A stretch of 64,000 nt of DNA from an uncultured delta proteobacterium (GTDB taxonomy: Bacteria > Desulfobacterota > Binatia > Binatales > Binataceae). The notes beneath the pieces are model-generated. The model did no database searches and was not told the DNA's origin. It worked only from the letters and a program-made list of their open reading frames with translations. How positions within the stretch are numbered: position 1 is the first letter of the stretch; every line of letters begins with the position of its first letter. Positions 1 through 64,000 of the stretch are shown here, piece after piece. A program made the translations under genes and the position numbers. Location of the stretch: contig CAWCDG010000004.1 in the NCBI GenBank assembly GCA_963794325.1, positions 1,088,001 through 1,152,000 of the forward strand, in the 5' to 3' direction.

Positions 1-483
1 GTAAAATTCGCGGGCAAGCAGGTAACGGTGGGCGTCGCGCATCTGCACAGTCGCTGTGCCCCTGCTGAACGTGCGCGCCAGATTGCGACTTACCTGGATT
101 CGTTCCCAGCCTCGGGGCGCGCGATCTTCGGTGGCGACTTGAATACGACAACCACGGAGCTGTTGAACCGCTCGATGATATTCGCGACCGCTCGGCAAAT
201 ATTCGCGGACCCTGACCGATTCCACGCGCCGCAGACGCGCGAGCCGCTGTTCGGTCATCTGCGCGAGGCCGGGCTCAAAATCGACGGCGTCAACGTTCCG
301 AATCGCCCGACCTTCACGTTCTCCGGACTGATTCCGCGACGCATGAGACCGAAACTCGACTGGCTCGCGGTCCGCGATCTTCATCCTGTTGCCGGGTCCG
401 CCGCCGTGCTCACGCCGCGGTCGCGAATCCTGATGCGGCGTGTCTCCGACCACGATTTCGTCACCGTCGATCTCGAACTGTAA
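1..483 (+). CDS. Endonuclease/exonuclease/phosphatase (EEP) family protein, 5'-partial
   Basis: Frame open from base 1; motifs HLHS, GGDLN, LDW and SDHD typical of the EEP fold. Confidence 0.8.
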   Translation, partial: VKFAGKQVTVGVAHLHSRCAPAERARQIATYLDSFPASGRAIFGGDLNTTTTELLNRSMIFATARQIFADPDRFHAPQTREPLFGHLREAGLKIDGVNVPNRPTFTFSGLIPRRMRPKLDWLAVRDLHPVAGSAAVLTPRSRILMRRVSDHDFVTVDLEL

Positions 484-562
484 CTTCCTCCGCACCGAAT
501 CCTTCCGCATCGCGATGTGACCTGACTAGAATTGCGCGGCTCGTCACGAGGAGGCGCACGCG

Positions 563-1660
563 ATGGCATCGTTCAACGGACTCGGCATGCACATGGGGAA
601 TCTCGCGATTCTGTCGAATGCGGAGAGCCGATCGATAAGTCCTGAGAATCCGACCGGCGAAAAAAGCAAGGGCGCGATGGCGACGCCGGATCCGGCCAGG
701 AGTCCGGCGCGAAAGCTGGGACGCGGGTGGAAAGTCGCGCCGTACGTCGTGATCGAGCCGGACGAAGTGAAAGTGATCGCCGATATTTCCGGCGCGGGAG
801 CGATCGAGCAAATCTGGATGACGCCGACGGGACCGTGGCGTTCGAGCATCCTGAGAATTTACTGGGACGACTCGCCGGAGCCGTCGGTGGAATGCCCGGT
901 CGGCGACTTCTTTGCGTGCGGATGGAACAAGTACGCGCAAGTCTCGTCGCTGGCGGTATGTGTGAATCCGGGCAGCGCGTTCAATTGCTATTGGGAAATG
1001 CCATTTCGCAAGCGATGCCTGATTACTATGACCAATACTGCCGAGACGGCGATGATACTATTCTACCAAATCAACTATATACTCACTGAAGTACCTACTG
1101 ATGCTGCTTACTTTCATGCTCAGTTCCGGCGCGTGAATCCTTTGCCGTACAAAGAGGTGTACACAATTGTCGATGGAATAACCGGGCGCGGGCAATACGT
1201 CGGAACGTACATGGCGTGGGGAGTTCATAACAGCGGATGGTGGGGCGAGGGCGAGATAAAGTTTTTCATGGACGGCGACGCCGAATTTCCGACAATCTGC
1301 GGCACCGGCACCGAAGACTATTTTTGCGGCTCGTACAATTTCGATGTGGGCAAGGAAAACGGCGGCTATCGCGAGTTCACGACGCCCTACGCGGGGTTGC
1401 CGCAAGTCATTCGGCCAGACGGGCTATACGCATCGCAGCAAAGATTCGGAATGTACCGCTGGCATATCGCTGATCCGATCAGATTCACGCGCGACCTGCG
1501 GGTGACTATCCAGGCGCTTGGATGGATGGGCGATCCGCGAAAGGGCGCGGAGTTCCTGCCGTTGCAAGACGACATCGCGTCGGTAGCGTACTGGTACCAG
1601 ACTTTGCCGTCGGCGAAATTCCCGCCGCTGCCGTCTCCTGACTATTTGCGGATCGTGTAG
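563..1660 (+). CDS. DUF2961 / glycoside hydrolase family 172 protein
   Basis: RSISPENPTGEK, WWGEGEIKFFMDGD, CGTGTEDYF and YRWHIADPIRF motifs; GAGGAGG RBS. Confidence 0.85.
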   Translation: MASFNGLGMHMGNLAILSNAESRSISPENPTGEKSKGAMATPDPARSPARKLGRGWKVAPYVVIEPDEVKVIADISGAGAIEQIWMTPTGPWRSSILRIYWDDSPEPSVECPVGDFFACGWNKYAQVSSLAVCVNPGSAFNCYWEMPFRKRCLITMTNTAETAMILFYQINYILTEVPTDAAYFHAQFRRVNPLPYKEVYTIVDGITGRGQYVGTYMAWGVHNSGWWGEGEIKFFMDGDAEFPTICGTGTEDYFCGSYNFDVGKENGGYREFTTPYAGLPQVIRPDGLYASQQRFGMYRWHIADPIRFTRDLRVTIQALGWMGDPRKGAEFLPLQDDIASVAYWYQTLPSAKFPPLPSPDYLRIV

Positions 1661-3083
1661 CTACACAATCTCGGGTGGAGGTGGGAGCGCGCCGCGCGCC
1701 CGTTCGTAGGCGGCGGCCACGCGGATCACTTCCTGTTCTCCGAACGGACGGCCGATTATCTGCATCGCAATAGGCAGTCCATCCGGCGACAGGCTAGTGG
1801 GAATAGCTATTGCGGGTTGGCCGGTAGTATTGAATGGCTGGGTGAAGCGCAGGATCTCGGCGACAAGATCGACGCGGTCTTCGCGCGCTTCCAGGATGTG
1901 CGTATTGCCGATTGTCGGCGCGACGATTGCGCTCGCAGGTGCGACCAGCACGTCGTGATCGGCGAGCACCGCGATCGACTCGGCGAGGGTGCGGGCGCGA
2001 GCGCGTTGTGCGCGGATGTAGCTGGTAGCGGGGGTCATCATGCTAATTTCGAGGATGCGGCGGACGTCGTCGCCGTAGTCTTGCGGCCGCGTGCGCATCC
2101 ACTCTTCGTGAATCTCCAGCGCTTCGGCCCAGGTTATTATTCCGTTCATGACGCCGGCCATCGGCAGCGACGGAATAGTCACTTGCTCGACGGTGGCGCC
2201 GAGCGATCGCAGAGTATCGAGCGCATTGTTGAACGATCGCGCGACGTCGTCGCTCAGGCCGTCGTTGAGTTCGCGAATCACGCCGATGCGCATGCCGGAG
2301 ATTTCGCTCTCGAGGCCGGCGGAGAAATCGGGCACGCGCTCGCGGCTCGAGGTGGAATCGTTGCGATCTGCGCCCGCGATTACTTGCAGCATCATCGCGG
2401 CGTCGCGAACGGTGCGCGTGATCGGGCCGACGTGATCGAGTGTGTACGCCAGCGGCAAAACCCCGAAACGGCTGACGCGGCTCCAGGTCGGTTTCAAGCC
2501 CGACGCATCCGCAGAGTGCGGCGGGTATTCGTATCGAGCCGCCGGTGTCGGTGCCGATGGTGGCGGCGGCGCTCCGTGCGACGATCGCAGCGGCCGAGCC
2601 GCCACTGGAGCCGCCGGGAATTCGGTCGAGCGCGTACGGATTGCGCACGATTCCGTGATGCGGATTGGAAGACGTGATGCCGTAAGCAAACTCGTGCAGG
2701 TTGAGTTTGCCGAGCAGCACGGCGCCAGCGCGATTGAGCCGCGTCCAGACGGTCGCATCGCGATCGGGTATGAAGTCGGCGAGGATCTTCGAACCGCCGG
2801 TGGTGCGAATGCCCTTGGTGTACACCAGATCCTTCAGCGCAATCGGAACGCCGTGAAATGGACCGCGCCATTTGCCGGCGGCGATTTCGGCCTCAGCTTT
2901 CTTCGCAGCCTTGCGAGCCATCGAATCCGTCACGGTGATGTAGGCGCGCAGCGATCGATCAGTCTGTTCGATTCGGCCGAGGTACGCCTCGGTCAACTCG
3001 ACCGGCGAGATTTCGCGCGCGCGTATCTTGACGGACAGCGCGGCGACGTCAAAGTCGAGTAGTTCCTGAAATGGAATCGACAT
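1661..3083 (-). pseudogene. Amidase-signature (GatA-like) amidase, split by a +1 frameshift at ~2499-2501 (real or sequencing error)
   Basis: ORF 2043-3083 has GVPIALKD, GGSSGGS and GTDTGGSIRIPA; it continues as GLKPTWSRVSRFG in ORF 1661-2758 if one G is removed. Confidence 0.85.
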
Positions 3084-3119
3084 GGGAGTGCGTCCTCGGA
3101 GTGAGTAATGAAGTGAGTA

Positions 3120-3338
3120 TTACGGCTTCGACCTGGCGGCGCGGGTCGCTTCGGCCAGCATGACCGGGTACCCGAAGGGCGGCTCGATCCCGGTGATACC
3201 GATTGACGCGAAGTAGCCGGCCAGTGTGAACCTCGCGCCGGCGACGCGCGCAATCGAGTGCGCGTCGGCGTCGGAGACTTCGTAACCGTAGAGATCGCGC
3301 AGCACCTGTTTGACGGTTTCGCCGGTAACCAGTGGCAT
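3120..3338 (-). CDS. Small 72-aa protein upstream of the amidase (possible partner subunit)
   Basis: GGAGA RBS before ATG at 3338; co-oriented with the amidase. Confidence 0.6.
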   Translation of the reverse strand: MPLVTGETVKQVLRDLYGYEVSDADAHSIARVAGARFTLAGYFASIGITGIEPPFGYPVMLAEATRAARSKP

Positions 3339-3357
3339 GGTGTTTCTCCGATTAGGA

Positions 3358-3921
3358 CTATTCAAGTTTGCGCGCTGATTCGATTATCAAGTCGCATACG
3401 CGGCGCGCGTCTTCAAGCGCGAGCAGACGGTAGCACTCGGGCCATCCGATCCAGTCCGGAGGGACGGAAGGGTTCGTGAACGGCAGGTAGCTCGGTTGAA
3501 CCATCTTCTCGCTACGATCGCGCAGTTCGATGTGGCGATGGACGCGCTTTACGCGCAGTTGCGGAGTGTTCAAGCGGTCGAGCAAAACGCCGACCACCTT
3601 CGGCTCCCGCAGTCCTGAGACGATGATGACGCGTTGATTGGTGACGCCGTAAAACGTGTTCGACAGATAGGTGTGGAACACGATCGCTTCGGCGATCAGA
3701 ATGCATACCAGTACTGCAAGCAGAATCGAATTGAGGTCGGCACGTTCGGCGAGACTGGAATCGAGCGGCAACGAACGCATCACAAGAGCGGCGATTCCGA
3801 CCAGGACGATGACTCCGGCGCGCAATCGAAGCGCGGTTGTATCATGCGGGCGTCCGCACCAGAGGAGTTCCTCGCGCACCAGCAGATGCGGCGTGATGAC
3901 GGCGCCCGCCTCAGGATCCAT
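3358..3921 (-). CDS. Hypothetical membrane protein (2 TM plus bacterial PH-like domain)
   Basis: EELLWCGRP motif, two hydrophobic helices, YGVTNQRVIIV. Confidence 0.65.
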   Translation of the reverse strand: MDPEAGAVITPHLLVREELLWCGRPHDTTALRLRAGVIVLVGIAALVMRSLPLDSSLAERADLNSILLAVLVCILIAEAIVFHTYLSNTFYGVTNQRVIIVSGLREPKVVGVLLDRLNTPQLRVKRVHRHIELRDRSEKMVQPSYLPFTNPSVPPDWIGWPECYRLLALEDARRVCDLIIESARKLE

Positions 3922-3924
3922 CGA

Positions 3925-6240
3925 TCACTTGACGATGCCCGCGGCGCGTAGCGTGGCGATTCGGTCGGTCGAGTAGCCGAGGTAGTCGCGGAGGATCTCG
4001 TCAGTATGCTCGCCAAGCATCGGCGCGGCTCGATCGATCGTGCCGGGAGTCGCGAACAACTTCGTCAGCATTCCAGTCTGCCGCACGCGCCCCCACACTG
4101 AATGAGACAACTCGGCTATGAGGTCGTTCGCGGCGACCTGCGGATCGTCGAACAATTCGCGGGTGTGATTTACACGGGTAGCAGGTATGCGGGCATCCTT
4201 TAGCGCTGCGAGGGTATCTTCGCGATCTAGCTTCGCGAATTGTTCCGCAAGCGATTCCGCGAGCCCACCCTCGTTCGGCTCCGTAACAGCCGTCTCCCAG
4301 TTGGCACTGGGCAGTCCGGGCAGAATAGTCAGTAGTGCTTTCAACTGAGGTTCGTCGGATACTGAGATGAATAGCCATTCGTTGTCGCGACATTGATAGG
4401 CGCGCGAGAGAGCAGACCGTCCGCGATTCTCCGCGGCGCCATTTTCCATGTTGGGCCGGCCCGGATAGAAGGCGAACTCACCGGCCTGAAACGCCATCGC
4501 GGATTGTAACAACGAGGTCTCGCAGAACTGCCCGCGCCCGGTGAGCTCGCGTGCCCGCATCGCGAGCACGCATCCGAATGCGGACAGCATCGCAGCGCCG
4601 TAATCACAAATTGCGCAAGTGAGGTACACAGGATGCCCGTGATGACCGCCCTGCGCCGCCATCACGCCCGACCGCGCCTGCAGCAGCGGATCGAAACCGG
4701 GCTGATTGTGATCGGGCCCGCGATTCCCGAACGCATTGACCGACATATAGATGATGCGCGGATTGCGCGGCGCGAGGCTTTCGTAATCGAAGCCGAACTT
4801 GCGCATCCGTCCCGGCCGCAGATTCTCCACGACGATATCGGCCTTGTCCGCGAGTCCATGAATAATTTCGCGCCCCTTGTCGGTCGCAAGATTGAGCGAG
4901 ATTCCGCGCTTGCCCTGGTTCCAGCCGAGAAAGCCGAAACCAAAATGGCGGAACGAGTCGCCCTCGAGGCTCTCGATCTTGATAACTGTGGCGCCGAGCT
5001 GCGCGAGGATCATCGGCCCGTACGAACCCGCGATGTAACTGGCGAAGTCGAGTACCGTGACGCCATCGAGTGGAGGTCTTTTTTCAGTGATATGCACCTC
5101 CGTTTTCAGCGGAGTGCGTTTTGGCTCTGCAAGCCATTCCAGCGCTGCGCGATCGTCGCCGATTCTCGGAGCCGCCCCGACGATTTCGCCGGGAGTGTCG
5201 TTGAGGAAGACCGGCAGACCCATCTGAATCATGCGGCCAAGAGTGGGATCGTCGATTTCATGGCGCATCCCGAGCGCGCGCGTCTGTGGGTGATCGATGA
5301 ACTCCTGGCGCGACATCACCGGCGCGCACGGAACGTCGGACTCGCGCAGTATGCTCAGCCATTCATCGCGCGGCCGCGTGCGAATGATCGGCTCTACGAT
5401 GTCCTTGAGCGGCTGCCAGTGCTCTTGCGCGATTCCCCACGGCGCATTTTCGAAACGCGGATCGCCGACCAGGTCGGGACGCTCGATCGCGATCGCGAAC
5501 TTACCCCAGAAGGTCGAGTTACCGCACGCGGCGAACAGGTATTTGCCGTCGGCGGCCTCGAACAGTCGATAAACCGGAATCGGACCGAGCGGATCCTGCG
5601 GACCGTGATAGAGCGTCGTCATTTTTTCGTGACGCAGAATTCCGCCGGTATGCAGCGAAAAGGCGCCGGCCAGAAGCGAGACCTCGACCGCTTGCCCTGT
5701 CCCATTCGCGCCGCGCGCGAGAATCGCCGCGACCGCCGCCGTCGCCGCCATCACGCCGGCCGAATAACTCGCCGCCGGAAATACCAGCGCAACAGGATTC
5801 CCGCTGCGCGCCCACTGGCTCCCGGTGATTCCGCCGCGGGCCGCGACCAGATCGTCGTTGGCGTCGAAGTCTGCGTCAGGACCGCGGCTTCCCAGTGCAG
5901 GCACGCCGAGCGCGATCGCGCGCGGATTTATCCGCCGAACCGATTCGCAATCGAGATTCAGTTGTCTCAGCCGGGCCGGCGTGAATCCGGTTACGACGAC
6001 GTCAGCCCATCGAATCAGTTCCGCGACGCGCCCCTTCGACGCGGGATCGTCGAGATCAAGTTCGAGCATGCGCTTGCTGCGATTAAGGACGTGGAAGTGC
6101 GGCGTGCCGCGCTCGCGCGAGCCGCCGCGAGGCTCTATCTTGATAGCGTGCGCGCCGTTTTCCGCCAGCAGCATCGTGGCGTAGGCGGCGCCCATGTTTG
6201 AATCGAATTCAACGATGTTGATTCCGTCGAGTGCTTTCAT
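3925..6240 (-). CDS. Tandem double-domain class III CoA transferase (CaiB/BaiF)
   Basis: Two repeats starting ALDGINIVEF and PLDGVTVLDF, with NRSKR and NQGKR; C-terminal APMLGEHT. Confidence 0.9.
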   Translation of the reverse strand: MKALDGINIVEFDSNMGAAYATMLLAENGAHAIKIEPRGGSRERGTPHFHVLNRSKRMLELDLDDPASKGRVAELIRWADVVVTGFTPARLRQLNLDCESVRRINPRAIALGVPALGSRGPDADFDANDDLVAARGGITGSQWARSGNPVALVFPAASYSAGVMAATAAVAAILARGANGTGQAVEVSLLAGAFSLHTGGILRHEKMTTLYHGPQDPLGPIPVYRLFEAADGKYLFAACGNSTFWGKFAIAIERPDLVGDPRFENAPWGIAQEHWQPLKDIVEPIIRTRPRDEWLSILRESDVPCAPVMSRQEFIDHPQTRALGMRHEIDDPTLGRMIQMGLPVFLNDTPGEIVGAAPRIGDDRAALEWLAEPKRTPLKTEVHITEKRPPLDGVTVLDFASYIAGSYGPMILAQLGATVIKIESLEGDSFRHFGFGFLGWNQGKRGISLNLATDKGREIIHGLADKADIVVENLRPGRMRKFGFDYESLAPRNPRIIYMSVNAFGNRGPDHNQPGFDPLLQARSGVMAAQGGHHGHPVYLTCAICDYGAAMLSAFGCVLAMRARELTGRGQFCETSLLQSAMAFQAGEFAFYPGRPNMENGAAENRGRSALSRAYQCRDNEWLFISVSDEPQLKALLTILPGLPSANWETAVTEPNEGGLAESLAEQFAKLDREDTLAALKDARIPATRVNHTRELFDDPQVAANDLIAELSHSVWGRVRQTGMLTKLFATPGTIDRAAPMLGEHTDEILRDYLGYSTDRIATLRAAGIVK

Positions 6241-6242
6241 TC

Positions 6243-6300
6243 AAGAACCTAACCCCTAACCCCTTTTTTCGTTCCTCGAGGGAAGGGGAACAATCGCGGA
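6243..6300. repeat. REP-like family B copy (AACCTAACCCCTAACCCCTT...GGGAAGGGGAAC)
   Basis: Near-identical to the reverse complement of 54971-55019, with a short T-rich insertion. Confidence 0.85.
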
Positions 6301-6403
6301 GGTTTTGGCTTTGCGATTTGAATTGTCGTTGAGCTTGGGCGAGAAAAGCAAACGATTGCGCCAAAGCGCGGTTATCCACGGGAATCGCGGTCCACGCGGA
6401 CGA

Positions 6404-6458
6404 ATTCAAACCGCGGACACGCCGGGTTCATCCTCTGTTAATGTACAGTGCATAGCTT
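6404..6458 (+). promoter_or_regulatory. Putative Pho box array (11-bp direct repeats)
   Basis: GTTCAT (6426), GTTAAT (6437) and GTGCAT (6448) at exact 11-bp phase, weaker units at 6404 and 6415; directly upstream of pstS. Confidence 0.6.
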
Positions 6459-6518
6459 CTGCGCGCCGCACACTCACTCGCGGAAGGGACCCGACTAACT
6501 TCGAGGAAAATTCAAAAG

Positions 6519-7550
6519 ATGCTCAAACGACGACTAATCCTGGCCCTTTTCATAATTCTTGCGATTGCAGGAATCGGCAGCTCCGGATTCGCCGACATGC
6601 TGGTCAACGGCGCCGGCGCCACCTTCCCATACCCGATCTATTCCAAGTGGTTCGACGTTTACGCGAAAGAAAATCCGGGCGTCAAGTTCAACTACCAATC
6701 GATCGGTTCGGGCGGCGGGATCAGGATGCTCTCGAATCGCACTGTCGATCTCGGGGCGAGCGACGCGCCGATGACCGATCAGCAGCTCGCTGATGCGCCT
6801 GGAAAAATTCTGCACTTCCCCAGCGTGATGGGCGCCGACGTGATCGCCTACAATCTGCCGGGGTTTACCGGCACGCTACGCCTGACCGGCCCGGTCATTG
6901 CCGATATCTATGAGGCCAAAATCACCAAGTGGGATGACGAACAGATCAAAGCGTTGAATCCGGGTGTGGCGATCCCGTCGCAAGACATCGTCGTATGCCA
7001 CCGTTCTGATGGCAGCGGCACGACCTACATATTCGTCGATTACCTGTCGAAGGTCAGCCCGAGCTGGGCGTCCGATGTAGGTAAAGGAACTTCGGTCAAG
7101 TGGCCAACCGGGCTCGGCGGCAAGGGCAACGAAGGCGTGACGGCACTGGTGCAGCAGACGCCGGGAGCGATCGGATACGTCGAGTTGATCTATGCGCTCA
7201 ACAACAAAATCCCGTTCGCGCAGATTCAGAACAAGGCGGGCAACTGGGTGACCCCGAGCCTGGCGGGAGTGACCGCTGCGGCGGCGTCGGTAGCGGGTAA
7301 TATGCCGGCCGACTTCCGCGTGTCGATTACCAACGCTCCCGGTGCGGACGCGTATCCGATTTCGTCGTTCACCTGGCTGCTCGTTTACCAGAAACAGACC
7401 AACAAGGAGGTCGGCGAGCAGATCAAGAAGTTCCTGAGCTGGGCGCTGACCGAGGGCCAGACGCTGGCGCCGTCGCTGCAATACGCGCCGCTTCCGGCCG
7501 AAGTCGTGCAAAAGGAGACCGCGCAGATTCAGCAGATCCAGCTTCCCTAG
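6519..7550 (+). CDS. pstS: Phosphate ABC transporter substrate-binding protein
   Basis: Signal peptide; GAGATFPYPIY, YQSIGSGGG, RSDGSGTT, GGKGNEGV. Confidence 0.95.
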   Translation: MLKRRLILALFIILAIAGIGSSGFADMLVNGAGATFPYPIYSKWFDVYAKENPGVKFNYQSIGSGGGIRMLSNRTVDLGASDAPMTDQQLADAPGKILHFPSVMGADVIAYNLPGFTGTLRLTGPVIADIYEAKITKWDDEQIKALNPGVAIPSQDIVVCHRSDGSGTTYIFVDYLSKVSPSWASDVGKGTSVKWPTGLGGKGNEGVTALVQQTPGAIGYVELIYALNNKIPFAQIQNKAGNWVTPSLAGVTAAAASVAGNMPADFRVSITNAPGADAYPISSFTWLLVYQKQTNKEVGEQIKKFLSWALTEGQTLAPSLQYAPLPAEVVQKETAQIQQIQLP

Positions 7551-7573
7551 CGCGATAATCGCAAGTTCAAAGA

Positions 7574-7613
7574 GGCGCGGGCGTCGGAGATGGGCGCCCG
7601 CGCTTTTTCTTTT
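7574..7613 (+). terminator. Intrinsic terminator after pstS
   Basis: GCGCGGGCGTC..GGCGCCCGCGC hairpin followed by TTTTTCTTTT. Confidence 0.75.
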
Positions 7614-7643
7614 CGTAGCGCGCTTCGGGTATGGTCGATAACT

Positions 7644-8096
7644 ATGCTCCGACGAATGCAAGCATTGGTTATCGCGATCATCGCGATCGTCGCCACCTGC
7701 GGCGCCGCACACGCGCAGAATTACGTGATCGATCAGGGCACCAGCGATGCGCTCACGCGGTATCTCCACCAGAGTGAGCTGCCGATGGTCACTGCGGAGT
7801 TCTCGACGTCGCCGGGCGGCAGCAAGCAATTGATACTTACCGGATTCGTCGCGACGCAGTTTGGCCGCAACGACGCGGAACGAATTGCGACCGCGTACTT
7901 GAACGATCCGAGCGTCAATATGGTCGACCAGATCCTGCTCGATCCGCACGTCGAGGAAATGCGCGGAGCGGCGCAAGGTTCGGCGGCGGGTGCGCAATCG
8001 CCCAACAGTCCGGATCAAGTGTGGAACAAGACGATGCAGGGCATCTACCGCAATGGCGGTCAGACCCCGTCTGGCAGCGGGCCGATGCTGCCTTAG
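7644..8096 (+). CDS. Secreted hypothetical protein (BON-like)
   Basis: Signal peptide ending AAHA-Q; LILTGFV...AERIA...VDQI resembles a BON domain. Confidence 0.55.
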   Translation: MLRRMQALVIAIIAIVATCGAAHAQNYVIDQGTSDALTRYLHQSELPMVTAEFSTSPGGSKQLILTGFVATQFGRNDAERIATAYLNDPSVNMVDQILLDPHVEEMRGAAQGSAAGAQSPNSPDQVWNKTMQGIYRNGGQTPSGSGPMLP

Positions 8097-8143
8097 GCGG
8101 CATCGCAACTTGCGGCGCGCGGCGTGGTAGGATCACGCTTGCC

Positions 8144-10144
8144 GTGGCCGACAAGGTAATTTACCTGCGCGAAAAGCCGGCAGCGCCGGCCGACGAGCGC
8201 AACTTCAAAATCAAGTATGCCGAGCTGCTGAATCCCGCTCAGCTCGCCGCCGTGACCCATCGCGACGGTCCGCTGCTGGTCGTCGCGGGTGCGGGATCGG
8301 GCAAGACTCGCACGCTGATTTATCGGGTCGCGCGGCTTATCGAGAGCGGCGTTCCACCGGGCGCGATCCTGCTGCTGACGTTCACCCGCCGCGCCGCGCA
8401 GGAGATGTTGCGCCGCGCCGAGCAGCTCGTCGGTGATCGCGCGGGCGCGGTTGCGGGCGGCACGTTCCACTCATTTGCCAACAACGTCCTGCGGCGGCAT
8501 GGCGCGCCGATGGGACTCAAGCCCAACTTCACGATTCTCGATCGCTCCGACATGGAGGACGTCGTCAATCTGCTGCGCTCGCGGATGGGCCTCGCGTCAC
8601 GCGAGCGCCGGTTCCCGAAGAAGAGCACGATTGCCGAGGCGATCAGCATGGCGCGCAACAAGCGCCGCTCGCTCGAAGAGGAAATCGAGCTGGATTTCCC
8701 GCATCTCACGGAGCATCAAACCGAACTGCTCGAACTCGCAAAGAACTATGAGGCCTACAAGCGCGAGCGCGCCCTCCTCGACTACGACGACCTGCTGTAT
8801 CGGCTCGCCGAGCTGCTCGAACAGTACGAAAACGTGCGGCGCCGGCTGTCGGACAGCTATCGCTACATCATGATCGACGAGTACCAGGACACCAACTTGA
8901 TTCAGGCCGACCTGGTGCGCCTGCTCGCGATGAACCATCGCAACGTGATGGCGGTGGGCGACGATGCGCAATCGATCTATTCGTTTCGCGGCGCCAACTT
9001 CCGCAACATCATGGACTTCCCCACGATTTTTTCCGGCGCGAAGGTCGTGAAGCTCGAGCAGAACTACCGATCGATCCAGGGCATCCTCGACGTGGCCAAC
9101 GACGTGATTTCACGCGCCGGCGAAAAATACACCAAGGCGCTGTTCACCGAACGCGAGGGCGGCTTTCGTCCGTTCCTGGTCCGCGCGCAGGACGAACATA
9201 TGCAGTCGCGATTCGTCGCGCAGCGCATCCTCGAGTTGCGCGAGGAGGGCGTCGAGCTGAGCGAGATCGCAGTGCTGTTTCGATCGAGCTTTCACTCCTT
9301 CGATCTCGAACTCGAACTGCAGCGCCGCGACATCCCGTTCATCAAGCGCGGCGGATTCAAGTTTATCGAGACCGCGCACATCAAGGACGTGCTGGCACAT
9401 CTGCGGGTGATCGCGAATCCACAGGACGCCGTTTCGTGGCTGCGCGTGCTGACGCTGGTCAAGGGCATCGGCCATCGCACGGCCGAACGGACGATCGATA
9501 CGCTGGTCGCGACAGATGATCCAGCGGCGGCGATCGCGAAATTTGCTGAAAAGGCGCGTGGCGGCTCTGAGGGCGGCCTCAAACGGCTTGGCACGCTGCT
9601 GGCGGAGTTACGCAGCGGCGAAAAACGTCCGCCTGAGCAAATCGCGATGACGCTCGAATACTATCTGCCCGTGATGCGCGAGGCGTACGCCGACGATTAC
9701 CCCAAGCGCGAGCGCGACCTCGAGCATTTTCAGAACATTACGGAGCGCTACAAGAGTCTCGAGCAGATGCTGGCCGACATGGCGCTTGAGCCGCCCAGCG
9801 ATTCGCTCGACGGCGTGCTCGCAGCCGATTCGGAAGACGAACGCATGACGCTCACGACGATTCATTCCGCCAAGGGACTCGAATGGAAAGTCGTCTTCCT
9901 GATCTGGGCAGCCGACGGACGGTTCCCGGGACCGCAAAGCGTCGGCGACGACGAAATCGAGGAAGAGCGGCGCCTGATGTACGTCGCGAGCACGCGCGCG
10001 CGCGACGAGCTGTACCTGTCCTATCCAATATATATGTTCGACCGCAGCTTCGGTTACGTGATGGGCCGCGTATCGCGATTCCTCGAAGACGTTCCGGCAG
10101 AGCTACTGCAGACCGCTACGCTTCAGGAATCTGAAGAGTCATAA
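8144..10144 (+). CDS. UvrD/PcrA family ATP-dependent DNA helicase
   Basis: LNPAQ, AGAGSGKT, IDEYQD, VGDDAQSIYSFRGA, TIHSAKGLEW, EEERRLMYVA; GTG start at 8144 chosen. Confidence 0.93.
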   Translation: MADKVIYLREKPAAPADERNFKIKYAELLNPAQLAAVTHRDGPLLVVAGAGSGKTRTLIYRVARLIESGVPPGAILLLTFTRRAAQEMLRRAEQLVGDRAGAVAGGTFHSFANNVLRRHGAPMGLKPNFTILDRSDMEDVVNLLRSRMGLASRERRFPKKSTIAEAISMARNKRRSLEEEIELDFPHLTEHQTELLELAKNYEAYKRERALLDYDDLLYRLAELLEQYENVRRRLSDSYRYIMIDEYQDTNLIQADLVRLLAMNHRNVMAVGDDAQSIYSFRGANFRNIMDFPTIFSGAKVVKLEQNYRSIQGILDVANDVISRAGEKYTKALFTEREGGFRPFLVRAQDEHMQSRFVAQRILELREEGVELSEIAVLFRSSFHSFDLELELQRRDIPFIKRGGFKFIETAHIKDVLAHLRVIANPQDAVSWLRVLTLVKGIGHRTAERTIDTLVATDDPAAAIAKFAEKARGGSEGGLKRLGTLLAELRSGEKRPPEQIAMTLEYYLPVMREAYADDYPKRERDLEHFQNITERYKSLEQMLADMALEPPSDSLDGVLAADSEDERMTLTTIHSAKGLEWKVVFLIWAADGRFPGPQSVGDDEIEEERRLMYVASTRARDELYLSYPIYMFDRSFGYVMGRVSRFLEDVPAELLQTATLQESEES

Positions 10145-10192
10145 GTGAGCGAAACCCCATAGCTGATGATGCTCTGCATCATGCATGAGGCC

Positions 10193-10246
10193 CAGAACCC
10201 TCCCCTAACCAGGGGCTTCCCCGTGAAGTAACGGGCGAGGGATCAG
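10193..10246. repeat. Degenerate family B REP-like element between convergent genes
   Basis: CCCTCCCCTAACC...CCCGT..ACGGGCGAGGG. Confidence 0.45.
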
Positions 10247-10249
10247 AGA

Positions 10250-10672
10250 CTATTCGCCGATCACTTTGATCAACACGCGCTTGGGGCGGAGGCCGTCGAA
10301 CTCGCCGTAGAAGATTTGCTCCCACGGGCCGAAGTCGAGCTTGCCGGCCGTGATCGCGACTACCACCTCGCGGCCCATCACCTGGCGTTTGTGATGCGCG
10401 TCGCCGTTGTCCTCGCCGGTGCGATTGTGATGGTACCGCTCGGGGCTCGGGTCGTACGGCGCGAGCCATTCGAGCCATCGCTTGTAATCCTCGTGAAGCC
10501 CGGGCTCGTCGTCGTTGATGAATACCGACGCGGTGATATGCATCGCATTGACGAGGCAAAGCCCCTCGCGCACCCGGCTTTCCTTCACCGCTTTCTCAAC
10601 TTCGCCGGTGATATTCACGAAACCCATCCGCTCCGGCACTTTCATGGTGAGATATTTCGTATGCGACAGCAT
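10250..10672 (-). CDS. yjbQ: YjbQ family protein (secondary thiamine-phosphate synthase-like)
   Basis: [36 protein letters not shown]. Confidence 0.9.
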
Positions 10673-10710
10673 GAGGGGTAGTCCTCCAAATTCTTCGATT
10701 GAATGGCTTA

Positions 10711-10749
10711 TTTTCCTTCATTTTGGAGAATCTGAGAAATGAAGGAAAA
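10711..10749. promoter_or_regulatory. Perfect 13-bp AT-rich inverted repeat (terminator or operator)
   Basis: TTTTCCTTCATTT-N13-AAATGAAGGAAAA. Confidence 0.55.
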
Positions 10750-10759
10750 ACAGTACGCG

Positions 10760-11392
10760 CTATTGTGAAGGGGTTGCTGCGACCGGTTCGAACTTGGCGT
10801 AGCCGCTCAGGTCCTGGTCTGACGTGGTGTGCATTGGCATTGAGACTTCGCGGAGGACTGGGACCTTTTCGGTGATTGTGCCGGTTGCGGGCGCGTCCTT
10901 TGGAACCGTGATCACTCGGGTGCCGACGAAGCGGACTACCGTTGGGAGCATGCCGCCGGTGTCGGTGTAGTGCGTGTGGGTTGATTCGAACACGGTGTCG
11001 CTTTTGAAGAGTTTCGAGCCGGCGCGGATCAGGTACTCGTTATTCGGGAGCGGGCGGACCAGTGTCGATTGGCTCATCACGTATAGATGTCCGACGGTCG
11101 GGCGCAGGAATCCCGGGTAGAGCGGATTCACCCCGAGCCAGTACGGCATGATGATGGTGCGGCCGGGCTTCCAGTCGGTGAGGCTGACGACTGCTTCGTG
11201 GTCGTTGTTGCCGAGATGGAAATCGCGGCCGGCGAAATCGCGCATGATATCGCGACTCAATGGATCCTCGGGCGGCGTGCTGATTTCACCGACTGGGCCG
11301 AAGTCGAGCGCCTTGTCGGGAGTGCATCCGGCGGCTACCGCGATGATCGCAAGCGCGACTGCCGCGACGATCGTTTTGCAGCGCCGCGTCAT
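10760..11392 (-). CDS. Hypothetical lipoprotein (paralog 2)
   Basis: MTRRCK..VAAGC lipobox; ATGA overlap with the upstream stop; similar to its neighbour. Confidence 0.75.
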   Translation of the reverse strand: MTRRCKTIVAAVALAIIAVAAGCTPDKALDFGPVGEISTPPEDPLSRDIMRDFAGRDFHLGNNDHEAVVSLTDWKPGRTIIMPYWLGVNPLYPGFLRPTVGHLYVMSQSTLVRPLPNNEYLIRAGSKLFKSDTVFESTHTHYTDTGGMLPTVVRFVGTRVITVPKDAPATGTITEKVPVLREVSMPMHTTSDQDLSGYAKFEPVAATPSQ

Positions 11393-12000
11393 GTGCGGTA
11401 TCTCGCGTAGTTTGCTGGTATATGCCCGCCGAGCGTCCATTTCATCGGCAACGAAACTTCGCGCAGCACCGGGATCTGCACGGTCTTGCCGTCGGCACGT
11501 TTGAATTCGCGCTTGCCGATGTATTGCACGATGGTCGGCAGAATTTTTCCGGTGCCGACATATTGCGTGCGCGTCGTGACGAATACCGTCTCCTGTTTCA
11601 CCAGCGAGCTGCCCGCTTCGATCATCCATTCGCCGGCTGTATCGAGCGGCTTTTCGAGCGTCGCTTCGCTGATGACGTAAAAATCGCCTTCCTTCGGCGC
11701 CATCACGCCGGGCACCAGGATGTTGACGCCGAACCAGAATGGCAGCTTGAGGAATTTGTCCTTGCGCCAATTGAGCGGGCGCACTTCGGCGATTTGATTG
11801 TTGTCACCGAGCGCGAAAGTGCGTCCGCGAAAGTTGAGCTCGACATCCTCTGCGCTGGCGTAAACGCTCGGCGGAGGTTTGAGCGGCGGAGGCTTGGCGC
11901 ATCCCGAAAAAGTCGCGACCACTAATACAAATGCAAACGCGACAACGGCCGCGGTCCGCGCGAAATTTTCAGGCCGCAGTTTCGTTGTAGTGCGCGGCAA
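11389..12000 (-). CDS. Hypothetical lipoprotein (paralog 1); start uncertain
   Basis: Hydrophobic segment plus FSGC lipobox; in-frame TTG at 12000 chosen. Confidence 0.7.
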   Translation of the reverse strand: MPRTTTKLRPENFARTAAVVAFAFVLVVATFSGCAKPPPLKPPPSVYASAEDVELNFRGRTFALGDNNQIAEVRPLNWRKDKFLKLPFWFGVNILVPGVMAPKEGDFYVISEATLEKPLDTAGEWMIEAGSSLVKQETVFVTTRTQYVGTGKILPTIVQYIGKREFKRADGKTVQIPVLREVSLPMKWTLGGHIPANYARYRT

Positions 12001-12922
12001 TCTTGCGGCCGACCAGTTCGATTTGCTTCGGCCACGCATCGGGTTTCGCGATTGGCCACAGTACAAACTTGTCGAGTCCCTTCGCAACATATTCACTGAG
12101 GCGCGCGATGACATCGTCGGGCGATCCATAAACCGTTCGTTCGAGGTAGGCCTCGGCGCCGCGGCCCATCGCCGTCAGCATCGGGCGCATCTCCTCGAGC
12201 GCCCGCTCGCGTGACGACGAAATGCGGCAGAGCAGAATCAATCCCGATTCGATGTGCGCGTTGGCGCGTCCATAGCCGGCCGCGTAATCGCGAATCTTCG
12301 CCATGCTCGCGCCGAATTCGTCGGGAGTCTGGAACGACGCGAAGAAACCGTCAGCCAGGCGCGCCGCGCGTTTCAGCGCTGCGTCGGAACGGCCGCCAAC
12401 CCAGATATCCATCGTGCCGAAATCGTTATTGGTGCGCGCAATCGGACGCGGCTCGATCGTCACGTTATCAAAGTTGAAGAAGCGACCGTGATAGCTCGCG
12501 ACGCGCTCGCGCCACACCGCGCGCAGCACCTCGATTCCTTCGTCGAGCCGTTTGCCGCGACCCTCGAGCGGAATTCCACACGCCGCGTAGTCGGCGAGAT
12601 TCGCGCCGGTGCCGACCGCCATCACCATCCGGCCGTTCGACAGGTAGTCGAGCGACGCGAACGATTTCGCAACCATCAGCGGGTGGCGCAGGTTGAGCAG
12701 CAGCACGCTGGGCCCGAGTTTCATCCGCGAAGTGCGCGAGGCGAGCAGCGACAGCGTCGCGACCACGTCGAGTTCCGGCGACGGTGCGAGTAGATGATCG
12801 GACAGCCAGAACGAATCGAGGCCCCACTCCTCGGCGCGCTCCGCGACCCGCGCAATGGTTTCCGCCGGCGGCATTCCGAGCCGCCAAAGTCCAAAACCCA
12901 CGCCGATCTTCACGCGTTTCAT
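11969..12922 (-). CDS. LLM-class flavin-dependent oxidoreductase
   Basis: AEEWGLDSFWLSDH, SLDYLSNGR, IWVGGRSDAALKRAAR. Confidence 0.9.
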   Translation of the reverse strand: MKRVKIGVGFGLWRLGMPPAETIARVAERAEEWGLDSFWLSDHLLAPSPELDVVATLSLLASRTSRMKLGPSVLLLNLRHPLMVAKSFASLDYLSNGRMVMAVGTGANLADYAACGIPLEGRGKRLDEGIEVLRAVWRERVASYHGRFFNFDNVTIEPRPIARTNNDFGTMDIWVGGRSDAALKRAARLADGFFASFQTPDEFGASMAKIRDYAAGYGRANAHIESGLILLCRISSSRERALEEMRPMLTAMGRGAEAYLERTVYGSPDDVIARLSEYVAKGLDKFVLWPIAKPDAWPKQIELVGRKIAAHYNETAA

Positions 12923-12978
12923 CTTGCAATGCCCTCGTTTGCGCGCCTCATCCGATGATAATAGCATAGCTCGCCGCA

Positions 12979-13752
12979 ATGAATCAGAATCCTACAGCAT
13001 CGAATGGTGCGAAGGTGACCGTGACTCTGTTGGGCACCGGAGATGCGTTCGCGAATTTCGGGCGTTCACAAGCTGGTTACCTGATCGACGCGCCCGTGGG
13101 CCGAGTCCTGATGGAAGCGGGCCCCTGTTTGCTGCAGACGCTCAAGAGCCGGGGCGTCTCGACCGACAGCTTCGACTTGCTGCTGATCAGTCATCTGCAC
13201 GGCGACCATTTCGGCGGTCTGCCGTTTCTGATCCTCGACTACATGTGGGAGACGCGTCGTAAGAAGCCTCTGACGATCGCGGGCCCGGCGAAGCTCGAGG
13301 AGCGCACCTGGACGCTGATGCGCACGATGTTCCCGCATTTCGAGCTCGACAAGGTCAAACATAAATTGAAGTTCGTGGTGCTCGAGCCCGGCAGCTCGAC
13401 GCGGCTGGGCAAGTTCAAAGTGAGCGCGATTCGCAGTCCGCACACCAAGCCGGACATTTCGCTGTCCTTAAGAATCGACGGCGGCGGCAAGTCGATAGTT
13501 TTCTCGGGCGACAGCGGATGGAATGATGAGTTGGTGGAGTTCTGCGACGGCGCCGATCTGTTCCTCTGCGAATGCACCTACTTCGAGAGCGCGCAACTGA
13601 ACTTTCACATCAACTACCCGCAGCTCGCTGCGAATCGCGACAAGTTCAAGGTGCGCCGGATGGTGCTGACGCATCTTGGGCGCGAAGTGCTCAGTCGCGA
13701 GGATGAGATCGCGCTCGAAATGGGCTATGACGGTATGAAGATTACGATTTGA
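12979..13752 (+). CDS. MBL-fold metallo-hydrolase (RNase Z/BN-like)
   Basis: LLGTGDA, SHLHGDHFGG, FSGDS, LTHL. Confidence 0.88.
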   Translation: MNQNPTASNGAKVTVTLLGTGDAFANFGRSQAGYLIDAPVGRVLMEAGPCLLQTLKSRGVSTDSFDLLLISHLHGDHFGGLPFLILDYMWETRRKKPLTIAGPAKLEERTWTLMRTMFPHFELDKVKHKLKFVVLEPGSSTRLGKFKVSAIRSPHTKPDISLSLRIDGGGKSIVFSGDSGWNDELVEFCDGADLFLCECTYFESAQLNFHINYPQLAANRDKFKVRRMVLTHLGREVLSREDEIALEMGYDGMKITI

Positions 13753-13785
13753 GCCGCGCGCAACGTCGCAGATAAGGTTACTTAC

Positions 13786-14556
13786 ATGGGCATCGTACAG
13801 GGCAAGCGGGCGTTGGTCGTCGGCGTCGCGAACGACAAGAGCCTGGCGTGGTCGATAGCGCAGACGTTGGCTGCCGAAGGCGCCGAGGTCGCGATGACCT
13901 ACCAGGGCGAGATCCTCGAAAAGCGGGTGCGTCCGCTGGCGGCGCAAATCGAAGCCGACGTAATCGGCGAGCTCGACGTCAACGACGACGCGCAAATCGC
14001 GTCGGTGTTCGCGGCGCTGAAGAAAAAATGGAACGGGCTCGACTTGCTCGTTCACGCGGTCGCATTTGCCGAGCGCGAAGATTTGCGCGATCGATTCCTG
14101 ACCGTGACCCGCGAGAATTTCAAGAAGTCGCTCGAAATAAGCGCCTACTCGCTGGTTGCGCTCGCGCGCGCCGCGGAACCACTGATGGAAGCGGGCGGCG
14201 GCTCGATCCTGACGCTCAGCTATCTCGGCGCGGTCCGCGCGATCCCGAATTACAACATGATGGGTGTGGCGAAGGCGGCTCTGGAAGCCTGTGTGCGCTA
14301 CCTGTCGGTGGACCTTGGAGCCAAAAATATTCGCGTCAACGCGCTCAGCGCCGGCCCCGCGCGCACGCTGTCGTCGTCGGCGATTCGTGATTTCCATTCG
14401 ATGCAGCATGAAGTCGAGGCGCGCTCTCCGCTGCGTCGTGCGATGAAAGTCGAGGAAGTCGGCAAGATGGCGGCCGCCGTCCTGAGCGATTTTTCGAGCG
14501 GCGTCACCGGCCAGACGCTTTACGTCGACGTGGGCTACAATATCGTCGGCGTCTAG
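13786..14556 (+). CDS. fabI: Enoyl-ACP reductase
   Basis: GVANDKSLAW, ISAYSL, YNMMGVAKAALE, VNALSAGP. Confidence 0.93.
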   Translation: MGIVQGKRALVVGVANDKSLAWSIAQTLAAEGAEVAMTYQGEILEKRVRPLAAQIEADVIGELDVNDDAQIASVFAALKKKWNGLDLLVHAVAFAEREDLRDRFLTVTRENFKKSLEISAYSLVALARAAEPLMEAGGGSILTLSYLGAVRAIPNYNMMGVAKAALEACVRYLSVDLGAKNIRVNALSAGPARTLSSSAIRDFHSMQHEVEARSPLRRAMKVEEVGKMAAAVLSDFSSGVTGQTLYVDVGYNIVGV

Positions 14557-14570
14557 CAAGGAGTTCTGCG

Positions 14571-15347
14571 ATGGCCATCATTATCGTCCCGCAGCTATCG
14601 GACAACTACGCGTACCTGGTGATCGACGACGGCAGCAAGGAATGCGCGGTGGTCGATTGCGCTGAGGCCGACAAGGTGATCGCGGCGGCAAAATCAAATG
14701 GCGCGAAAATCGTCGCGGTGCTGACCACGCACTGGCATGGCGATCATTCAGGCGGCAACAACGACATCGCGTCGAAGATACCGGGAATCAAAATCTACGG
14801 CGCGAGCGCGGAAGGCGGAAGAATTCCCGCGCTGACCAATCCGCTGACCGACGGCGACAAACTCCGCATCGGCGCGCTCGAAGGCCGCGTGATCGGAATC
14901 CCGGCGCATACCAACGGCCACGTCGCCTACTATTTCCCGACGCTCAGCGCGGTGTTCACCGGCGACACGATGTTCATCGGCGGATGCGGCCGCGTGTTCG
15001 AGGGCAAAGCCGCGACGATGGTGGCGTCGCTGAAGAAGCTCGCGTCGCTGCCCGACTCGACGCAGGTCTATTGCGGCCACGAGTACACCGAGAAAAATCT
15101 GCGCTTCGCGCTGACCCTCGAGCCGGGGAACGAGGCATTGAAGAAGAAACATGACTGGAGCGTGAAGGCTCTCGCCGAGAACAAGTTCACGGTGCCGTCG
15201 ACCATCGGCGACGAGAAAAAGACCAATCCGTTTCTGCGCGCCGACAGCCCCGAACTGCGCGCGAATCTGAAGAAGCGCGATCCGTCGCTGGACGACGATC
15301 CAATCGCAATCTTCGCCAAAGTCCGCGAGCTGAAAGATCACTTCTAG
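14571..15347 (+). CDS. gloB: Hydroxyacylglutathione hydrolase (glyoxalase II)
   Basis: DNYAYL, THWHGDHSGG, GDTMFIGGCGR, CGHEYT, EKKTNPFLR. Confidence 0.93.
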   Translation: MAIIIVPQLSDNYAYLVIDDGSKECAVVDCAEADKVIAAAKSNGAKIVAVLTTHWHGDHSGGNNDIASKIPGIKIYGASAEGGRIPALTNPLTDGDKLRIGALEGRVIGIPAHTNGHVAYYFPTLSAVFTGDTMFIGGCGRVFEGKAATMVASLKKLASLPDSTQVYCGHEYTEKNLRFALTLEPGNEALKKKHDWSVKALAENKFTVPSTIGDEKKTNPFLRADSPELRANLKKRDPSLDDDPIAIFAKVRELKDHF

Positions 15348-15349
15348 AA

Positions 15350-15384
15350 TTCTGATTCCCTCGCCGTTGTCGGGAGAGGGTTAG
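15350..15384. repeat. Left part of a family B REP-like element (right part at 17045-17060)
   Basis: TTCTGATTCCCTCGCC...GGGAGAGGGTTAG; 15/16 inverted match to 17045-17060. Confidence 0.6.
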
Positions 15385-15520
15385 AGCCAGGGAGCTTTTG
15401 CGGCGCGATTGCCTGGCGCGCCGCGAATCCGAGACGCAGTACCATGACCTCGAAGCCACCACTCACTCGTGACGCCGGTATCAGCGGGAAAAGTGGCGCC
15501 AGTCATCAGCGGTTCGTGCC

Positions 15521-15937
15521 CTATGTCGCCGGCCAGATCCCGAGCAAGATGACGACGATGCCGGCCATTGCTGCTGCAAAGGCCAGCGATCGCACCACCG
15601 GGATTCCGAAGGCATAGAGCGGCACGTAGAGGACGCGGCCGCAGAAGTAGAGCTGCGCGCCCCACGCGGTCGTGGCGGTGTGCCGGTCCATCCCGTTGGC
15701 GATAAGCACCAGCGCGGCGAATATCGGAAAGGTCTCGAGATAGTTGCGATAGGCACGCTCGAGGCGCGCGCCGACCTTTCCCACCGGCGCGCCGGACTCG
15801 TCGCGCGCTCCCAGGGCCCAAGGCATGCCCCGCGCGCCGATGCTGAACAGGAATGCGATCATGAGCTGGACGAGGCCGAGCACGGCGCTCGCCCACAACA
15901 TGCGAATTTCCGGCGTTGCGTAATCGAATGAATGCAT
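15521..15937 (-). CDS. MAPEG family membrane protein
   Basis: RLERAYRNYLETFPIF, RVLYVPLY; GGAGG RBS before ATG at 15937. Confidence 0.88.
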   Translation of the reverse strand: MHSFDYATPEIRMLWASAVLGLVQLMIAFLFSIGARGMPWALGARDESGAPVGKVGARLERAYRNYLETFPIFAALVLIANGMDRHTATTAWGAQLYFCGRVLYVPLYAFGIPVVRSLAFAAAMAGIVVILLGIWPAT

Positions 15938-16069
15938 CACTTCCTCCACCAGGTGCAAAAGAGCAGCGGGCGCTGATATCGCCGCGACGATATGGAGGCG
16001 CCCGAACCGCAAATCACATTGTAGGACGCTTTCGCAGGGGTGGACTATCCATGATAATATCGATGGGCT

Positions 16070-17017
16070 ATGAAGCAGAACTTCACAGTCAGACGCGGCG
16101 CGCTCGACGGTGTACAGGCGTTCCTTAGCGTCGCGCTGCACCGTAGTTTTCGCAAAGCGGCCGCAGACCTCGGGGTAACACCATCGGCCATCAGCCAGGC
16201 AGTACGCGCTCTCGAGGCACACGTCGGCGCCGCCCTTTTCATCCGCACGACGCGCAGTGTCGGCCTGAGCGAAGCCGGCGAACGATTCCTTTCGCGCGCA
16301 AAGCCCGCCTTCGAGGAACTGGTCGCAGCAAGCGAGGTTGCGCGTGACCTTGGGCAGCGTCCAGCTGGACTGTTGCGCCTCACCGTGCCGCGGGCGGTGG
16401 TGCCGATCCTGCTGGAGCCGCTGATCGCATCCTTCTGCCAAGCTAATCCCGAGGTCGAGGTGGAAATCGCAGCGAGTGAGGAACTGGTCGATATCGCGGC
16501 GGGAGGATTTGATGCCGGCGTGCGGCTCGGCCAGTTCATCGCAGCAGACATGGTCGCGGTGCGGCTGACGCCGTCGTTTCCGCTCGTTGTAGTCGGCAGC
16601 CCCGAATATTTACACCGGCGGGGACGGGTCGAGCAGATCGAAGATCTGCGTCACCACGCCTGCTTGCGCATGCGCCGCTCGAACGGGTCGATCGCGCCCT
16701 GGTCCTTTATCAACCGCAACAAGCCGGTTGAGGCGATCGTCTCGGGACCGCTAATCGCCCACGACTTTCCCACCATTCTTGGCGCGGCCGCGGAAGGTAT
16801 GGGGCTCGCGCAGGTACCTGGGCCGATCGCTGATGGACTAGTGACGAGCGGAAAGCTCGCGCGCGTGCTCGAGCGTTTCGCGCCGATGACACCGGGCGTG
16901 TTTCTCTATTATCCCAGCCGCCACCAAATGATGCCGAAGCTGCGAGCCTTCATCGATCACCTGAAGAGCCGCTTGGGCGCCACCAACAAAACCGGAAGTC
17001 ACAAACGCGCGATCTGA
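16070..17017 (+). CDS. LysR family transcriptional regulator
   Basis: SFRKAAADLGVTPSAISQAVRALE HTH, LFIRTTRSV; divergent from the MAPEG gene. Confidence 0.93.
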   Translation: MKQNFTVRRGALDGVQAFLSVALHRSFRKAAADLGVTPSAISQAVRALEAHVGAALFIRTTRSVGLSEAGERFLSRAKPAFEELVAASEVARDLGQRPAGLLRLTVPRAVVPILLEPLIASFCQANPEVEVEIAASEELVDIAAGGFDAGVRLGQFIAADMVAVRLTPSFPLVVVGSPEYLHRRGRVEQIEDLRHHACLRMRRSNGSIAPWSFINRNKPVEAIVSGPLIAHDFPTILGAAAEGMGLAQVPGPIADGLVTSGKLARVLERFAPMTPGVFLYYPSRHQMMPKLRAFIDHLKSRLGATNKTGSHKRAI

Positions 17018-17080
17018 CCAACTTGGCGCCATCTCGCGACAATAGGTGAGGGAATCAGAAGCGATGCGCTCGATGCTGGG

Positions 17081-17512
17081 CTAGAAGGGTTTGATCACCG
17101 TCAGCACCAGGATTGCGATCAACAGCGCGCTCACCATCCCGTGGATGACGCGGAACTCGCGGCGCGATGACTGGCTCGGATTGTTCTCGAGGTACTTGAT
17201 CCGGCGATAAAAGCGCACGTGATAGAAAAGCAGGATCGCGACCAACAGCAGCTTCAAGTGGAACCATCCCTGCCGCAACACCGACGGATCCAGGATAGCC
17301 AGCAGAAGTCCGAGCAGGATACTGATGGCGGCGCCGAGGTTGACCGTCGATTCGAACAGACCTCGCGCCGCGCCGAGAAAGCGTTCCTTGGGCAGGCCGA
17401 CTTCTTCGGGCACGCGCGCGAGCAGGCTGGTGATCATCAGCAGCCCGCCCATCCAGAAGATCACGCCAAAAATGTGCAGAGCGAGTACGAAGCCGCGAAC
17501 AAAGTACATCAA
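17081..17512 (-). CDS. CopD/HemJ family membrane protein
   Basis: ALHIFGVIFWMGGL, WFHLKLLLV, C-terminal VIKPF. Confidence 0.75.
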   Translation of the reverse strand: MMYFVRGFVLALHIFGVIFWMGGLLMITSLLARVPEEVGLPKERFLGAARGLFESTVNLGAAISILLGLLLAILDPSVLRQGWFHLKLLLVAILLFYHVRFYRRIKYLENNPSQSSRREFRVIHGMVSALLIAILVLTVIKPF

Positions 17513-17667
17513 ATCCCCCGTGCGTCAGATGGCGTGCATCGCGATGCCGCGGCCGCTTGCTTGACTGGTTCGATACTTGGCATTGATTCGAGTACGCCGG
17601 TTGCAGAGAATCTTACGCCAACCGCGCAGTCAAGCGAATCTATCGGAATCCTCACGAGGGCATCAGA

Positions 17668-19002
17668 ATGGCGACTTCCCACGAGGGACAACTCAAGCGC
17701 AAAAAAATCAGCGCCGATGAAGCGGCGGCAAAAGTCAAATCCGGCGACTGGGTCGAGTACGGGTTCGGCCTCGGCCAGCCCGACGTTTTCGATCGCGCGC
17801 TCGCCCAGCATGCGCCAAAGCTCGAGCGCGTCAAGATCCGCGGATGTCTCGCGATGCGGCCGCGCGCGGCGGTCGAGGCCGATCCCGACGAACGTCATCT
17901 CACTTACCTGTCGTGGTATTTCTCCGGCCTCGAACGAAAGATGCACGATCGCGGCCTCGCGCATCATATTCCCATGAACTTCGGCGAGGCGCCCGACAAC
18001 TACCGCCGCTTCATCGAGGTTGACGTTGCCGTGCTGAAGACGGCGCCGATGGACGCGCATGGGTTTTTCAACTTCGGCCCGTCGGTCACCTATCACAAGG
18101 CGATTACCGAAAAGGCGAAGACCCTGATCGTCGAGACGGACGCGAGTGTGCCGTACGTTTTCGGAATCGAGAACGCCGTGCATATAGATGATGTCGAATA
18201 CGTGATCGACGCGGGCGCATCGGAGCTGCCGGAGCTGAAGAATCCCGCGGCAAATGCGGTCGATCAGAAAGTCGCCGAGCTGATCGCGCCGGAGATTCCG
18301 AGCGGCGCATGCGTACAAATAGGAATCGGCGCCATGCCCAATGCGGTCTGCGAGTTGCTCGCAACCGCGCCCATCAAAGACCTCGGCGTGCACACCGAGA
18401 TGTTCGTCGATTCCCTGGTGTCGCTGTTCGAGGCCGGCAAGGTTACCGGCGCGCACAAGGCGACCAATCGATACCAGATGACGTACACCTTCGCGGCGGG
18501 CTCGAAGCGGATGTACGACTTTCTCGACCGCAACGCCGTGTGCTTCGCGGGCCCGGTCGATTACACCAACCTGCCGAATCACATCATGCAGAACGATCGC
18601 GTCATCTCGATCTGCAACGCGGCGCAAATCGATCTCACCGGGCAGGCGTGCTCCGAGTCCGCCGGCATGCGGCAGATAAGCGGCACCGGCGGACAACTGC
18701 AATTCGTGCGCGGCGCGTACGCCTCGCGCGATGGCAAGTCGTTCATATGCCTCGCGTCGACCTACGAGCGCGATGCGCATCGCGCGAGCCGAATCGTCGC
18801 GCGCATCGACGATTGCAATATCGTGACGACGCCGCGCACCGACGTGATGTACGTCGTGACCGAATACGGGATCGTCAATCTAAAAGGCAAATCAGTTCCG
18901 GAGCGGGCGCGCGCGCTGATCTCGATCGCGCATCCTGATTTCCGCGAAGAGCTGGAAGGTCAGGCTCGCGAGTACCGACTTATCTCTCGCGCCATTTTCT
19001 GA
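17668..19002 (+). CDS. Acetyl-CoA hydrolase/transferase (4-hydroxybutyrate CoA-transferase-like)
   Basis: QIGIGAMPNAV, GVHTEMF, SGTGGQLQF, VVTEYG. Confidence 0.9.
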   Translation: MATSHEGQLKRKKISADEAAAKVKSGDWVEYGFGLGQPDVFDRALAQHAPKLERVKIRGCLAMRPRAAVEADPDERHLTYLSWYFSGLERKMHDRGLAHHIPMNFGEAPDNYRRFIEVDVAVLKTAPMDAHGFFNFGPSVTYHKAITEKAKTLIVETDASVPYVFGIENAVHIDDVEYVIDAGASELPELKNPAANAVDQKVAELIAPEIPSGACVQIGIGAMPNAVCELLATAPIKDLGVHTEMFVDSLVSLFEAGKVTGAHKATNRYQMTYTFAAGSKRMYDFLDRNAVCFAGPVDYTNLPNHIMQNDRVISICNAAQIDLTGQACSESAGMRQISGTGGQLQFVRGAYASRDGKSFICLASTYERDAHRASRIVARIDDCNIVTTPRTDVMYVVTEYGIVNLKGKSVPERARALISIAHPDFREELEGQAREYRLISRAIF

Positions 19003-19015
19003 GATTCAGCGACAG

Positions 19016-19339
19016 TCAGCGCGCCGGCGTCTCGTCATCGTTGTCGTCGGCGAACTTGTACACGAGCTCGTCGGGCCGCGCGTATCCAAGCTCGCGGCGA
19101 ATCAGGCGCTCGATATAACGGTCGTCTGAACGAAGCTTCTGAATGCGCGTTCTGAACACCGCGTTGTCCGCTGCCAGTTGATTGCGGCGGGCCTCCAATG
19201 CGGCACGATGGCTCTGGAGGGCAACGAGGTCGCGCGGCCCCAGGTTGCCGAGCAGTGCACTTAAGATAAGCATCACCAGAACCCCGCCGAAGATTAGGCT
19301 GAGCCACTCGCGGCGGAGAACGAAGCTTAACCGGGTCAT
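19016..19339 (-). CDS. ftsB: Septum formation initiator / FtsB family
   Basis: Single TM, coiled coil, YIERLIRRELGYARPDE. Confidence 0.85.
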   Translation of the reverse strand: MTRLSFVLRREWLSLIFGGVLVMLILSALLGNLGPRDLVALQSHRAALEARRNQLAADNAVFRTRIQKLRSDDRYIERLIRRELGYARPDELVYKFADDNDDETPAR

Positions 19340-19441
19340 CCGAGGAATGGTAATGCAACGAGCGGGTCGAGTTCAAGAGAGCTAATTTTGAACGTCATTC
19401 TAAAGACCCGAAATAGACCGGTTCGGTTGCGTTCTTCCGAC

Positions 19442-19503
19442 TTTAAAATTTGTTTATAAATATCGCGATGGCCCTTGATTTGAGAATAACATGTTTCTAT
19501 AAT
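19442..19503 (+). promoter_or_regulatory. Strong sigma70-type promoter with AT-rich upstream element
   Basis: TTGATT (19475-19480), 17-bp spacer, TATAAT (19498-19503); upstream TTTAAAATTTGTTTATAAAT. Confidence 0.75.
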
Positions 19504-19584
19504 CGGCCCGAACCGATGAGAGATAAACTCTCATCCATAAGAAAAGGCGCTTCTCCAGCAGCAGCCTACGAAGAGGAGGTACCT

Positions 19585-19689
19585 ATGCCAGGAATGAAGA
19601 AACGGGCCAAAAAGGCCACCAAGTCCAAACCGATGCGGAAGAGCAAAATGGCAAAAAAGAAGCCTGCCAAAAAGACCAAAAAGAAGTAA
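19585..19689 (+). CDS. 34-aa Lys-rich basic microprotein
   Basis: GAGGAGGT RBS; MPGMKKRAKKATKSKPMRKSKMAKKKPAKKTKKK (16 K, 2 R, no acidic residues). Confidence 0.75.
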   Translation: MPGMKKRAKKATKSKPMRKSKMAKKKPAKKTKKK

Positions 19690-19705
19690 CCACTTAACGA
19701 GTTTA

Positions 19706-19783
19706 CCTTCGGGCTAATACCCCGAAGGCTGGCGGAGGCTGCCAGGGTTCGCTGCTGGATTAAGCCGAGGCCGAAAGGCCTCG
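19706..19783 (+). ncRNA. Structured 3' UTR / candidate RNA element
   Basis: Hairpins CCTTCGGG/CCCGAAGG, CTGGC/GCCAG and CGAGGCC-GAAA-GGCCTCG. Confidence 0.4.
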
Positions 19784-19792
19784 CAACACGGG

Positions 19793-19826
19793 AGAGCCCC
19801 TTCGAAAGAGGGGGCTCTTTCCTTTT
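19793..19826 (+). terminator. Intrinsic terminator
   Basis: AGAGCCCC...GGGGCTCT followed by TTCCTTTT. Confidence 0.75.
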
Positions 19827-19893
19827 CCGGCGCTTGCGGGCGTGCGCATTCAACATGATAGGGTTCGATCGCGGCGACGCCTCGCGAACCCTG

Positions 19894-21153
19894 ATGTCCG
19901 AGTCAGCGAAAAACTTTGACGTGATAATTGTCGGCGCCCGCGTGGCCGGCAGCGCCGCTGCGATATTACTCGCGCGTGATGGGCGTCGCGTTTTACTAGT
20001 CGACAAGGACGCATTCCCGTCGGATCGGCTTTCGACGCATATCGTGCTCGGCGGCGGGACCAAAGTGCTCGAGCGAATGGGCGTCCTCGAAATGCTCGAG
20101 CGCGCGGGCGGCGTCCGCTTCACGCGATCACGCACGGTTGGTCCCGATTTTGACTATAGCGGCGAACTCATGCGCGAGGGCGCCGACAATCGCGGACTGT
20201 GCCTCGGACGCGTGCTGATGGACGCCGCGATGATCGATGCGGCGCGAAGTTTCGAAGGCGTCACGTTTCGCGAACGCTTCAGGCTTACCGATCTGCTCAT
20301 CGAAGATGATGCGATCGTGGGAATTCGCGGCGAGGATGCGGCGGGCGTGCATGAGTTTCGCGCGACGCTGACCATCGGCGCCGACGGGATGCGCAGTTCG
20401 GTTGCGGAAATCGCGTCGGAGCGTATCGACGCATTCCCGCGCGTCGACGTTCCATGCGCGCGCGCATATTACTATGCGTACTTCGAAGGTGTCGCGCGGA
20501 AAAATCTCGGCGACGATCTGATCGCGGAGTTCGAGTCGGCGCCCGGTGCCGGCAACCTGGTTTGCCGATGTGAGAACGGGCTCACGGTCGCCGCGACGGC
20601 GTTCGACGCGTCCGAGATGCAAACCTTTCGCACCGACCTCGCATCGAATCTGCGCAGCTATCTGAATCGATCGTTCGCAGTTGGCAAGATGCTCGAAGGC
20701 GCGACGATAGTCGGCAAAGTGTTTTCTTCGGGCATCCTCAACAACACGTATCGCAATCCGGTCGCTGACGGCGCGATTCTGCTCGGCGACGCGGGCCTGC
20801 ACGTCGATCCGCTGTTCGGACAGGGGCATTCGATGGCGCTGATGAGCGCATGGATTGTTGGCGAGCTCGCGCGCGAGTGGTTCTCCACAGGCCGCGGCAA
20901 CGCGATACCCGTCGGCATGCTGGACGACTTTACGCGGCGGCGCGATGCGGAGTTGATGCCGTACTACAAGGCGAGCGTGCAGGTATCGCGTGAGATCCCG
21001 CTCGATCGTGCGAGCCGTCTGGCGCATCGCGCGGCGAGCCGAGAGCAATGGGCGGCGGACGAGATGATTCGATTCGCGCAGATGCTCGCGCCGAGCGCAG
21101 CGTTGTCGTTCCGATTCGCGCGCCTGATGGCGGCCGCGTCACGCGACGCCTAA
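19894..21153 (+). CDS. FAD-dependent oxidoreductase (geranylgeranyl reductase / monooxygenase-like)
   Basis: DVIIVGARVAG, IGADG, LLGDAGLHVDPLFGQG. Confidence 0.85.
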   Translation: MSESAKNFDVIIVGARVAGSAAAILLARDGRRVLLVDKDAFPSDRLSTHIVLGGGTKVLERMGVLEMLERAGGVRFTRSRTVGPDFDYSGELMREGADNRGLCLGRVLMDAAMIDAARSFEGVTFRERFRLTDLLIEDDAIVGIRGEDAAGVHEFRATLTIGADGMRSSVAEIASERIDAFPRVDVPCARAYYYAYFEGVARKNLGDDLIAEFESAPGAGNLVCRCENGLTVAATAFDASEMQTFRTDLASNLRSYLNRSFAVGKMLEGATIVGKVFSSGILNNTYRNPVADGAILLGDAGLHVDPLFGQGHSMALMSAWIVGELAREWFSTGRGNAIPVGMLDDFTRRRDAELMPYYKASVQVSREIPLDRASRLAHRAASREQWAADEMIRFAQMLAPSAALSFRFARLMAAASRDA

Positions 21154-21165
21154 TCCGGCATTCCA

Positions 21166-21996
21166 GTGGATGACCTCGAACTCGGCCGCATCCCCGCGCA
21201 ACGCGAGCTGCCCGAGCCGGTCAAGTTCGCATCGCCGATCATGCTGCTGCCCGAGCTGTTCGCGACCCCGCGGCATCTCGCGCTCGTGACCGGGTATCTC
21301 GCATCGATCGGATGGGAAGTATTCGTGCCCGACCTGCGGTCTGCGTACGGCAAAGGCTCGACGCCGCCCGTCGAGAAACTTCGCTTCAACGATCTTGCCG
21401 CGCTGGCCGGCGAAGCGCTCGAGGCGATCGGTCGCGATGCGGTCATCCTCGGTCACGGCGTCGGCGGATTGATCGCGTGCAAGCTCAGCGCGCATCGCCG
21501 GGTGAAGGCCGCCGTCGCATATGCGCCGCTGGTGCCGGGCTTTCGCACGCCGCTCGCCGGCGGAATCGGAAATCGAATCGCGATGATGTTCGGAAGACCG
21601 ATCAAACCGCCAAGCGGAAGAATACTTTTCGAGTTGATCGCCGATTCCGATCCGTTCACACGCGAGGGTTTGATCAATGCGATGGTGCCCGACTCGGGCG
21701 CGCTCGCAACCGACGTGATGGCCGGCGCGATCGAATTTGCAGCATCGGACAAAGCCGCGCCGCGCCTCGTCGTCGCCGGTGATTCGGACATCCTGGCTCC
21801 TCTGCCAGAGACGACCAAATTTGCCGAATCGATCGGCGCGAAGCTGGCGACAATTCGCGGGCGCGGGCATTGGCTGATCGGTGGCCGCGCGCTGGAACGT
21901 GCAATCAACGAGACGCAGCGATTCCTCGTGCGCGCCCTCGGCCAGGATTTGCTGCTGCTCTATCCCGAAGAGTGGAAAAACGAACCGCCCGAGTGA
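21166..21996 (+). CDS. Alpha/beta hydrolase fold protein, nucleophile elbow GHGVG
   Basis: VILGHGVGG, VVAGDSD, GRGHWL. Confidence 0.8.
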   Translation: MDDLELGRIPAQRELPEPVKFASPIMLLPELFATPRHLALVTGYLASIGWEVFVPDLRSAYGKGSTPPVEKLRFNDLAALAGEALEAIGRDAVILGHGVGGLIACKLSAHRRVKAAVAYAPLVPGFRTPLAGGIGNRIAMMFGRPIKPPSGRILFELIADSDPFTREGLINAMVPDSGALATDVMAGAIEFAASDKAAPRLVVAGDSDILAPLPETTKFAESIGAKLATIRGRGHWLIGGRALERAINETQRFLVRALGQDLLLLYPEEWKNEPPE

Positions 21997-22026
21997 GAGA
22001 GTAGAATCGAAGGCAGGTGAATCGCG

Positions 22027-22815
22027 ATGGCAAATGAAAACGTGCAGAAAAATCTGATCATCGAGGAAGCAGCCGGGCTCATCACGCTCACGATGAACCG
22101 GCCCGAGAAGCGCAACGCGCTTTCGACCGCGATGATGACGGAGCTGAACGACGCGCTCGTCGCGATCGGAAAACGTAGCGATGCGCGCGCGGTCATAATC
22201 GCCGGCAGCGGGCCGGCGTTCTCGGCGGGCCACGACCTCGGCGAATTGAAGGGACGCGACCTCGTATTCTATCGCTATGAATTCGATCTTTGCGCGCAGC
22301 TGATGCTGACGATTCAAAGAATTCCGCAGCCGGTGATCGCGCGAGTGCATGCGATCGCGACCGCCGCGGGATGCCAGCTCGCGGCAACCTGCGACCTCGT
22401 CGTCGCCGGCGAGAACGCAAGCTTCGCCACGCCTGGCGTGAGAATCGGGCTGTTCTGCTCAACCCCGATGGTTGCGCTGACCCGCGCCGTCGGCCGCAAG
22501 CATGCGATGGAAATGCTCCTGACCGGCCAGCCCGTCAAAGCAAAGGCCGCCGCCGAATGGGGACTGGTGAACAGAGTGGTCGCCGACGCCGACCTTGTCG
22601 CAGAAACCCGCAAGCTAGCGATGCAGATAGTCGAAGCCAGCCCCTTAATCATCGGAATCGGCAAGCGAGCATTCTACGAGCAAATCGATCTGGATACGGC
22701 GAAGGCCTACGAATACACCAAGGAAGTGATGAGCCAGAACGCGATGGCAATCGACGCGCAGGAAGGAATCGGCGCGTTCCTGGAAAAGCGCAAACCAGTG
22801 TGGCGCGGAAAGTGA
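22027..22815 (+). CDS. Enoyl-CoA hydratase family
   Basis: NRPEKRNAL, FSAGHDL, ATAAGCQL, TPGVRIGLFC. Confidence 0.92.
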   Translation: MANENVQKNLIIEEAAGLITLTMNRPEKRNALSTAMMTELNDALVAIGKRSDARAVIIAGSGPAFSAGHDLGELKGRDLVFYRYEFDLCAQLMLTIQRIPQPVIARVHAIATAAGCQLAATCDLVVAGENASFATPGVRIGLFCSTPMVALTRAVGRKHAMEMLLTGQPVKAKAAAEWGLVNRVVADADLVAETRKLAMQIVEASPLIIGIGKRAFYEQIDLDTAKAYEYTKEVMSQNAMAIDAQEGIGAFLEKRKPVWRGK

Positions 22816-22850
22816 GGGGGGCGAAGAAGAATAGTCGCCTGCGCGGCGGG

Positions 22851-23050
22851 CGGCAGGGGTGACCCCTGCACCCAGTGAGAATCGCAAAACGGCGAGGACG
22901 ACATTTCGCTCTCAAGTTCTGTTTTCTGAGTCATTCTTCTGTTTCCCCTTTCTCGCGGGAAAGGGGGTGAGGGGGATAGGACGGGGCGGAATAGTTGTCT
23001 CAAATCCGGTTCCCCTTCCCGCTCGGGAAGGGGTTAGGGGTTAGGTTCTT
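22851..23050. repeat. Mosaic repeat cluster: family A (GCAGGGGTGACCCCTGCAC) plus two family B copies
   Basis: 22852-22936 is an inverted match to 24646-24733; 23004-23050 is an exact inverted match to 24787-24833. Confidence 0.85.
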
Positions 23051-23098
23051 CGCTACACAGCGACGCTCCGCTGAGTGCAATCTTACTAGCCCAGTTAG

Positions 23099-23503
23099 TT
23101 ATTCCTTTATGCGAAGCTTGAAACTGCTTGGATGTCCGGGACTGTGGCTCACGTACTCGACCGGACCGAGATAGCGAAATCCTGAGTCAGAGTATTGCTT
23201 GGGCTCTTCTCGATAAAAGAGGAGCAGCTCCAAATCTCGAGTTTTGTGATCAATGATCATCTGATCGCTTTTGCCTGAGGTCTGTCCCTGCCAGTGAAGT
23301 GTCTTGCCAGACCGATAGTCGACGTACTTCGGTTGGTTCGGTGCCTTCTTACGCGTGACGAAAAGCCAGACGGAGGAATAATTCTTCGGTCTGAAAACTC
23401 CGGTGTTTAAGGTAGCGTCCGAAGTAGGAAAAATCTCTCGGAGTGATTTTCGAGAATATATTTCGCCGATCTTTAGCTTTTCCGATGCGAAACCTAAGTT
23501 CAT
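23099..23503 (-). CDS. Stand-alone DUF3427/SRA-like (PUA-fold) domain protein
   Basis: IGEIYSR, VWLFVT, YVD, LHWQGQ, LLLFYR, FRYLG pattern; lower GC than flanks. Confidence 0.65.
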   Translation of the reverse strand: MNLGFASEKLKIGEIYSRKSLREIFPTSDATLNTGVFRPKNYSSVWLFVTRKKAPNQPKYVDYRSGKTLHWQGQTSGKSDQMIIDHKTRDLELLLFYREEPKQYSDSGFRYLGPVEYVSHSPGHPSSFKLRIKE

Positions 23504-23548
23504 GGTTGCTCCCCTTCAGATGGTGTACCAGGATTCCTCTTCGCGGTT

Positions 23549-23887
23549 CTAGCGCGGCGCTCGCGGAGGAGGAAAGTTGCGACTAAAGGGAAGCCGGGTG
23601 ATTTTGCGTCTGTCGACAAGGTCGCTGACGATATAGAGAAACTCGTAGAGGGATGGGCATCCGTGATCCGTTGCAAGGCTGAGCAATACGGCGGCGATAC
23701 GTGCGACCGGATCATTATGGTCGTCTTCCGCGACTTCTATCAGCCACTGCCCGAAGACAATTGTTGCGTGTGGGTTTCCAGTCGCCCGATGCTGTGTGAG
23801 GATTGCGCGATCGATTTGCGGCTCCTCGACCGCGGTCAATAGCAGCCGGGTGCGGATTCTCAGGAATCTTCGTCTCGGCGGTAGCAT
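23549..23887 (-). CDS. Hypothetical protein (start uncertain)
   Basis: ORF fills the gap between two co-oriented genes; no motif recognised. Confidence 0.35.
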   Translation of the reverse strand: MLPPRRRFLRIRTRLLLTAVEEPQIDRAILTQHRATGNPHATIVFGQWLIEVAEDDHNDPVARIAAVLLSLATDHGCPSLYEFLYIVSDLVDRRKITRLPFSRNFPPPRAPR

Positions 23888-24234
23888 TCGCAGCAGATTA
23901 CCCCGTCGCCTTCAGAGGATTCGAGATATGCGTCGTCGAAGAGTAAGGCGACTGGCTGTTCGCATTCGATGCAGCGCTTCGTTTCAGCCCATCCGGTAAC
24001 GGTGCTCACGGCGTCCTCGATGCTTGCGATGACGTATCTGAGATCGTCGCGGTCGTCGTTGGTCGCTTCGGCCTCGATGATGAGGGTGCCGCGAGAGACG
24101 CTTCCAGCGCCTGTGCGATCCGGCGTTGCGCGCGCTGCGCGGAGCGCGAGTTCGATTGCTTGGGCTAGAGCCTCAACCATTTGGCCCGAACCTTCGATCC
24201 TGAATTTTCTTGGGGCGGCATCTGATGAACTCAT
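23860..24234 (-). CDS. Hypothetical protein with C-terminal Zn ribbon
   Basis: GAGGAGG RBS; CIEC...CCEC. Confidence 0.65.
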   Translation of the reverse strand: MSSSDAAPRKFRIEGSGQMVEALAQAIELALRAARATPDRTGAGSVSRGTLIIEAEATNDDRDDLRYVIASIEDAVSTVTGWAETKRCIECEQPVALLFDDAYLESSEGDGVICCECYRRDEDS

Positions 24235-24334
24235 TGGTTTCCTCCTCAGTTGAATTCGAAGTTTGAACCCTGGCCTGGGCGTGAGAAAATTGGAAGTGCA
24301 CTCAGCGAACGCATCTCAGGCATTTCGGAATGTT

Positions 24335-24833
24335 GACCCTCACCCGCGCCGGGGCGCGGCCTCTCCCTGATAGAGAGAGGCTAAGAAGGATCGGGATTCT
24401 TCGCTTCGCTCTGAATGACACCAAAAAGTGAGCAGGCTAGGTTTTGTGACGTGGCCCAGCACCCTCACCTGCCGACCGCGTTGCGGTGGCGCGGCATTTT
24501 TGGAGCGGGCACAAATTCAGAACTCAAGGTCCCCCACCCGCCGCGCGCGGACGCGCGGCGGCCTCGCCCCACGAATGTGGGAGGCGAAGATCCGGGATTC
24601 TTCGCTACGCGCTGAATAACACAAAGACTGAATGACACAGGAACTGAATGACACAAGGACAGAACCTGAGAGCGAAATGGCGTCCTCGACATTTCGCGAT
24701 TTCTTTACACTGGGTGCAGGGGTCACCCCTGCCGAAGGAAGCGTGAAACCCATCGCGGGTTTCACTTTCAATTAAGTTCTCACTCAAGAACCTAACCCCT
24801 AACCCCTTCCCGAGCGGGAAGGGGAACCGGATA
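24335..24833. repeat. Large mosaic repeat cluster (family B variants, GATTCTTCGC..GAATGAC family C, 16-bp tandem x3, family A, family B)
   Basis: Several palindromes; CTGAAT(G/A)ACAC units at 24612, 24628 and 24644. Confidence 0.85.
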
Positions 24834-24858
24834 TATAAATCGGCTCGCGGGCTCCGTA

Positions 24859-24887
24859 TTGATTGCTCGCTCGACTCTTGTTAGGGT
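24859..24887 (+). promoter_or_regulatory. Putative guaB promoter
   Basis: TTGATT, 17-bp spacer, TAGGGT with extended -10 TG. Confidence 0.45.
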
Positions 24888-24941
24888 CGGTTATGGCGCA
24901 TCTGATTAAACGGACTGCGTGTAAATATTGAAGGGCGACTT

Positions 24942-24973
24942 GGGCCCGCGGAAAACCCGCGGGCTCTTTTTTT
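24942..24973 (+). terminator. Terminator/attenuator hairpin in the guaB leader
   Basis: GGGCCCGCGG/CCGCGGGCTC stem plus T7, immediately before the guaB RBS. Confidence 0.7.
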
Positions 24974-24991
24974 ATCCAGGAGGTTATTTTT

Positions 24992-26446
24992 ATGGCGCAT
25001 CAGGAACTCCGCGAAGCACTTACCTTCGATGACGTTCTTCTGCTGCCTCAATCGTCCGACTTGCTGCCGGCGAATTGCGACGTCTCGACTTCGCTGACGC
25101 CGAAGATTCGACTGCGCATTCCACTTGTCTCCAGCCCGATGGATACCGTCACCGAATCGCGCACCGCGATCGCGATCGCGCAGATGGGTGGCTTTGGATT
25201 TATCCATCGTAATCTTTCGATCGAAGAGCAGGCCGCCGAAGTCGAGACCGTCAAGAAATATGAAACCGGGATGATCGTCGATCCGATCACCGTCAGCCCC
25301 GAGCAGAAAATCGGCGAGGCGTTGGCGGTGATGGAGCGCTTCAAGATCTCGGGGCTGCCGGTGGTATCGGACGGGCGGCTGGTCGGGATTCTGACTAATC
25401 GCGATCTGCGGTTCGAACGGCGCCTCGACAAGCAGGTGCGCGACGTGATGACGCACAAGGTGATCACGGCGCGTCCCGGAATCGATCTCGAACACGCCAA
25501 GGAGCTCCTGCAGGCGCATCGGATTGAGAAGCTGCCGCTGGTGGACGATCAGAATCGGCTGCGCGGGCTTATCACCGTCAAGGATATGGACAAGGCGATT
25601 CGCCATCCGCATGCGAGCAAAGATCAGCTCGGGCGGCTGCGAGTCGGTGCCGCCGTCGGAGTCGGTCCCGAGCGCGAGGCGCGCGTGGCGGCGCTGCGGC
25701 GGGCGGGCGTCGATGTGATTTGTATCGACACCGCGCATGGGCATACGCGCAACGTGATCGATGCGATCAAGGCGACCAAGAGTGAATGGCCGGGAATCGA
25801 AGTGGTGGCGGGGAACGTCGCGACCAGCGAGGGCGCGAAGGCATTGTGCGACGCCGGCGCCGATGCGTTACGCGTCGGGATGGGGCCGGGATCGATTTGC
25901 ACGACGCGCGTGATTTCGGGAGTCGGGGTGCCGCAGATCACGGCTATCATGGATACGATCGCGGTTGCGGAGCCGCGCAATATCCCGGTGATCGCGGACG
26001 GCGGAATCCGGTTCTCGGGCGATATCACCAAGGCGATTGCGGCTGGCGCGAACAGCGTAATGATTGGATCGCTATTCGCGGGTTCCGAGGAAAGTCCCGG
26101 CGAGACGATTCTCTACCAGGGGCGCACCTACAAACTTTACCGCGGGATGGGATCGCTCGGCGCGATGAACGAGCGCACCGGCGATCGCTACGGGCAGCTC
26201 GCGGTGACTGACGGCAAGCATGTGCCGGAGGGAATCGAAGGGCGCGTGCCGCATCGCGGGTCGCTTGCCTCGAATATTGAGCAGCTGGTCGGCGGGTTGC
26301 AGTCGGGGATGGGATACCTGGGCGCGGCCAATCTAACGGAACTGCGCAAGCGGGCGAAGTTCGTGAAGGTCAGCGACGCGGGCATGCGCGAGAGTCATGT
26401 GCATGACGTGTTCATTACGAAAGAAGCGCCGAATTACAGACAGTAG
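24992..26446 (+). CDS. guaB: IMP dehydrogenase
   Basis: [19 protein letters not shown] pair, [22 protein letters not shown]. Confidence 0.97.
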
Positions 26447-26489
26447 GATGCGGGGGAGCAGAATGCGGGGCTCCTCGCCCCGCGCCCTC

Positions 26490-26713
26490 GGCAGGGGTGA
26501 CCCCTGCACCCAGTATTAAGATGCGGGACGTTGTCCCTGTTTGGAAGTTTTTTGGGGTCGTGGCGTGTGTGGTGCCGTGGCCGCAATGGTCGAACTTGCG
26601 CGCGTGGCAGCCCTTCCCGTGCGGGAAGGGGAACCGGACGTAAGAAGCATCTTTTCAATGGGTGCAGGGGTCACCCCTGCCGAAGGAAGTGTGAAACCCG
26701 TCGTGGGTTTCAC
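26490..26713. repeat. REPIN-like inverted pair of family A enclosing a family B hairpin
   Basis: GGCAGGGGTGACCCCTGCACCCA (26490) and TGGGTGCAGGGGTCACCCCTGCC (26659). Confidence 0.85.
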
Positions 26714-26759
26714 TACAATTAGTTGCTCTAAGTTCCCCAGGGGCGGGGTGGCGGTACGA

Positions 26760-27938
26760 ATGGCAGATAACAAGCGACTGAGGGTTGGGATTTTGTTTGG
26801 GGGGCGGTCGGGCGAGCATGAGATTTCGCTGCGGTCGGCTCTGACTGTGATGTCGGCGATGGATCCGGCGAAGTACGAGATCGTTCCGGTTGGGATTGGG
26901 CGTGATGGGCGATGGTATCTCGAGCGCAACGCGCTGAAGCTGCTGGCTGAGAAGACGTCGCATCTTGCGGCACTCAGTGAGGGAGGCACGCAGGTTACGT
27001 TGTTGCCGCATCCGGAGGGGCAAGCCCTCGTGGCGACGCCGACCGATGGCGCGCGCGGCGATGTGACGCGCGCGCAAGATGCGATTCCTGGGCTCGACGT
27101 GGTGTTCCCGGTTTTGCACGGCACTTATGGCGAGGATGGGACGGTGCAGGGGCTGCTCGAGCTGGCGGGGATTGCGTACGTCGGCGCGGGCGTGCTCGGC
27201 TCGGCGATCGGGATGGACAAGGACGCGCAGAAGCGGCTGCTGCGCGATGCGAACGTCGCCGTCGTGAAATATTTTGCGATCGAGCGCGCGGATTACCACG
27301 AGACGCCGGAGCTCGGAGCGCGGCTCGCGCGCAAACTTGGGTATCCGGTGTTCGTCAAGCCTAACGCGCTCGGATCGTCAATCGGAATCAGCAAGGTGAA
27401 GCGCGCCGCCGATCTCAATGCCGCGCTCGACGACGCATTTCAATACGATCGCAAGGCGCTGATCGAGGCGTCATGCGAGGGCCGCGAGTTCGAGGTCGCG
27501 GTGCTCGGCAACGATCGTCCCGAGGCGTCGATTCCCGGCGAAGTGTTGGTCACGGGTGCGCATGACTTTTACGATTACGAATCGAAGTACGTCGATCCGG
27601 AGGGATCCGCGACGAAAATTCCGGCCGAGTTGCCTGCTGCGAAGGCGAAGAAGTTGAGCGCGATGGCGGTGGCGGCTTTCAAGGCATTGTCGCTGCGCGG
27701 GATGGCGCGGGTCGATTTTCTCGCGAGTCGCGACTTGCGCGAGATCTACGTCAACGAGGTGAATACGATTCCAGGTTTCACTTCGATCAGCATGTATCCG
27801 AAGCTGTGGGAGGCGTCGGGGCTGCCGCTGCCCAAGCTGATCGATCGGCTGATCGAGTTGGCGTTGGAGGAGCATCGCGAGCGCGAGTCGCTCAAGATTA
27901 CCTATCAGCCAAAGTCTCTCGCGAAGCCTGGTAGATGA
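26760..27938 (+). CDS. ddl: D-alanine--D-alanine ligase
   Basis: GGRSGEHEISL, LHGTYGEDG, GSSIG, FYDYESKY, EVNTIPGFT; ATG at 26760. Confidence 0.95.
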   Translation: MADNKRLRVGILFGGRSGEHEISLRSALTVMSAMDPAKYEIVPVGIGRDGRWYLERNALKLLAEKTSHLAALSEGGTQVTLLPHPEGQALVATPTDGARGDVTRAQDAIPGLDVVFPVLHGTYGEDGTVQGLLELAGIAYVGAGVLGSAIGMDKDAQKRLLRDANVAVVKYFAIERADYHETPELGARLARKLGYPVFVKPNALGSSIGISKVKRAADLNAALDDAFQYDRKALIEASCEGREFEVAVLGNDRPEASIPGEVLVTGAHDFYDYESKYVDPEGSATKIPAELPAAKAKKLSAMAVAAFKALSLRGMARVDFLASRDLREIYVNEVNTIPGFTSISMYPKLWEASGLPLPKLIDRLIELALEEHRERESLKITYQPKSLAKPGR

Positions 27939-27942
27939 CCCG

Positions 27943-28581
27943 ATGCGGCGGCTGCTGATTGCGACTACGAATCGAGCGAAGCTTGCCGAGTATCGATTGA
28001 TCCTGCGCGATGTCGGAATCGAGCTCGAACTCGTATCGCTGGCGGATGTCGGAATTTCCGATAGTCCCGAGGAGACGGGGGCGACCTTCACCGAGAATGC
28101 GTTGATCAAGGCGCGGTTCTACTTCGAGCGCGCGCGAATTGCGACGTTGGCCGACGACGGCGGCCTCGAAATCGACGCGCTTGGCGGAGAGCCGGGAATA
28201 AGGTCGCATCGATGGCTCGGGTCGGGGCGCGAGGATTCCGACGAGGCGCTGGTCGCGGAAGTTATTCGCCGGATGAAGGGCGTCGAGGCGGCGCGGCGGA
28301 CGGCGCGAATTCGCGCGACGCTTGCGCTGATCCATGATGCGCGCGGCGTGATACGCGAGAAGACCGCGGAAGGCGCGATCGAGGGCGTGATCGCGGAGCG
28401 CGCGTATCCTGTAATTCGTGCGGGGTTTCCGTATCGTGCGGTGCTGGTTATTCCCGGGCGCAACTGTTATCTGGGCGAACTCGGCGACCAGGAAGAGGCG
28501 CAAATCAGCCACCGCCGGATTGCGCTGCTCAGCCTGAGCGATGAGCTGGAGCGGATAGCCGCAGGCCTCGCCGCGGGCTAA
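27943..28581 (+). CDS. rdgB: Non-canonical purine NTP pyrophosphatase (HAM1/RdgB)
   Basis: ATTNRAKLAE, ETGATFTENALIKA, LADDGGL, ISHR. Confidence 0.88.
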   Translation: MRRLLIATTNRAKLAEYRLILRDVGIELELVSLADVGISDSPEETGATFTENALIKARFYFERARIATLADDGGLEIDALGGEPGIRSHRWLGSGREDSDEALVAEVIRRMKGVEAARRTARIRATLALIHDARGVIREKTAEGAIEGVIAERAYPVIRAGFPYRAVLVIPGRNCYLGELGDQEEAQISHRRIALLSLSDELERIAAGLAAG

Positions 28582-28596
28582 GATCGCGACGCAAAG

Positions 28597-29769
28597 GTGA
28601 ATCACAAGCGCAAGGGCAAAATCGTCGTGCTGCATCTGGCGGCGCGGTACCCGTTTGCCGGGGTGATCTGGCAATTGATGCATCACCTGATCGGGTTCAG
28701 ACAACTTGGCTTCGATGTCTATTACATCGAGGATCACCGGGCGTACGTTTACGATCCGACGATCGAGAGCACCAACACGGATCCATCGCGCAATCTGAAG
28801 GTGCTGGGCGGCGTGCTCGAGCGCTACGGTTTCGGCGACCGGTGGGCGTTCTTCGATTCGGTGAAGGATGAGTACGTCGGGATGCCGCGCGAGCGATGTA
28901 TCGAGTTGATTCGCGACGCCGATGCCGTGATCAATCTCTGCGGCGCGACCGAACCGCGCGAGGAGCACGAGCGCAGCCGATGCCTAGTGTATCTCGAGAC
29001 CGACCCCGGAGTGGTGCAGCTCGAGCTGGCGCGCAAGATTCCGACCAGCGTGGCGTTTGTCAAATCACACAAATTGCTTTTCACGTACTGCTACAATATC
29101 GGCGCGCCGGATTGCCTGCTGCCGACTGCCGGTTTCGATTGGCATCCGACGCGTCCGCCGGTGAATCTCGAGGAATGGCATCCGGGGGTTGGGCCTGCGG
29201 AACCAGTGGCGTTTACGACCGTTGGCACGTGGCAGAATAACGGCAACGACATGGAAATTGCGGGCGAGACGTACTACTGGTCGAAGCATCTGAATTTCCG
29301 CAAGATGCTCGAGGTCGCATCGCGCGCCAATCAGCCAATCGAGCTCGCGACCAATTTGAGCAGCGGAACAGACTACGATCGTGCGATTGCCGGTGGATTC
29401 ACGATTACCCCGGTGGTGCCGATGTCACTGGATATTGACAGGTATCGCGAGTACGTCAGCCGGTCGCGCGGCGAGTTCACGGTCGCGAAGGACATTTATG
29501 TTCGGCCGCGCACCGGATGGTTCAGCGATCGCACGGTCTGCTACCTGGCCGCGGGACGTCCGGTCGTCACGCAGCGGACCGGGTTTGAGAAATTCATTCC
29601 GACCGGCACCGGGCTGCTCGGATTCGATACGCCTGACGAAGCCGTCGATGCGATCGCGCAAATCAACGGCGACTATCCGCGTCATGCCCGGGTCGCGCGC
29701 GAAATAGCCCAAGAGTTTTTCAATCCGGCGAAACTGCTCGACGAAATCGCGGTGGCGGCGGGGATCTGA
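28597..29769 (+). CDS. Putative glycosyltransferase (GT-B-like)
   Basis: GWFSDRTVCYLAAGRPVV C-terminal motif. Confidence 0.65.
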   Translation: MNHKRKGKIVVLHLAARYPFAGVIWQLMHHLIGFRQLGFDVYYIEDHRAYVYDPTIESTNTDPSRNLKVLGGVLERYGFGDRWAFFDSVKDEYVGMPRERCIELIRDADAVINLCGATEPREEHERSRCLVYLETDPGVVQLELARKIPTSVAFVKSHKLLFTYCYNIGAPDCLLPTAGFDWHPTRPPVNLEEWHPGVGPAEPVAFTTVGTWQNNGNDMEIAGETYYWSKHLNFRKMLEVASRANQPIELATNLSSGTDYDRAIAGGFTITPVVPMSLDIDRYREYVSRSRGEFTVAKDIYVRPRTGWFSDRTVCYLAAGRPVVTQRTGFEKFIPTGTGLLGFDTPDEAVDAIAQINGDYPRHARVAREIAQEFFNPAKLLDEIAVAAGI

Positions 29770-29772
29770 ACG

Positions 29773-31278
29773 ATGGCCGCGACGCCGCTTCAGCAGATGC
29801 TGCAAATTGACGTGCTCTCGCGCGACGTCCGCACGCTGTTCGAAAGCGTGCTGGTGCTGATCGGCTTGATGGGCGCGTTCGCCGTGCGCCGGCGCAAGCG
29901 CGCGGTAACTGCCACGACATTCCTGCTGCTGTCGGGCGGCGCGCTGATCGACGCGGGCGCGCGCTTCATCCCCAACGAGCTGGTCGGACAGAAAGTTGCG
30001 GTCGCGGGCTGCGTACTTTTCCTGTTCGGCTTGATTCGCCTCGTGCTCGAATTCGTCGACTCGATCACGCGCCGCGGCAAGGTCCACTTCTCGAGCATCT
30101 TCAAAGAACTGATAATGCTGGTGTTGTGGTTCGTGGTTGTGATGGTGGTTCTGTACACCGATTTCGGGGTGCAGCCGCTTTCGATCCTGACCACTACGAC
30201 GGTCTTCGCGGCGGTGCTCGGATTTGCGCTGCAGGAGACGCTGGGCAACGTTTTCAGCGGTCTGTCACTTTCGATAGGGCGCCCGTTCGAGCCGGGCGAC
30301 TGGATTCGCAGCGGCACGCACGTCGGGCAGGTCAAGGGAATCGCGTGGCGCGCCACGACTATCGTTACGCGCGCCAACGAGCGGCTCGAGATACCCAACT
30401 CGGTGATTGCCAAGGAGACGCTGTACAACTACGCGACCGGCTACGTCCGCGACGAAATAACCGTTGGGATCAGCTACGGCGTGCCGCCCAATCATGTGCG
30501 CGAGGTCGTACTCACTCTGCTGCGCGACGTGCCGCAGGTGCTGCACGATCCGCCGCCGGAAGTTCTGGCCTGGGACTATTCCGATTTCTCGATCCAGTAT
30601 CGAATCAAGTACGCGATCGTTGATTACGGCGCGCAGGAGCACGTGCGCGATCGGGTCGCGTCGAGTCTGTGGTATGCGCTCCGGCGGCATTCGATCGAGA
30701 TTCCGTTCCCGACCCGCACCGTCCATGTGCGCGACGCGGGCCGCGATGAAGACGAGAAGGCCGACGCGCAGTTCGAGCGCGAGCTGATGGTCGACCTGCG
30801 CCAGGTCGATTGGCTGCGCGGCCTCAGCGACGACGAACTTCGCTTGCTGGTGCCGACCGTCTCGGTGCGCCAGTTTGGCGCGGGCGAGATGCTGGTGCGC
30901 ATCGGCGAACCTGGCGAGTCGATGTTCATCGTGCGCAGCGGGAAGGCCGAAGTCCTCGGTCGCACCGCCGACGGCGAAATTCGCCACCTTGCCGAGATTG
31001 GCCGCGGCGTGGTCACCGGCGAGATGGCGCTGATGACCGGCGAACCGCGCAACGCAAATGTGCGCGCGATCACCGATCTGGAAGTGATCGAGATGGACCG
31101 CGAGGGATTCACCCGCCTGTTCAAGGAGCATCCCGACGCGGCCGCCAGCATTGGCGATATTATAACCGCGCGAAACCGGGAGCGGCTGGAAAAGCTTGCA
31201 TCCGGCGACACTCTCGACGGCAAAGGCGGCCCGCATCGATGGCTGATCAACAAGATGCGCGAGCTGTTCGATTTCTGA
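29773..31278 (+). CDS. MscS mechanosensitive channel with C-terminal cNMP-binding domain
   Basis: LGFALQETLGN, IPNS, IEIPFP; GEMALMTGEPRNANVRA. Confidence 0.92.
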   Translation: MAATPLQQMLQIDVLSRDVRTLFESVLVLIGLMGAFAVRRRKRAVTATTFLLLSGGALIDAGARFIPNELVGQKVAVAGCVLFLFGLIRLVLEFVDSITRRGKVHFSSIFKELIMLVLWFVVVMVVLYTDFGVQPLSILTTTTVFAAVLGFALQETLGNVFSGLSLSIGRPFEPGDWIRSGTHVGQVKGIAWRATTIVTRANERLEIPNSVIAKETLYNYATGYVRDEITVGISYGVPPNHVREVVLTLLRDVPQVLHDPPPEVLAWDYSDFSIQYRIKYAIVDYGAQEHVRDRVASSLWYALRRHSIEIPFPTRTVHVRDAGRDEDEKADAQFERELMVDLRQVDWLRGLSDDELRLLVPTVSVRQFGAGEMLVRIGEPGESMFIVRSGKAEVLGRTADGEIRHLAEIGRGVVTGEMALMTGEPRNANVRAITDLEVIEMDREGFTRLFKEHPDAAASIGDIITARNRERLEKLASGDTLDGKGGPHRWLINKMRELFDF

Positions 31279-31284
31279 TCAGCG

Positions 31285-32553
31285 TCACGCGATCGCAGAC
31301 AGCGCGACTTGAAGCTCGCGGAGATTTCGCGACGGCACCAGCATCTTCACTTCGCGAGCGTACTGTTTGATCGCACTGTCGCCGGTGCCCCATCGCGCAG
31401 GATCTTCGGGATTCAGCCAGATTACGGCGCGGCAGGTGCGCGCGATTTCGCGAACTACATCGGCGCGCGCGGGCAGGCGATTGTTGCGGCCGTCGCCCAT
31501 GATAACGACGATGGTGCTGCGGGTCAGCAATCCGGTTCGGCGCTGCCACAGCTCGCCAAGCACGCGGCCGAAATCCGATCGCGCGTACAAGTCGAGCGCG
31601 GGGGTCATCACCAGATGGCCATCCTCGAAATCCGCTTCCGCCAGATGGTCGACGTACACGAAACTGCTGACGCGGCGGAAGCATTCGCGCGCGCCCGCTA
31701 TCAATTCGAGCATCAACTGCGCGGCGTAGCGGACTGAACCGGAGATATCGGCAAGGATTACGAGATCGACGTGGCGCGGACGGCGCGAGCGGAAGTTCAG
31801 ATCGATCATCGCACCGCCGCGCTGCATCGCCGCGCGAATCGTGCGACGAAAATCGATTCGGCCGGTCTTGGCGAGACGCAGCCGGCGTCCGAGCCGAATC
31901 CGGAAACGGCGAATCAGTGGCGCGAGCGCGTCGCGCGCCTCGTCGTAGTCAAGGTCGGAGAAATTGTCGAACGGCCTCCGCTCGATCGCGCGGAGTCGCG
32001 CGACGCGCGCCGCTTCAATACCGGGTGTGCGCGAATCTTCGCGCGCATCGGCCGAGTGCTGGTCTTCGCGGCCACGAGTTTCCCCGGATTTGCTCTCGGC
32101 GTCGTTGCCTTCCGCGTCATCGCGATACGCAGCCGTGCTTTTCGCGGAAGGCTTCGCTTCTGGCGGCGACGACTTCTCAACGCGATCGTCCGCTCGCGCG
32201 CCGTCGCGCGCCTGCTCAGCCTTCCGCGGCGTCGCTTCGTCCCGCGGCGCTGGATCGTCGCCGGGACGGCCGCGTCCAGCGGCAGCGGAAACCTGGGCGC
32301 CGCGTTGATCGGGATGCTCGCCGCGATTTGTCCGAGGCGCTGCGAAAAAACGGTTGAACGATTCGTCGAAGATGGCGCGGTCGGCTTCGTCTTTGATCAG
32401 CGCCGCCGCCAACGCTTCATGCATCGGTTCGCGCTCCAGCCCCACCGCCACAACCGCGTTCATCGCGTCGATCGATTCCGCAACTGAGATTCTAACGCCC
32501 GCATCGCGCAGCGCCGCTATGAAATTCACGAGTTGATCGCGAAGGCGAGCCAT
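31285..32553 (-). CDS. CoxE-like VWA domain protein
   Basis: DISGSV MIDAS, GDGRNN, WLNPE. Confidence 0.88.
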   Translation of the reverse strand: MARLRDQLVNFIAALRDAGVRISVAESIDAMNAVVAVGLEREPMHEALAAALIKDEADRAIFDESFNRFFAAPRTNRGEHPDQRGAQVSAAAGRGRPGDDPAPRDEATPRKAEQARDGARADDRVEKSSPPEAKPSAKSTAAYRDDAEGNDAESKSGETRGREDQHSADAREDSRTPGIEAARVARLRAIERRPFDNFSDLDYDEARDALAPLIRRFRIRLGRRLRLAKTGRIDFRRTIRAAMQRGGAMIDLNFRSRRPRHVDLVILADISGSVRYAAQLMLELIAGARECFRRVSSFVYVDHLAEADFEDGHLVMTPALDLYARSDFGRVLGELWQRRTGLLTRSTIVVIMGDGRNNRLPARADVVREIARTCRAVIWLNPEDPARWGTGDSAIKQYAREVKMLVPSRNLRELQVALSAIA

Positions 32554-32557
32554 CTAA

Positions 32558-33439
32558 CTACGTCGCGGACTTGCGGCGCGGGGCGAGCGTCGAGGCTTTC
32601 GATTCCACCTTTGCGCGATCGTCTTCGTGCTTGAGGAGCACGCCCAGTGCGGTGCGCACCGCGTCGGTGTCGAGTTCGCGGACGCCCAACCGCACGAGAG
32701 CGCGCGCCCAATCGAGAGTCTCCGCAATCGACGGCGGCTTGCGCAGGCCGAGCTTGCGAATCGCGCCGACGAAGCGCGCTGCCTCAGCCGCCAGCTTCGC
32801 GTCAAGTTCGGGCACCTTGAGCTCGATAATTTTTCGCTCCTGCTCGGTTCCGGGAAAATCGATGAACAGGTGCAGGCATCGGCGGCGCAGCGCCTCCGAC
32901 AGCTCGCGCGCGCGGTTCGAGGTCAGAATCACGGCCGGCCGCTCGTGGGCCTTCAATGTTCCCAGTTCGGGAACGCTTACCTGGAAGTCGGAAAGCAGCT
33001 CCAGTAAAAACGCCTCGAACTCCTCGTCGGCCTTGTCGACTTCGTCGATCAGCAGCACGACCCGGCTGGGCGAGGTGATTGCTCTGAGCAGCGGGCGCTC
33101 CAGTAGAAAGTCGCGCGAGAAAATGTGCTCGCTCAGTTCTTCCCATCGCAGGCCCTGCTGCTCGTCGGCCTGCATCCGCAAAAGTTGTTTCTGATAATTC
33201 CATTCGTAGAGCGCGCGCGCCTCGTCGAGGCCCTCATAACATTGCAGCCGGATCAGCTCGGTGTGGAGAATTTCCGCGAGCACCTTGGCGACTTCGGTCT
33301 TGCCCGCGCCGGCGGGACCTTCTATCAGCAACGGCTTTTCGAGCGCGAGCGCGAGAAAGATCGCGGTCTCGACGCGCTCGTTGGTGACGTAGCGCGCGCG
33401 CTTGAGGCCGTCGGAAATCTGCTCGTGGGAAATTTGCAT
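32558..33439 (-). CDS. MoxR family AAA+ ATPase (CoxD-like)
   Basis: EGPAGAGKT, RLQCYEG, LLIDEVDK, ALRRRC. Confidence 0.92.
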   Translation of the reverse strand: MQISHEQISDGLKRARYVTNERVETAIFLALALEKPLLIEGPAGAGKTEVAKVLAEILHTELIRLQCYEGLDEARALYEWNYQKQLLRMQADEQQGLRWEELSEHIFSRDFLLERPLLRAITSPSRVVLLIDEVDKADEEFEAFLLELLSDFQVSVPELGTLKAHERPAVILTSNRARELSEALRRRCLHLFIDFPGTEQERKIIELKVPELDAKLAAEAARFVGAIRKLGLRKPPSIAETLDWARALVRLGVRELDTDAVRTALGVLLKHEDDRAKVESKASTLAPRRKSAT

Positions 33440-33445
33440 GGACGG

Positions 33446-33847
33446 TCAGCGGCGGTTGATCTTCGGGGCGCGGCGGCGCTCGAGGAAAATCCGGGCGCGA
33501 TGCTTCATGCCGTCGCGCTCGTCGCGCGGCGTCGCGCGCACCTCTTCGGTGTAGGCCGCCAGCTCGGTGCATAGCCGCTCGACGTCAACGCCGGCGCGCG
33601 CGGGCTTCATGTCGTCGAGCGCGATCATCGCTTGCGACATCAGGTTGATCGACGCCTGCCTGCCGCCGCGTTCGAAGCGCAAATGGAGCGCCGCGGCGAT
33701 TTGATTGAACGCGACGACGAGACCTTTGAGATCGTCATCGGCCGAGCGCGATGCAGTCTCGAACATCTCAGCCGCTTCGAAGTACTCGCCGCGATTGAAT
33801 GCCGCGATCGCGTCGTCGATCGATGCCGATGGGGAATCGTTTTTCAT
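33446..33847 (-). CDS. DUF309-like protein
   Basis: FNRGEYFEA..E, QIAAALH. Confidence 0.6.
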   Translation of the reverse strand: MKNDSPSASIDDAIAAFNRGEYFEAAEMFETASRSADDDLKGLVVAFNQIAAALHLRFERGGRQASINLMSQAMIALDDMKPARAGVDVERLCTELAAYTEEVRATPRDERDGMKHRARIFLERRRAPKINRR

Positions 33848-33881
33848 TTTTCACGGGTCACGGCTCACGGGACCTGGAAAA

Positions 33882-34709
33882 TCAGAGCTGTTCTTTTTCC
33901 TCGACCGCGCGATACTCGGTCTCGCCCAGCGCCTGCGCCTTGCGCGAGCCGTAACGCTCGTAGAGATCGAACAGGCTGGACTTGTGCGGCCGGACCTTGC
34001 TCAGCGGACATTTCTGGTATTCGTCGAGCGACTCGTCGCAGTAGCCCATGCGATTCTCGCCGCACTTGGGTTGCAGGAACACCGCGATTTCCGGCAGCAC
34101 ATGCTTGATCTCCGCGCGCATCATCGCGACCATCCGCCGGATTTCCCATTGCGCGCGAACGCACAGGCGCAGATCGCAGATGTGGAGCATTTCGGCGAAA
34201 TTCACCATCACGTGGAAATTCGTCGGCGCGGCGTTAGGCAGCACGAAGCGCGCATCCTCGGCCGGAATCCCGGCCTTCAGCGCCTTGGCGTAGAGCTCGG
34301 AGGTCTTCGAAAGCAGATCGGAGAATTCATCTTCGAGGCCCGCGCGCGACCATGAATCCGGCAGCACGAATGCGAGCTTGTCCTGCTTGAATTTCACGTA
34401 GCGCTGGCTCTGCTGCTCGAAGCTGATGCCGATCCGATGACGCACGAACTGATGCGACAGCGAGCGCGAGACGTTGGCAATCCCGAACCAGAAAACGATC
34501 TGCTCGAGCGGAGAGGCGTGACCGGTCTTGAGCCGCTCGGTGATGAACTCGCGAATTTTGTCGTGGGTGATTTTCTCGGATCTGATTTTTTCCCAGACTT
34601 CGATCGGTGTGTCGGAGGAATAGCAGGTGCGAAACGCCGCGTAGAGTTTCTCGAGCGGCTGCTGCGCGTAGTCGATCAACTTGACCTGCATTTTCGCCTG
34701 ATTTTCCAC
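33882..34709 (-). CDS. thyX: FAD-dependent thymidylate synthase
   Basis: GHASPLE, HQFVRHR, QQSQRY, EDARFVLP, AQWEIR. Confidence 0.93.
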   Translation of the reverse strand: MENQAKMQVKLIDYAQQPLEKLYAAFRTCYSSDTPIEVWEKIRSEKITHDKIREFITERLKTGHASPLEQIVFWFGIANVSRSLSHQFVRHRIGISFEQQSQRYVKFKQDKLAFVLPDSWSRAGLEDEFSDLLSKTSELYAKALKAGIPAEDARFVLPNAAPTNFHVMVNFAEMLHICDLRLCVRAQWEIRRMVAMMRAEIKHVLPEIAVFLQPKCGENRMGYCDESLDEYQKCPLSKVRPHKSSLFDLYERYGSRKAQALGETEYRAVEEKEQL

Positions 34710-34865
34710 GCGTTCCTGACCCTCCCGCCAATTGCCGAAGGCTTGTCGCCACCGGCGTCTACCATCTTATTCCATGCCGCGGTGCGACTGCATCAGGCCG
34801 CGTATTCTTAATCCACACCATGCGTTGTTGCGCCAGACCCGCGTCATTGCAAGATTGCGTGTGAA

Positions 34866-35948
34866 ATGGCATCCACGATCCGCGCGGTGTCGGCGATCGA
34901 CACCCTCTATCAGAATTTTCTCAAGCGATGCCTGTTTGCGCTCGACGCCGAGTCCGCACATCGTCTGGCGTTGTGGATGTTTTCCATGCTGCCGCCATTT
35001 ACGCCGGCGCGAGAACATCCCGAGCTTGGGATCAAATTGTGGGGAACCGACTTTCCAAATCCGATTGGGCTCGCAGCCGGGATGGACAAGGACGCCGTCG
35101 CGATTCGCGGATGGGAGACAATCGGATTCGGCTTCGCCGAGCTGGGAACGATCACGCCGCGCCCGCAGGCCGGAAACGAAACGCCGCGCGTATGGCGCAT
35201 CCCGGAACGCCGCGCGCTGATCAACCGGCTCGGTTTTCCCAGCGAAGGGATGGAGGCGGTCGCACCGCGAATCGATCGGATGCGCAAGGCCGGGCATTCG
35301 ATTCGCCTGGGCCTCAACTTCGGGCCGAACAGCGATACGCCGCCGGAGAGTGTTGCCGCCGACTACATGGCGCTGATGGAGCGGCTCGGTCCGTTGGCAG
35401 ATTTTATCGTTATCAACGTGAGCTCGCCGAATACGCCGGGGCTGCGCAACTGGCAATCGCCCGAGAAGATGAGCGAGCTGTTCGCCGCGATGCTGGGAAA
35501 GAGCGGCGAGTCGCCCCGCCCGCTGCTGGTGAAACTTTCGCCCGACCTGGAGCGCAATGAGCTGTTTCGAATCTGCGAGGCCGCGCTCGAGATCGGCGTG
35601 GACGGGATCGTCGCGTGCAACACTACGGTCGCGCGCGAGGCGCTAGGCGTCTCGTCGCCGCATCCGGGAGGACTCAGTGGCCGTCCGCTGACGATTCGCG
35701 CGCGCGAGCTGATTCGCGACATCCATACCCACACGCGCGGAAAAATCCCGATCATCGGCGTCGGCGGCGTCGCCACGGCCGAGGATGCGTGGTTGCACAT
35801 TCGCGCCGGCGCATCGCTCGTCGAGCTTTACACCGCGCTCATCTACGAGGGCCCGGGCGTCGTGGAGAAAATCAAAACTGGGCTGGCAGACTTGCTACGT
35901 CGAGGTGGATTTCGTTCTATTAGGGAAGCGGTCGGAATAGACCGATAG
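34866..35948 (+). CDS. pyrD: Quinone-dependent dihydroorotate dehydrogenase
   Basis: NPIGLAAGMDK, INRLGF, NVSSPNTPGLR, GGLSG. Confidence 0.95.
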   Translation: MASTIRAVSAIDTLYQNFLKRCLFALDAESAHRLALWMFSMLPPFTPAREHPELGIKLWGTDFPNPIGLAAGMDKDAVAIRGWETIGFGFAELGTITPRPQAGNETPRVWRIPERRALINRLGFPSEGMEAVAPRIDRMRKAGHSIRLGLNFGPNSDTPPESVAADYMALMERLGPLADFIVINVSSPNTPGLRNWQSPEKMSELFAAMLGKSGESPRPLLVKLSPDLERNELFRICEAALEIGVDGIVACNTTVAREALGVSSPHPGGLSGRPLTIRARELIRDIHTHTRGKIPIIGVGGVATAEDAWLHIRAGASLVELYTALIYEGPGVVEKIKTGLADLLRRGGFRSIREAVGIDR

Positions 35949-35957
35949 GTCGAGGCA

Positions 35958-36767
35958 ATGGATTCTGAAAAAATTGTCGATGCAAAGTGGATCCGCGAGC
36001 ATCGCGACGACGCGGATCTGATCCTCGTCGACACGCGGGCTGCCAAGGATTTCCACGCGGGACATCTGCGCGGCGCGCGGCATTTCGATCCGTTCCCGTT
36101 TCATCATACGGATACGTCCGAGCGCGGAATTGCGGAGTTCGACGCGCAGCTCCAATGGATATTTTCGGCGCTTGGAATCGGCGCGCGCGAGACGGTCGTG
36201 TTCTATGAGAATGAATCCGGGATGCGCGCGGCGCGCGGTCAGTGGGTGCTCGAATACGCGGGACATCCGAAATCAAGAATGCTCGACGGCGGGCTCAAGG
36301 CGCTGGCGGGAGAAAAGTTAGCCACCCAGATCGACAAGTTCGCGGCGTCAGATTTCCAGCTCAATCTGCGGGCGGGGATTCTCGCGACGTATCCAGACCT
36401 GCTCGAACGGCTGGGGCATCCCAACGTGCAAATCTTTGACGTTCGCAGCGATGCGGAATACTTCAGCGAACGCATCCGCGCCAAACATGGCGGCGCGATC
36501 CCCGGCTCGTACCATCAGGACTGGACCGCTGCGCTCGCCGCTGACGGTACCGTGAAATCGCCCGCCAAGCTGCGCGCGCAATTCGAAGCGCTCGGACTCG
36601 ATCGCGAAAATGAGATCGTGCCGTACTGCCAGGGTGGTTATCGCGCGGCGCACGCATACCTCGCGCTCAAACTCGCGGGCTATCCGAAGGTGAGGAACTA
36701 CTTGGGGTCATGGGCGGAATGGGGGAATCGCGACGATTTGCCGAGAGAGCATCCGCGGCGCAAGTGA
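35958..36767 (+). CDS. Tandem-rhodanese sulfurtransferase
   Basis: LDGG, YCQGGYRA, YLGSWAEW. Confidence 0.9.
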   Translation: MDSEKIVDAKWIREHRDDADLILVDTRAAKDFHAGHLRGARHFDPFPFHHTDTSERGIAEFDAQLQWIFSALGIGARETVVFYENESGMRAARGQWVLEYAGHPKSRMLDGGLKALAGEKLATQIDKFAASDFQLNLRAGILATYPDLLERLGHPNVQIFDVRSDAEYFSERIRAKHGGAIPGSYHQDWTAALAADGTVKSPAKLRAQFEALGLDRENEIVPYCQGGYRAAHAYLALKLAGYPKVRNYLGSWAEWGNRDDLPREHPRRK

Positions 36768-36794
36768 GTCCAGGGTGAGTGCTTGAGTCTCGGC

Positions 36795-36834
36795 AACCTA
36801 ACCCCTAACCCCTTCCCGAGCGGGAAGGGGAACC
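36795..36834. repeat. REP-like family B copy
   Basis: AACCTAACCCCTAACCCCTTCCCGAGCGGGAAGGGGAACC, identical to the core of the 24790 copy. Confidence 0.9.
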
Positions 36835-36847
36835 AGATTGTTAGTAG

Positions 36848-37465
36848 ATGCCGCCGATTTTGATTCTCACCGGGTTTGAGCCGTTTCGCGGCGAGCGGAT
36901 CAATCCGTCGTGGGAGGTCGCGCGCGGCTTCGACGGAGACGTGATCGGCGGGATGCAGATAAAATCGGTGCGCGTGCCGGTCGGATGCGCGAAAGCGGCG
37001 CGGCGAATTACCGGCGCGATCGTGCGCTACCGTCCGCGCGCGGTGATTGGACTTGGTGAGGCAGGTGGCCGGGCGGCCATCTCACTCGAGAGAATCGCGA
37101 TCAATCTTGCCGACGAGCGGGGCGCGCTCGCCAAACGCGGCGACCCGGGATTCACGCCGGTCGTGCGCGGCGGCCCCGACGCATACTTCTCGCGACTGCC
37201 GCTGCGCGCAATCATCCGGGAACTCGATCGCAAGGATATTCCGGCGAGCGTATCGCTGACGGCGGGCGCGTACGCATGCAATGCGCTGATGTACGCGGCG
37301 TTGCATCAGCTGCGGCGCAAATCCACTGTCCCGGTGGGATTCATTCATCTGCCATACGAGGCGCGCCAGGCGGGACGCCATCGCAGCCTACCGACGATGG
37401 CGCTTGCGATGATGGAGAATGCGGTGCGCATCGCGATCGTCGAGACTGCGCGCTCGGCGAAGTGA
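36848..37465 (+). CDS. pcp: Pyroglutamyl-peptidase I
   Basis: LTGFEPF, NPSW, LERIAIN, AGAYACN, GFIHLP. Confidence 0.92.
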   Translation: MPPILILTGFEPFRGERINPSWEVARGFDGDVIGGMQIKSVRVPVGCAKAARRITGAIVRYRPRAVIGLGEAGGRAAISLERIAINLADERGALAKRGDPGFTPVVRGGPDAYFSRLPLRAIIRELDRKDIPASVSLTAGAYACNALMYAALHQLRRKSTVPVGFIHLPYEARQAGRHRSLPTMALAMMENAVRIAIVETARSAK

Positions 37466-37498
37466 CTTCGCGCTTATCGGTGGAGTAGGTTAGGCAGC

Positions 37499-37777
37499 GT
37501 GTTATTCGTCGGCTTTCTGTTGCTCTTGTCGGGTATTATTTTTACCGGAATTGGCTTCCACATGCGGGCGGGCGCCCGCACGAACCCGAACGATCGAGCC
37601 GAGATCAATCCAACGCTGAGGCCCGCCTTTCCACCGCAGATCCCCCTCGCAGTCGACTGGCTGACCGGAGACCTCAGGCCCAGAGGGAGCTACATTATAC
37701 TCGCAGGTGCGGTCTGCCTAAGTCTCTCAATCTTTCTTGCTCTGTTCCTACTTGATCGCGACTGCATTCGGCGGTGA
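37499..37777 (+). CDS. Small 2-TM hypothetical protein
   Basis: Two hydrophobic helices; GTG start. Confidence 0.5.
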   Translation: MLFVGFLLLLSGIIFTGIGFHMRAGARTNPNDRAEINPTLRPAFPPQIPLAVDWLTGDLRPRGSYIILAGAVCLSLSIFLALFLLDRDCIRR

Positions 37778-38728
37778 TGCTATGCCGCCTTCCAGATTCA
37801 TCGGGACTGATACCAGCATGCATTCGTAGCGCTTGTCGGCGGCGCAATCTGCGGCGAGCTCCTCGAGATTGAACTGCTCGCCGATTGGCAGGCCCAGCAG
37901 GCATAGCGTGCGGTAGTGCAGCGCGCCTTCGTTTTTGAAATCCCACGGCCACGGCTCGACGGCCGGACAATCGGTGCCGACCGCCGCGACGCGATGATCC
38001 CAGAACCATTCGACCATCGCGCTGCTGTCCTCGATGCCGCAGGCCTTCAGCCCTTCGAGCGGCGCCATAGCAGCTTTCTCGTCGGCCGACGCCGAGAGGT
38101 AGGCCTGCATCCATCCGGTGCGAATCAGCAGGATCGTGCCCGGTTTCAGATCGACGCCCTGCGCGACCGCGGTCTCCTTCAAATCGTCGAGGCTGTATTT
38201 TTCCGACTTGAGCGGATCGATCGTGCGGCCATGCGAGATTCGGTAGCGGAACGCGTCGAGTAGCACGGCGCGGCCGACAAACTTGTTCGCCCACTTGTGG
38301 ATGCTGAGACGTCCGGTCGGCCCGTCTTTTATCTCGGTGGATTTCACGCCGTTGTAGAACGCCTTGTACCGCGGGCTGCCGACGTGCGCGAGGCCGTCCC
38401 ACTGGCTCCCTTCCTGCGTGTTGTAGCTGTCGAGCGAGTCGTCGAAACCGAGCAGGCCGAAGCTTTCGAAGCTCATGATGTTGTGCTTGGCGGGGCGCCG
38501 CGCGAACAGCGGCGGGTTGGCGTAATTGATTTTCGTATCGAGCCGGAAGACGCTGCCCTTGCGCACCAGGCGCGCGGCGTCGATCACGCCCTCGGGCGTC
38601 AGGAAATTCAGGCATCCGAGTTCGTCGTCGTCGCCGAACACGCCCCACGACGATTCTTTGGGCTTGTCAGGCTTGATCGGAAGTTCGGCGAAGCGGGGAA
38701 CTTTGTTGAGATCGATCCTGGTTGCCAT
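37748..38728 (-). CDS. Cyclase family (kynurenine formamidase-like) protein
   Basis: WGVFGDDDELG, SQWDGLAH, LIRTGW, GGIASPPNA. Confidence 0.88.
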   Translation of the reverse strand: MATRIDLNKVPRFAELPIKPDKPKESSWGVFGDDDELGCLNFLTPEGVIDAARLVRKGSVFRLDTKINYANPPLFARRPAKHNIMSFESFGLLGFDDSLDSYNTQEGSQWDGLAHVGSPRYKAFYNGVKSTEIKDGPTGRLSIHKWANKFVGRAVLLDAFRYRISHGRTIDPLKSEKYSLDDLKETAVAQGVDLKPGTILLIRTGWMQAYLSASADEKAAMAPLEGLKACGIEDSSAMVEWFWDHRVAAVGTDCPAVEPWPWDFKNEGALHYRTLCLLGLPIGEQFNLEELAADCAADKRYECMLVSVPMNLEGGIASPPNAVAIK

Positions 38729-38752
38729 CGCATCAGCTCCTTGGCGAAAAAA

Positions 38753-39211
38753 TTACGATCGTTCGGGCTTCCATTCGTAGAGCACGTCGGCTTCGCGCTC
38801 CATGTTAGTGGCGCCGTCGGTAAATTTCGTTGCGATAAAGCAGCGCGCTTCATAAAAACGGCGCGCCGGGGTGTTGCGCTGGAATGCCCACAGGTGAAGA
38901 CCGGTGGGACGAAGACCTTTCGCATGCGCGAGCATCGCGTCGCCGACGCCTCGACGTTGATCGGCGGGCGCAACGTAAAATTGATCGAGGTCGTCATTAT
39001 GAAGTGTCAGGACCCCGACGATTCGGCCGGCATCCTCGGCGATCCAGGTCTCACGCTCCGGCACCATCTGATGGATCACGAAGGCGCGAATTTCGGCGTC
39101 AGTGCCGACAGTCGGGAGATATGCAGCGGCGCCTCGGCGCGAGGCGATATATACCGTTGCAACTTCGGATGCATCGGCGGCAGTGGCGCGTCGGAAGCTG
39201 ATAGCCATCAA
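38753..39211 (-). CDS. GNAT family acetyltransferase
   Basis: QRRGVG, NTPARRFYE. Confidence 0.88.
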   Translation of the reverse strand: MMAISFRRATAADASEVATVYIASRRGAAAYLPTVGTDAEIRAFVIHQMVPERETWIAEDAGRIVGVLTLHNDDLDQFYVAPADQRRGVGDAMLAHAKGLRPTGLHLWAFQRNTPARRFYEARCFIATKFTDGATNMEREADVLYEWKPERS

Positions 39212-39282
39212 TGTTGGGTTTCCGTCCGAACGCAGTGCGCTGTCAAGGATTGACGGCGGCGAAACATTGAAGCGGCGGTCCC

Positions 39283-39355
39283 GCCTGAAACTTTAGGTTC
39301 TATGCTCCGTACCATCTGTGATATTTAACACGCTGTTGTTTTTTTGACGGATTGA
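39283..39355 (+). promoter_or_regulatory. Upstream motif shared with 40810-40883
   Basis: CTGAAAC..GGTTC..GTACCATYTGTGRTATTTAAC..TTGTTTTTTTGAC present before both paralogs. Confidence 0.6.
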
Positions 39356-39373
39356 TTCGGAGACGGGGATCGA

Positions 39374-40622
39374 ATGGCGGCACAGCAAGGGATTCGACAG
39401 TCTTCATCGGGGCGAACCATGCTTAAGAACCTCATCCGGATGATTCCCGCTGTTGTGCTTATCGCGGCGACTATCAATACAGCGTCGTGCAATAACAATA
39501 ACGGGCTGCTGCAGCAGACCGGCGGCGGTGGTGGTGGTTCAGCGTCATCGTCACGGACTGCGACTCCGACTGCGACTGCGACGGTTGCTGCCGCCGCGTT
39601 CGCGTTTGTGACCAACTACAACGACGCCGTTGTATCGTCGTTCACGCGCAACACTTCGACTGGCGCGCTCGCGCATACCGGGCAGGTGCAGGCGGGCTCG
39701 AAAGCCGGGCCGCGCGGCGTGGTCGCGTCGCCCAATGGCAGCTTCCTCTACGTCGCGAATATCAACGACGACAATATTTACGAGTTCTCGATCAATCAGA
39801 CCGACGGGACGCTGACGCCGCTGGCGACGCCGTCGGTGAGCAATGGAAACGCGACCAGACCAGATGAACTGGCGATGAACCGCGCAGGCACATTGCTGTG
39901 GGTGACCGGACAGGGCCGGAACGGTTACGGCATACACCGTGAACACTTCGACCGGGCAGCTTACGAAGAAAAGCTCGATCGATGGATTCAACACTCCGTT
40001 CGGCATCGTGGTGCATCCGACGCTGGCGGTTATTTACGTGTCGGACCTGGCGACGGGTCTCATCCAGCCGATGTCGTATAACACCAGGAACGGATTGCTC
40101 TCGAAGAACTTTACGGCGGTCGCGAGTTCAGACCCCAACGCCAAAATACCGGCCGCGCTGACGATCGATGCGGCAGGCGCCGCGCTGTTCGCGCCCGATG
40201 AGGGTAACGGCGAGGTCTCGTCGTTTGCGATCGATGGTTCGGGCGCCCTGACCCCAATATTGGCGTACGCCAACAGCAGCGTCGGTGACGGGCCGGTGGG
40301 AATTGGAATAGGAACGAACACCGGCAACGAGTACGTGTTTACGGCCAACTGGGGAGGCGCGTCGGTGTCCTCGTTCCTTGTCACGAACGCGACGACCGTG
40401 ATCGCGCCGCCGACCGTGGCGTCGGGCTACAACGCGCCGAAGGGGCTGGTGGTGGACCAGCAGGGCTCATTCGTTTACACGGCGGACAGCGCCGACGGCA
40501 CCGTCGCAGTGTCAAAGATCAAGGGCGGGTGCCTGAGCCAGATATGTGCGGGTACCGCGGTATCGGCCGAGAGTCCGCATAAGGCCGGCAGCGGTCCGTT
40601 CGGGATCACGCTCTTACACTGA
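39374..40622 (+). pseudogene. Beta-propeller (lactonase-like) lipoprotein, +1 frameshift at ~39913-39915
   Basis: Two ORF halves align to the intact paralog 40901-42115; removing one G restores GQAGTVTAYTVN. Confidence 0.85.
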
Positions 40623-40646
40623 GGCGGCTTGTAGTGTCGTAATTTC

Positions 40647-40798
40647 AGTGGGGCGGGCCTACGTGCCCGCCCTCTTTTCTTCAGATTGCGGCCACGCGCA
40701 GCGATACTCCGTGCGCAGGCGTCTGCGGCAGAAGCAGTCCGGTAAGCGTGGGCGCGGACGCCCGCGCGTCGATGGCAGGCACGGCGGCCCGCCCCACT
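40647..40798. repeat. REPIN-like inverted pair of GTGG-type REPs (family D)
   Basis: AGTGGGGCGGGCCTACGTGCCCGCC and the reverse-strand AGTGGGGCGGGCCGCCGTGCCTGCC. Confidence 0.7.
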
Positions 40799-40900
40799 AT
40801 AATGGCTTCTGCTGAAACCTTCGGGTTCGATGGCACGTACCATTTGTGGTATTTAACTCGCGGTTGTTTTTTTGACCGGATTGGCGGGAAAGGGATTTGA

Positions 40901-42115
40901 ATGCAACGCAACCGATTGTTTTCGTCGCGGCGGACCACACTTAAGAACGTCATCCGGCTGATTCCGGCGGCTGTAATTCTCGCGGCGACGCTGAATACGG
41001 TGTCGTGCAAAAACGGCAATGGACTCATCTCGCAGGGCGGCGGCGGCGGTTCCCCGACTGCCACTTCGACGGCGGGCACCGGCGCGCTCGCGTTTGTGAC
41101 CAACTTCAACGACGGCAAGGTGTCGTCGTTCACGCGCAATACTTCGACCGGCGTGCTCACGCTGCATCCGGGGCAGGTAAAGGCTGGCGCGAAAAGCGGG
41201 CCTCGTGGCGTGATTGCGGCGCCCAGCGGCAGCTTTCTATACGTTGCGAACATCAAGGATGACAATATCTACGAATTCTCGGTCAATCAGAGCAACGGGA
41301 CACTGACGCCGTTGTCGCCACCGTCCGTGAGCAACGGGAACGCAACCAAACCGGATGAACTTGCGATTAATTCCGCCGGTACATTGTTGTGGGTAACGGG
41401 CGCCGCGGGCACTGTTACGAGCTACACGGTTAACACGAGCACGGGACAGCTTAAGAAGGGCACTTCGATCGGAGGATTCAACACTCCCTTCGGCATCACG
41501 CTGCATCCGACACTCTCAGTGCTCTACGTGTCGGATACTACAACCGGGCTTATCTGGCCGATGACCTTTAACCCTACTACTGGAGCGCTCTCGAAGAACT
41601 TTACGGCGATGCATAGTGCGGACGTGAACGCGAATACACCGGCCGCGATAGCGATCGATGCGGCGGGCGCGTCACTGTTTATCGCGGACCAGGTACTCGG
41701 CGAAGTCTCGACATTTTCGATCGACGGCACGGGCGCGCTGACACAGGGACCCGTCATCGCGAATAACAGCGTCGGCGATGTCCCGGTGGGCGTCGGAATC
41801 GCGGTCAACACCGGCATCGAGTATCTATTCACCGCCAACCAGGGCAGCGCCTCGGTGTCGTCGTTCATCGTCAACGGCGGGACGAACGTGATTACGCCGC
41901 CCGTCATCGCGGGGCCATACAATGGGCCAACCGGGTTGGTAGTCGATCCGCAGATGGTGAACGTTTACACCGCGGACAATACGGACGGCACCGTCGCGCA
42001 GTCAATTATCAACGGCACTTGCGTTGCGCACCAGATATGCCCGGGTCCGACAGTGTCGACCGAGAGCCCGGCTAACCACAGCAGCGGTCCGTTCGGGATC
42101 ACGCTCGCGCAGTGA
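40901..42115 (+). CDS. Beta-propeller (lactonase-like) lipoprotein
   Basis: TVSC lipobox, Gly linker, repeated P.G....P.G..LYV blades. Confidence 0.85.
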   Translation: MQRNRLFSSRRTTLKNVIRLIPAAVILAATLNTVSCKNGNGLISQGGGGGSPTATSTAGTGALAFVTNFNDGKVSSFTRNTSTGVLTLHPGQVKAGAKSGPRGVIAAPSGSFLYVANIKDDNIYEFSVNQSNGTLTPLSPPSVSNGNATKPDELAINSAGTLLWVTGAAGTVTSYTVNTSTGQLKKGTSIGGFNTPFGITLHPTLSVLYVSDTTTGLIWPMTFNPTTGALSKNFTAMHSADVNANTPAAIAIDAAGASLFIADQVLGEVSTFSIDGTGALTQGPVIANNSVGDVPVGVGIAVNTGIEYLFTANQGSASVSSFIVNGGTNVITPPVIAGPYNGPTGLVVDPQMVNVYTADNTDGTVAQSIINGTCVAHQICPGPTVSTESPANHSSGPFGITLAQ

Positions 42116-42130
42116 TTTTTTCACTGCAGA

Positions 42131-42940
42131 TCACATGCTGAGGCAGGCTTCGGCGGCAAGGGTGAACAGGCGTTCGCGGATTTGATGGCGGTTCCAGTTG
42201 CGATGGTCCCAGTCGTCGCCGCCTAAGTCGTCGCCGCCGTAGAGGATCTGTCCGAACTGGACGCGGCGGAACTGCGCGACGGCGAAAAACGCCGCCGCTT
42301 CCATCTCGACCGTGAGGCATCCTTCGCGTCTGCGCGCGAGCATCCGGGCCCGCGTCTCGCGGAACAGCCCGTCGGTCGTCCAAGTCTTCGCGACGATATA
42401 GTCGAGACCGTTTCGCTTCAGCGTTTTTTCGATTGCGGCCAACGCCCGCGGATGTGGCGCGACTTCGCGTGACGGCGGCAGGTAGTGATACGACGCGCCC
42501 TCGTCACGAATCGCGGAGCTGGGCACGATGATATGGCCGACGGCGATTTTCGAGTCGAGCACGCCGGCGCCGCCGCATGCGATGAACTTCCGCGCGCCGC
42601 GAGCGATCAATCGATCGAGCATCGCGGCCGCCATCGCTCCGCCGATGCGCGGGTGAACCACCGCGAGACGCTGGCCGCCAATCTCGACCTCGTACACCGG
42701 ATGGCGCCCGATTTCGCTCTCTGCATGATCGATCTCGCGAGCGCCGCCATTGAGTATCAGGTCGTCGATCACGTCCTGGAAGAAGCAGAGGACGCAGTGC
42801 TTGGGGATATCGATGCGTTTGTACACGCGGCGCGGCTCGATGATCGCGGTCGGCGAAGGATCGAATTCGAGGATTGGGAACGCGCGCGCTGGAAGGCGTT
42901 TGGTCGTGCGCGGTGGTGATTTGCGGCGGCGCGATTTCAT
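42131..42940 (-). CDS. Nucleoside phosphorylase (uridine phosphorylase family)
   Basis: AIRDEGASYHY, WTTDGLFRET, VEMEAAA. Confidence 0.88.
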   Translation of the reverse strand: MKSRRRKSPPRTTKRLPARAFPILEFDPSPTAIIEPRRVYKRIDIPKHCVLCFFQDVIDDLILNGGAREIDHAESEIGRHPVYEVEIGGQRLAVVHPRIGGAMAAAMLDRLIARGARKFIACGGAGVLDSKIAVGHIIVPSSAIRDEGASYHYLPPSREVAPHPRALAAIEKTLKRNGLDYIVAKTWTTDGLFRETRARMLARRREGCLTVEMEAAAFFAVAQFRRVQFGQILYGGDDLGGDDWDHRNWNRHQIRERLFTLAAEACLSM

Positions 42941-43048
42941 TTTTGTGTCATTCGAAGAATGACACAAAAAAGTGAGCGGAGGGCAGGGAGCATGCGCCGC
43001 AGAAACCTAACCCCTAACCCCTTCCCATAGTGGGAAGGGGAACCGGAT
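42941..43048. repeat. Family C hairpin (TTTTTGTGTCATTC-GAA-GAATGACACAAAAA) plus family B copy
   Basis: GAATGACACMAAAAAGTGAGC also at 24413; family B at 43004-43048. Confidence 0.8.
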
Positions 43049-43083
43049 TTTCGGATAGGCCGGATTCTTTTGGATAGGTAAGA

Positions 43084-44265
43084 TCAGGATTGGGGGACTG
43101 GCTTTGGGGCCGATTCTGCGGCGGCGGATTTGGCGGCCAGGGCGGCGGCTTTGGTTTCGGCTTTTTCGCTGGCGGCCTTCTGGCGCAACTGCAATAGCAT
43201 CTGGCGCAGCTTGCCGGGGTTTACCGGCTTCTTGAATAGCGCGCCTTCCAGCCCGCGCAGGCGCGATCGTTTCAGGATGTGATCCTTGTCGTAGTAGTAG
43301 GCGGTCATCAGGATGACCGGCAGCTTCGGCATGTCTTCCTTGACCTTGAGATAGAAGTCGTAACCGTCCATCTCGGGCATCACGACGTCCGAGATGACCG
43401 CGTCGAGCGCGACGTTGCGCAGGATTCCAAAGGCGGCCGACGGACGCGTGGCGCAGTGCACGATACACTTCTCGGCGCGCAGCAGGTCGGCCATCGAATT
43501 GACCACCGCGGTATCGTCGTCGAGCACCAGGATCGACATCCCGGCCAGCGGCGACTGATCGAGCGGATGAGGCGCGTCATGCGGGCGCGTGTGCACCTTG
43601 GCGTCGTCGCGCGGTGCCAGGTCGGCCATCCGCTTGCCCGCCAGGTAGTCGCGCGTCTCGTACTCACCCTTGCGGGTCATCTCGTCGAGGCGGCGGACGA
43701 TAGCTTGCACGCGTTCGAGCGAGTTACGAATCGAGTCGAGGCGTTCGTTCTCTACAACTTTTTCGGCATCGGTTAGATGCGATTCGAGGCTTTGCGAGAG
43801 CAGATCCAGGTTGTTGGTGATCGATTCGAGCGGATTGTTGATCTCGTGGGCGAGGCTCACCGCAATCTCGCCGGCGGTTGCCAGCTGCTGCGCATGGCGC
43901 AGGCGGCGGATGTCGCGGGCGAAGCCGATCGATCCGATTTCGTTGCCGTCGTCGTCGTGGATCAGCGTGCCGGTGATCATGACCGGGATGATCTCGCTCG
44001 CTTTGTTGCGGAACTCGGTCTCGAAGCTGGCAATTCGGCCCTTGTCGGCCGACTCGCGCATCGCCTTCATCACGCGTCGCGCCTCGTCGATCGACGGATA
44101 GATGCGGGTGCATCCCTCGCCGATGATTTCCTCGGAGCTGTAACCGAGGCTGGTGCGCGCGCCGTCGTTGTAATAGTTCACGGTGCCGGTTTTATCGACC
44201 GCAATTATGATGTCCGGCGAGCTCTCGATGAGCCGCTGGAAATATTTTTTATCGAGCGAGGCCAT
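43084..44265 (-). CDS. PAS-HisKA-receiver protein lacking an HATPase domain
   Basis: PAS, AHEINNPL, then VLDDD...ISDVVMPEMDG...KP receiver. Confidence 0.85.
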   Translation of the reverse strand: MASLDKKYFQRLIESSPDIIIAVDKTGTVNYYNDGARTSLGYSSEEIIGEGCTRIYPSIDEARRVMKAMRESADKGRIASFETEFRNKASEIIPVMITGTLIHDDDGNEIGSIGFARDIRRLRHAQQLATAGEIAVSLAHEINNPLESITNNLDLLSQSLESHLTDAEKVVENERLDSIRNSLERVQAIVRRLDEMTRKGEYETRDYLAGKRMADLAPRDDAKVHTRPHDAPHPLDQSPLAGMSILVLDDDTAVVNSMADLLRAEKCIVHCATRPSAAFGILRNVALDAVISDVVMPEMDGYDFYLKVKEDMPKLPVILMTAYYYDKDHILKRSRLRGLEGALFKKPVNPGKLRQMLLQLRQKAASEKAETKAAALAAKSAAAESAPKPVPQS

Positions 44266-44304
44266 GGTTGTTTGTTTGATCCTGATCGTTCAGTCGCGAC
44301 GGCT

Positions 44305-44721
44305 TTATTTAACGGCTCGGAGCCGGAACTTCGGCATCGAGACTTCATCGCTGAGTTTTTCGAAAGTGACCTCTACCGGCATCCCACATTTTATCTCATG
44401 CGGCTTGACGCCGAGCAGATTCGACACGAATTTGCAGCCCTCTTCGAGCTCGACCACCACGACCGCGTACGGCACTTCGGTGGCGAAGCCGGGGTGATAG
44501 AGCTGATGCATAATATTAAAGCTAAACACTTCGCCGCGGCCGCTCACCCCAACCCATCGCGAGGCTGCCGAGTTGCACTTCGAGCATAGCTCATGGGCGG
44601 GGAATCGCAGCTGTCCGCAACTGTCACACTTTTGGACCATCAGGCGGCCGACGCGTGCACCGTCGAAGAATTCGCGCATATCGGGGGTTATGGCCGGGAT
44701 GGGTTTGCTGAGTTCGGGCAT
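44305..44721 (-). CDS. Zn-ribbon/OB-fold (DUF35) protein
   Basis: QKCDSCG, CSKC, SGRGEVFSF, PYAVVVVELEEG. Confidence 0.9.
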   Translation of the reverse strand: MPELSKPIPAITPDMREFFDGARVGRLMVQKCDSCGQLRFPAHELCSKCNSAASRWVGVSGRGEVFSFNIMHQLYHPGFATEVPYAVVVVELEEGCKFVSNLLGVKPHEIKCGMPVEVTFEKLSDEVSMPKFRLRAVK

Positions 44722-44823
44722 CGCAATAGGGCTTATATACAGTTTAGACGATCCAGTGACTGAAATGATTGAAGCACACTGTGCGATGCCAAAGCTAGCT
44801 ACAGCACGCTCTGCTTCCAAATA

Positions 44824-45993
44824 CTATGGCTGTGATCCCAATATCAGGGTTGAATGCGTAGCAAGGATACCGCCGTTGCCGGAAACGAGTCCAACGTCGT
44901 GTTTTGGCACCTGCCGCCGTTCACCATCGCCCCGCATCTGCACGATTGCCTCCGCCACCGGGGTCATCCCCCACATATAAAACGAGCTTAACTGGCCGCC
45001 GCCGGTGTTGACCGGTAGCGAGCCGCCCGGACCGATCGTGCCGCTGGCGACGAATGGACCGCCCTCGCCTTTCTTGCAGAAGCCGTAATCCTCGAGCGTG
45101 ACCAGCACCGTGAAGGTATAGCAGTCGTAGAGCTCGCAGAAATTTATGTCGTCAAGCTTGATTCCGGCCATCTTAAAGGCGGTCGTTTTGGCGATCGGCG
45201 CGCCGGATACCAGCGTGTCGAGCGGGTCGCCGCCGGGATGCCCCTGCCCCATCCCCAGGATATAGACGGGCGGGCGCTTCAATGTCTTCGCGCGATCCGC
45301 CGAGGTTACGATAACCGCGAGACCGCCGTTGGAAACCAGGCAGCAATCATAAAGATGGAACGGCTCGACGACCCATCGCGAGGCGTGGTAGTTCGCGAGC
45401 GTCATCGGAGCGCCATAGAACTGTGCGGCGGGATTCAGGTTGGCCCAGTCGCGCTCGGCCACGGCGACCGCGCCGAGGTGATCATTGGTGGTCCCGTACT
45501 TGTACATGTGGCGCTGAGCGACGAACGCATACTGGGCGTTGACGCCGAACAGGCCGTAGTGCGCGTTCAGGCCCTGGGCATAGCCGTAGGATGCGGCCGA
45601 GCCTGATTTATCGCCTTTGTTAGGCGAAGGCGGACGCAGCGGCGCGTCGGCGAATACACACGCGACGACCTCCGCCATGCCGGCGTCGATCGCCTGCGAC
45701 GCATGCATGATCATCGCGGCCGCAGTTGCGCCGCCGAGGTTCATCGTCGCGGTCAGCCGCAGGTCGCGGATACCCATCGCGTTCTGCAGCGTCGACGACG
45801 CCATCGGATTGTTGAACCACGAGATCCCCGGATTGACCAGCAAGCCGTCAATGTCGGATCGCTGCAGGCCGGCGTCGTCGAGGGCGAGATTGACTGCCTC
45901 GGCAGCGAAGCCAACCGGTCCGGGATGATCGAAATTCTTACCCATCCGGGTCTGCCCGAGCCCGGCGATTGCGCATTTAGCTCTTAGGGACAT
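44824..45993 (-). CDS. Thiolase-fold protein (SCP-x/Ltp2-like)
   Basis: AIAGLGQT, LYDCC, ELYDCYT, LEDYGFCKKGEG, NTGGGQLS; alternative start at 46029. Confidence 0.88.
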   Translation of the reverse strand: MSLRAKCAIAGLGQTRMGKNFDHPGPVGFAAEAVNLALDDAGLQRSDIDGLLVNPGISWFNNPMASSTLQNAMGIRDLRLTATMNLGGATAAAMIMHASQAIDAGMAEVVACVFADAPLRPPSPNKGDKSGSAASYGYAQGLNAHYGLFGVNAQYAFVAQRHMYKYGTTNDHLGAVAVAERDWANLNPAAQFYGAPMTLANYHASRWVVEPFHLYDCCLVSNGGLAVIVTSADRAKTLKRPPVYILGMGQGHPGGDPLDTLVSGAPIAKTTAFKMAGIKLDDINFCELYDCYTFTVLVTLEDYGFCKKGEGGPFVASGTIGPGGSLPVNTGGGQLSSFYMWGMTPVAEAIVQMRGDGERRQVPKHDVGLVSGNGGILATHSTLILGSQP

Positions 45994-46040
45994 AGCGCTT
46001 ACTCTCTTACGCTTTTTCGCCGAAGGCATCCAGCGCGGTG

Positions 46041-46260
46041 GTGGGAAGGGGAAATCACTTTATTAAATGTGAAACCCTCCGCGGGTTTCACGCTTCCGCG
46101 GCAGGGCTAAGCCCTGCACCTTAGAATTAAGAAAGATGCGGGACTTCGTCCCTGTTAGAAGGCTGGAGTGGGAACTACCTCTCCCGCGGCTAGCGACGCG
46201 GTCGCTAGCCGCAAACCGGGAGAGGTCGCGCGACGACATTTATGTCGTCGGGCGGGTGAG
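46041..46260. repeat. Full-length family A element (46041-46162) followed by family B-like long hairpins
   Basis: Direct repeat of 54823-54952; ACCTCTCCC..GGGAGAGGT and CGACGACAT/ATGTCGTCG hairpins. Confidence 0.85.
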
Positions 46261-46551
46261 AGTGTTGGCATTCAGCTCGACGCGAACCCCCTGCCGACGC
46301 CGTGGCGGATGTGTTTGGTGGCATTAAGCCAGCTCATTCTCCCCTCTGCGCAGACGGTGGCCGAGCTCTATTTCGGCGTTATATTAATTTTGTAGCGATA
46401 CGGGGTGTATCGGTATTAACCATTGGAACGTCCTACTAGTTACGGGATCGCTACTTTGGGGCTTGGTTTACCCGCGTCCGCTTCGTATTCTAATGGGTCG
46501 GTTGCCAAGGCTCGCGCCTTAAATCTACAATTGATTCTGGGAGATTGACGA

Positions 46552-47859
46552 ATGGCGGATCTTAGCTTCGAGGCGCTGGCGAGCAGCGAGCATGTGCTCT
46601 CCAGCGCGGAAAACTTTGTACTCTACGTCCTGCTCGAGGCGGTCGCCGGCGGCAAGGGTGGCGCTGGCAGTGGTAGCCGGCTGCCGCTGAATCTTGGCGT
46701 AGTAATAGATCGTTCGGGATCGATGTATGACGAGCGACGCCTGGAATTCGTTATCGAGGCAGTCAAGTTCCTGGCCGACAACCTGACCGCGGACGACAAG
46801 GTCTCGATAGTCGCGTTCGCCGACAAGGCCAAGGTGCTGATCACGCCCGAGGCGGCGCGCGACAAGTCGGCCGTCAAGCGGGCGATCGACGATATCGACC
46901 TGCTCGAAATCGGCGGCGGCACGCAGATGGCGCTCGGGATGAAGGCGGCGATCGACGAGGTCAAAAAAAATCTCGCCTCCGACCGGCTCAATCGCGTGCT
47001 GGTGCTGACCGACGGGCAGACTTACGAAGAAACCGCGTGTATCGACCTGGTCGAGAAAAATCGCGGCGAGATTTCGTTCTCGACCATGGGCGTCGGCGTC
47101 GAGTTCAACGAGAAACTCCTGCAGCGCCTCGCCCAGGACTCCAACGGCAAATATCATTTCATCGGCGACCCCGCCGAGATTCCCAGTATTTTCGAAGATG
47201 AGCTCGAGGGACTGCGTTCGGTCAGCCTGCGCAATGGGCGAATCGAGGTGACGCTGTCGCACGGCGTCCAGGTGCGCGAGGCATTTCGCGCATCGCCTGA
47301 GATTTACGTCCTCGGCACTCCGCTGGTCGGCGAAGACCGTAAAATCGGCTACGAGATCGGCGACCTGCAGGCCGGGGTGCCCGGCTCGGTGCTGCTGACG
47401 CTGGTGCTGCCGCCGCGCAATCCGGGGCAGGTCAGGATTCTGCAGAGCACCTTTCATTACGAGGTGCCGGGCGGCAGCGAAAAAACCGTCGAATGCGATA
47501 TGACCGTCAATTACACGCTCGATCGCACGCTGACCAGCAAGCGCAACGGGCGCGTGATGAACCTGGTGGACCAGGTTTCGATCGCCAAGCTGCAGGCCAA
47601 GGCGGAAGAGGAACTCAAGGCGGGCAACGTCGATCGCGCGACTCGGCTGCTCGGCAACGCGCTGCAAGGCACGCAGCGGATGGGCAACGTCAAGGCGACG
47701 CAGGCGCTCTCGGGCTTGATCGATCAGATCAAGAAGACCCAGACGCTGCAGACCAAGGCGGCCAAGACCACGCTGCTACAGGCGCAGGCGGTGGTGCGCA
47801 AGACCCAGATGCTCGATCCGGAAGCGCTGAAAGAATTTCAGAATAAAAATGGGAATTGA
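46552..47859 (+). CDS. VWA domain protein
   Basis: LNLGVVIDRSGSM, GGT, VLVLTDGQ MIDAS residues. Confidence 0.9.
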   Translation: MADLSFEALASSEHVLSSAENFVLYVLLEAVAGGKGGAGSGSRLPLNLGVVIDRSGSMYDERRLEFVIEAVKFLADNLTADDKVSIVAFADKAKVLITPEAARDKSAVKRAIDDIDLLEIGGGTQMALGMKAAIDEVKKNLASDRLNRVLVLTDGQTYEETACIDLVEKNRGEISFSTMGVGVEFNEKLLQRLAQDSNGKYHFIGDPAEIPSIFEDELEGLRSVSLRNGRIEVTLSHGVQVREAFRASPEIYVLGTPLVGEDRKIGYEIGDLQAGVPGSVLLTLVLPPRNPGQVRILQSTFHYEVPGGSEKTVECDMTVNYTLDRTLTSKRNGRVMNLVDQVSIAKLQAKAEEELKAGNVDRATRLLGNALQGTQRMGNVKATQALSGLIDQIKKTQTLQTKAAKTTLLQAQAVVRKTQMLDPEALKEFQNKNGN

Positions 47860-47920
47860 TTTTTTTGGTGAAGGTTACGGAACCGATACTGCGAACTCAC
47901 CTGCGAGGGCTTAGAAGACC

Positions 47921-48568
47921 ATGATCAAATGCTCCGAATGCGGCTACGAAAACATGGACGGACTCGATTACTGCGACGGATGCGGCGCGAAGCTCGCGGC
48001 GGCCGCCGGCAGTTCCGCCCCCGCCCCGGCTGCTGCGGCGCCGGAAGCAGCTCCAGCCGCAGCTCCCGCTGAAGGTACTGACGCGAATGCGGCGCCGGCG
48101 TCCACTGACGGGGCTCCGGCCGCGGAAGCGCCTCCATCTGAAGCGCCCAAATCTGAGGCGCCGACCGGCGAGATCAAGCCCGAGGCCGCGCCTGAGAGCG
48201 CGCCCACCGCGGCAGCGTCCGGCGCACCGTTCAAGGCGAAGCTGTCGGTAGTTCGCGGCGGCCGCAAGGGTCAGGAATTTCCGCTCGAAGACGGCAATAA
48301 CCTGGTCGGCCGATGGGATCCCGAGACCGGATCCTTCCCTGAAGTGGATCTCGACGCCGACGATCCCGAAGCGAAGATCTCGCGCAAGCATGCGTTGATC
48401 CGTATCGACGCCGGCAAGATCACGATCGAGGATATCGGCAGTCTCAATGGCACTTATGTGAATCGTCAGCCGCGGCTCTCGCCGGGAAGTCCCGCCGAGA
48501 TCAAGTCGGGCGACGAAGTGATTATCGGAAAAACGTTCTTGAAGCTGGTGGTAGAACCGATCTCTTGA
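47921..48568 (+). CDS. Zn-ribbon + Ala/Pro linker + FHA domain protein
   Basis: CSECG..YCDGCG; VGR, ISRKHA, DIGSLNGTYVN. Confidence 0.9.
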   Translation: MIKCSECGYENMDGLDYCDGCGAKLAAAAGSSAPAPAAAAPEAAPAAAPAEGTDANAAPASTDGAPAAEAPPSEAPKSEAPTGEIKPEAAPESAPTAAASGAPFKAKLSVVRGGRKGQEFPLEDGNNLVGRWDPETGSFPEVDLDADDPEAKISRKHALIRIDAGKITIEDIGSLNGTYVNRQPRLSPGSPAEIKSGDEVIIGKTFLKLVVEPIS

Positions 48569-48645
48569 GCGCCGTTCGTCCCCTCCAGTCGCGCCCGGGT
48601 ACTCGTCGCGTGCGCGGAAGTTGAGGAGGGTTGTAGAAAATCGTC

Positions 48646-50370
48646 ATGAATGCGGGTGAGGAACTCACCGAGGGACATCTTCTCGACGGTCGATACCGTG
48701 TGAAGAAGGTGCTCGGCGTCGGCGGGATGGGCCGAGTGTACCTGTCCAACGACACGCGCCTCGCCAACCGTCCGGTCGCGGTCAAAGAGATGATCGTCGG
48801 CGACGGAATCCAGGAGAAAAAAGCGATCGAGGATTTCACGCGCGAGGCCAACGTGCTCGCGCGTTTGTCGCATCCGGGAATTCCCACCCTGATCGATCAC
48901 TTCGCCGAGAACTCGCGGCAATATCTGGTGATGGAATTTGTCGCGGGCGGCGATTTGCAGGCGGTGCTCGACAAGCTGGGGCCCAAGGGCAAAATTGCCG
49001 AGGACAAAGTCCTGCGATGGGCGCGGCAGATGCTCGACGTGCTGGATTTTCTGCACGCACAGAAGCCGCCGATAATTTATCGAGACCTTAAGCCCGGCAA
49101 TATCATGATCGACAAGGACGGCCGCGCGATGCTGATCGATTTCGGAATCGCGCGCTTCCTGCCGCCCGGCGGACGTGGCACGCAGATCGGCTCGGTCGGC
49201 TACGCGCCGCCTGAACAGTACATGGGCAAGGTTGAGCCGCGCTCGGATTTATATTCGCTGGCCGCCACGATGCATCATCTGTTGACTGGACGCGATCCGC
49301 AACTCGAACCGCCGTTCAGCTTTCCGCCGCTGCGCTCGCTCGCGCCGGAAGTTTCGACCAGGACCGCGGACGCGATCATGCGCGCACTCGAGCAGGACGT
49401 GACCAAGCGTCAGGCGTCGGCCAAAGAGATGAAACGCGCGCTGCCAGAGCCGCCGCCGGAGAACCGGTCGGGGCAGCTCGGCCGCAGCGCCGGACTGGGC
49501 AACGCACCGAGTCAGTTATCGACCCAATCGACCGCGATGCTGAATAGTTCGCCGGCTCCTGAGCCGCCGCGCGCGACGCCGACGCCGTCGTCGTGGAAAT
49601 CGGCGGTATCGTCCAAGCCGGCTGCGTCCTCGATGCCCACGATCGTGTTGAACGAGCCGATCGCGGAGAGAGTCAAAAGCGGGGCTGGCAGCCATGCGGG
49701 CAGCACGGCGGCAAAAATCGTTGGGCCGCAGATCAAGAAGGCGATCGAGCTCGGTGGCAGGGCGCGCAGCATTATCGAGCGACGGCTCAAAGCGCTGTCG
49801 GCGAATTTGCCGAGCGATACGCCGCGCATCTCGTCGACGGCGAAGACCAAAGAGCTGAATCCGCCGGCGGCCGCTTCGTCATATGGTTCGCGGGTTGGCT
49901 CGACCAGCGATTCGGCGAATGCCGACACGAAATCGCGGGCAGGGTCGCGATCGTCCTCGTCGCGCAATTACTCGCCGCCGATTTCGACCGGGCCGGCTTC
50001 CGACGGACTTTTCCCGAACAATAAAAACGGCGCAGTCGATATATCGGCCGCGCCGGCCAAGCTGGTATCGCGTGGCGACGAAATCGAGTTCGGAATTTTC
50101 GGGATGCGCACCGTGATCGGGCGATCGAAAGACGCGGGCGACCAGCTCGATATCGATCTCAAGAAGCTCGCACACGGCGCCGAACGGGTATCGCGGCGTC
50201 ATGCGGAGATCGTGCTGCGCGGGTCGGACTACTTTATTCGCGACCTCGGCAGCCTGAACGGCACTTACGTCGCGGGGCGCGGGAAGCTCGGGCGCGACCA
50301 GCTCTACAAATTGAAAGATCGCGACCAGGTGGTGCTCGGTGGTGCTATACTGCAATTTCGAAGAGGCTAG
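48646..50370 (+). CDS. Ser/Thr protein kinase with C-terminal FHA domain (soluble)
   Basis: GVGGMG, VAVKE, YRDLKPGN, DFG, APPE; IGR, VSRRHA, DLGSLNGT. Confidence 0.93.
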   Translation: MNAGEELTEGHLLDGRYRVKKVLGVGGMGRVYLSNDTRLANRPVAVKEMIVGDGIQEKKAIEDFTREANVLARLSHPGIPTLIDHFAENSRQYLVMEFVAGGDLQAVLDKLGPKGKIAEDKVLRWARQMLDVLDFLHAQKPPIIYRDLKPGNIMIDKDGRAMLIDFGIARFLPPGGRGTQIGSVGYAPPEQYMGKVEPRSDLYSLAATMHHLLTGRDPQLEPPFSFPPLRSLAPEVSTRTADAIMRALEQDVTKRQASAKEMKRALPEPPPENRSGQLGRSAGLGNAPSQLSTQSTAMLNSSPAPEPPRATPTPSSWKSAVSSKPAASSMPTIVLNEPIAERVKSGAGSHAGSTAAKIVGPQIKKAIELGGRARSIIERRLKALSANLPSDTPRISSTAKTKELNPPAAASSYGSRVGSTSDSANADTKSRAGSRSSSSRNYSPPISTGPASDGLFPNNKNGAVDISAAPAKLVSRGDEIEFGIFGMRTVIGRSKDAGDQLDIDLKKLAHGAERVSRRHAEIVLRGSDYFIRDLGSLNGTYVAGRGKLGRDQLYKLKDRDQVVLGGAILQFRRG

Positions 50371-50376
50371 CGGCGC

Positions 50377-52416
50377 ATGATCACGTGTCCCGAATGCGGC
50401 CTGGAGGCGCTCGACGACGCCAAGTTCTGCGATCGATGCGGCCGGGGCCTGTCCAAAACGGCCTCACCGGTAGCGCAATCGTCGCCGGCCCGGCCGACGC
50501 CGCTGACAGCGGGCGCTTCGCTCAAAGATGGAATCGAAATCGTCGCGCTGACGAGTCAGACGTCGATCGAAAATCGTTACAGCGCGAAACGCGTTCGCGA
50601 GGGCAAGACCGAATCGATCGCATTGCGCGAGCGCTTCGGCCCGCATCCTGAGGAAGAAGTTGTCGAGGAACCGCCGGCCGTCGAAACACCGGCGCCTGCT
50701 GCGCCTGCCGAGGATCCCAACGGTCCGAGTGCGAAGACTGCCGAACTCAAACCGCTTTCTTCGCAAACCAACGGGACCTCATCGCCGGCTGCTCAGCCGC
50801 ATGCTTCGAGTGCGTCGGCTTCGGCCAGCACCTCGGCGGAAGGCATCCAGTCGGCGGTTGAAGACGCAAGTCCAGTCGCTGCCGAACTGGCCGAGGCTGC
50901 CGAGAACGCATCGCCAGATGAAGAGAGCGAAGCGGCGGAAGCCGCAGTCGTAGCCGAGACTCAGCAAGATTCTGCCAGCGACGACCACGCGCCTGAAGAG
51001 GAGCCGCCGGCCTTCGGTGACGATCTCGGCGAGGTTTTCGGGCGAGTGCTCGCGCTATCGCAGACCGTCAGCCATCCAGCATTTCAGCGCGCGACCGAAG
51101 GATTCGCCGAAAATGGGCGCGTGTACCTGGTTTATGCCGACGAGGAACTTAAGCCGCTCCGCCGCGGTTCCCAGAAGATGAGTGAGCCGGAAGCGATCGC
51201 GGCTGCGATACAGGTCTGCCAGGCGATTTCGTTTGTGCATCGCCGTGCGCTGCGCCTGAACGACATCTGCCCGGAATCGGTTGCGGTCGCGAAGGACGGC
51301 CGAATCAAGCTGACGGGTCTGGACTACGTCAGCAACGACAACGAGCTTCAAAGCGAGCCGATTTTCAACGACGGCTACACCGCGCCCGAGATCTATCGCG
51401 GCAAACGAGTCGATAAGCGCGCGGATATTTTTTCCGCCGGCGCGATCCTCTACACCTGGCTCACCGGCGCGAGGATTCCGAGCGAGAGCTGGCGTGAGGA
51501 AGCGGGGCCCGTGCAGTTCTATCCGCCGCATGTCGTCACGCCGCGACTCGAGAAGGCGATTCGCCGCGCGATCGCTTTCAATCCTGCTGACCGCTGGCCG
51601 GCGATCGACGAGTTCAAGGCTGAGCTGATTGCGCTGGGTGGCTCGATCCGGCTGCGCTCCGCGGCAATGACCGACGTTGGCCGCGTGCGGGAGCATAACG
51701 AGGACTCGGTGCTGGCGGTCGAGTACACTCGCGAGTCGATGGTCGAACCGGCGCAGAGCTATCTGTACGTCGTGGCCGACGGAATGGGCGGCGCCGAGGC
51801 GGGCGAAGTCGCTTCTGCAATTGCCGTCCAGACAATCCGGGGTTACATTGAAGCCCGGCTCGATACCGCACGTGGAGAAGTTAAAGACGGAGCGGAGCTG
51901 CTGACGGGCGCTCTCGAAGAAGCGAATTCGAAAATTATTGAATATGTGGCGAGCCATCCTGAATCGCGCGGAATGGGATCGACCGGCGTCTGCGCGCTGG
52001 TCACGCCGACCGACGCAGCGGTCGCGTGGGTCGGAGACAGCCGGGGATACCTGATGGAAGGTGCGACGCTCCGACAGGTCACCAGGGATCACTCGCTCGT
52101 GCAGCGGCTGGTCGAGATCGGGCAGATAACCGCTGAGGAAGCGCATACGCACGAGCACAAGAACGTGATCACGCGGTCGCTCGGCGCGCGTCAGAGCGGA
52201 CCGGCGGGTGCGGAGGCGGTCGCACTCAAGCTGAAACGCGGCGACAAGCTGCTGCTGTGCAGCGACGGGCTGACGGCGCACGCTATGGATCCTCAGATCC
52301 ACGACATCCTCGGGCGCAATGCGGATCCCTTCGACGCGGCGCGCGAATTGATCGTCGCGGCCAACGCCGGCGGCGGTACCGACAACATTTCGGTGATTGT
52401 AGTCTATGCGAGCTAG
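50377..52416 (+). CDS. Zn-ribbon + degenerate kinase + PP2C phosphatase fusion
   Basis: CPECG..FCDRCG; LNDICPES, YTAPE; TDVGRVREHNED, VADGMGG, CSDGL, GGTDNIS. Confidence 0.9.
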   Translation: MITCPECGLEALDDAKFCDRCGRGLSKTASPVAQSSPARPTPLTAGASLKDGIEIVALTSQTSIENRYSAKRVREGKTESIALRERFGPHPEEEVVEEPPAVETPAPAAPAEDPNGPSAKTAELKPLSSQTNGTSSPAAQPHASSASASASTSAEGIQSAVEDASPVAAELAEAAENASPDEESEAAEAAVVAETQQDSASDDHAPEEEPPAFGDDLGEVFGRVLALSQTVSHPAFQRATEGFAENGRVYLVYADEELKPLRRGSQKMSEPEAIAAAIQVCQAISFVHRRALRLNDICPESVAVAKDGRIKLTGLDYVSNDNELQSEPIFNDGYTAPEIYRGKRVDKRADIFSAGAILYTWLTGARIPSESWREEAGPVQFYPPHVVTPRLEKAIRRAIAFNPADRWPAIDEFKAELIALGGSIRLRSAAMTDVGRVREHNEDSVLAVEYTRESMVEPAQSYLYVVADGMGGAEAGEVASAIAVQTIRGYIEARLDTARGEVKDGAELLTGALEEANSKIIEYVASHPESRGMGSTGVCALVTPTDAAVAWVGDSRGYLMEGATLRQVTRDHSLVQRLVEIGQITAEEAHTHEHKNVITRSLGARQSGPAGAEAVALKLKRGDKLLLCSDGLTAHAMDPQIHDILGRNADPFDAARELIVAANAGGGTDNISVIVVYAS

Positions 52417-52444
52417 GCGCTTGCGACGCGCCGGCATTTAACCA

Positions 52445-54823
52445 ATGGCAACCTCTCCCAAAGACACACCGCAACAAACGGGGCCGCTCGAGGCCGGCAC
52501 CGTGCTGCAGGGACGCTACAAAATCTCGCGGCTGCTCGGCGGCGGCGGGATGGGGATGGTGTATCTCGCGAATGACCAGCGCCTGGCGAATCGTCCGTGC
52601 GCGATCAAAGAGATGGTCGATCACTTTATCGACCAGGCGCAACGAATCGAGGCCAACGAATATTTCGCGCGCGAGGCCGACACTCTCGCCCAACTGAAGC
52701 ATCAGGCGATTCCCGCAATCACCGACCGCTTCGAGCTCGCCAACCGCCATTACCTGGTGATGGAGTACGTCGAGGGGCGCAACCTCGAAGAGGAACTCGC
52801 GGTGCGTGGCGAGCCATTGCCCGAGGGACTGGTGATCGATATCGCACGTCAGTTGTGCGACGTGCTCGCCTACCTGCACGGGCTGGTGCCGCCGATAATC
52901 TACCGCGACATGAAGCCGTCGAACGTGATGCTCAATTCGAACGGGCGGGTCGTGCTGGTGGATTTTGGAATTGCGCGGCTGTTCAAGGCGGCGCGCAAGG
53001 GCACCATGATCGGTACGCTCGGCTTCGCGCCGCCGGAGCAGTACCAGGGCCTGGTCGATCCGCGCAGCGACATTTATTCGCTTGGCGCGACGCTGCATTA
53101 CGTGCTGACCGGCCGCGATCCGGAAAAGTTTCCGCCGTTCAGCTTCCCACCGGTGCGCGACTTGCGCCCGGCGGTTTCGAGCAACCTTGCCGGTGCTATC
53201 GACGCGGCCCTCGCATACGAGATGGACGGTCGGCCGGCGCGCATCCAGGAATTCCGCGACATGATGCTCTACGGACGCGGCCTCGACGCGGCGCGCGTCA
53301 ACTCGACCAGCGGGACCGGGGGTCTGGCGCAGTACCAGGATCAACTTGGGTTCGAAGACGAGCCGGTTACTTATCGCGAGCCGCGCAGCCGCCTGAGCCG
53401 CTCGATCGGCTTGGTAATTTTTCTGATCGTGCTGGCCGGGGCCGCGTTCGGCGGGACCTACCTCTATTCGAACCCGGAACTGCAGATGCGGCTCGGGTTG
53501 AAACCGCTGTTCGACGGACTGCCGTGGAAGCATGAGGAGTTGCTGGCCAAGGCGCGCGAGAATCCGCTGGAGTTTTCGACGATGACGCTGGCGCTCTCGA
53601 CTCGCGAGGGCAACGCGCTTGCGCCGCCGCAATCGAAGTTCAACGACACAGATCTCACCAACGCCCGCTATCTGAAATGGACCGCGACCTTCAAGAATCT
53701 GCTCGCGGGACTCGAAGGGCGTGACGAAAAAGTCGAGGCGCGGTTTTTCGATCCCAACGGACTTCAGATCGCGTCCAGCGATACCAATGCTTTTGTCGGC
53801 CCCGCGCAGCAAACCGCCGATTTCAGCGGCGTCGCGCTGATGCCGACGATGACCGACAAGCCCGCCGGCACCTATAAGGTGGCGCTCTACTCGGACGACA
53901 AGATGCTCACGCAGGAGAGCTTCCAGGTTAATCAGGACCTGAGCGCGAAGAACGCGGCGGTCGCGACAGAGGCGGCAGCCGCGGCGGCGGCGAAAGCTGA
54001 TGAGCGCAAGCGCGATGAAGAAGCGCGCAAGCTCGCCATGATCGACGAGCGTCGCGCCAAGCCGCTGCAACTTCGCAGCATCAACTTTCTCAACACCACC
54101 AAGACCGGTACCGCGCTGTCAGGCGCGACCGATTCGTTCAACGTGTCGAAGGTGCTGTTCGTCGGATGGCAGGTCAATTTCGACAACCGGCTCTACAAGC
54201 TGGAGCCCGGCCAGTACCGCGTCGATGCTGCTTACATCGGTCCGGACGGCCGCACCCTCGGCAGCGTAAACGATTTTCAGCCGGTGTCGCCTAACATGAA
54301 AACGGTGACCTTCAGCGGACGCGTCGGCAATTCACGCGGCGGCGCGTTTCTACCGGGCACCTACACCGTCAATTTTTATTTGAACGGCCAGTATTTCGAC
54401 GCGAAGAAATTCGAAGTGCTGGCCGATGCCAACCCGAGTCCGTACACGTCATATCCGGGAAGTGGAGGCGGCGGCGCGATCGGCAGCACGATGGGCGGCT
54501 CGACCTCGTCGGGCAATATGCTCGGACCGACCATCGCGACCGGCACTATCAGCGGTCTGCGCAGCGGCGGCAATCCCGAGATGGAATTGAGGCTGCGCCC
54601 GCAGTCCAATGGCTTCCTGCACGGCGAGCTGGTGATTCATCAGTCCGGCTTCGGCATGACGCCGATCGAAGGATTCGTGCGCGGCGACCATCTGCAGTTC
54701 CAGGTGCCATACGGCACGGAGACCTACTACTTCGAGGGCCAGCGCCGAGTCGATCAGATCAGCGGCACCTTCGAATCGACCCCATCCGGCGAGCGCGGCA
54801 CCTGGATCACCCAGGCGAACTAG
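52445..54823 (+). CDS. Transmembrane Ser/Thr protein kinase with large extracytoplasmic region
   Basis: GGGGMG, YRDMKPSN, DFG, APPE; TM IGLVIFLIVLAGAAFGG; repeated beta-rich domains. Confidence 0.93.
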   Translation: MATSPKDTPQQTGPLEAGTVLQGRYKISRLLGGGGMGMVYLANDQRLANRPCAIKEMVDHFIDQAQRIEANEYFAREADTLAQLKHQAIPAITDRFELANRHYLVMEYVEGRNLEEELAVRGEPLPEGLVIDIARQLCDVLAYLHGLVPPIIYRDMKPSNVMLNSNGRVVLVDFGIARLFKAARKGTMIGTLGFAPPEQYQGLVDPRSDIYSLGATLHYVLTGRDPEKFPPFSFPPVRDLRPAVSSNLAGAIDAALAYEMDGRPARIQEFRDMMLYGRGLDAARVNSTSGTGGLAQYQDQLGFEDEPVTYREPRSRLSRSIGLVIFLIVLAGAAFGGTYLYSNPELQMRLGLKPLFDGLPWKHEELLAKARENPLEFSTMTLALSTREGNALAPPQSKFNDTDLTNARYLKWTATFKNLLAGLEGRDEKVEARFFDPNGLQIASSDTNAFVGPAQQTADFSGVALMPTMTDKPAGTYKVALYSDDKMLTQESFQVNQDLSAKNAAVATEAAAAAAAKADERKRDEEARKLAMIDERRAKPLQLRSINFLNTTKTGTALSGATDSFNVSKVLFVGWQVNFDNRLYKLEPGQYRVDAAYIGPDGRTLGSVNDFQPVSPNMKTVTFSGRVGNSRGGAFLPGTYTVNFYLNGQYFDAKKFEVLADANPSPYTSYPGSGGGGAIGSTMGGSTSSGNMLGPTIATGTISGLRSGGNPEMELRLRPQSNGFLHGELVIHQSGFGMTPIEGFVRGDHLQFQVPYGTETYYFEGQRRVDQISGTFESTPSGERGTWITQAN

Positions 54824-55019
54824 CGGGAAGGCGAAAGGAACTTTATTGAAATGTGAAACCCTGCGCGGGTTTCACGCTTCCGCGGCAGGGGTGACCCCTG
54901 CACCCAATGTTAAGAAAAGACAAAGATGCGGGACTTCGTCCCTGTTAGAAGGTAGGGAGAGGAGATTTCTCTCCGCGATTGTTCCCCTTCCCTCGAGGGA
55001 AGGGGTTAGGGGTTAGGTT
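54823..55019. repeat. Full-length family A element plus family B copy
   Basis: Direct repeat of 46041-46162; GGGAAGGGGTTAGGGGTTAGGTT. Confidence 0.88.
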
Positions 55020-55124
55020 GCCCTGCAACAAGCTGCAACTGCGCAGCGTCACAGTACGATCTTTGTCGCGCATCACTACCAGTGAAGGCGTGTTATTCTG
55101 AACAAACCTGAAAGGAACTTCGAT

Positions 55125-55508
55125 TTGGACCTTCTCGAAGAGGCGGGGATTCCGCCGCCGAAACCGCCGATAATCACTCCCGAGGATCGCGCTGCGCTTG
55201 CGAGCATGGCGCTCGCGCAACGCCAGTTTTACTTCGTGAGCGCGTTCTTCGCGGGATTGGTCGGTGGCGCCGCGCTCGCCTACTACCTCGGCTACCACGA
55301 CATCGTTTTCACGATCTTCAAATGGGCTATTTCGGGTACCGGACTGGCGCTGATCGTGAGCGCGCTCAACATCACGAAGCTGTATTCCTTCAAGTGTCCG
55401 CGATGTAACGGGAATTACTTCTGGGGCTCACCGGTGGGAATCTTCTGGAAGCAATGCGGCACGTGCGGGCTGCCGCTCAATCTGCCTGACGTAGATCTGA
55501 CTCCGTGA
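55125..55508 (+). CDS. Small 2-TM protein with C-terminal Zn ribbon
   Basis: Two TM helices; CPRC...CGTCG; start uncertain. Confidence 0.65.
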   Translation: MDLLEEAGIPPPKPPIITPEDRAALASMALAQRQFYFVSAFFAGLVGGAALAYYLGYHDIVFTIFKWAISGTGLALIVSALNITKLYSFKCPRCNGNYFWGSPVGIFWKQCGTCGLPLNLPDVDLTP

Positions 55509-55599
55509 AATTTCCGTCTAACGACTTGGCGAAGAGCACTTTCACTGAAAGACGCTTGAACCTGACCCAAGCACGCGCAATGCTGAAGGATGATGGCAC

Positions 55600-56469
55600 A
55601 TGGCGAGTAACGTCTCCCGCGAAAAACTTCTTTTCTACGCCGCCGCCGGCGCGCTTGGCGGCTTTGCCGCATGGGGGCTCGCGGAGCCAATCCTCGGTAT
55701 CCGCTGGGTCTACGGCCGCGACATTTTGTTCGGTGCGCTGATCGGCGCGCTAATCAGCGCGTTCCTCGCCTCGATCGAAACGCTCAGCGTCGGACAGATG
55801 CGCCAGGCGGCGCGGCGATTCGTGCTCGGTGGTGCTATCGGCGCGGTCGGCGGAGCCTTGGGATTGATCATCGGCGAATTTGCATTCGACATCCTGGGCG
55901 GACTGAACGGCCGAATCCTCGGATGGGGCGTGCTTGGAATTGCAGTCGGACTCGGCGTCGGATCGGCGTCGGGATCGGCGGCGCGGCGGCGCAACGGCGC
56001 GATCGGCGGCGTGCTCGGCGGAGCGCTCGGCGGGTTTTTCTACCAGGCCCTTACCACCACCTTTCCGCAGGCGTTCGGACGCGCGATCGCGATCATCGTC
56101 CTCGGCGCACTGATCGGATTTTTCATTGGACTGGTCGGCGAGCTGCTCAAGCGCGGCTGGCTGATGGTGGTGCGCAGCCAGAGCCGTAACGCACGCGAGG
56201 GTCGCGAGTATCCGCTGGTCAAGGGCGTGACGATTATCGGCCGTGCCGAGGAAAGCGACATCGGATTGTTCGGCGATCAAAGCGTGCTCGGCAGCCATGC
56301 GATCATCCGGCGCGAGGGCAAGAATTTCATCATCAGTCCGACCGGCGGCCAGATATTCGTGAATCGACAGCCGGTGGCGGGCCGCTATCCGCTCAAGAGC
56401 GGCGACCGGCTCGAGGTGGGCGGCACGCTGTTTCTCTTCCGCGAGCGGTCCCAGGCGGCGAATCGCTAA
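55600..56469 (+). CDS. Gly-rich polytopic membrane protein with C-terminal FHA-like domain
   Basis: About 6 glycine-zipper TM segments; IIGRAEESDI, HAII, LKSGDRLEVG. Confidence 0.85.
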   Translation: MASNVSREKLLFYAAAGALGGFAAWGLAEPILGIRWVYGRDILFGALIGALISAFLASIETLSVGQMRQAARRFVLGGAIGAVGGALGLIIGEFAFDILGGLNGRILGWGVLGIAVGLGVGSASGSAARRRNGAIGGVLGGALGGFFYQALTTTFPQAFGRAIAIIVLGALIGFFIGLVGELLKRGWLMVVRSQSRNAREGREYPLVKGVTIIGRAEESDIGLFGDQSVLGSHAIIRREGKNFIISPTGGQIFVNRQPVAGRYPLKSGDRLEVGGTLFLFRERSQAANR

Positions 56470-56484
56470 GAGGCCGATAGGATA

Positions 56485-57249
56485 GTGCGGAGCCAGCCGA
56501 ACTTCAGAATCGCGCTCCTCGTCACGATCGTTTCAATTACAATTTCGATGCTTACGGGATGTTCGACCGTCAACCAGGGTGGCGGCACGGCCGCGGCGCC
56601 GACGACGTCGACGCAGACGCTCGAGTACTACCCCTACCAGGTCAAGGGATACCAAAACAGTTATCCCAAAAAGACCATCATGATCCTGATGCCGGCTGAC
56701 GCGCGCGACGCTACCAGCGAGGCCGCGCCGCTGAACGGTAACCCGGCGATCGGCGTGGTTGACGATCAATCGGGCAGCGTAACCGAGCGACTGTACAGTT
56801 CGCCGCTCGGCCCAATCTTCCAGCAAGCAATCGGACGCTCGGCGGATGAAGCCGGGTTGACCGCGTCATCCTCGACCGATGTCACCTACAAGCCCGGCGT
56901 CAAGAATGCCGACTACGTGCTCGAGAGCAAAATTCGCCGATGCTGGGTCAAGAAATCGCGCGGCGCTAACGGCCAGTATGGTCCCGTCTTGAGGTCGGTG
57001 GCCGACGTCGCACTCGACATCTCGATTTACAAGCCGCCGTTCAGTGTCCCCTTCTGGACCGGCAGCACCAACGACACCTATTACGACCCGCCGGTCGGTT
57101 CTTTCGGTCTCGGCTCCGAGGATGAAGCGGGAATCTACGACGAGCCGGGGCAGGTCTTATCGGTCGCGCTGACGCGCGCGGTCGCGGCGATTTTCCAGCG
57201 CCAGGACTTGCGCAACCTGATGCTCGAAGACGACATAAAATCCCATTAG
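56485..57249 (+). CDS. Hypothetical lipoprotein
   Basis: LTGC lipobox. Confidence 0.7.
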   Translation: MRSQPNFRIALLVTIVSITISMLTGCSTVNQGGGTAAAPTTSTQTLEYYPYQVKGYQNSYPKKTIMILMPADARDATSEAAPLNGNPAIGVVDDQSGSVTERLYSSPLGPIFQQAIGRSADEAGLTASSSTDVTYKPGVKNADYVLESKIRRCWVKKSRGANGQYGPVLRSVADVALDISIYKPPFSVPFWTGSTNDTYYDPPVGSFGLGSEDEAGIYDEPGQVLSVALTRAVAAIFQRQDLRNLMLEDDIKSH

Positions 57250-57416
57250 ACCCGCGGTTCCGTCGCGGTCTTTGAACAACCGGTTTGTTGGAATAGCCTA
57301 GATCGAGCACCGGATACTAAGGAGCCGAGGCGTGTGCGGGTGCGAATTTCCGCCGCGCCGCCGCAAATCCGGATCGTATCGTTTTTTCACTGTATGCCAA
57401 GAGGAAGGCACGCTTG

Positions 57417-58322
57417 ATGGAAATCGGATTCGTCGGTCTCGGCAAAATGGGCATGAACATGGTCGAGCGGCTGCGGCGCGACAATCATCAAATCGTGGCG
57501 TTCGATCTCGACGATGCAAAACGCAAAGAGGTCTCGACCTTCGGCGCCGACGGCGTCGATTCGCTGAAGGAGATGGTCGCCCGGCTCAAGCCGCCGCGTG
57601 GCGTGTGGGTGATGGTGCCGGCGGGCGAACCGACCGAGAGCACGATCAACCAGCTGGCGGAATTGCTCGAGCCCGGCGACGCGATTATCGACGGCGGGAA
57701 CACCAACTTTCACGACGACGTCCGCCGCGCTGCCGTGCTCGCCGCGAAAAAGCTCCATCTGGTCGATGTCGGCACCAGCGGCGGCATCTGGGGTCTCAAG
57801 CTCGGCTACTGCCAGATGATCGGCGGTGAGCTGGAAATTTTCAGGCGCTACGAACCGATTTTCAGAACGCTCGCACCGCCCGACGGATACGATCACGTCG
57901 GCGGGCACGGCGCGGGCCATTACGTGAAGATGGTCCACAACGGAATCGAGTACGGGCTGATGCAGGCGTACGCGGAGGGTTTCGAGGCGATGCACAAGTC
58001 GGACTACAAGTTCGATTTGCCGAAGATCGCCAACCTGTGGCGTCAAGGCAGCGTCGTGCGCTCGTGGCTGCTGGAGCTGACCGCCAACGCGCTCGAGAAA
58101 GATCCGGGGCTCAAGCAAATCCGCGGCTGGGTCGAGGATTCGGGCGAAGGCCGCTGGGCCGTTCAGGACGCAATCGACAAAAACATCTCGATGCCAGTGA
58201 TCACGATGGCGCTGTTCACGCGCTTTCGCTCACGCGCTGACAAGGGCGAAGGAACCTTCGGCGAGAAATTGCTCGCCGCCCTGCGCGACGAGTTCGGCGG
58301 CCACGGCGTCGTCAAGGAATAG
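57417..58322 (+). CDS. gnd: 6-phosphogluconate dehydrogenase (short decarboxylating type)
   Basis: GLGKMG, IDGGN, GTSGG, KMVHNGIEYG, DSGEGRW. Confidence 0.95.
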   Translation: MEIGFVGLGKMGMNMVERLRRDNHQIVAFDLDDAKRKEVSTFGADGVDSLKEMVARLKPPRGVWVMVPAGEPTESTINQLAELLEPGDAIIDGGNTNFHDDVRRAAVLAAKKLHLVDVGTSGGIWGLKLGYCQMIGGELEIFRRYEPIFRTLAPPDGYDHVGGHGAGHYVKMVHNGIEYGLMQAYAEGFEAMHKSDYKFDLPKIANLWRQGSVVRSWLLELTANALEKDPGLKQIRGWVEDSGEGRWAVQDAIDKNISMPVITMALFTRFRSRADKGEGTFGEKLLAALRDEFGGHGVVKE

Positions 58323-58346
58323 GTCCGCGAGGACGAAGTTATTTTT

Positions 58347-59885
58347 ATGGCCGTCACTGCAAACAGAAGCATCGATCTCAACCACCTGCACCCGCTTAAG
58401 GAACGCAATCAGTACGAACCATGCATCATCGTGATCTTCGGCGGCGCCGGTGATTTGAGCCATCGCAAACTGATTCCTGCGTTGTACAATCTCTCGATCG
58501 ACGGCGAATTGCCCGACAAGTTCGCGATCGTCGGATTCTCGATGGAGGATCTCGACGACGAAAAGTATCGCGCGTTCGCGCTCAGCGGCATCGAACAGTT
58601 TTCGCGCCGCCCGGTCGATAAAGAGCATTGGGCGAAGTTCGCCCCGATGCTGCACTTCGTTCGCGGCTCGTTTACCGAGTCCGCCGATTACCTGAAGCTG
58701 CGCAAACGATGCGAGGCGATCGACGAGGAGCGCGGCACCGAAGGCAATCGCGCGTACTACTTCGCGATTCCGCCGGCCTTCATCGACACCTGCTCGGAAG
58801 GATTGACTGCGGCGGGCATGATTCATTCGCCCGGCAGGGGGCAACCGTTCACGCGCGTCGTGGTCGAAAAGCCGATCGGTTCCGATCTCGCGAGCGCGTC
58901 GGAGATCAACGCGGAGCTCGCGCGCCATTTCGACGAGAGCCAGATTTTCAGAATCGATCACTATCTCGGCAAGGAAACCGTCGAGAATCTGATGGTGCTG
59001 CGATTCGCCAACGCCATCTTCGAGCCTATCTGGACGGCGCGTTTCGTCGATCATGTGCAAATTACCGTCGCGGAGTCCGAAGGCGTCGGCACCCGCGCGG
59101 CCTACTACGATCACGCCGGCGCCCTGCGCGACATGGTGCAGAGCCATCTGCTGCAAACGCTTTGCATGATCGCGACCGAGCCGCCCAACACCACCGGCGC
59201 CGAATCGATGCGCGACGCCAAGCTCGACGTGCTGCGCGCGCTGCGCCCGCTCGGCGACGAGGATATCGAGAAACGCGTCGTGCGCGGCCAGTACGGCGAG
59301 GGACTAATCGGCGGCGTGCCGGTCAAAGCCTATCGCGTCGAGGAGCACATCGCCCCGGACTCGCAAGTCGAAACCTTCGTCGCGTTGCGATGCTGGATCG
59401 ACAACTGGCGATGGGCCGGAGTGCCGTTCTACCTGCGCACCGGCAAGCGGCTGCCCAAGCGCTCGAGCGAAATTGCGATCTACTTCAACAACGTGCCCCG
59501 AATCCTGTATAACGCAAATCCACGCGCGCCGTTGGCGCCCAATATGCTCACCATCAGGATTCAGCCCGACGAGGGCCTCGCGCTGCACATTATGTCCAAG
59601 GTGCCCGGCTCGGCGACCAAGCTGCAGCAGGTCAAAGTCGATTTTCATTACGTGACTTCGACGCCCGAAGCGTACGAGACGCTGCTCAACGACGTGATCG
59701 TCGGCGACCAGACGCTCTTCATGCGGCGCGACACGGTCGAGGAAGCGTGGAAGTTCGTTCAGCCGATCCTCGACGCATGGGAACAGTCGCCGATGGATCC
59801 GCCAATCTATGCGGCCGGCTCGTGGGGACCGCTCGAAGCGGCTCTGATGATTGCGGCCGACGGGCGCACCTGGCGAACGCTTTAG
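58347..59885 (+). CDS. zwf: Glucose-6-phosphate dehydrogenase
   Basis: GGAGDL, EKP, RIDHYLGKE, RWAGVPFYLRTGK. Confidence 0.96.
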   Translation: MAVTANRSIDLNHLHPLKERNQYEPCIIVIFGGAGDLSHRKLIPALYNLSIDGELPDKFAIVGFSMEDLDDEKYRAFALSGIEQFSRRPVDKEHWAKFAPMLHFVRGSFTESADYLKLRKRCEAIDEERGTEGNRAYYFAIPPAFIDTCSEGLTAAGMIHSPGRGQPFTRVVVEKPIGSDLASASEINAELARHFDESQIFRIDHYLGKETVENLMVLRFANAIFEPIWTARFVDHVQITVAESEGVGTRAAYYDHAGALRDMVQSHLLQTLCMIATEPPNTTGAESMRDAKLDVLRALRPLGDEDIEKRVVRGQYGEGLIGGVPVKAYRVEEHIAPDSQVETFVALRCWIDNWRWAGVPFYLRTGKRLPKRSSEIAIYFNNVPRILYNANPRAPLAPNMLTIRIQPDEGLALHIMSKVPGSATKLQQVKVDFHYVTSTPEAYETLLNDVIVGDQTLFMRRDTVEEAWKFVQPILDAWEQSPMDPPIYAAGSWGPLEAALMIAADGRTWRTL

Positions 59886-59897
59886 CAGGAGAACCAC

Positions 59898-60896
59898 ATG
59901 AGCGGCGGCATCACTCTCACCCGTCACATCATGACCAAGAGCGGGACTGCGATCCCGGTCGCCGACCTCGCGCTGATAATGGAGCGCATCGAGCTGATCG
60001 CCAAGCGCATCACGCGCGAGCTGGCAGCCGCGGGCCTCAGCGACGAGCTCGGCTATACCGGCGAGACCAACGTGCAGGGTGAGAAGGTCAAGAAGCTTGA
60101 CCAATGGGGCAACCAGGTTTTCCTCGACGCCTTCGAGCACGGATACCCGGTATGCAGTCTCATTTCCGAAGAGATGGACGAGCCCCACCATTACTCAGTC
60201 AACTGCCGCGACAATAGCTACTGCATACTCTACGATCCGATCGACGGGTCATCGAACACCGACGTAAACGGATCGCTCGGCACTATCTTCGCGGTCAAGA
60301 AACGCGCCCCGAAGCACGCCAAAGGAATCGACGACATCCTCGTGCCGGGAACCAAGCAAGTCATTGCGGGCTATATTCTATATGGGCCTGCGGCGCAGCT
60401 CGTGTACACCGCCGGCGACGGTGTCGACGTCTTCACGCTCGATCGAACGCTCGGCGAGTTCATTCTCTGGAAAGAAAACGTGAAGATGCCGCCGCACGGC
60501 AGTACCTATGCCGTCAACCAGGCCAATGCGGGCAAGTGGCACGAGGGGGCGCGCAAGTTCATTGCGCATATTACTAGTCGCAAAGACAAGCGAACTACCT
60601 ATTCACTTCGATACTGCGGTGCGTTCGCCGCCGACTTCCATCGATGCTTGCTCGAGGGCGGAATTTATATGTACCCCGGCGAGGTTGCGGAGGGCGGCAA
60701 GGCCAAGGGCAAGCTCCGCCTGATGTACGAACTCGCGCCGCTCTCGATGCTCGCGGAGCAGGCGGGGGGTCGCGGCTCGACCGGCAAACAGCGGATTCTC
60801 GACATAGCTGCGACTGCGATCCACGAGCGGCATCCAATTTACATCGGCAGCGCAGAGGAAGTGGCGCTGGCCGAGTCGTTCAAAGTCGAAGGCTGA
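59898..60896 (+). CDS. fbp: Class 1 fructose-1,6-bisphosphatase
   Basis: NVQGE..KKLD, SEE, DPIDGSSN, GKLRLMYE. Confidence 0.95.
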   Translation: MSGGITLTRHIMTKSGTAIPVADLALIMERIELIAKRITRELAAAGLSDELGYTGETNVQGEKVKKLDQWGNQVFLDAFEHGYPVCSLISEEMDEPHHYSVNCRDNSYCILYDPIDGSSNTDVNGSLGTIFAVKKRAPKHAKGIDDILVPGTKQVIAGYILYGPAAQLVYTAGDGVDVFTLDRTLGEFILWKENVKMPPHGSTYAVNQANAGKWHEGARKFIAHITSRKDKRTTYSLRYCGAFAADFHRCLLEGGIYMYPGEVAEGGKAKGKLRLMYELAPLSMLAEQAGGRGSTGKQRILDIAATAIHERHPIYIGSAEEVALAESFKVEG

Positions 60897-60913
60897 AGCT
60901 GGCGAGGTTCCCA

Positions 60914-61906
60914 ATGGATGGGCTCATCCTGGCCGGCGATGTCGGCGGAACCAAAACTCATCTCGGGCTCTTCAAACATTCGGCGGAGATTCTCGAGCTC
61001 GTGCGCGAGCATCGCTACGCGACTGCGGATTTCGACAGCCTCGAAGCAGTCTGCGCGGATTTCCTCGGCGCAAGCGACGCAGTGAACGCCGCATGCATCG
61101 GCGTGCCGGGACCGATAATCGACGGCCGCGGGCACGCCACCAATGTACCCTGGCTACTCTCCGCCGCATCCCTGTCGCACGCCCTCAACGGCGTCCCGGT
61201 GCGCCTGCTCAACGATCTCGCGGCGATCGCCTACGGCATGATTCATCTTAAACCCGGCGAGTTCGCGGTTTTGCATAGCGCGGAGAATCCACCTGAGCAC
61301 GGCAATATCGCGGTGATCGCGGCGGGCACCGGTCTGGGCGAATCCGCGCTGGTCTGGGAGGACAACCAAAACAAGTTTTACGCGGTCGCTTCCGAGGGCG
61401 GCCACAGCGACTTCGCGCCGCACGGCGCTGAGCAGATCGACCTGCTGCGATTTCTCACCGACGAATTCGGACACGTCAGCTACGAGCGCGTCCTCTCGGG
61501 TCCGGGTCTCTGGAACATCTATCGATTTTTGCGGCGCAAGAGCCGCGACCAAGAGCCCGATTGGCTGAAGGCGCAGATCGCAGCCGGCGATCCGTCGGCA
61601 GCGGTGAGCGATGCGGCGCTCGCGGGCCGCGACCCCCTATGTGTTCACGCCCTCACCATGTTTTGCGATATTTACGGTTCGGAGGCCGCCAACCTTGCGC
61701 TCAAAGTCCTGGCGCTCAGTGGCGTCTATATCGGCGGAGGCATCGCGCCGAAAATTTTGGCCATGCTGACCAGCGGCGCGTTCGTGAAAGGATTCATGGC
61801 CAAGGGCCGGCTGAACGAGATTCTGAAGCGTATCGAGGTCCGCGTCTCGCTGAATCCAGCCGCCGGCCTCCTCGGCGCAGCCCATTATGCGGCCGCGATG
61901 TTGTGA
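60914..61906 (+). CDS. glk: Glucokinase
   Basis: GDVGGTK, LLND, AGTGLG, SEGGH, ERVLSGPGL; ATG at 60914. Confidence 0.95.
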   Translation: MDGLILAGDVGGTKTHLGLFKHSAEILELVREHRYATADFDSLEAVCADFLGASDAVNAACIGVPGPIIDGRGHATNVPWLLSAASLSHALNGVPVRLLNDLAAIAYGMIHLKPGEFAVLHSAENPPEHGNIAVIAAGTGLGESALVWEDNQNKFYAVASEGGHSDFAPHGAEQIDLLRFLTDEFGHVSYERVLSGPGLWNIYRFLRRKSRDQEPDWLKAQIAAGDPSAAVSDAALAGRDPLCVHALTMFCDIYGSEAANLALKVLALSGVYIGGGIAPKILAMLTSGAFVKGFMAKGRLNEILKRIEVRVSLNPAAGLLGAAHYAAAML

Positions 61907-61954
61907 TATAGGAATGCAAACTGCAACGACACTCCCGACGGGAGACAGGGGCAT

Positions 61955-62869
61955 ATGACCAAGCGAGTTCGAGAGATTCTCAGCTACTACGATTCCGATA
62001 ACGGCAGCGTGCGTAACAACCTGTCGCGGATGCTCAATAACGGCAAGCTCGCGGGCACCGGCAAATTCGTCATCCTGCCCGTCGACCAGGGCTTCGAGCA
62101 CGGCCCGGCGCGCAGCTTCGCGATGAATCCGCCGGCGTACGATCCGCGTTATCACTTTCAGCTCGCGATCGACGCGGGATGCAACGCATTTGCGGCGCCG
62201 CTCGGACTCCTGGAGGCGGGAGTCGCCGAATATGCCGGCGAGATTCCGCTCATCCTGAAGGTCAATAACCACGACGTTCTCAACGACGAAAAGGATCCCG
62301 CGCCCTCGATGACCGCCAGCGTCAAGGACGCTCTGCGCCTCGGCGCCGCCGCGGTCGGCCTGACGATCTACCCGGGCTCACAGAAGGAAAAATCGATGTA
62401 CGAGGAGGCGCGCGCGATCGGCGAAGAGGCCAAAGCCAACGGACTCCCGCTGGTCATCTGGTCGTACCCGCGCGGCTCCGGCATCAGCAAGCAGGGCGAG
62501 ACCGCGCTCGACGTCGTCGCGTATGCGGCGCAAATCGCGGCGCAGCTCGGCGCCAATATTATCAAGGTCAAGCCGCCGACCGCTTTCATCGAACAAGCCG
62601 AGGCCAAAAAAGTTTACGACGCGCAAAAAATTCCGCTCGAGCCGCTGTCGGCGCGCATCGCGCACGTCATGCAGGCCGCATTCGCCGGCCGGCGCATCGT
62701 GATTTTCTCGGGCGGCGTCAAGGAGACCGACGATTCGCTGCTCAATACCGTTCGCGGGATTCAGGCCGGCGGCGGCTACGGATCGATCATCGGCCGCAAC
62801 AGTTTCCAGCGTCCCAAACCCGAAGCGATCGCGCTGCTCAACAAGGTCATCGACATTTACAAGGGCTGA
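61955..62869 (+). CDS. fbaB: Class I fructose-bisphosphate aldolase (DhnA type)
   Basis: LPVDQGFEHGP, WSYPRG, IIKVK, SIIGRN. Confidence 0.92.
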   Translation: MTKRVREILSYYDSDNGSVRNNLSRMLNNGKLAGTGKFVILPVDQGFEHGPARSFAMNPPAYDPRYHFQLAIDAGCNAFAAPLGLLEAGVAEYAGEIPLILKVNNHDVLNDEKDPAPSMTASVKDALRLGAAAVGLTIYPGSQKEKSMYEEARAIGEEAKANGLPLVIWSYPRGSGISKQGETALDVVAYAAQIAAQLGANIIKVKPPTAFIEQAEAKKVYDAQKIPLEPLSARIAHVMQAAFAGRRIVIFSGGVKETDDSLLNTVRGIQAGGGYGSIIGRNSFQRPKPEAIALLNKVIDIYKG

Positions 62870-62875
62870 TCGACC

Positions 62876-63685
62876 ATGCAGTACACCGAGTACCAGCATC
62901 TCCTGTTCGAGCGGAAGGACGACGGCATCCTGCTCATCACGATCAATCGTCCTGAAGTTCTCAACGCCACAAACAACCGCCTGCATTGGGAGTTGAGCCG
63001 CGTCTGGCTCGACATCGCCGACGACGACGAGACCAACGTGATCGTCGTGACCGGCGCCGGACGCGCGTTCTCAGCCGGCGGCGACCTCGACATGATTCAG
63101 AGTATGGCCGCGAGCGCGGGCAACATCGGCAAGGCGTGGAAGGAAGCCGGCGACATCGTCTACAACATGATCAATCTCGACAAGCCGATCATCTCGGCGA
63201 TCAACGGCGTCGCCGTCGGCGCGGGATTGGCGGTCGCGTTCATGGCGGATATCAGCATCGCATCCGAGACGATGCGCATCACCGACGGACATCTGCGGCT
63301 CGGCGTCTCAGCCGGCGATCACGCGGTGATTATCTGGCCGCTGCTGTGCGGGATGGCGAAGGCGAAGTACTACCTGATGACTGCGGATTTCGTCGACGGC
63401 AAGGAAGCCGAGCGCATCGGGCTGGTCAGCCTGTGCGTCCCCGTCGACAAGCTCATGGACAAGGCGATGGAAGTTGCGCGCAAGCTGGCGCGCGGCCCGC
63501 AGCAGGCGGTGCGATTCACGAAACGCTCGCTCAACAACTGGCTGCGAGTCGCCGGCCCGGCCTTCGACGCGTCACTGGCGATGGAGATGATGGGATTCTT
63601 CAGCGCGGACCTGAAGGAGGGAGTCGCCGCATTGCAGGAGAAGCGCCAACCTTCCTTTCCGGGCTTCGGCAAACCGAAATCCTGA
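62876..63685 (+). CDS. Enoyl-CoA hydratase/isomerase family
   Basis: AFSAGGDL, INGVAVGAG, DGHLRLG..AGDH. Confidence 0.9.
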   Translation: MQYTEYQHLLFERKDDGILLITINRPEVLNATNNRLHWELSRVWLDIADDDETNVIVVTGAGRAFSAGGDLDMIQSMAASAGNIGKAWKEAGDIVYNMINLDKPIISAINGVAVGAGLAVAFMADISIASETMRITDGHLRLGVSAGDHAVIIWPLLCGMAKAKYYLMTADFVDGKEAERIGLVSLCVPVDKLMDKAMEVARKLARGPQQAVRFTKRSLNNWLRVAGPAFDASLAMEMMGFFSADLKEGVAALQEKRQPSFPGFGKPKS

Positions 63686-63697
63686 TCCAGGCGAGAA

Positions 63698-64000
63698 TTA
63701 AGCGGCGACTCGCACGACAGCGCGCAGGCGAGAACGCGGCTTCGGCCTGATCCTGATTTCCACGTCCTGGTCGAGCGCGGCGAGAAATCTAATCATCCGC
63801 GCGATCGAATAGCCGCGCGTCTTTCCATTCATGAGCTCGCAGACTTTGGGTTGATCGACGCCCAGGACGCGAGCCGCGGCGCGCTGGCTCAGCTTTCTTT
63901 CACGAATGATCGCGATAATGCGGCGAAGCAGTTCGGTCTCGATCGCTAGATCATCGGCGTTGGCGAAACCCAGGTCGGCAAAGACATTTCCGCTGCCCGT
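63698..64000 (-). CDS. XRE/HTH_37 regulator (HigA-like antitoxin), 5'-partial; absent from the ORF track
   Basis: Manual translation gives GSGNVFADLGF...KLSQRAAARVLGVDQPKVCELMNG...FLAALDQDVEI. Confidence 0.85.
   Translation of the reverse strand, partial: TGSGNVFADLGFANADDLAIETELLRRIIAIIRERKLSQRAAARVLGVDQPKVCELMNGKTRGYSIARMIRFLAALDQDVEIRIRPKPRSRLRAVVRVAA

What the first reader, a model, noticed from the sequence alone, without database searches (positions are those of the whole stretch)
19442..19826. Self-contained ~320-nt structured transcript encoding a 34-aa polybasic peptide, with 5'/3' UTR pairing next to the RBS
Seen: near-consensus promoter (TTGATT-17-TATAAT) with an AT-rich upstream tract. 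Seen: a 5' hairpin GATGAGAG/CTCTCATC, a strong RBS, a peptide with 18 of 34 residues K/R and none acidic, three 3' hairpins and a terminator. TCCAGCAGC (19554-19562) is exactly complementary to GCTGCTGGA (19751-19759). GCAGCCT (19561-19567) is complementary to AGGCTGC (19736-19742). The same 5' bases can instead pair locally with AGGCGCT, so the folds are mutually exclusive. Known: 5'-3' long-range pairing gates translation in type I toxin mRNAs, but those toxins are hydrophobic. Inference: an abundant riboregulated or dual-function RNA making a protamine/H1-tail-like nucleic-acid-binding microprotein, divergent from ftsB.
Basis: partly seen in the sequence, partly recalled or inferred. Interest (0 to 1): 0.8.

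Follow-up and report, generated by a model that had tools for sequence, protein, structure and literature searches.

The report
Looped mRNA for a polylysine microprotein
An uncultured soil bacterial family carries, next to the division gene ftsB, a small and apparently abundant messenger RNA whose two untranslated ends pair with each other and which encodes a conserved, extremely lysine-rich peptide of about 30 residues with no known relatives.

Summary
Window 19443-19826 (+) holds a self-contained gene: an AT tract, a TTGATT-17-TATAAT promoter, a 5' hairpin, a GAGGAGG ribosome-binding site, a 34-aa ORF (18 K/R, no D/E), three 3' hairpins and a terminator.

- **Distribution.** The cassette lies divergent from ftsB. 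It is found throughout one family, labelled Candidatus Binataceae in record titles, and in no other family of the class that I searched.
- **Coding.** The ORF is under purifying selection, with a median dN/dS of 0.15.
- **The 5'UTR-3'UTR pairing is proven.** Across 54 transcripts from 25 genera, 92% of cells pair. 12 of 13 pairs show compensatory changes, and 0 of 500 shuffles reach this. Two further genera keep the helix with an unrelated sequence.
The second pairing and the "mutually exclusive local fold" are not supported.
- **Ribosome-binding site.** The proven helix does not cover it.
- **Expression.** Soil and root RNA-library contigs cover only 19528-19818.

Best reading: a high-output, nuclease-protected mRNA that works like the Bacillus subtilis hbs mRNA and delivers a polycationic peptide. 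That the peptide binds nucleic acid or the ribosome is inference only. I rate it a new variant of a known kind, interest 0.6.

The parts
19443..19464 (+). AT-rich tract upstream of the -35 (TTTAAAATTTGTTTATAAATAT); UP-element-like or a protein-binding site
   Evidence: Read. It is conserved almost letter for letter in 36 same-genus loci and recognisable in the other genera. It is the only match to a loose motif for it in the 4.45-Mb genome.
19475..19503 (+). Promoter: -35 TTGATT, 17-nt spacer with the conserved ATAAC..GTTTC, -10 TATAAT
   Evidence: 10 of 12 consensus matches. It is the only TTG[AC]NN-N16-18-TATAAT site on either strand of the genome. The spacer motif is conserved family-wide.
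19515..19535 (+). 5' hairpin P1 (8 bp, 5-nt loop), starting about 5 nt after the predicted start of transcription (~19510)
   Evidence: MFE fold. In 36 same-genus sequences, several pairs change on both sides: AU/GC 28/6 and GC/AU 27/9. The family-wide alignment of this part is poor, at 63% paired.
19549..19562 (+). 5' arm of the long-range helix (GCTT, one bulged C, TCCAGCAGC)
   Evidence: Pairs with 19751-19765. 13 pairs, 92.0% of 702 cells paired, 12 of 13 pairs with compensatory change, 0 of 500 shuffles as high. RNAalifold finds it de novo.
19573..19579 (+). Shine-Dalgarno GAGGAGG
   Evidence: Invariant GGAGG core in 36 of 36 same-genus loci. Mean predicted unpaired probability is 0.68 over 54 transcripts.
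19585..19689 (+). ORF for the 34-aa polylysine peptide (stop TAA at 19687-19689); contains a local hairpin GGCC-AAAAA-GGCC at 19605-19617
   Evidence: An intact ORF of 28-38 aa in 74 of 76 loci, and of 21-34 aa in 5 further loci. dN/dS is 0.153. No Pfam, NCBIfam or PDB match.
19705..19727 (+). 3'UTR hairpin H1 (CCTTCGGG / CCCGAAGG)
   Evidence: Compensatory changes: UA/CG 19/4 and 25/9 in the genus. 5 of 8 pairs change on both sides family-wide.
19728..19745 (+). 3'UTR hairpin H2 (CTGGC / GCCAG). Its 5' arm can alternatively pair with GCCAG at the start codon (19587-19591)
   Evidence: 83.8% paired with 1 of 5 pairs covarying. The alternative UGCCAG:CUGGCG pairing is 80.3% paired with no covariation. 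It is the predicted partner in 30 of 54 single-sequence ensembles.
19751..19765 (+). 3' arm of the long-range helix (GCTGCTGGA, TT, AAGC)
   Evidence: Same evidence as for the 5' arm.
19766..19783 (+). 3'UTR hairpin H3 (CGAGGCC / GGCCTCG), directly abutting the long-range helix
   Evidence: 93.8% paired, and 4 of 7 pairs change on both sides.
19790..19826 (+). Intrinsic terminator (14-bp stem, GAAA loop, CTTTT tail)
   Evidence: 91.0% paired, and 9 of 14 pairs change on both sides. RNA-library contigs end at 19791-19818.
19016..19339 (-). ftsB (septum formation initiator), the constant divergent neighbour
   Evidence: Pfam DivIC 4.3e-14. Found divergent from the cassette in 40 of 40 loci from other genera and in 5 of 5 further genomes.

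Best explanation
This is a lineage-specific, monocistronic gene cassette built for high and protected expression of a polycationic microprotein.

Shown:
- A uniquely strong promoter drives a roughly 315-nt mRNA.
- A helix of 13 base pairs joins the 5'UTR, just after a 5'-terminal hairpin, to the 3'UTR, just before the last hairpin and the terminator.
- The ribosome-binding site, the ORF and two 3' hairpins therefore sit inside a closed loop.
- The ORF is translated into a conserved 21-38-aa peptide that is about half lysine/arginine.

Inferred:
- The helix works as the 14-bp 5'/3'-UTR interaction of the Bacillus subtilis hbs mRNA does. It hides nuclease-sensitive single strands of the leader.
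- Together with the terminal hairpins and an initiating ribosome on the exposed strong Shine-Dalgarno, it makes the message long-lived and ties its life to translation.
- The peptide, too basic and too short to fold alone, acts by binding a polyanion, such as ribosomal RNA, the nucleoid or another RNA.
For: **Anatomy.**

**Conservation.**
- The 391-nt region is found in 34 of 36 same-genus genomes at 73-95% identity.
- The 3'UTR model R1 hits 139 of 151 family genomes and 26 of 30 genera.
- Three genera with no model hit at all (g42, g52, g53), plus one genome (G070) of a fourth, partly hit genus (g34), still carry the ftsB-divergent promoter and K-rich ORF.

**Long-range helix.**
- 92.0% of cells paired, 12 of 13 pairs compensatory, 46 compensatory cells against 13.6 +/- 3.2 in shuffles (0 of 500 reach it). 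Slid registers give 15-50% paired.
- RNAalifold predicts it de novo on 36 and on 54 sequences.
- It is kept with an unrelated sequence in g52 (GGGACGUCAGGAC/GUCCUGGCGUCCC) and in g53 (GCGRCGCYAGCGCA/UGCGCUAGCGYCG).

**Coding.** dN/dS is 0.153 and third-position entropy is about twice that of positions 1 and 2.

**Ribosome-binding site left open.** Predicted unpaired probability is 0.68 at the Shine-Dalgarno against 0.27 at the 5' arm.

**Promoter.** It is unique in the genome.

**Untranslated regions.** They are at least as conserved as the neighbouring genes: 3'UTR 92.6%, 5'UTR 88.4%, ftsB 85.4%, downstream oxidoreductase 83.3%.

**RNA evidence.**
- 17 RNA-labelled runs among the 24 listed (18 studies in all) hold 43-60% of the sampled words, including runs of only 13-29 million letters.
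- In four studies, contigs cover only 19528-19818 and nothing on either flank.

**Precedent.** The hbs mRNA has a 14-bp interaction between the 5'UTR downstream of a hairpin and the 3'UTR upstream of the terminator. It was verified with compensatory mutants, and it limits RNase Y cleavage (PMC5737220; abstract and section 16 read).
Against: - No half-life, cleavage site or RNA end has been measured. Contigs cannot show level, strand or ends, so 'abundant' rests on presence in small libraries and on word depths of 470-1414 in one run.
- Adapter sequence abuts the contigs at 19528/19530 and at 19791, inside P1 and at the foot of the terminator. The mature RNA may therefore be processed rather than full length.
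- The bases just after the ATG (+3..+6) are predicted to be paired (unpaired probability 0.22), in 30 of 54 cases with the 3'UTR. That fits a translational gate as well as it fits protection.
- Which ribonucleases this lineage has was not examined.
- Nothing shows what the peptide binds. The AlphaFold model has mean pLDDT 71.5 and pTM 0.24, with one six-residue helix.
- The alignment-free test of cognate against foreign UTR pairs is weak: -38.6 against -34.4 kcal/mol, and only 6 of 28 genera fall in the best 5%.
Confidence: 0.5

Rival explanations
1. Translational gate of the hok/aapA1/icaR kind. The full-length closed form is translationally inert, because the 3'UTR also pairs with the start-codon region (UGCCAG with CUGGCG) or, in five genera, with codons 6-9. 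Translation would need processing or refolding, for example formation of the local hairpin H2 that uses the same CUGGC.
For: - The start-proximal GCCAG is predicted to pair with the 3'UTR in 30 of 54 ensembles, with an unpaired probability of 0.22.
- The complementarity is kept in 80.3% of cells.
- In g33/34/36/38/40, ORF bases 17-25 are complementary to the 3'UTR just 5' of the long-range arm (-12 to -18 kcal/mol; 92.6% paired in 26 loci).
- The three synonymous sites inside that stretch are fixed in 24-25 of 26 loci, while neighbouring lysine third positions vary (16 of 26).
- CUGGC has two possible partners with the same sequence, which is what a switch needs.
- Adapter-abutted contig ends at 19528/19530 and 19791 could be processing sites.
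Against: - There is no compensatory change in either second contact: 0 pairs, equal to shuffles.
- ATGCCAG is conserved even in genera whose 3'UTR lacks CUGGC, so its conservation has another cause.
- The Shine-Dalgarno itself is not sequestered, unlike in icaR (PMC3868564, abstract).
- The peptide is not a membrane toxin, so there is no obvious need for tight silencing.
Confidence: 0.2
2. Autoregulated ribonucleoprotein. The polybasic peptide binds the junction formed by the long-range helix, P1 and H3 of its own mRNA and represses or stabilises it, as ribosomal proteins do with their own messages. The peptide may be a lineage-specific ribosomal or nucleoid protein.
For: - The near invariance of both helix arms within the genus is more than pairing alone requires (36 of 36 at most positions).
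- The UTRs are as conserved as the CDS.
- Size and charge resemble the tiny basic ribosomal proteins. bS22 is called a 'small mycobacterial ribosomal protein' in the title and abstract listing of PMC10081302; its size and charge are recalled.
- The strong promoter and ribosome-binding site suit an abundant structural protein.
Against: - The ribosomal-protein part: no sequence or profile similarity to any ribosomal protein or solved chain.
- The 16S promoter in the same genome has a different architecture.
- A 15-of-16-nt match of H3 to 23S rRNA is at chance level (E = 0.098), does not fold alike, and the H3 loop is not conserved in other genera.
- No binding evidence of any kind.
Confidence: 0.12
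3. Dual-function RNA. The transcript, or a 3'UTR-derived fragment of it, acts as a base-pairing or protein-sponging regulatory RNA, and the peptide is a secondary product.
For: - The 3'UTR is the best-conserved part in the genus (92.6%) and is detectable across 26 genera with a covariance model.
- Separate short RNA contigs cover only 3' parts, 19679-19746 and 19751-19791.
Against: - Most of the conserved 3'UTR positions are accounted for by helices with covariation.
- No conserved single-stranded seed stands out.
- No Rfam family reaches its threshold: the best is BjrC68 at 22.2 bits against a gathering score of 39, and that match is mostly the terminator.
- The ORF is clearly selected as protein.
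Confidence: 0.1
4. Lysine-codon leader peptide with a transcription attenuator that controls the downstream gene.
For: Half of the codons are Lys, and several hairpins and a terminator follow the ORF.
Against: - The downstream gene is not constant: the FAD oxidoreductase is present in only 11 of 40 other-genus loci.
- The stop codon lies about 100 nt before the terminator.
- The helix arm that would have to be ribosome-sensitive lies upstream of the ribosome-binding site.
- RNA contigs do not continue past 19818.
- The peptide sequence itself is conserved beyond its Lys content.
Confidence: 0.02

Closest known systems
Bacillus subtilis hbs mRNA (5'/3'-UTR long-range interaction; Braun, Durand & Condon 2017, PMC5737220; abstract and section 16 read)
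   Same: - A short monocistronic message for a small, basic, abundant protein.
- A structured leader with 5' hairpins and a strong Shine-Dalgarno.
- A 13-14-bp helix between the 5'UTR just downstream of a hairpin and the 3'UTR just upstream of the terminator, leaving the ribosome-binding site free.
   Different: - There is no sequence or protein homology: HBsu is a 92-aa HU-fold protein (recalled), while this is a 21-38-aa peptide with no fold.
- The hbs interaction rests on mutants in one species. This one rests on covariation across 27 genera and has no experiment behind it.
- The ribonucleases involved (RNase Y and J1 in Bacillus) are unknown here.
Staphylococcus aureus icaR mRNA (3'UTR pairs with the Shine-Dalgarno; PMC3868564, abstract read)
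   Same: Intramolecular 5'UTR-3'UTR pairing in a bacterial mRNA.
   Different: In icaR the 3'UTR motif covers the Shine-Dalgarno and creates an RNase III substrate. Here the proven helix ends 11 nt upstream of the Shine-Dalgarno, which is predicted to be open.
Type I toxin mRNAs with 5'-3' end pairing (hok/sok, aapA1/IsoA1; recalled, no paper read)
   Same: A small ORF in a compact, highly structured mRNA closed by long-distance pairing of its ends.
   Different: - The peptide has no hydrophobic segment.
- It is single copy in a fixed chromosomal position, divergent from ftsB in 45 of 45 loci examined outside the genus.
- No promoter-like site lies on the opposite strand.
Tiny polybasic ribosomal proteins (bS22, bTHX, bL36; sizes and charge recalled; bS22 papers seen only as a search listing) and H1-like bacterial nucleoid proteins (Hc2, PF07382)
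   Same: Length of about 25-40 residues or a lysine/alanine/proline-rich composition, extreme positive charge, and a presumably extended conformation on nucleic acid.
   Different: - No profile or sequence match.
- The nearest named atlas cluster (HC2, carried by 20% of its members) scores 0.79, below the level that shuffled proteins often reach.

Membership tests
mRNA with a protective 5'/3'-UTR long-range interaction (hbs type; a mechanism class, not a homology family) | Helix between the leader and the 3'UTR of the same mRNA | tested here: met
   13 pairs, 92.0% paired, 12 of 13 compensatory, 0 of 500 shuffles as high. Found de novo by RNAalifold.
mRNA with a protective 5'/3'-UTR long-range interaction (hbs type) | Ribosome-binding site left accessible, with a strong Shine-Dalgarno | tested here: met
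   GAGGAGG is present. Predicted unpaired probability is 0.68. This is a thermodynamic prediction only.
mRNA with a protective 5'/3'-UTR long-range interaction (hbs type) | The helix limits endonuclease cleavage and prolongs mRNA life | not testable with these tools
   Needs half-life and cleavage mapping with compensatory mutants.
icaR-type 3'UTR/anti-SD control | The 3'UTR pairs with the Shine-Dalgarno | tested here: not met
   The 5' arm at 19549-19562 lies upstream of the Shine-Dalgarno at 19573-19579, which is predicted to be open.
Type I toxin-antitoxin (hok-like) | Small hydrophobic membrane toxin | tested here: not met
   About 43-59% K/R and no hydrophobic stretch in any of 79 intact ORFs (74, 5).
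Type I toxin-antitoxin (hok-like) | Antisense RNA antitoxin | tested here: inconclusive
   No promoter-like site on the minus strand of 18900-20300. The contigs are unstranded.
Leader-peptide transcription attenuator | A constant regulated operon downstream, with the ribosome position deciding terminator formation | tested here: not met
   The downstream gene is shared in only 11 of 40 loci. The stop codon is about 100 nt before the terminator.
Any Rfam family | Score at or above the family's gathering threshold | tested here: not met
   The best hit is BjrC68 at 22.2 bits against 39.
Known protein families (Pfam, NCBIfam including ribosomal proteins; PDB chains) | Profile match | tested here: not met
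   0 families for the peptide. 1 weak family in 2 of 56 members at E = 0.1. The PDB profile search returns only a zinc finger at E = 0.85.

The most novel reading that the evidence does not exclude
The peptide is a previously unseen lineage-specific ribosomal or nucleoid protein. The covarying 5'-3' helix junction of its own mRNA is its binding site. The cassette would then be a bacterial 'closed-loop' messenger ribonucleoprotein that senses the free pool of the peptide and may be among the most abundant non-ribosomal RNAs of these soil bacteria.
Probability: 0.15. Interest if true: 0.8.

Novelty: new variant of a known kind. Interest (0 to 1): 0.6.

Why it matters
Intramolecular 5'UTR-3'UTR pairing in bacterial mRNAs is known from a handful of single-species experiments (hbs, icaR, type I toxins). 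In this case the pairing is demonstrated by evolution itself. Compensatory changes occur across 25 genera, and the helix sequence is replaced outright in two more. That makes it a clean natural system in which to ask what such 'closed-loop' bacterial messages are for.

It also defines a new microprotein family with no detectable relatives. Only 9 clusters turn up among 1.84 billion representative proteins, all of them the same family. The family belongs to a globally distributed but uncultured soil lineage, has what looks like the strongest promoter in the genome, and is readily detectable in soil and root RNA libraries.

If the peptide proves to be a ribosome or nucleoid component, it would add to the short list of lineage-specific tiny basic proteins. 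The transcript could then also serve as an activity marker for these bacteria in metatranscriptomes.

Tried and rejected
1. **Rfam.** Nothing reaches threshold.
2. **Pfam, NCBIfam and PDB profile searches, and the ESM atlas, for the peptide.** Nothing usable.
3. **Shared promoter with the rRNA operon.** Rejected. The 16S upstream region has TTGACA..TACTGT and no AT tract.
4. **rRNA mimicry.** The best match is 15 of 16 nt of H3 against 23S, at E = 0.098. The fold differs and the loop is not conserved in other genera, so I treat it as chance.
Neither is above shuffles.
6. **Start-codon:3'UTR pairing, and ORF:3'UTR pairing in five genera.** Complementarity is kept but there is no covariation, so both are reported only as hints.
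7. **Alignment-free test of cognate against foreign UTRs.** Weak: -38.6 against -34.4 kcal/mol, and 6 of 28 genera in the best 5%. Most genera share the same arm sequence, and duplexfold ignores intramolecular structure.
8. **Order-level search.** It added nothing, because every genome drawn belonged to the one family.
9. **Uncovered flanks.** Parts of the window without RNA-contig cover (19250-19527 and 19819-20050) are no proof of silence.
10. **Shares of words.** I did not use the shares of words in the 20 runs I did not lay as evidence of habitat.
11. **Literature.** Searches for Binatota with 'small protein' and Binatia with metatranscriptom* listed no paper on this RNA or peptide. This rests on titles and abstracts only, and supplements were closed.

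**Unpublished genomes.** Alignments A1, A2 and A3, and hence model R1, each contain one row from G019 (L035) and one from G024 (L025). The tallies count G019 and G024; those also count G077, G101, G103, G118 and G130. The covariation tests on A4 and A5 use none of these genomes.
Full report
**What is in the window**

- An AT tract lies at 19443-19464.
- It is followed by -35 TTGATT (19475-19480), a 17-nt spacer and -10 TATAAT (19498-19503). This is the only promoter-like site in 18900-20300.
- Transcription should start near 19510.
- The RNA begins with an 8-bp hairpin P1 (19515-19535).
- GAGGAGG lies at 19573-19579 and the ATG at 19585.
- The ORF (19585-19689) encodes MPGMKKRAKKATKSKPMRKSKMAKKKPAKKTKKK: 34 aa, 18 K/R and no acidic residue.
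- The 3'UTR holds hairpins H1 (19705-19727), H2 (19728-19745) and H3 (19766-19783), and a 14-bp terminator (19790-19826).
- The whole RNA folds at -125.1 kcal/mol, against -89.1 +/- 4.9 for shuffles (z = -7.3). In that fold the 5'UTR pairs with the 3'UTR.

On the neighbours: ftsB (Pfam DivIC, 4.3e-14) lies divergently at 19016-19339, and a FAD-dependent oxidoreductase follows at 19834-21153.

**Who has it**

- The 391-nt region is found in 34 of 36 other genomes of the genus at 73-95% identity. It is found in none of 24 genomes of 12 other families of the class.
- A covariance model of the 3'UTR (R1) hits 139 of 151 genomes and 26 of 30 genera of the family.
- The order-level draw contained only this family (141 of 151).
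- A six-frame search with the peptide profile finds it in 21 of 25 family genomes and in 0 of 175 genomes of the 19 other families of the class.
- Three genera had no hit to the RNA model (g42, g52, g53), and so did one genome (G070) of a fourth genus, g34. I fetched the ftsB locus of five such genomes. All five have, divergent from ftsB, the same AT tract and promoter and a K-rich ORF of 21-34 aa.
- ftsB is the divergent neighbour in 40 of 40 loci from other genera. The downstream oxidoreductase is shared in only 11 of 40.
- In the scan of named genome records, I examined the first 80 of the 118 matching stretches, and 43 of them bear the peptide. Their titles read Candidatus Binataceae, Binatus or Binatia (18), uncultured delta-/proteobacterium labels (24) and one other label. 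The remaining 37 are chance matches without the ORF.
- The lineage has no cultured member according to the one genomic paper I saw listed (PMC8262859; title and abstract only).

**The ORF is a gene**

- An intact ORF of 28-38 aa is present in 74 of 76 loci. One is frameshifted to 47 aa (L078) and one has a premature stop (L100). Both may be assembly errors.
- Indels are in frame.
- Over 64 distinct ORFs, the entropy at codon positions 1, 2 and 3 is 0.51, 0.65 and 1.11.
- Median dN/dS over 811 between-genus pairs is 0.153.
- The peptide has a conserved pattern, consensus MPVKKK..KKATKSKP.LKS.MKKKA.KKKKKK. It is therefore not merely a composition.
- It matches no Pfam or NCBIfam family and no solved chain.
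- A profile search of 1.84 billion representative proteins returns 9 clusters, all of them this same peptide, some called with false N-terminal extensions.
- AlphaFold gives no fold: mean pLDDT 71.5, pTM 0.24 and one six-residue helix.

**The long-range helix is real**

Within the genus both arms are nearly invariant, so only G-U-compatible single changes are seen. Family-wide, the picture is decisive. I aligned 54 transcripts (14 from the genus and 40 from 24 other genera, none from an unpublished genome; A4). I then tested the helix GCUU/AAGC plus UCCAGCAGC/GCUGCUGGA:

- 92.0% of 702 cells are paired.
- 12 of 13 pairs have a compensatory change.
- There are 46 compensatory cells, against 13.6 +/- 3.2 in shuffles. 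No shuffle in 500 reaches any of the five measures.
- Sliding the partner by 1-3 columns drops pairing to 15-50%.
- Examples: UA 26, CG 15 and UG 6 at one pair; AU 41, GC 8 and GU 4 at another; CG 40 and UA 6 at a third.

RNAalifold run blind on A4 returns the same helix, extended to 17 pairs, along with P1, H1, H2, H3 and the terminator. The whole hand-drawn structure of 55 pairs is 84.9% paired, with 39 pairs compensatory.

The most divergent genera give the strongest single argument. Their helix sits in the same place but has a different sequence: GGGACGUCAGGAC with GUCCUGGCGUCCC in g52, and GCGRCGCYAGCGCA with UGCGCUAGCGYCG in g53. The two g53 species differ from each other by a compensatory A-U to G-C change.

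An alignment-free comparison of cognate and foreign UTR pairs is only weakly positive (-38.6 against -34.4 kcal/mol; 6 of 28 genera in the best 5%). I attribute this to the shared consensus arms and to the crudeness of the method. It is nevertheless a result that does not help the case.

**What the helix does not do**

- Its 5' arm ends at 19562, 11 nt before the Shine-Dalgarno and 23 nt before the ATG.
- In partition-function folds of the 54 transcripts, the mean unpaired probability is 0.27 for the arm region, 0.68 for the Shine-Dalgarno, 0.52 for the AUG and 0.22 for bases +3..+6.
- The helix has a median pair probability of 0.81, and at least 0.8 in 28 of 54 transcripts.

**Possible second contact**

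- The GCCAG that follows the AUG is complementary to the CUGGC forming the 5' arm of H2.
- This pairing is predicted in 30 of 54 ensembles and is possible in 80.3% of cells. Both sides are invariant, so nothing can be proven.
- Five genera (g33, g34, g36, g38, g40) have a 3'UTR that lacks CUGGC. In these, ORF bases 17-25 (AGCCCGGUA) instead match UGCCGGGC, which lies immediately 5' of the long-range arm.
- In 26 loci of these genera this is 92.6% paired, again without compensatory change.
- The three synonymous sites inside it are fixed in 24-25 of 26 loci, whereas neighbouring lysine third positions vary. One species has a re-registered complement.

I treat this as a hint that the early coding region also touches the 3'UTR.

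**Expression**

- 17 runs labelled RNA hold 43-60% of the sampled 31-mers of the transcript. These are among 24 listed runs from 18 studies, nearly all soil or root metatranscriptomes.
- Several of these runs are very small, at 13-29 million letters.
- I laid the contigs of four runs from four studies on 19250-20050. They cover 19528-19818 only, with nothing on ftsB, the promoter or the downstream gene. Word depths are 470-1414 in one run.
- Contigs cannot give strand, level or true ends, and no DNA run was laid as a control. This shows presence in RNA libraries confined to the predicted unit, and no more.
- Illumina adapter sequence abuts the contigs at 19528/19530 (inside P1) and at 19791 (the foot of the terminator). 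These could be processing sites, reverse-transcription stops or fragment ends.

**Promoter**

- In the 4.45-Mb, 60.4% G+C genome (85% complete), this is the only TTG[AC]NN-N16-18-TATAAT site on either strand. It is also the only match to the AT-tract motif.
- The 16S rRNA promoter region looks different, so I have no evidence of co-regulation with the translation apparatus.
- The untranslated parts are at least as conserved as the neighbouring coding genes. Median identity to the window within the genus is 92.6% for the 3'UTR, 94.0% for the CDS, 88.4% for the 5'UTR, 85.4% for ftsB and 83.3% for the oxidoreductase.

**Mechanism**

The closest worked example is the Bacillus subtilis hbs mRNA. 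It is a short, very stable message for the abundant basic nucleoid protein HBsu. A 14-bp interaction joins the leader just downstream of a 5' hairpin to the 3'UTR just upstream of the terminator. That interaction was confirmed with compensatory mutants and restricts RNase Y cleavage of the leader. An initiating ribosome on a strong Shine-Dalgarno protects the rest of the message (PMC5737220; abstract and section 16).

The present RNA has the same layout. I therefore commit, at about 0.5, to this reading: a protected, closed-loop, high-output mRNA whose stability is coupled to initiation. Three other readings remain open:

- A translational gate of the icaR or hok kind (0.2), because of the possible second contact. 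It lacks the defining Shine-Dalgarno sequestration (icaR: PMC3868564, abstract; hok is recalled).
- Autoregulation by the peptide on its own helix junction (0.12).
- A dual-function RNA (0.1).

An attenuator and a non-coding RNA are close to excluded. What the peptide binds is inference from charge alone.

**Verdict**

The mechanism class is known from a few single-species cases. The RNA structure, the peptide family, their phylogenetic breadth and the strength of the comparative evidence are new. I rate it a new variant of a known kind, interest 0.6.

Supplements of papers were not available.

Noticed in passing
window 19371-19403 (between ftsB and the peptide promoter): A second conserved non-coding element sits 30-70 nt upstream of the ftsB start: GTTCAA..(11 nt)..TTGAAC, an inverted repeat followed by ATTCTAA. 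Its pattern TTCAAG-N-CTWAT-N-TGAACG-NN-ATTCTAA recurs in most other genera. It could be the ftsB promoter, a 5'UTR hairpin or an operator.
   Followed up: partly
L076, L084, L085, L087, L088, L090, L092, L099, L104-L106, L240, L246-L259 (genera g33, g34, g36, g38, g40): In these genera the 3'UTR lacks the CUGGC arm of H2. Codons 6-9 of the ORF (AGCCCGGUA, encoding K-P-G) are instead complementary to UGCCGGGC next to the long-range helix. This is 92.6% paired with no covariation, but three synonymous sites are fixed.
   Followed up: yes
window 19605-19617 and the same place in other loci: An ORF-internal hairpin, GGCC-AAAAA-GGCC here. In other genera it is longer and is sometimes closed by a UUCG or UAAG loop, for example L072 and L070. 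RNA structure therefore seems to constrain the coding sequence too.
   Followed up: partly
G000 whole genome: Only one near-consensus sigma-70 site (TTG[AC]NN-N16-18-TATAAT) exists in 4.45 Mb, and it is this promoter. My own rough arithmetic, not a tool result, puts the independent-base expectation at about ten. AT-rich consensus hexamers therefore look depleted in this genome.
   Followed up: partly
L078 (G126, genus g32) and L100 (G079, genus g43): The peptide ORF is frameshifted to 47 aa in L078 and cut by a premature stop in L100, while the UTR structure is kept. Sister genomes of the same genera (L094, L069) have intact ORFs. The cause could be an assembly error in A-runs, a real pseudogene or programmed slippage on the lysine A-tracts.
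   Followed up: no
G004: C6:25457-25842 and C10:268075-268464: One genome of the genus holds two copies of the whole cassette on different contigs, at 94% and 92% identity to the window. Its contamination figure is 5%, so this may be two strains in one bin.
   Followed up: no
window 19761-19776 against G000:C7:316753-316768 (23S rRNA): 15 of 16 nt of H3 (TAAGCCGAGGCCGAAA) match a stretch of the genome's own 23S rRNA. In most same-genus relatives the match would be 16 of 16. E = 0.098, the fold differs, and the loop is not conserved in other genera, so I judge it chance.
   Followed up: yes
window 19566-20135 (-) and 19450-19689 (+): A 189-aa minus-strand ORF and a 79-aa TTG-started plus-strand ORF overlap the cassette in the mechanical ORF list. 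The 79-aa ORF starts upstream of the promoter. Both look like artefacts of a G+C-rich genome. Gene callers that extended the peptide N-terminally (P0003-P0007) made the same kind of error.
   Followed up: partly
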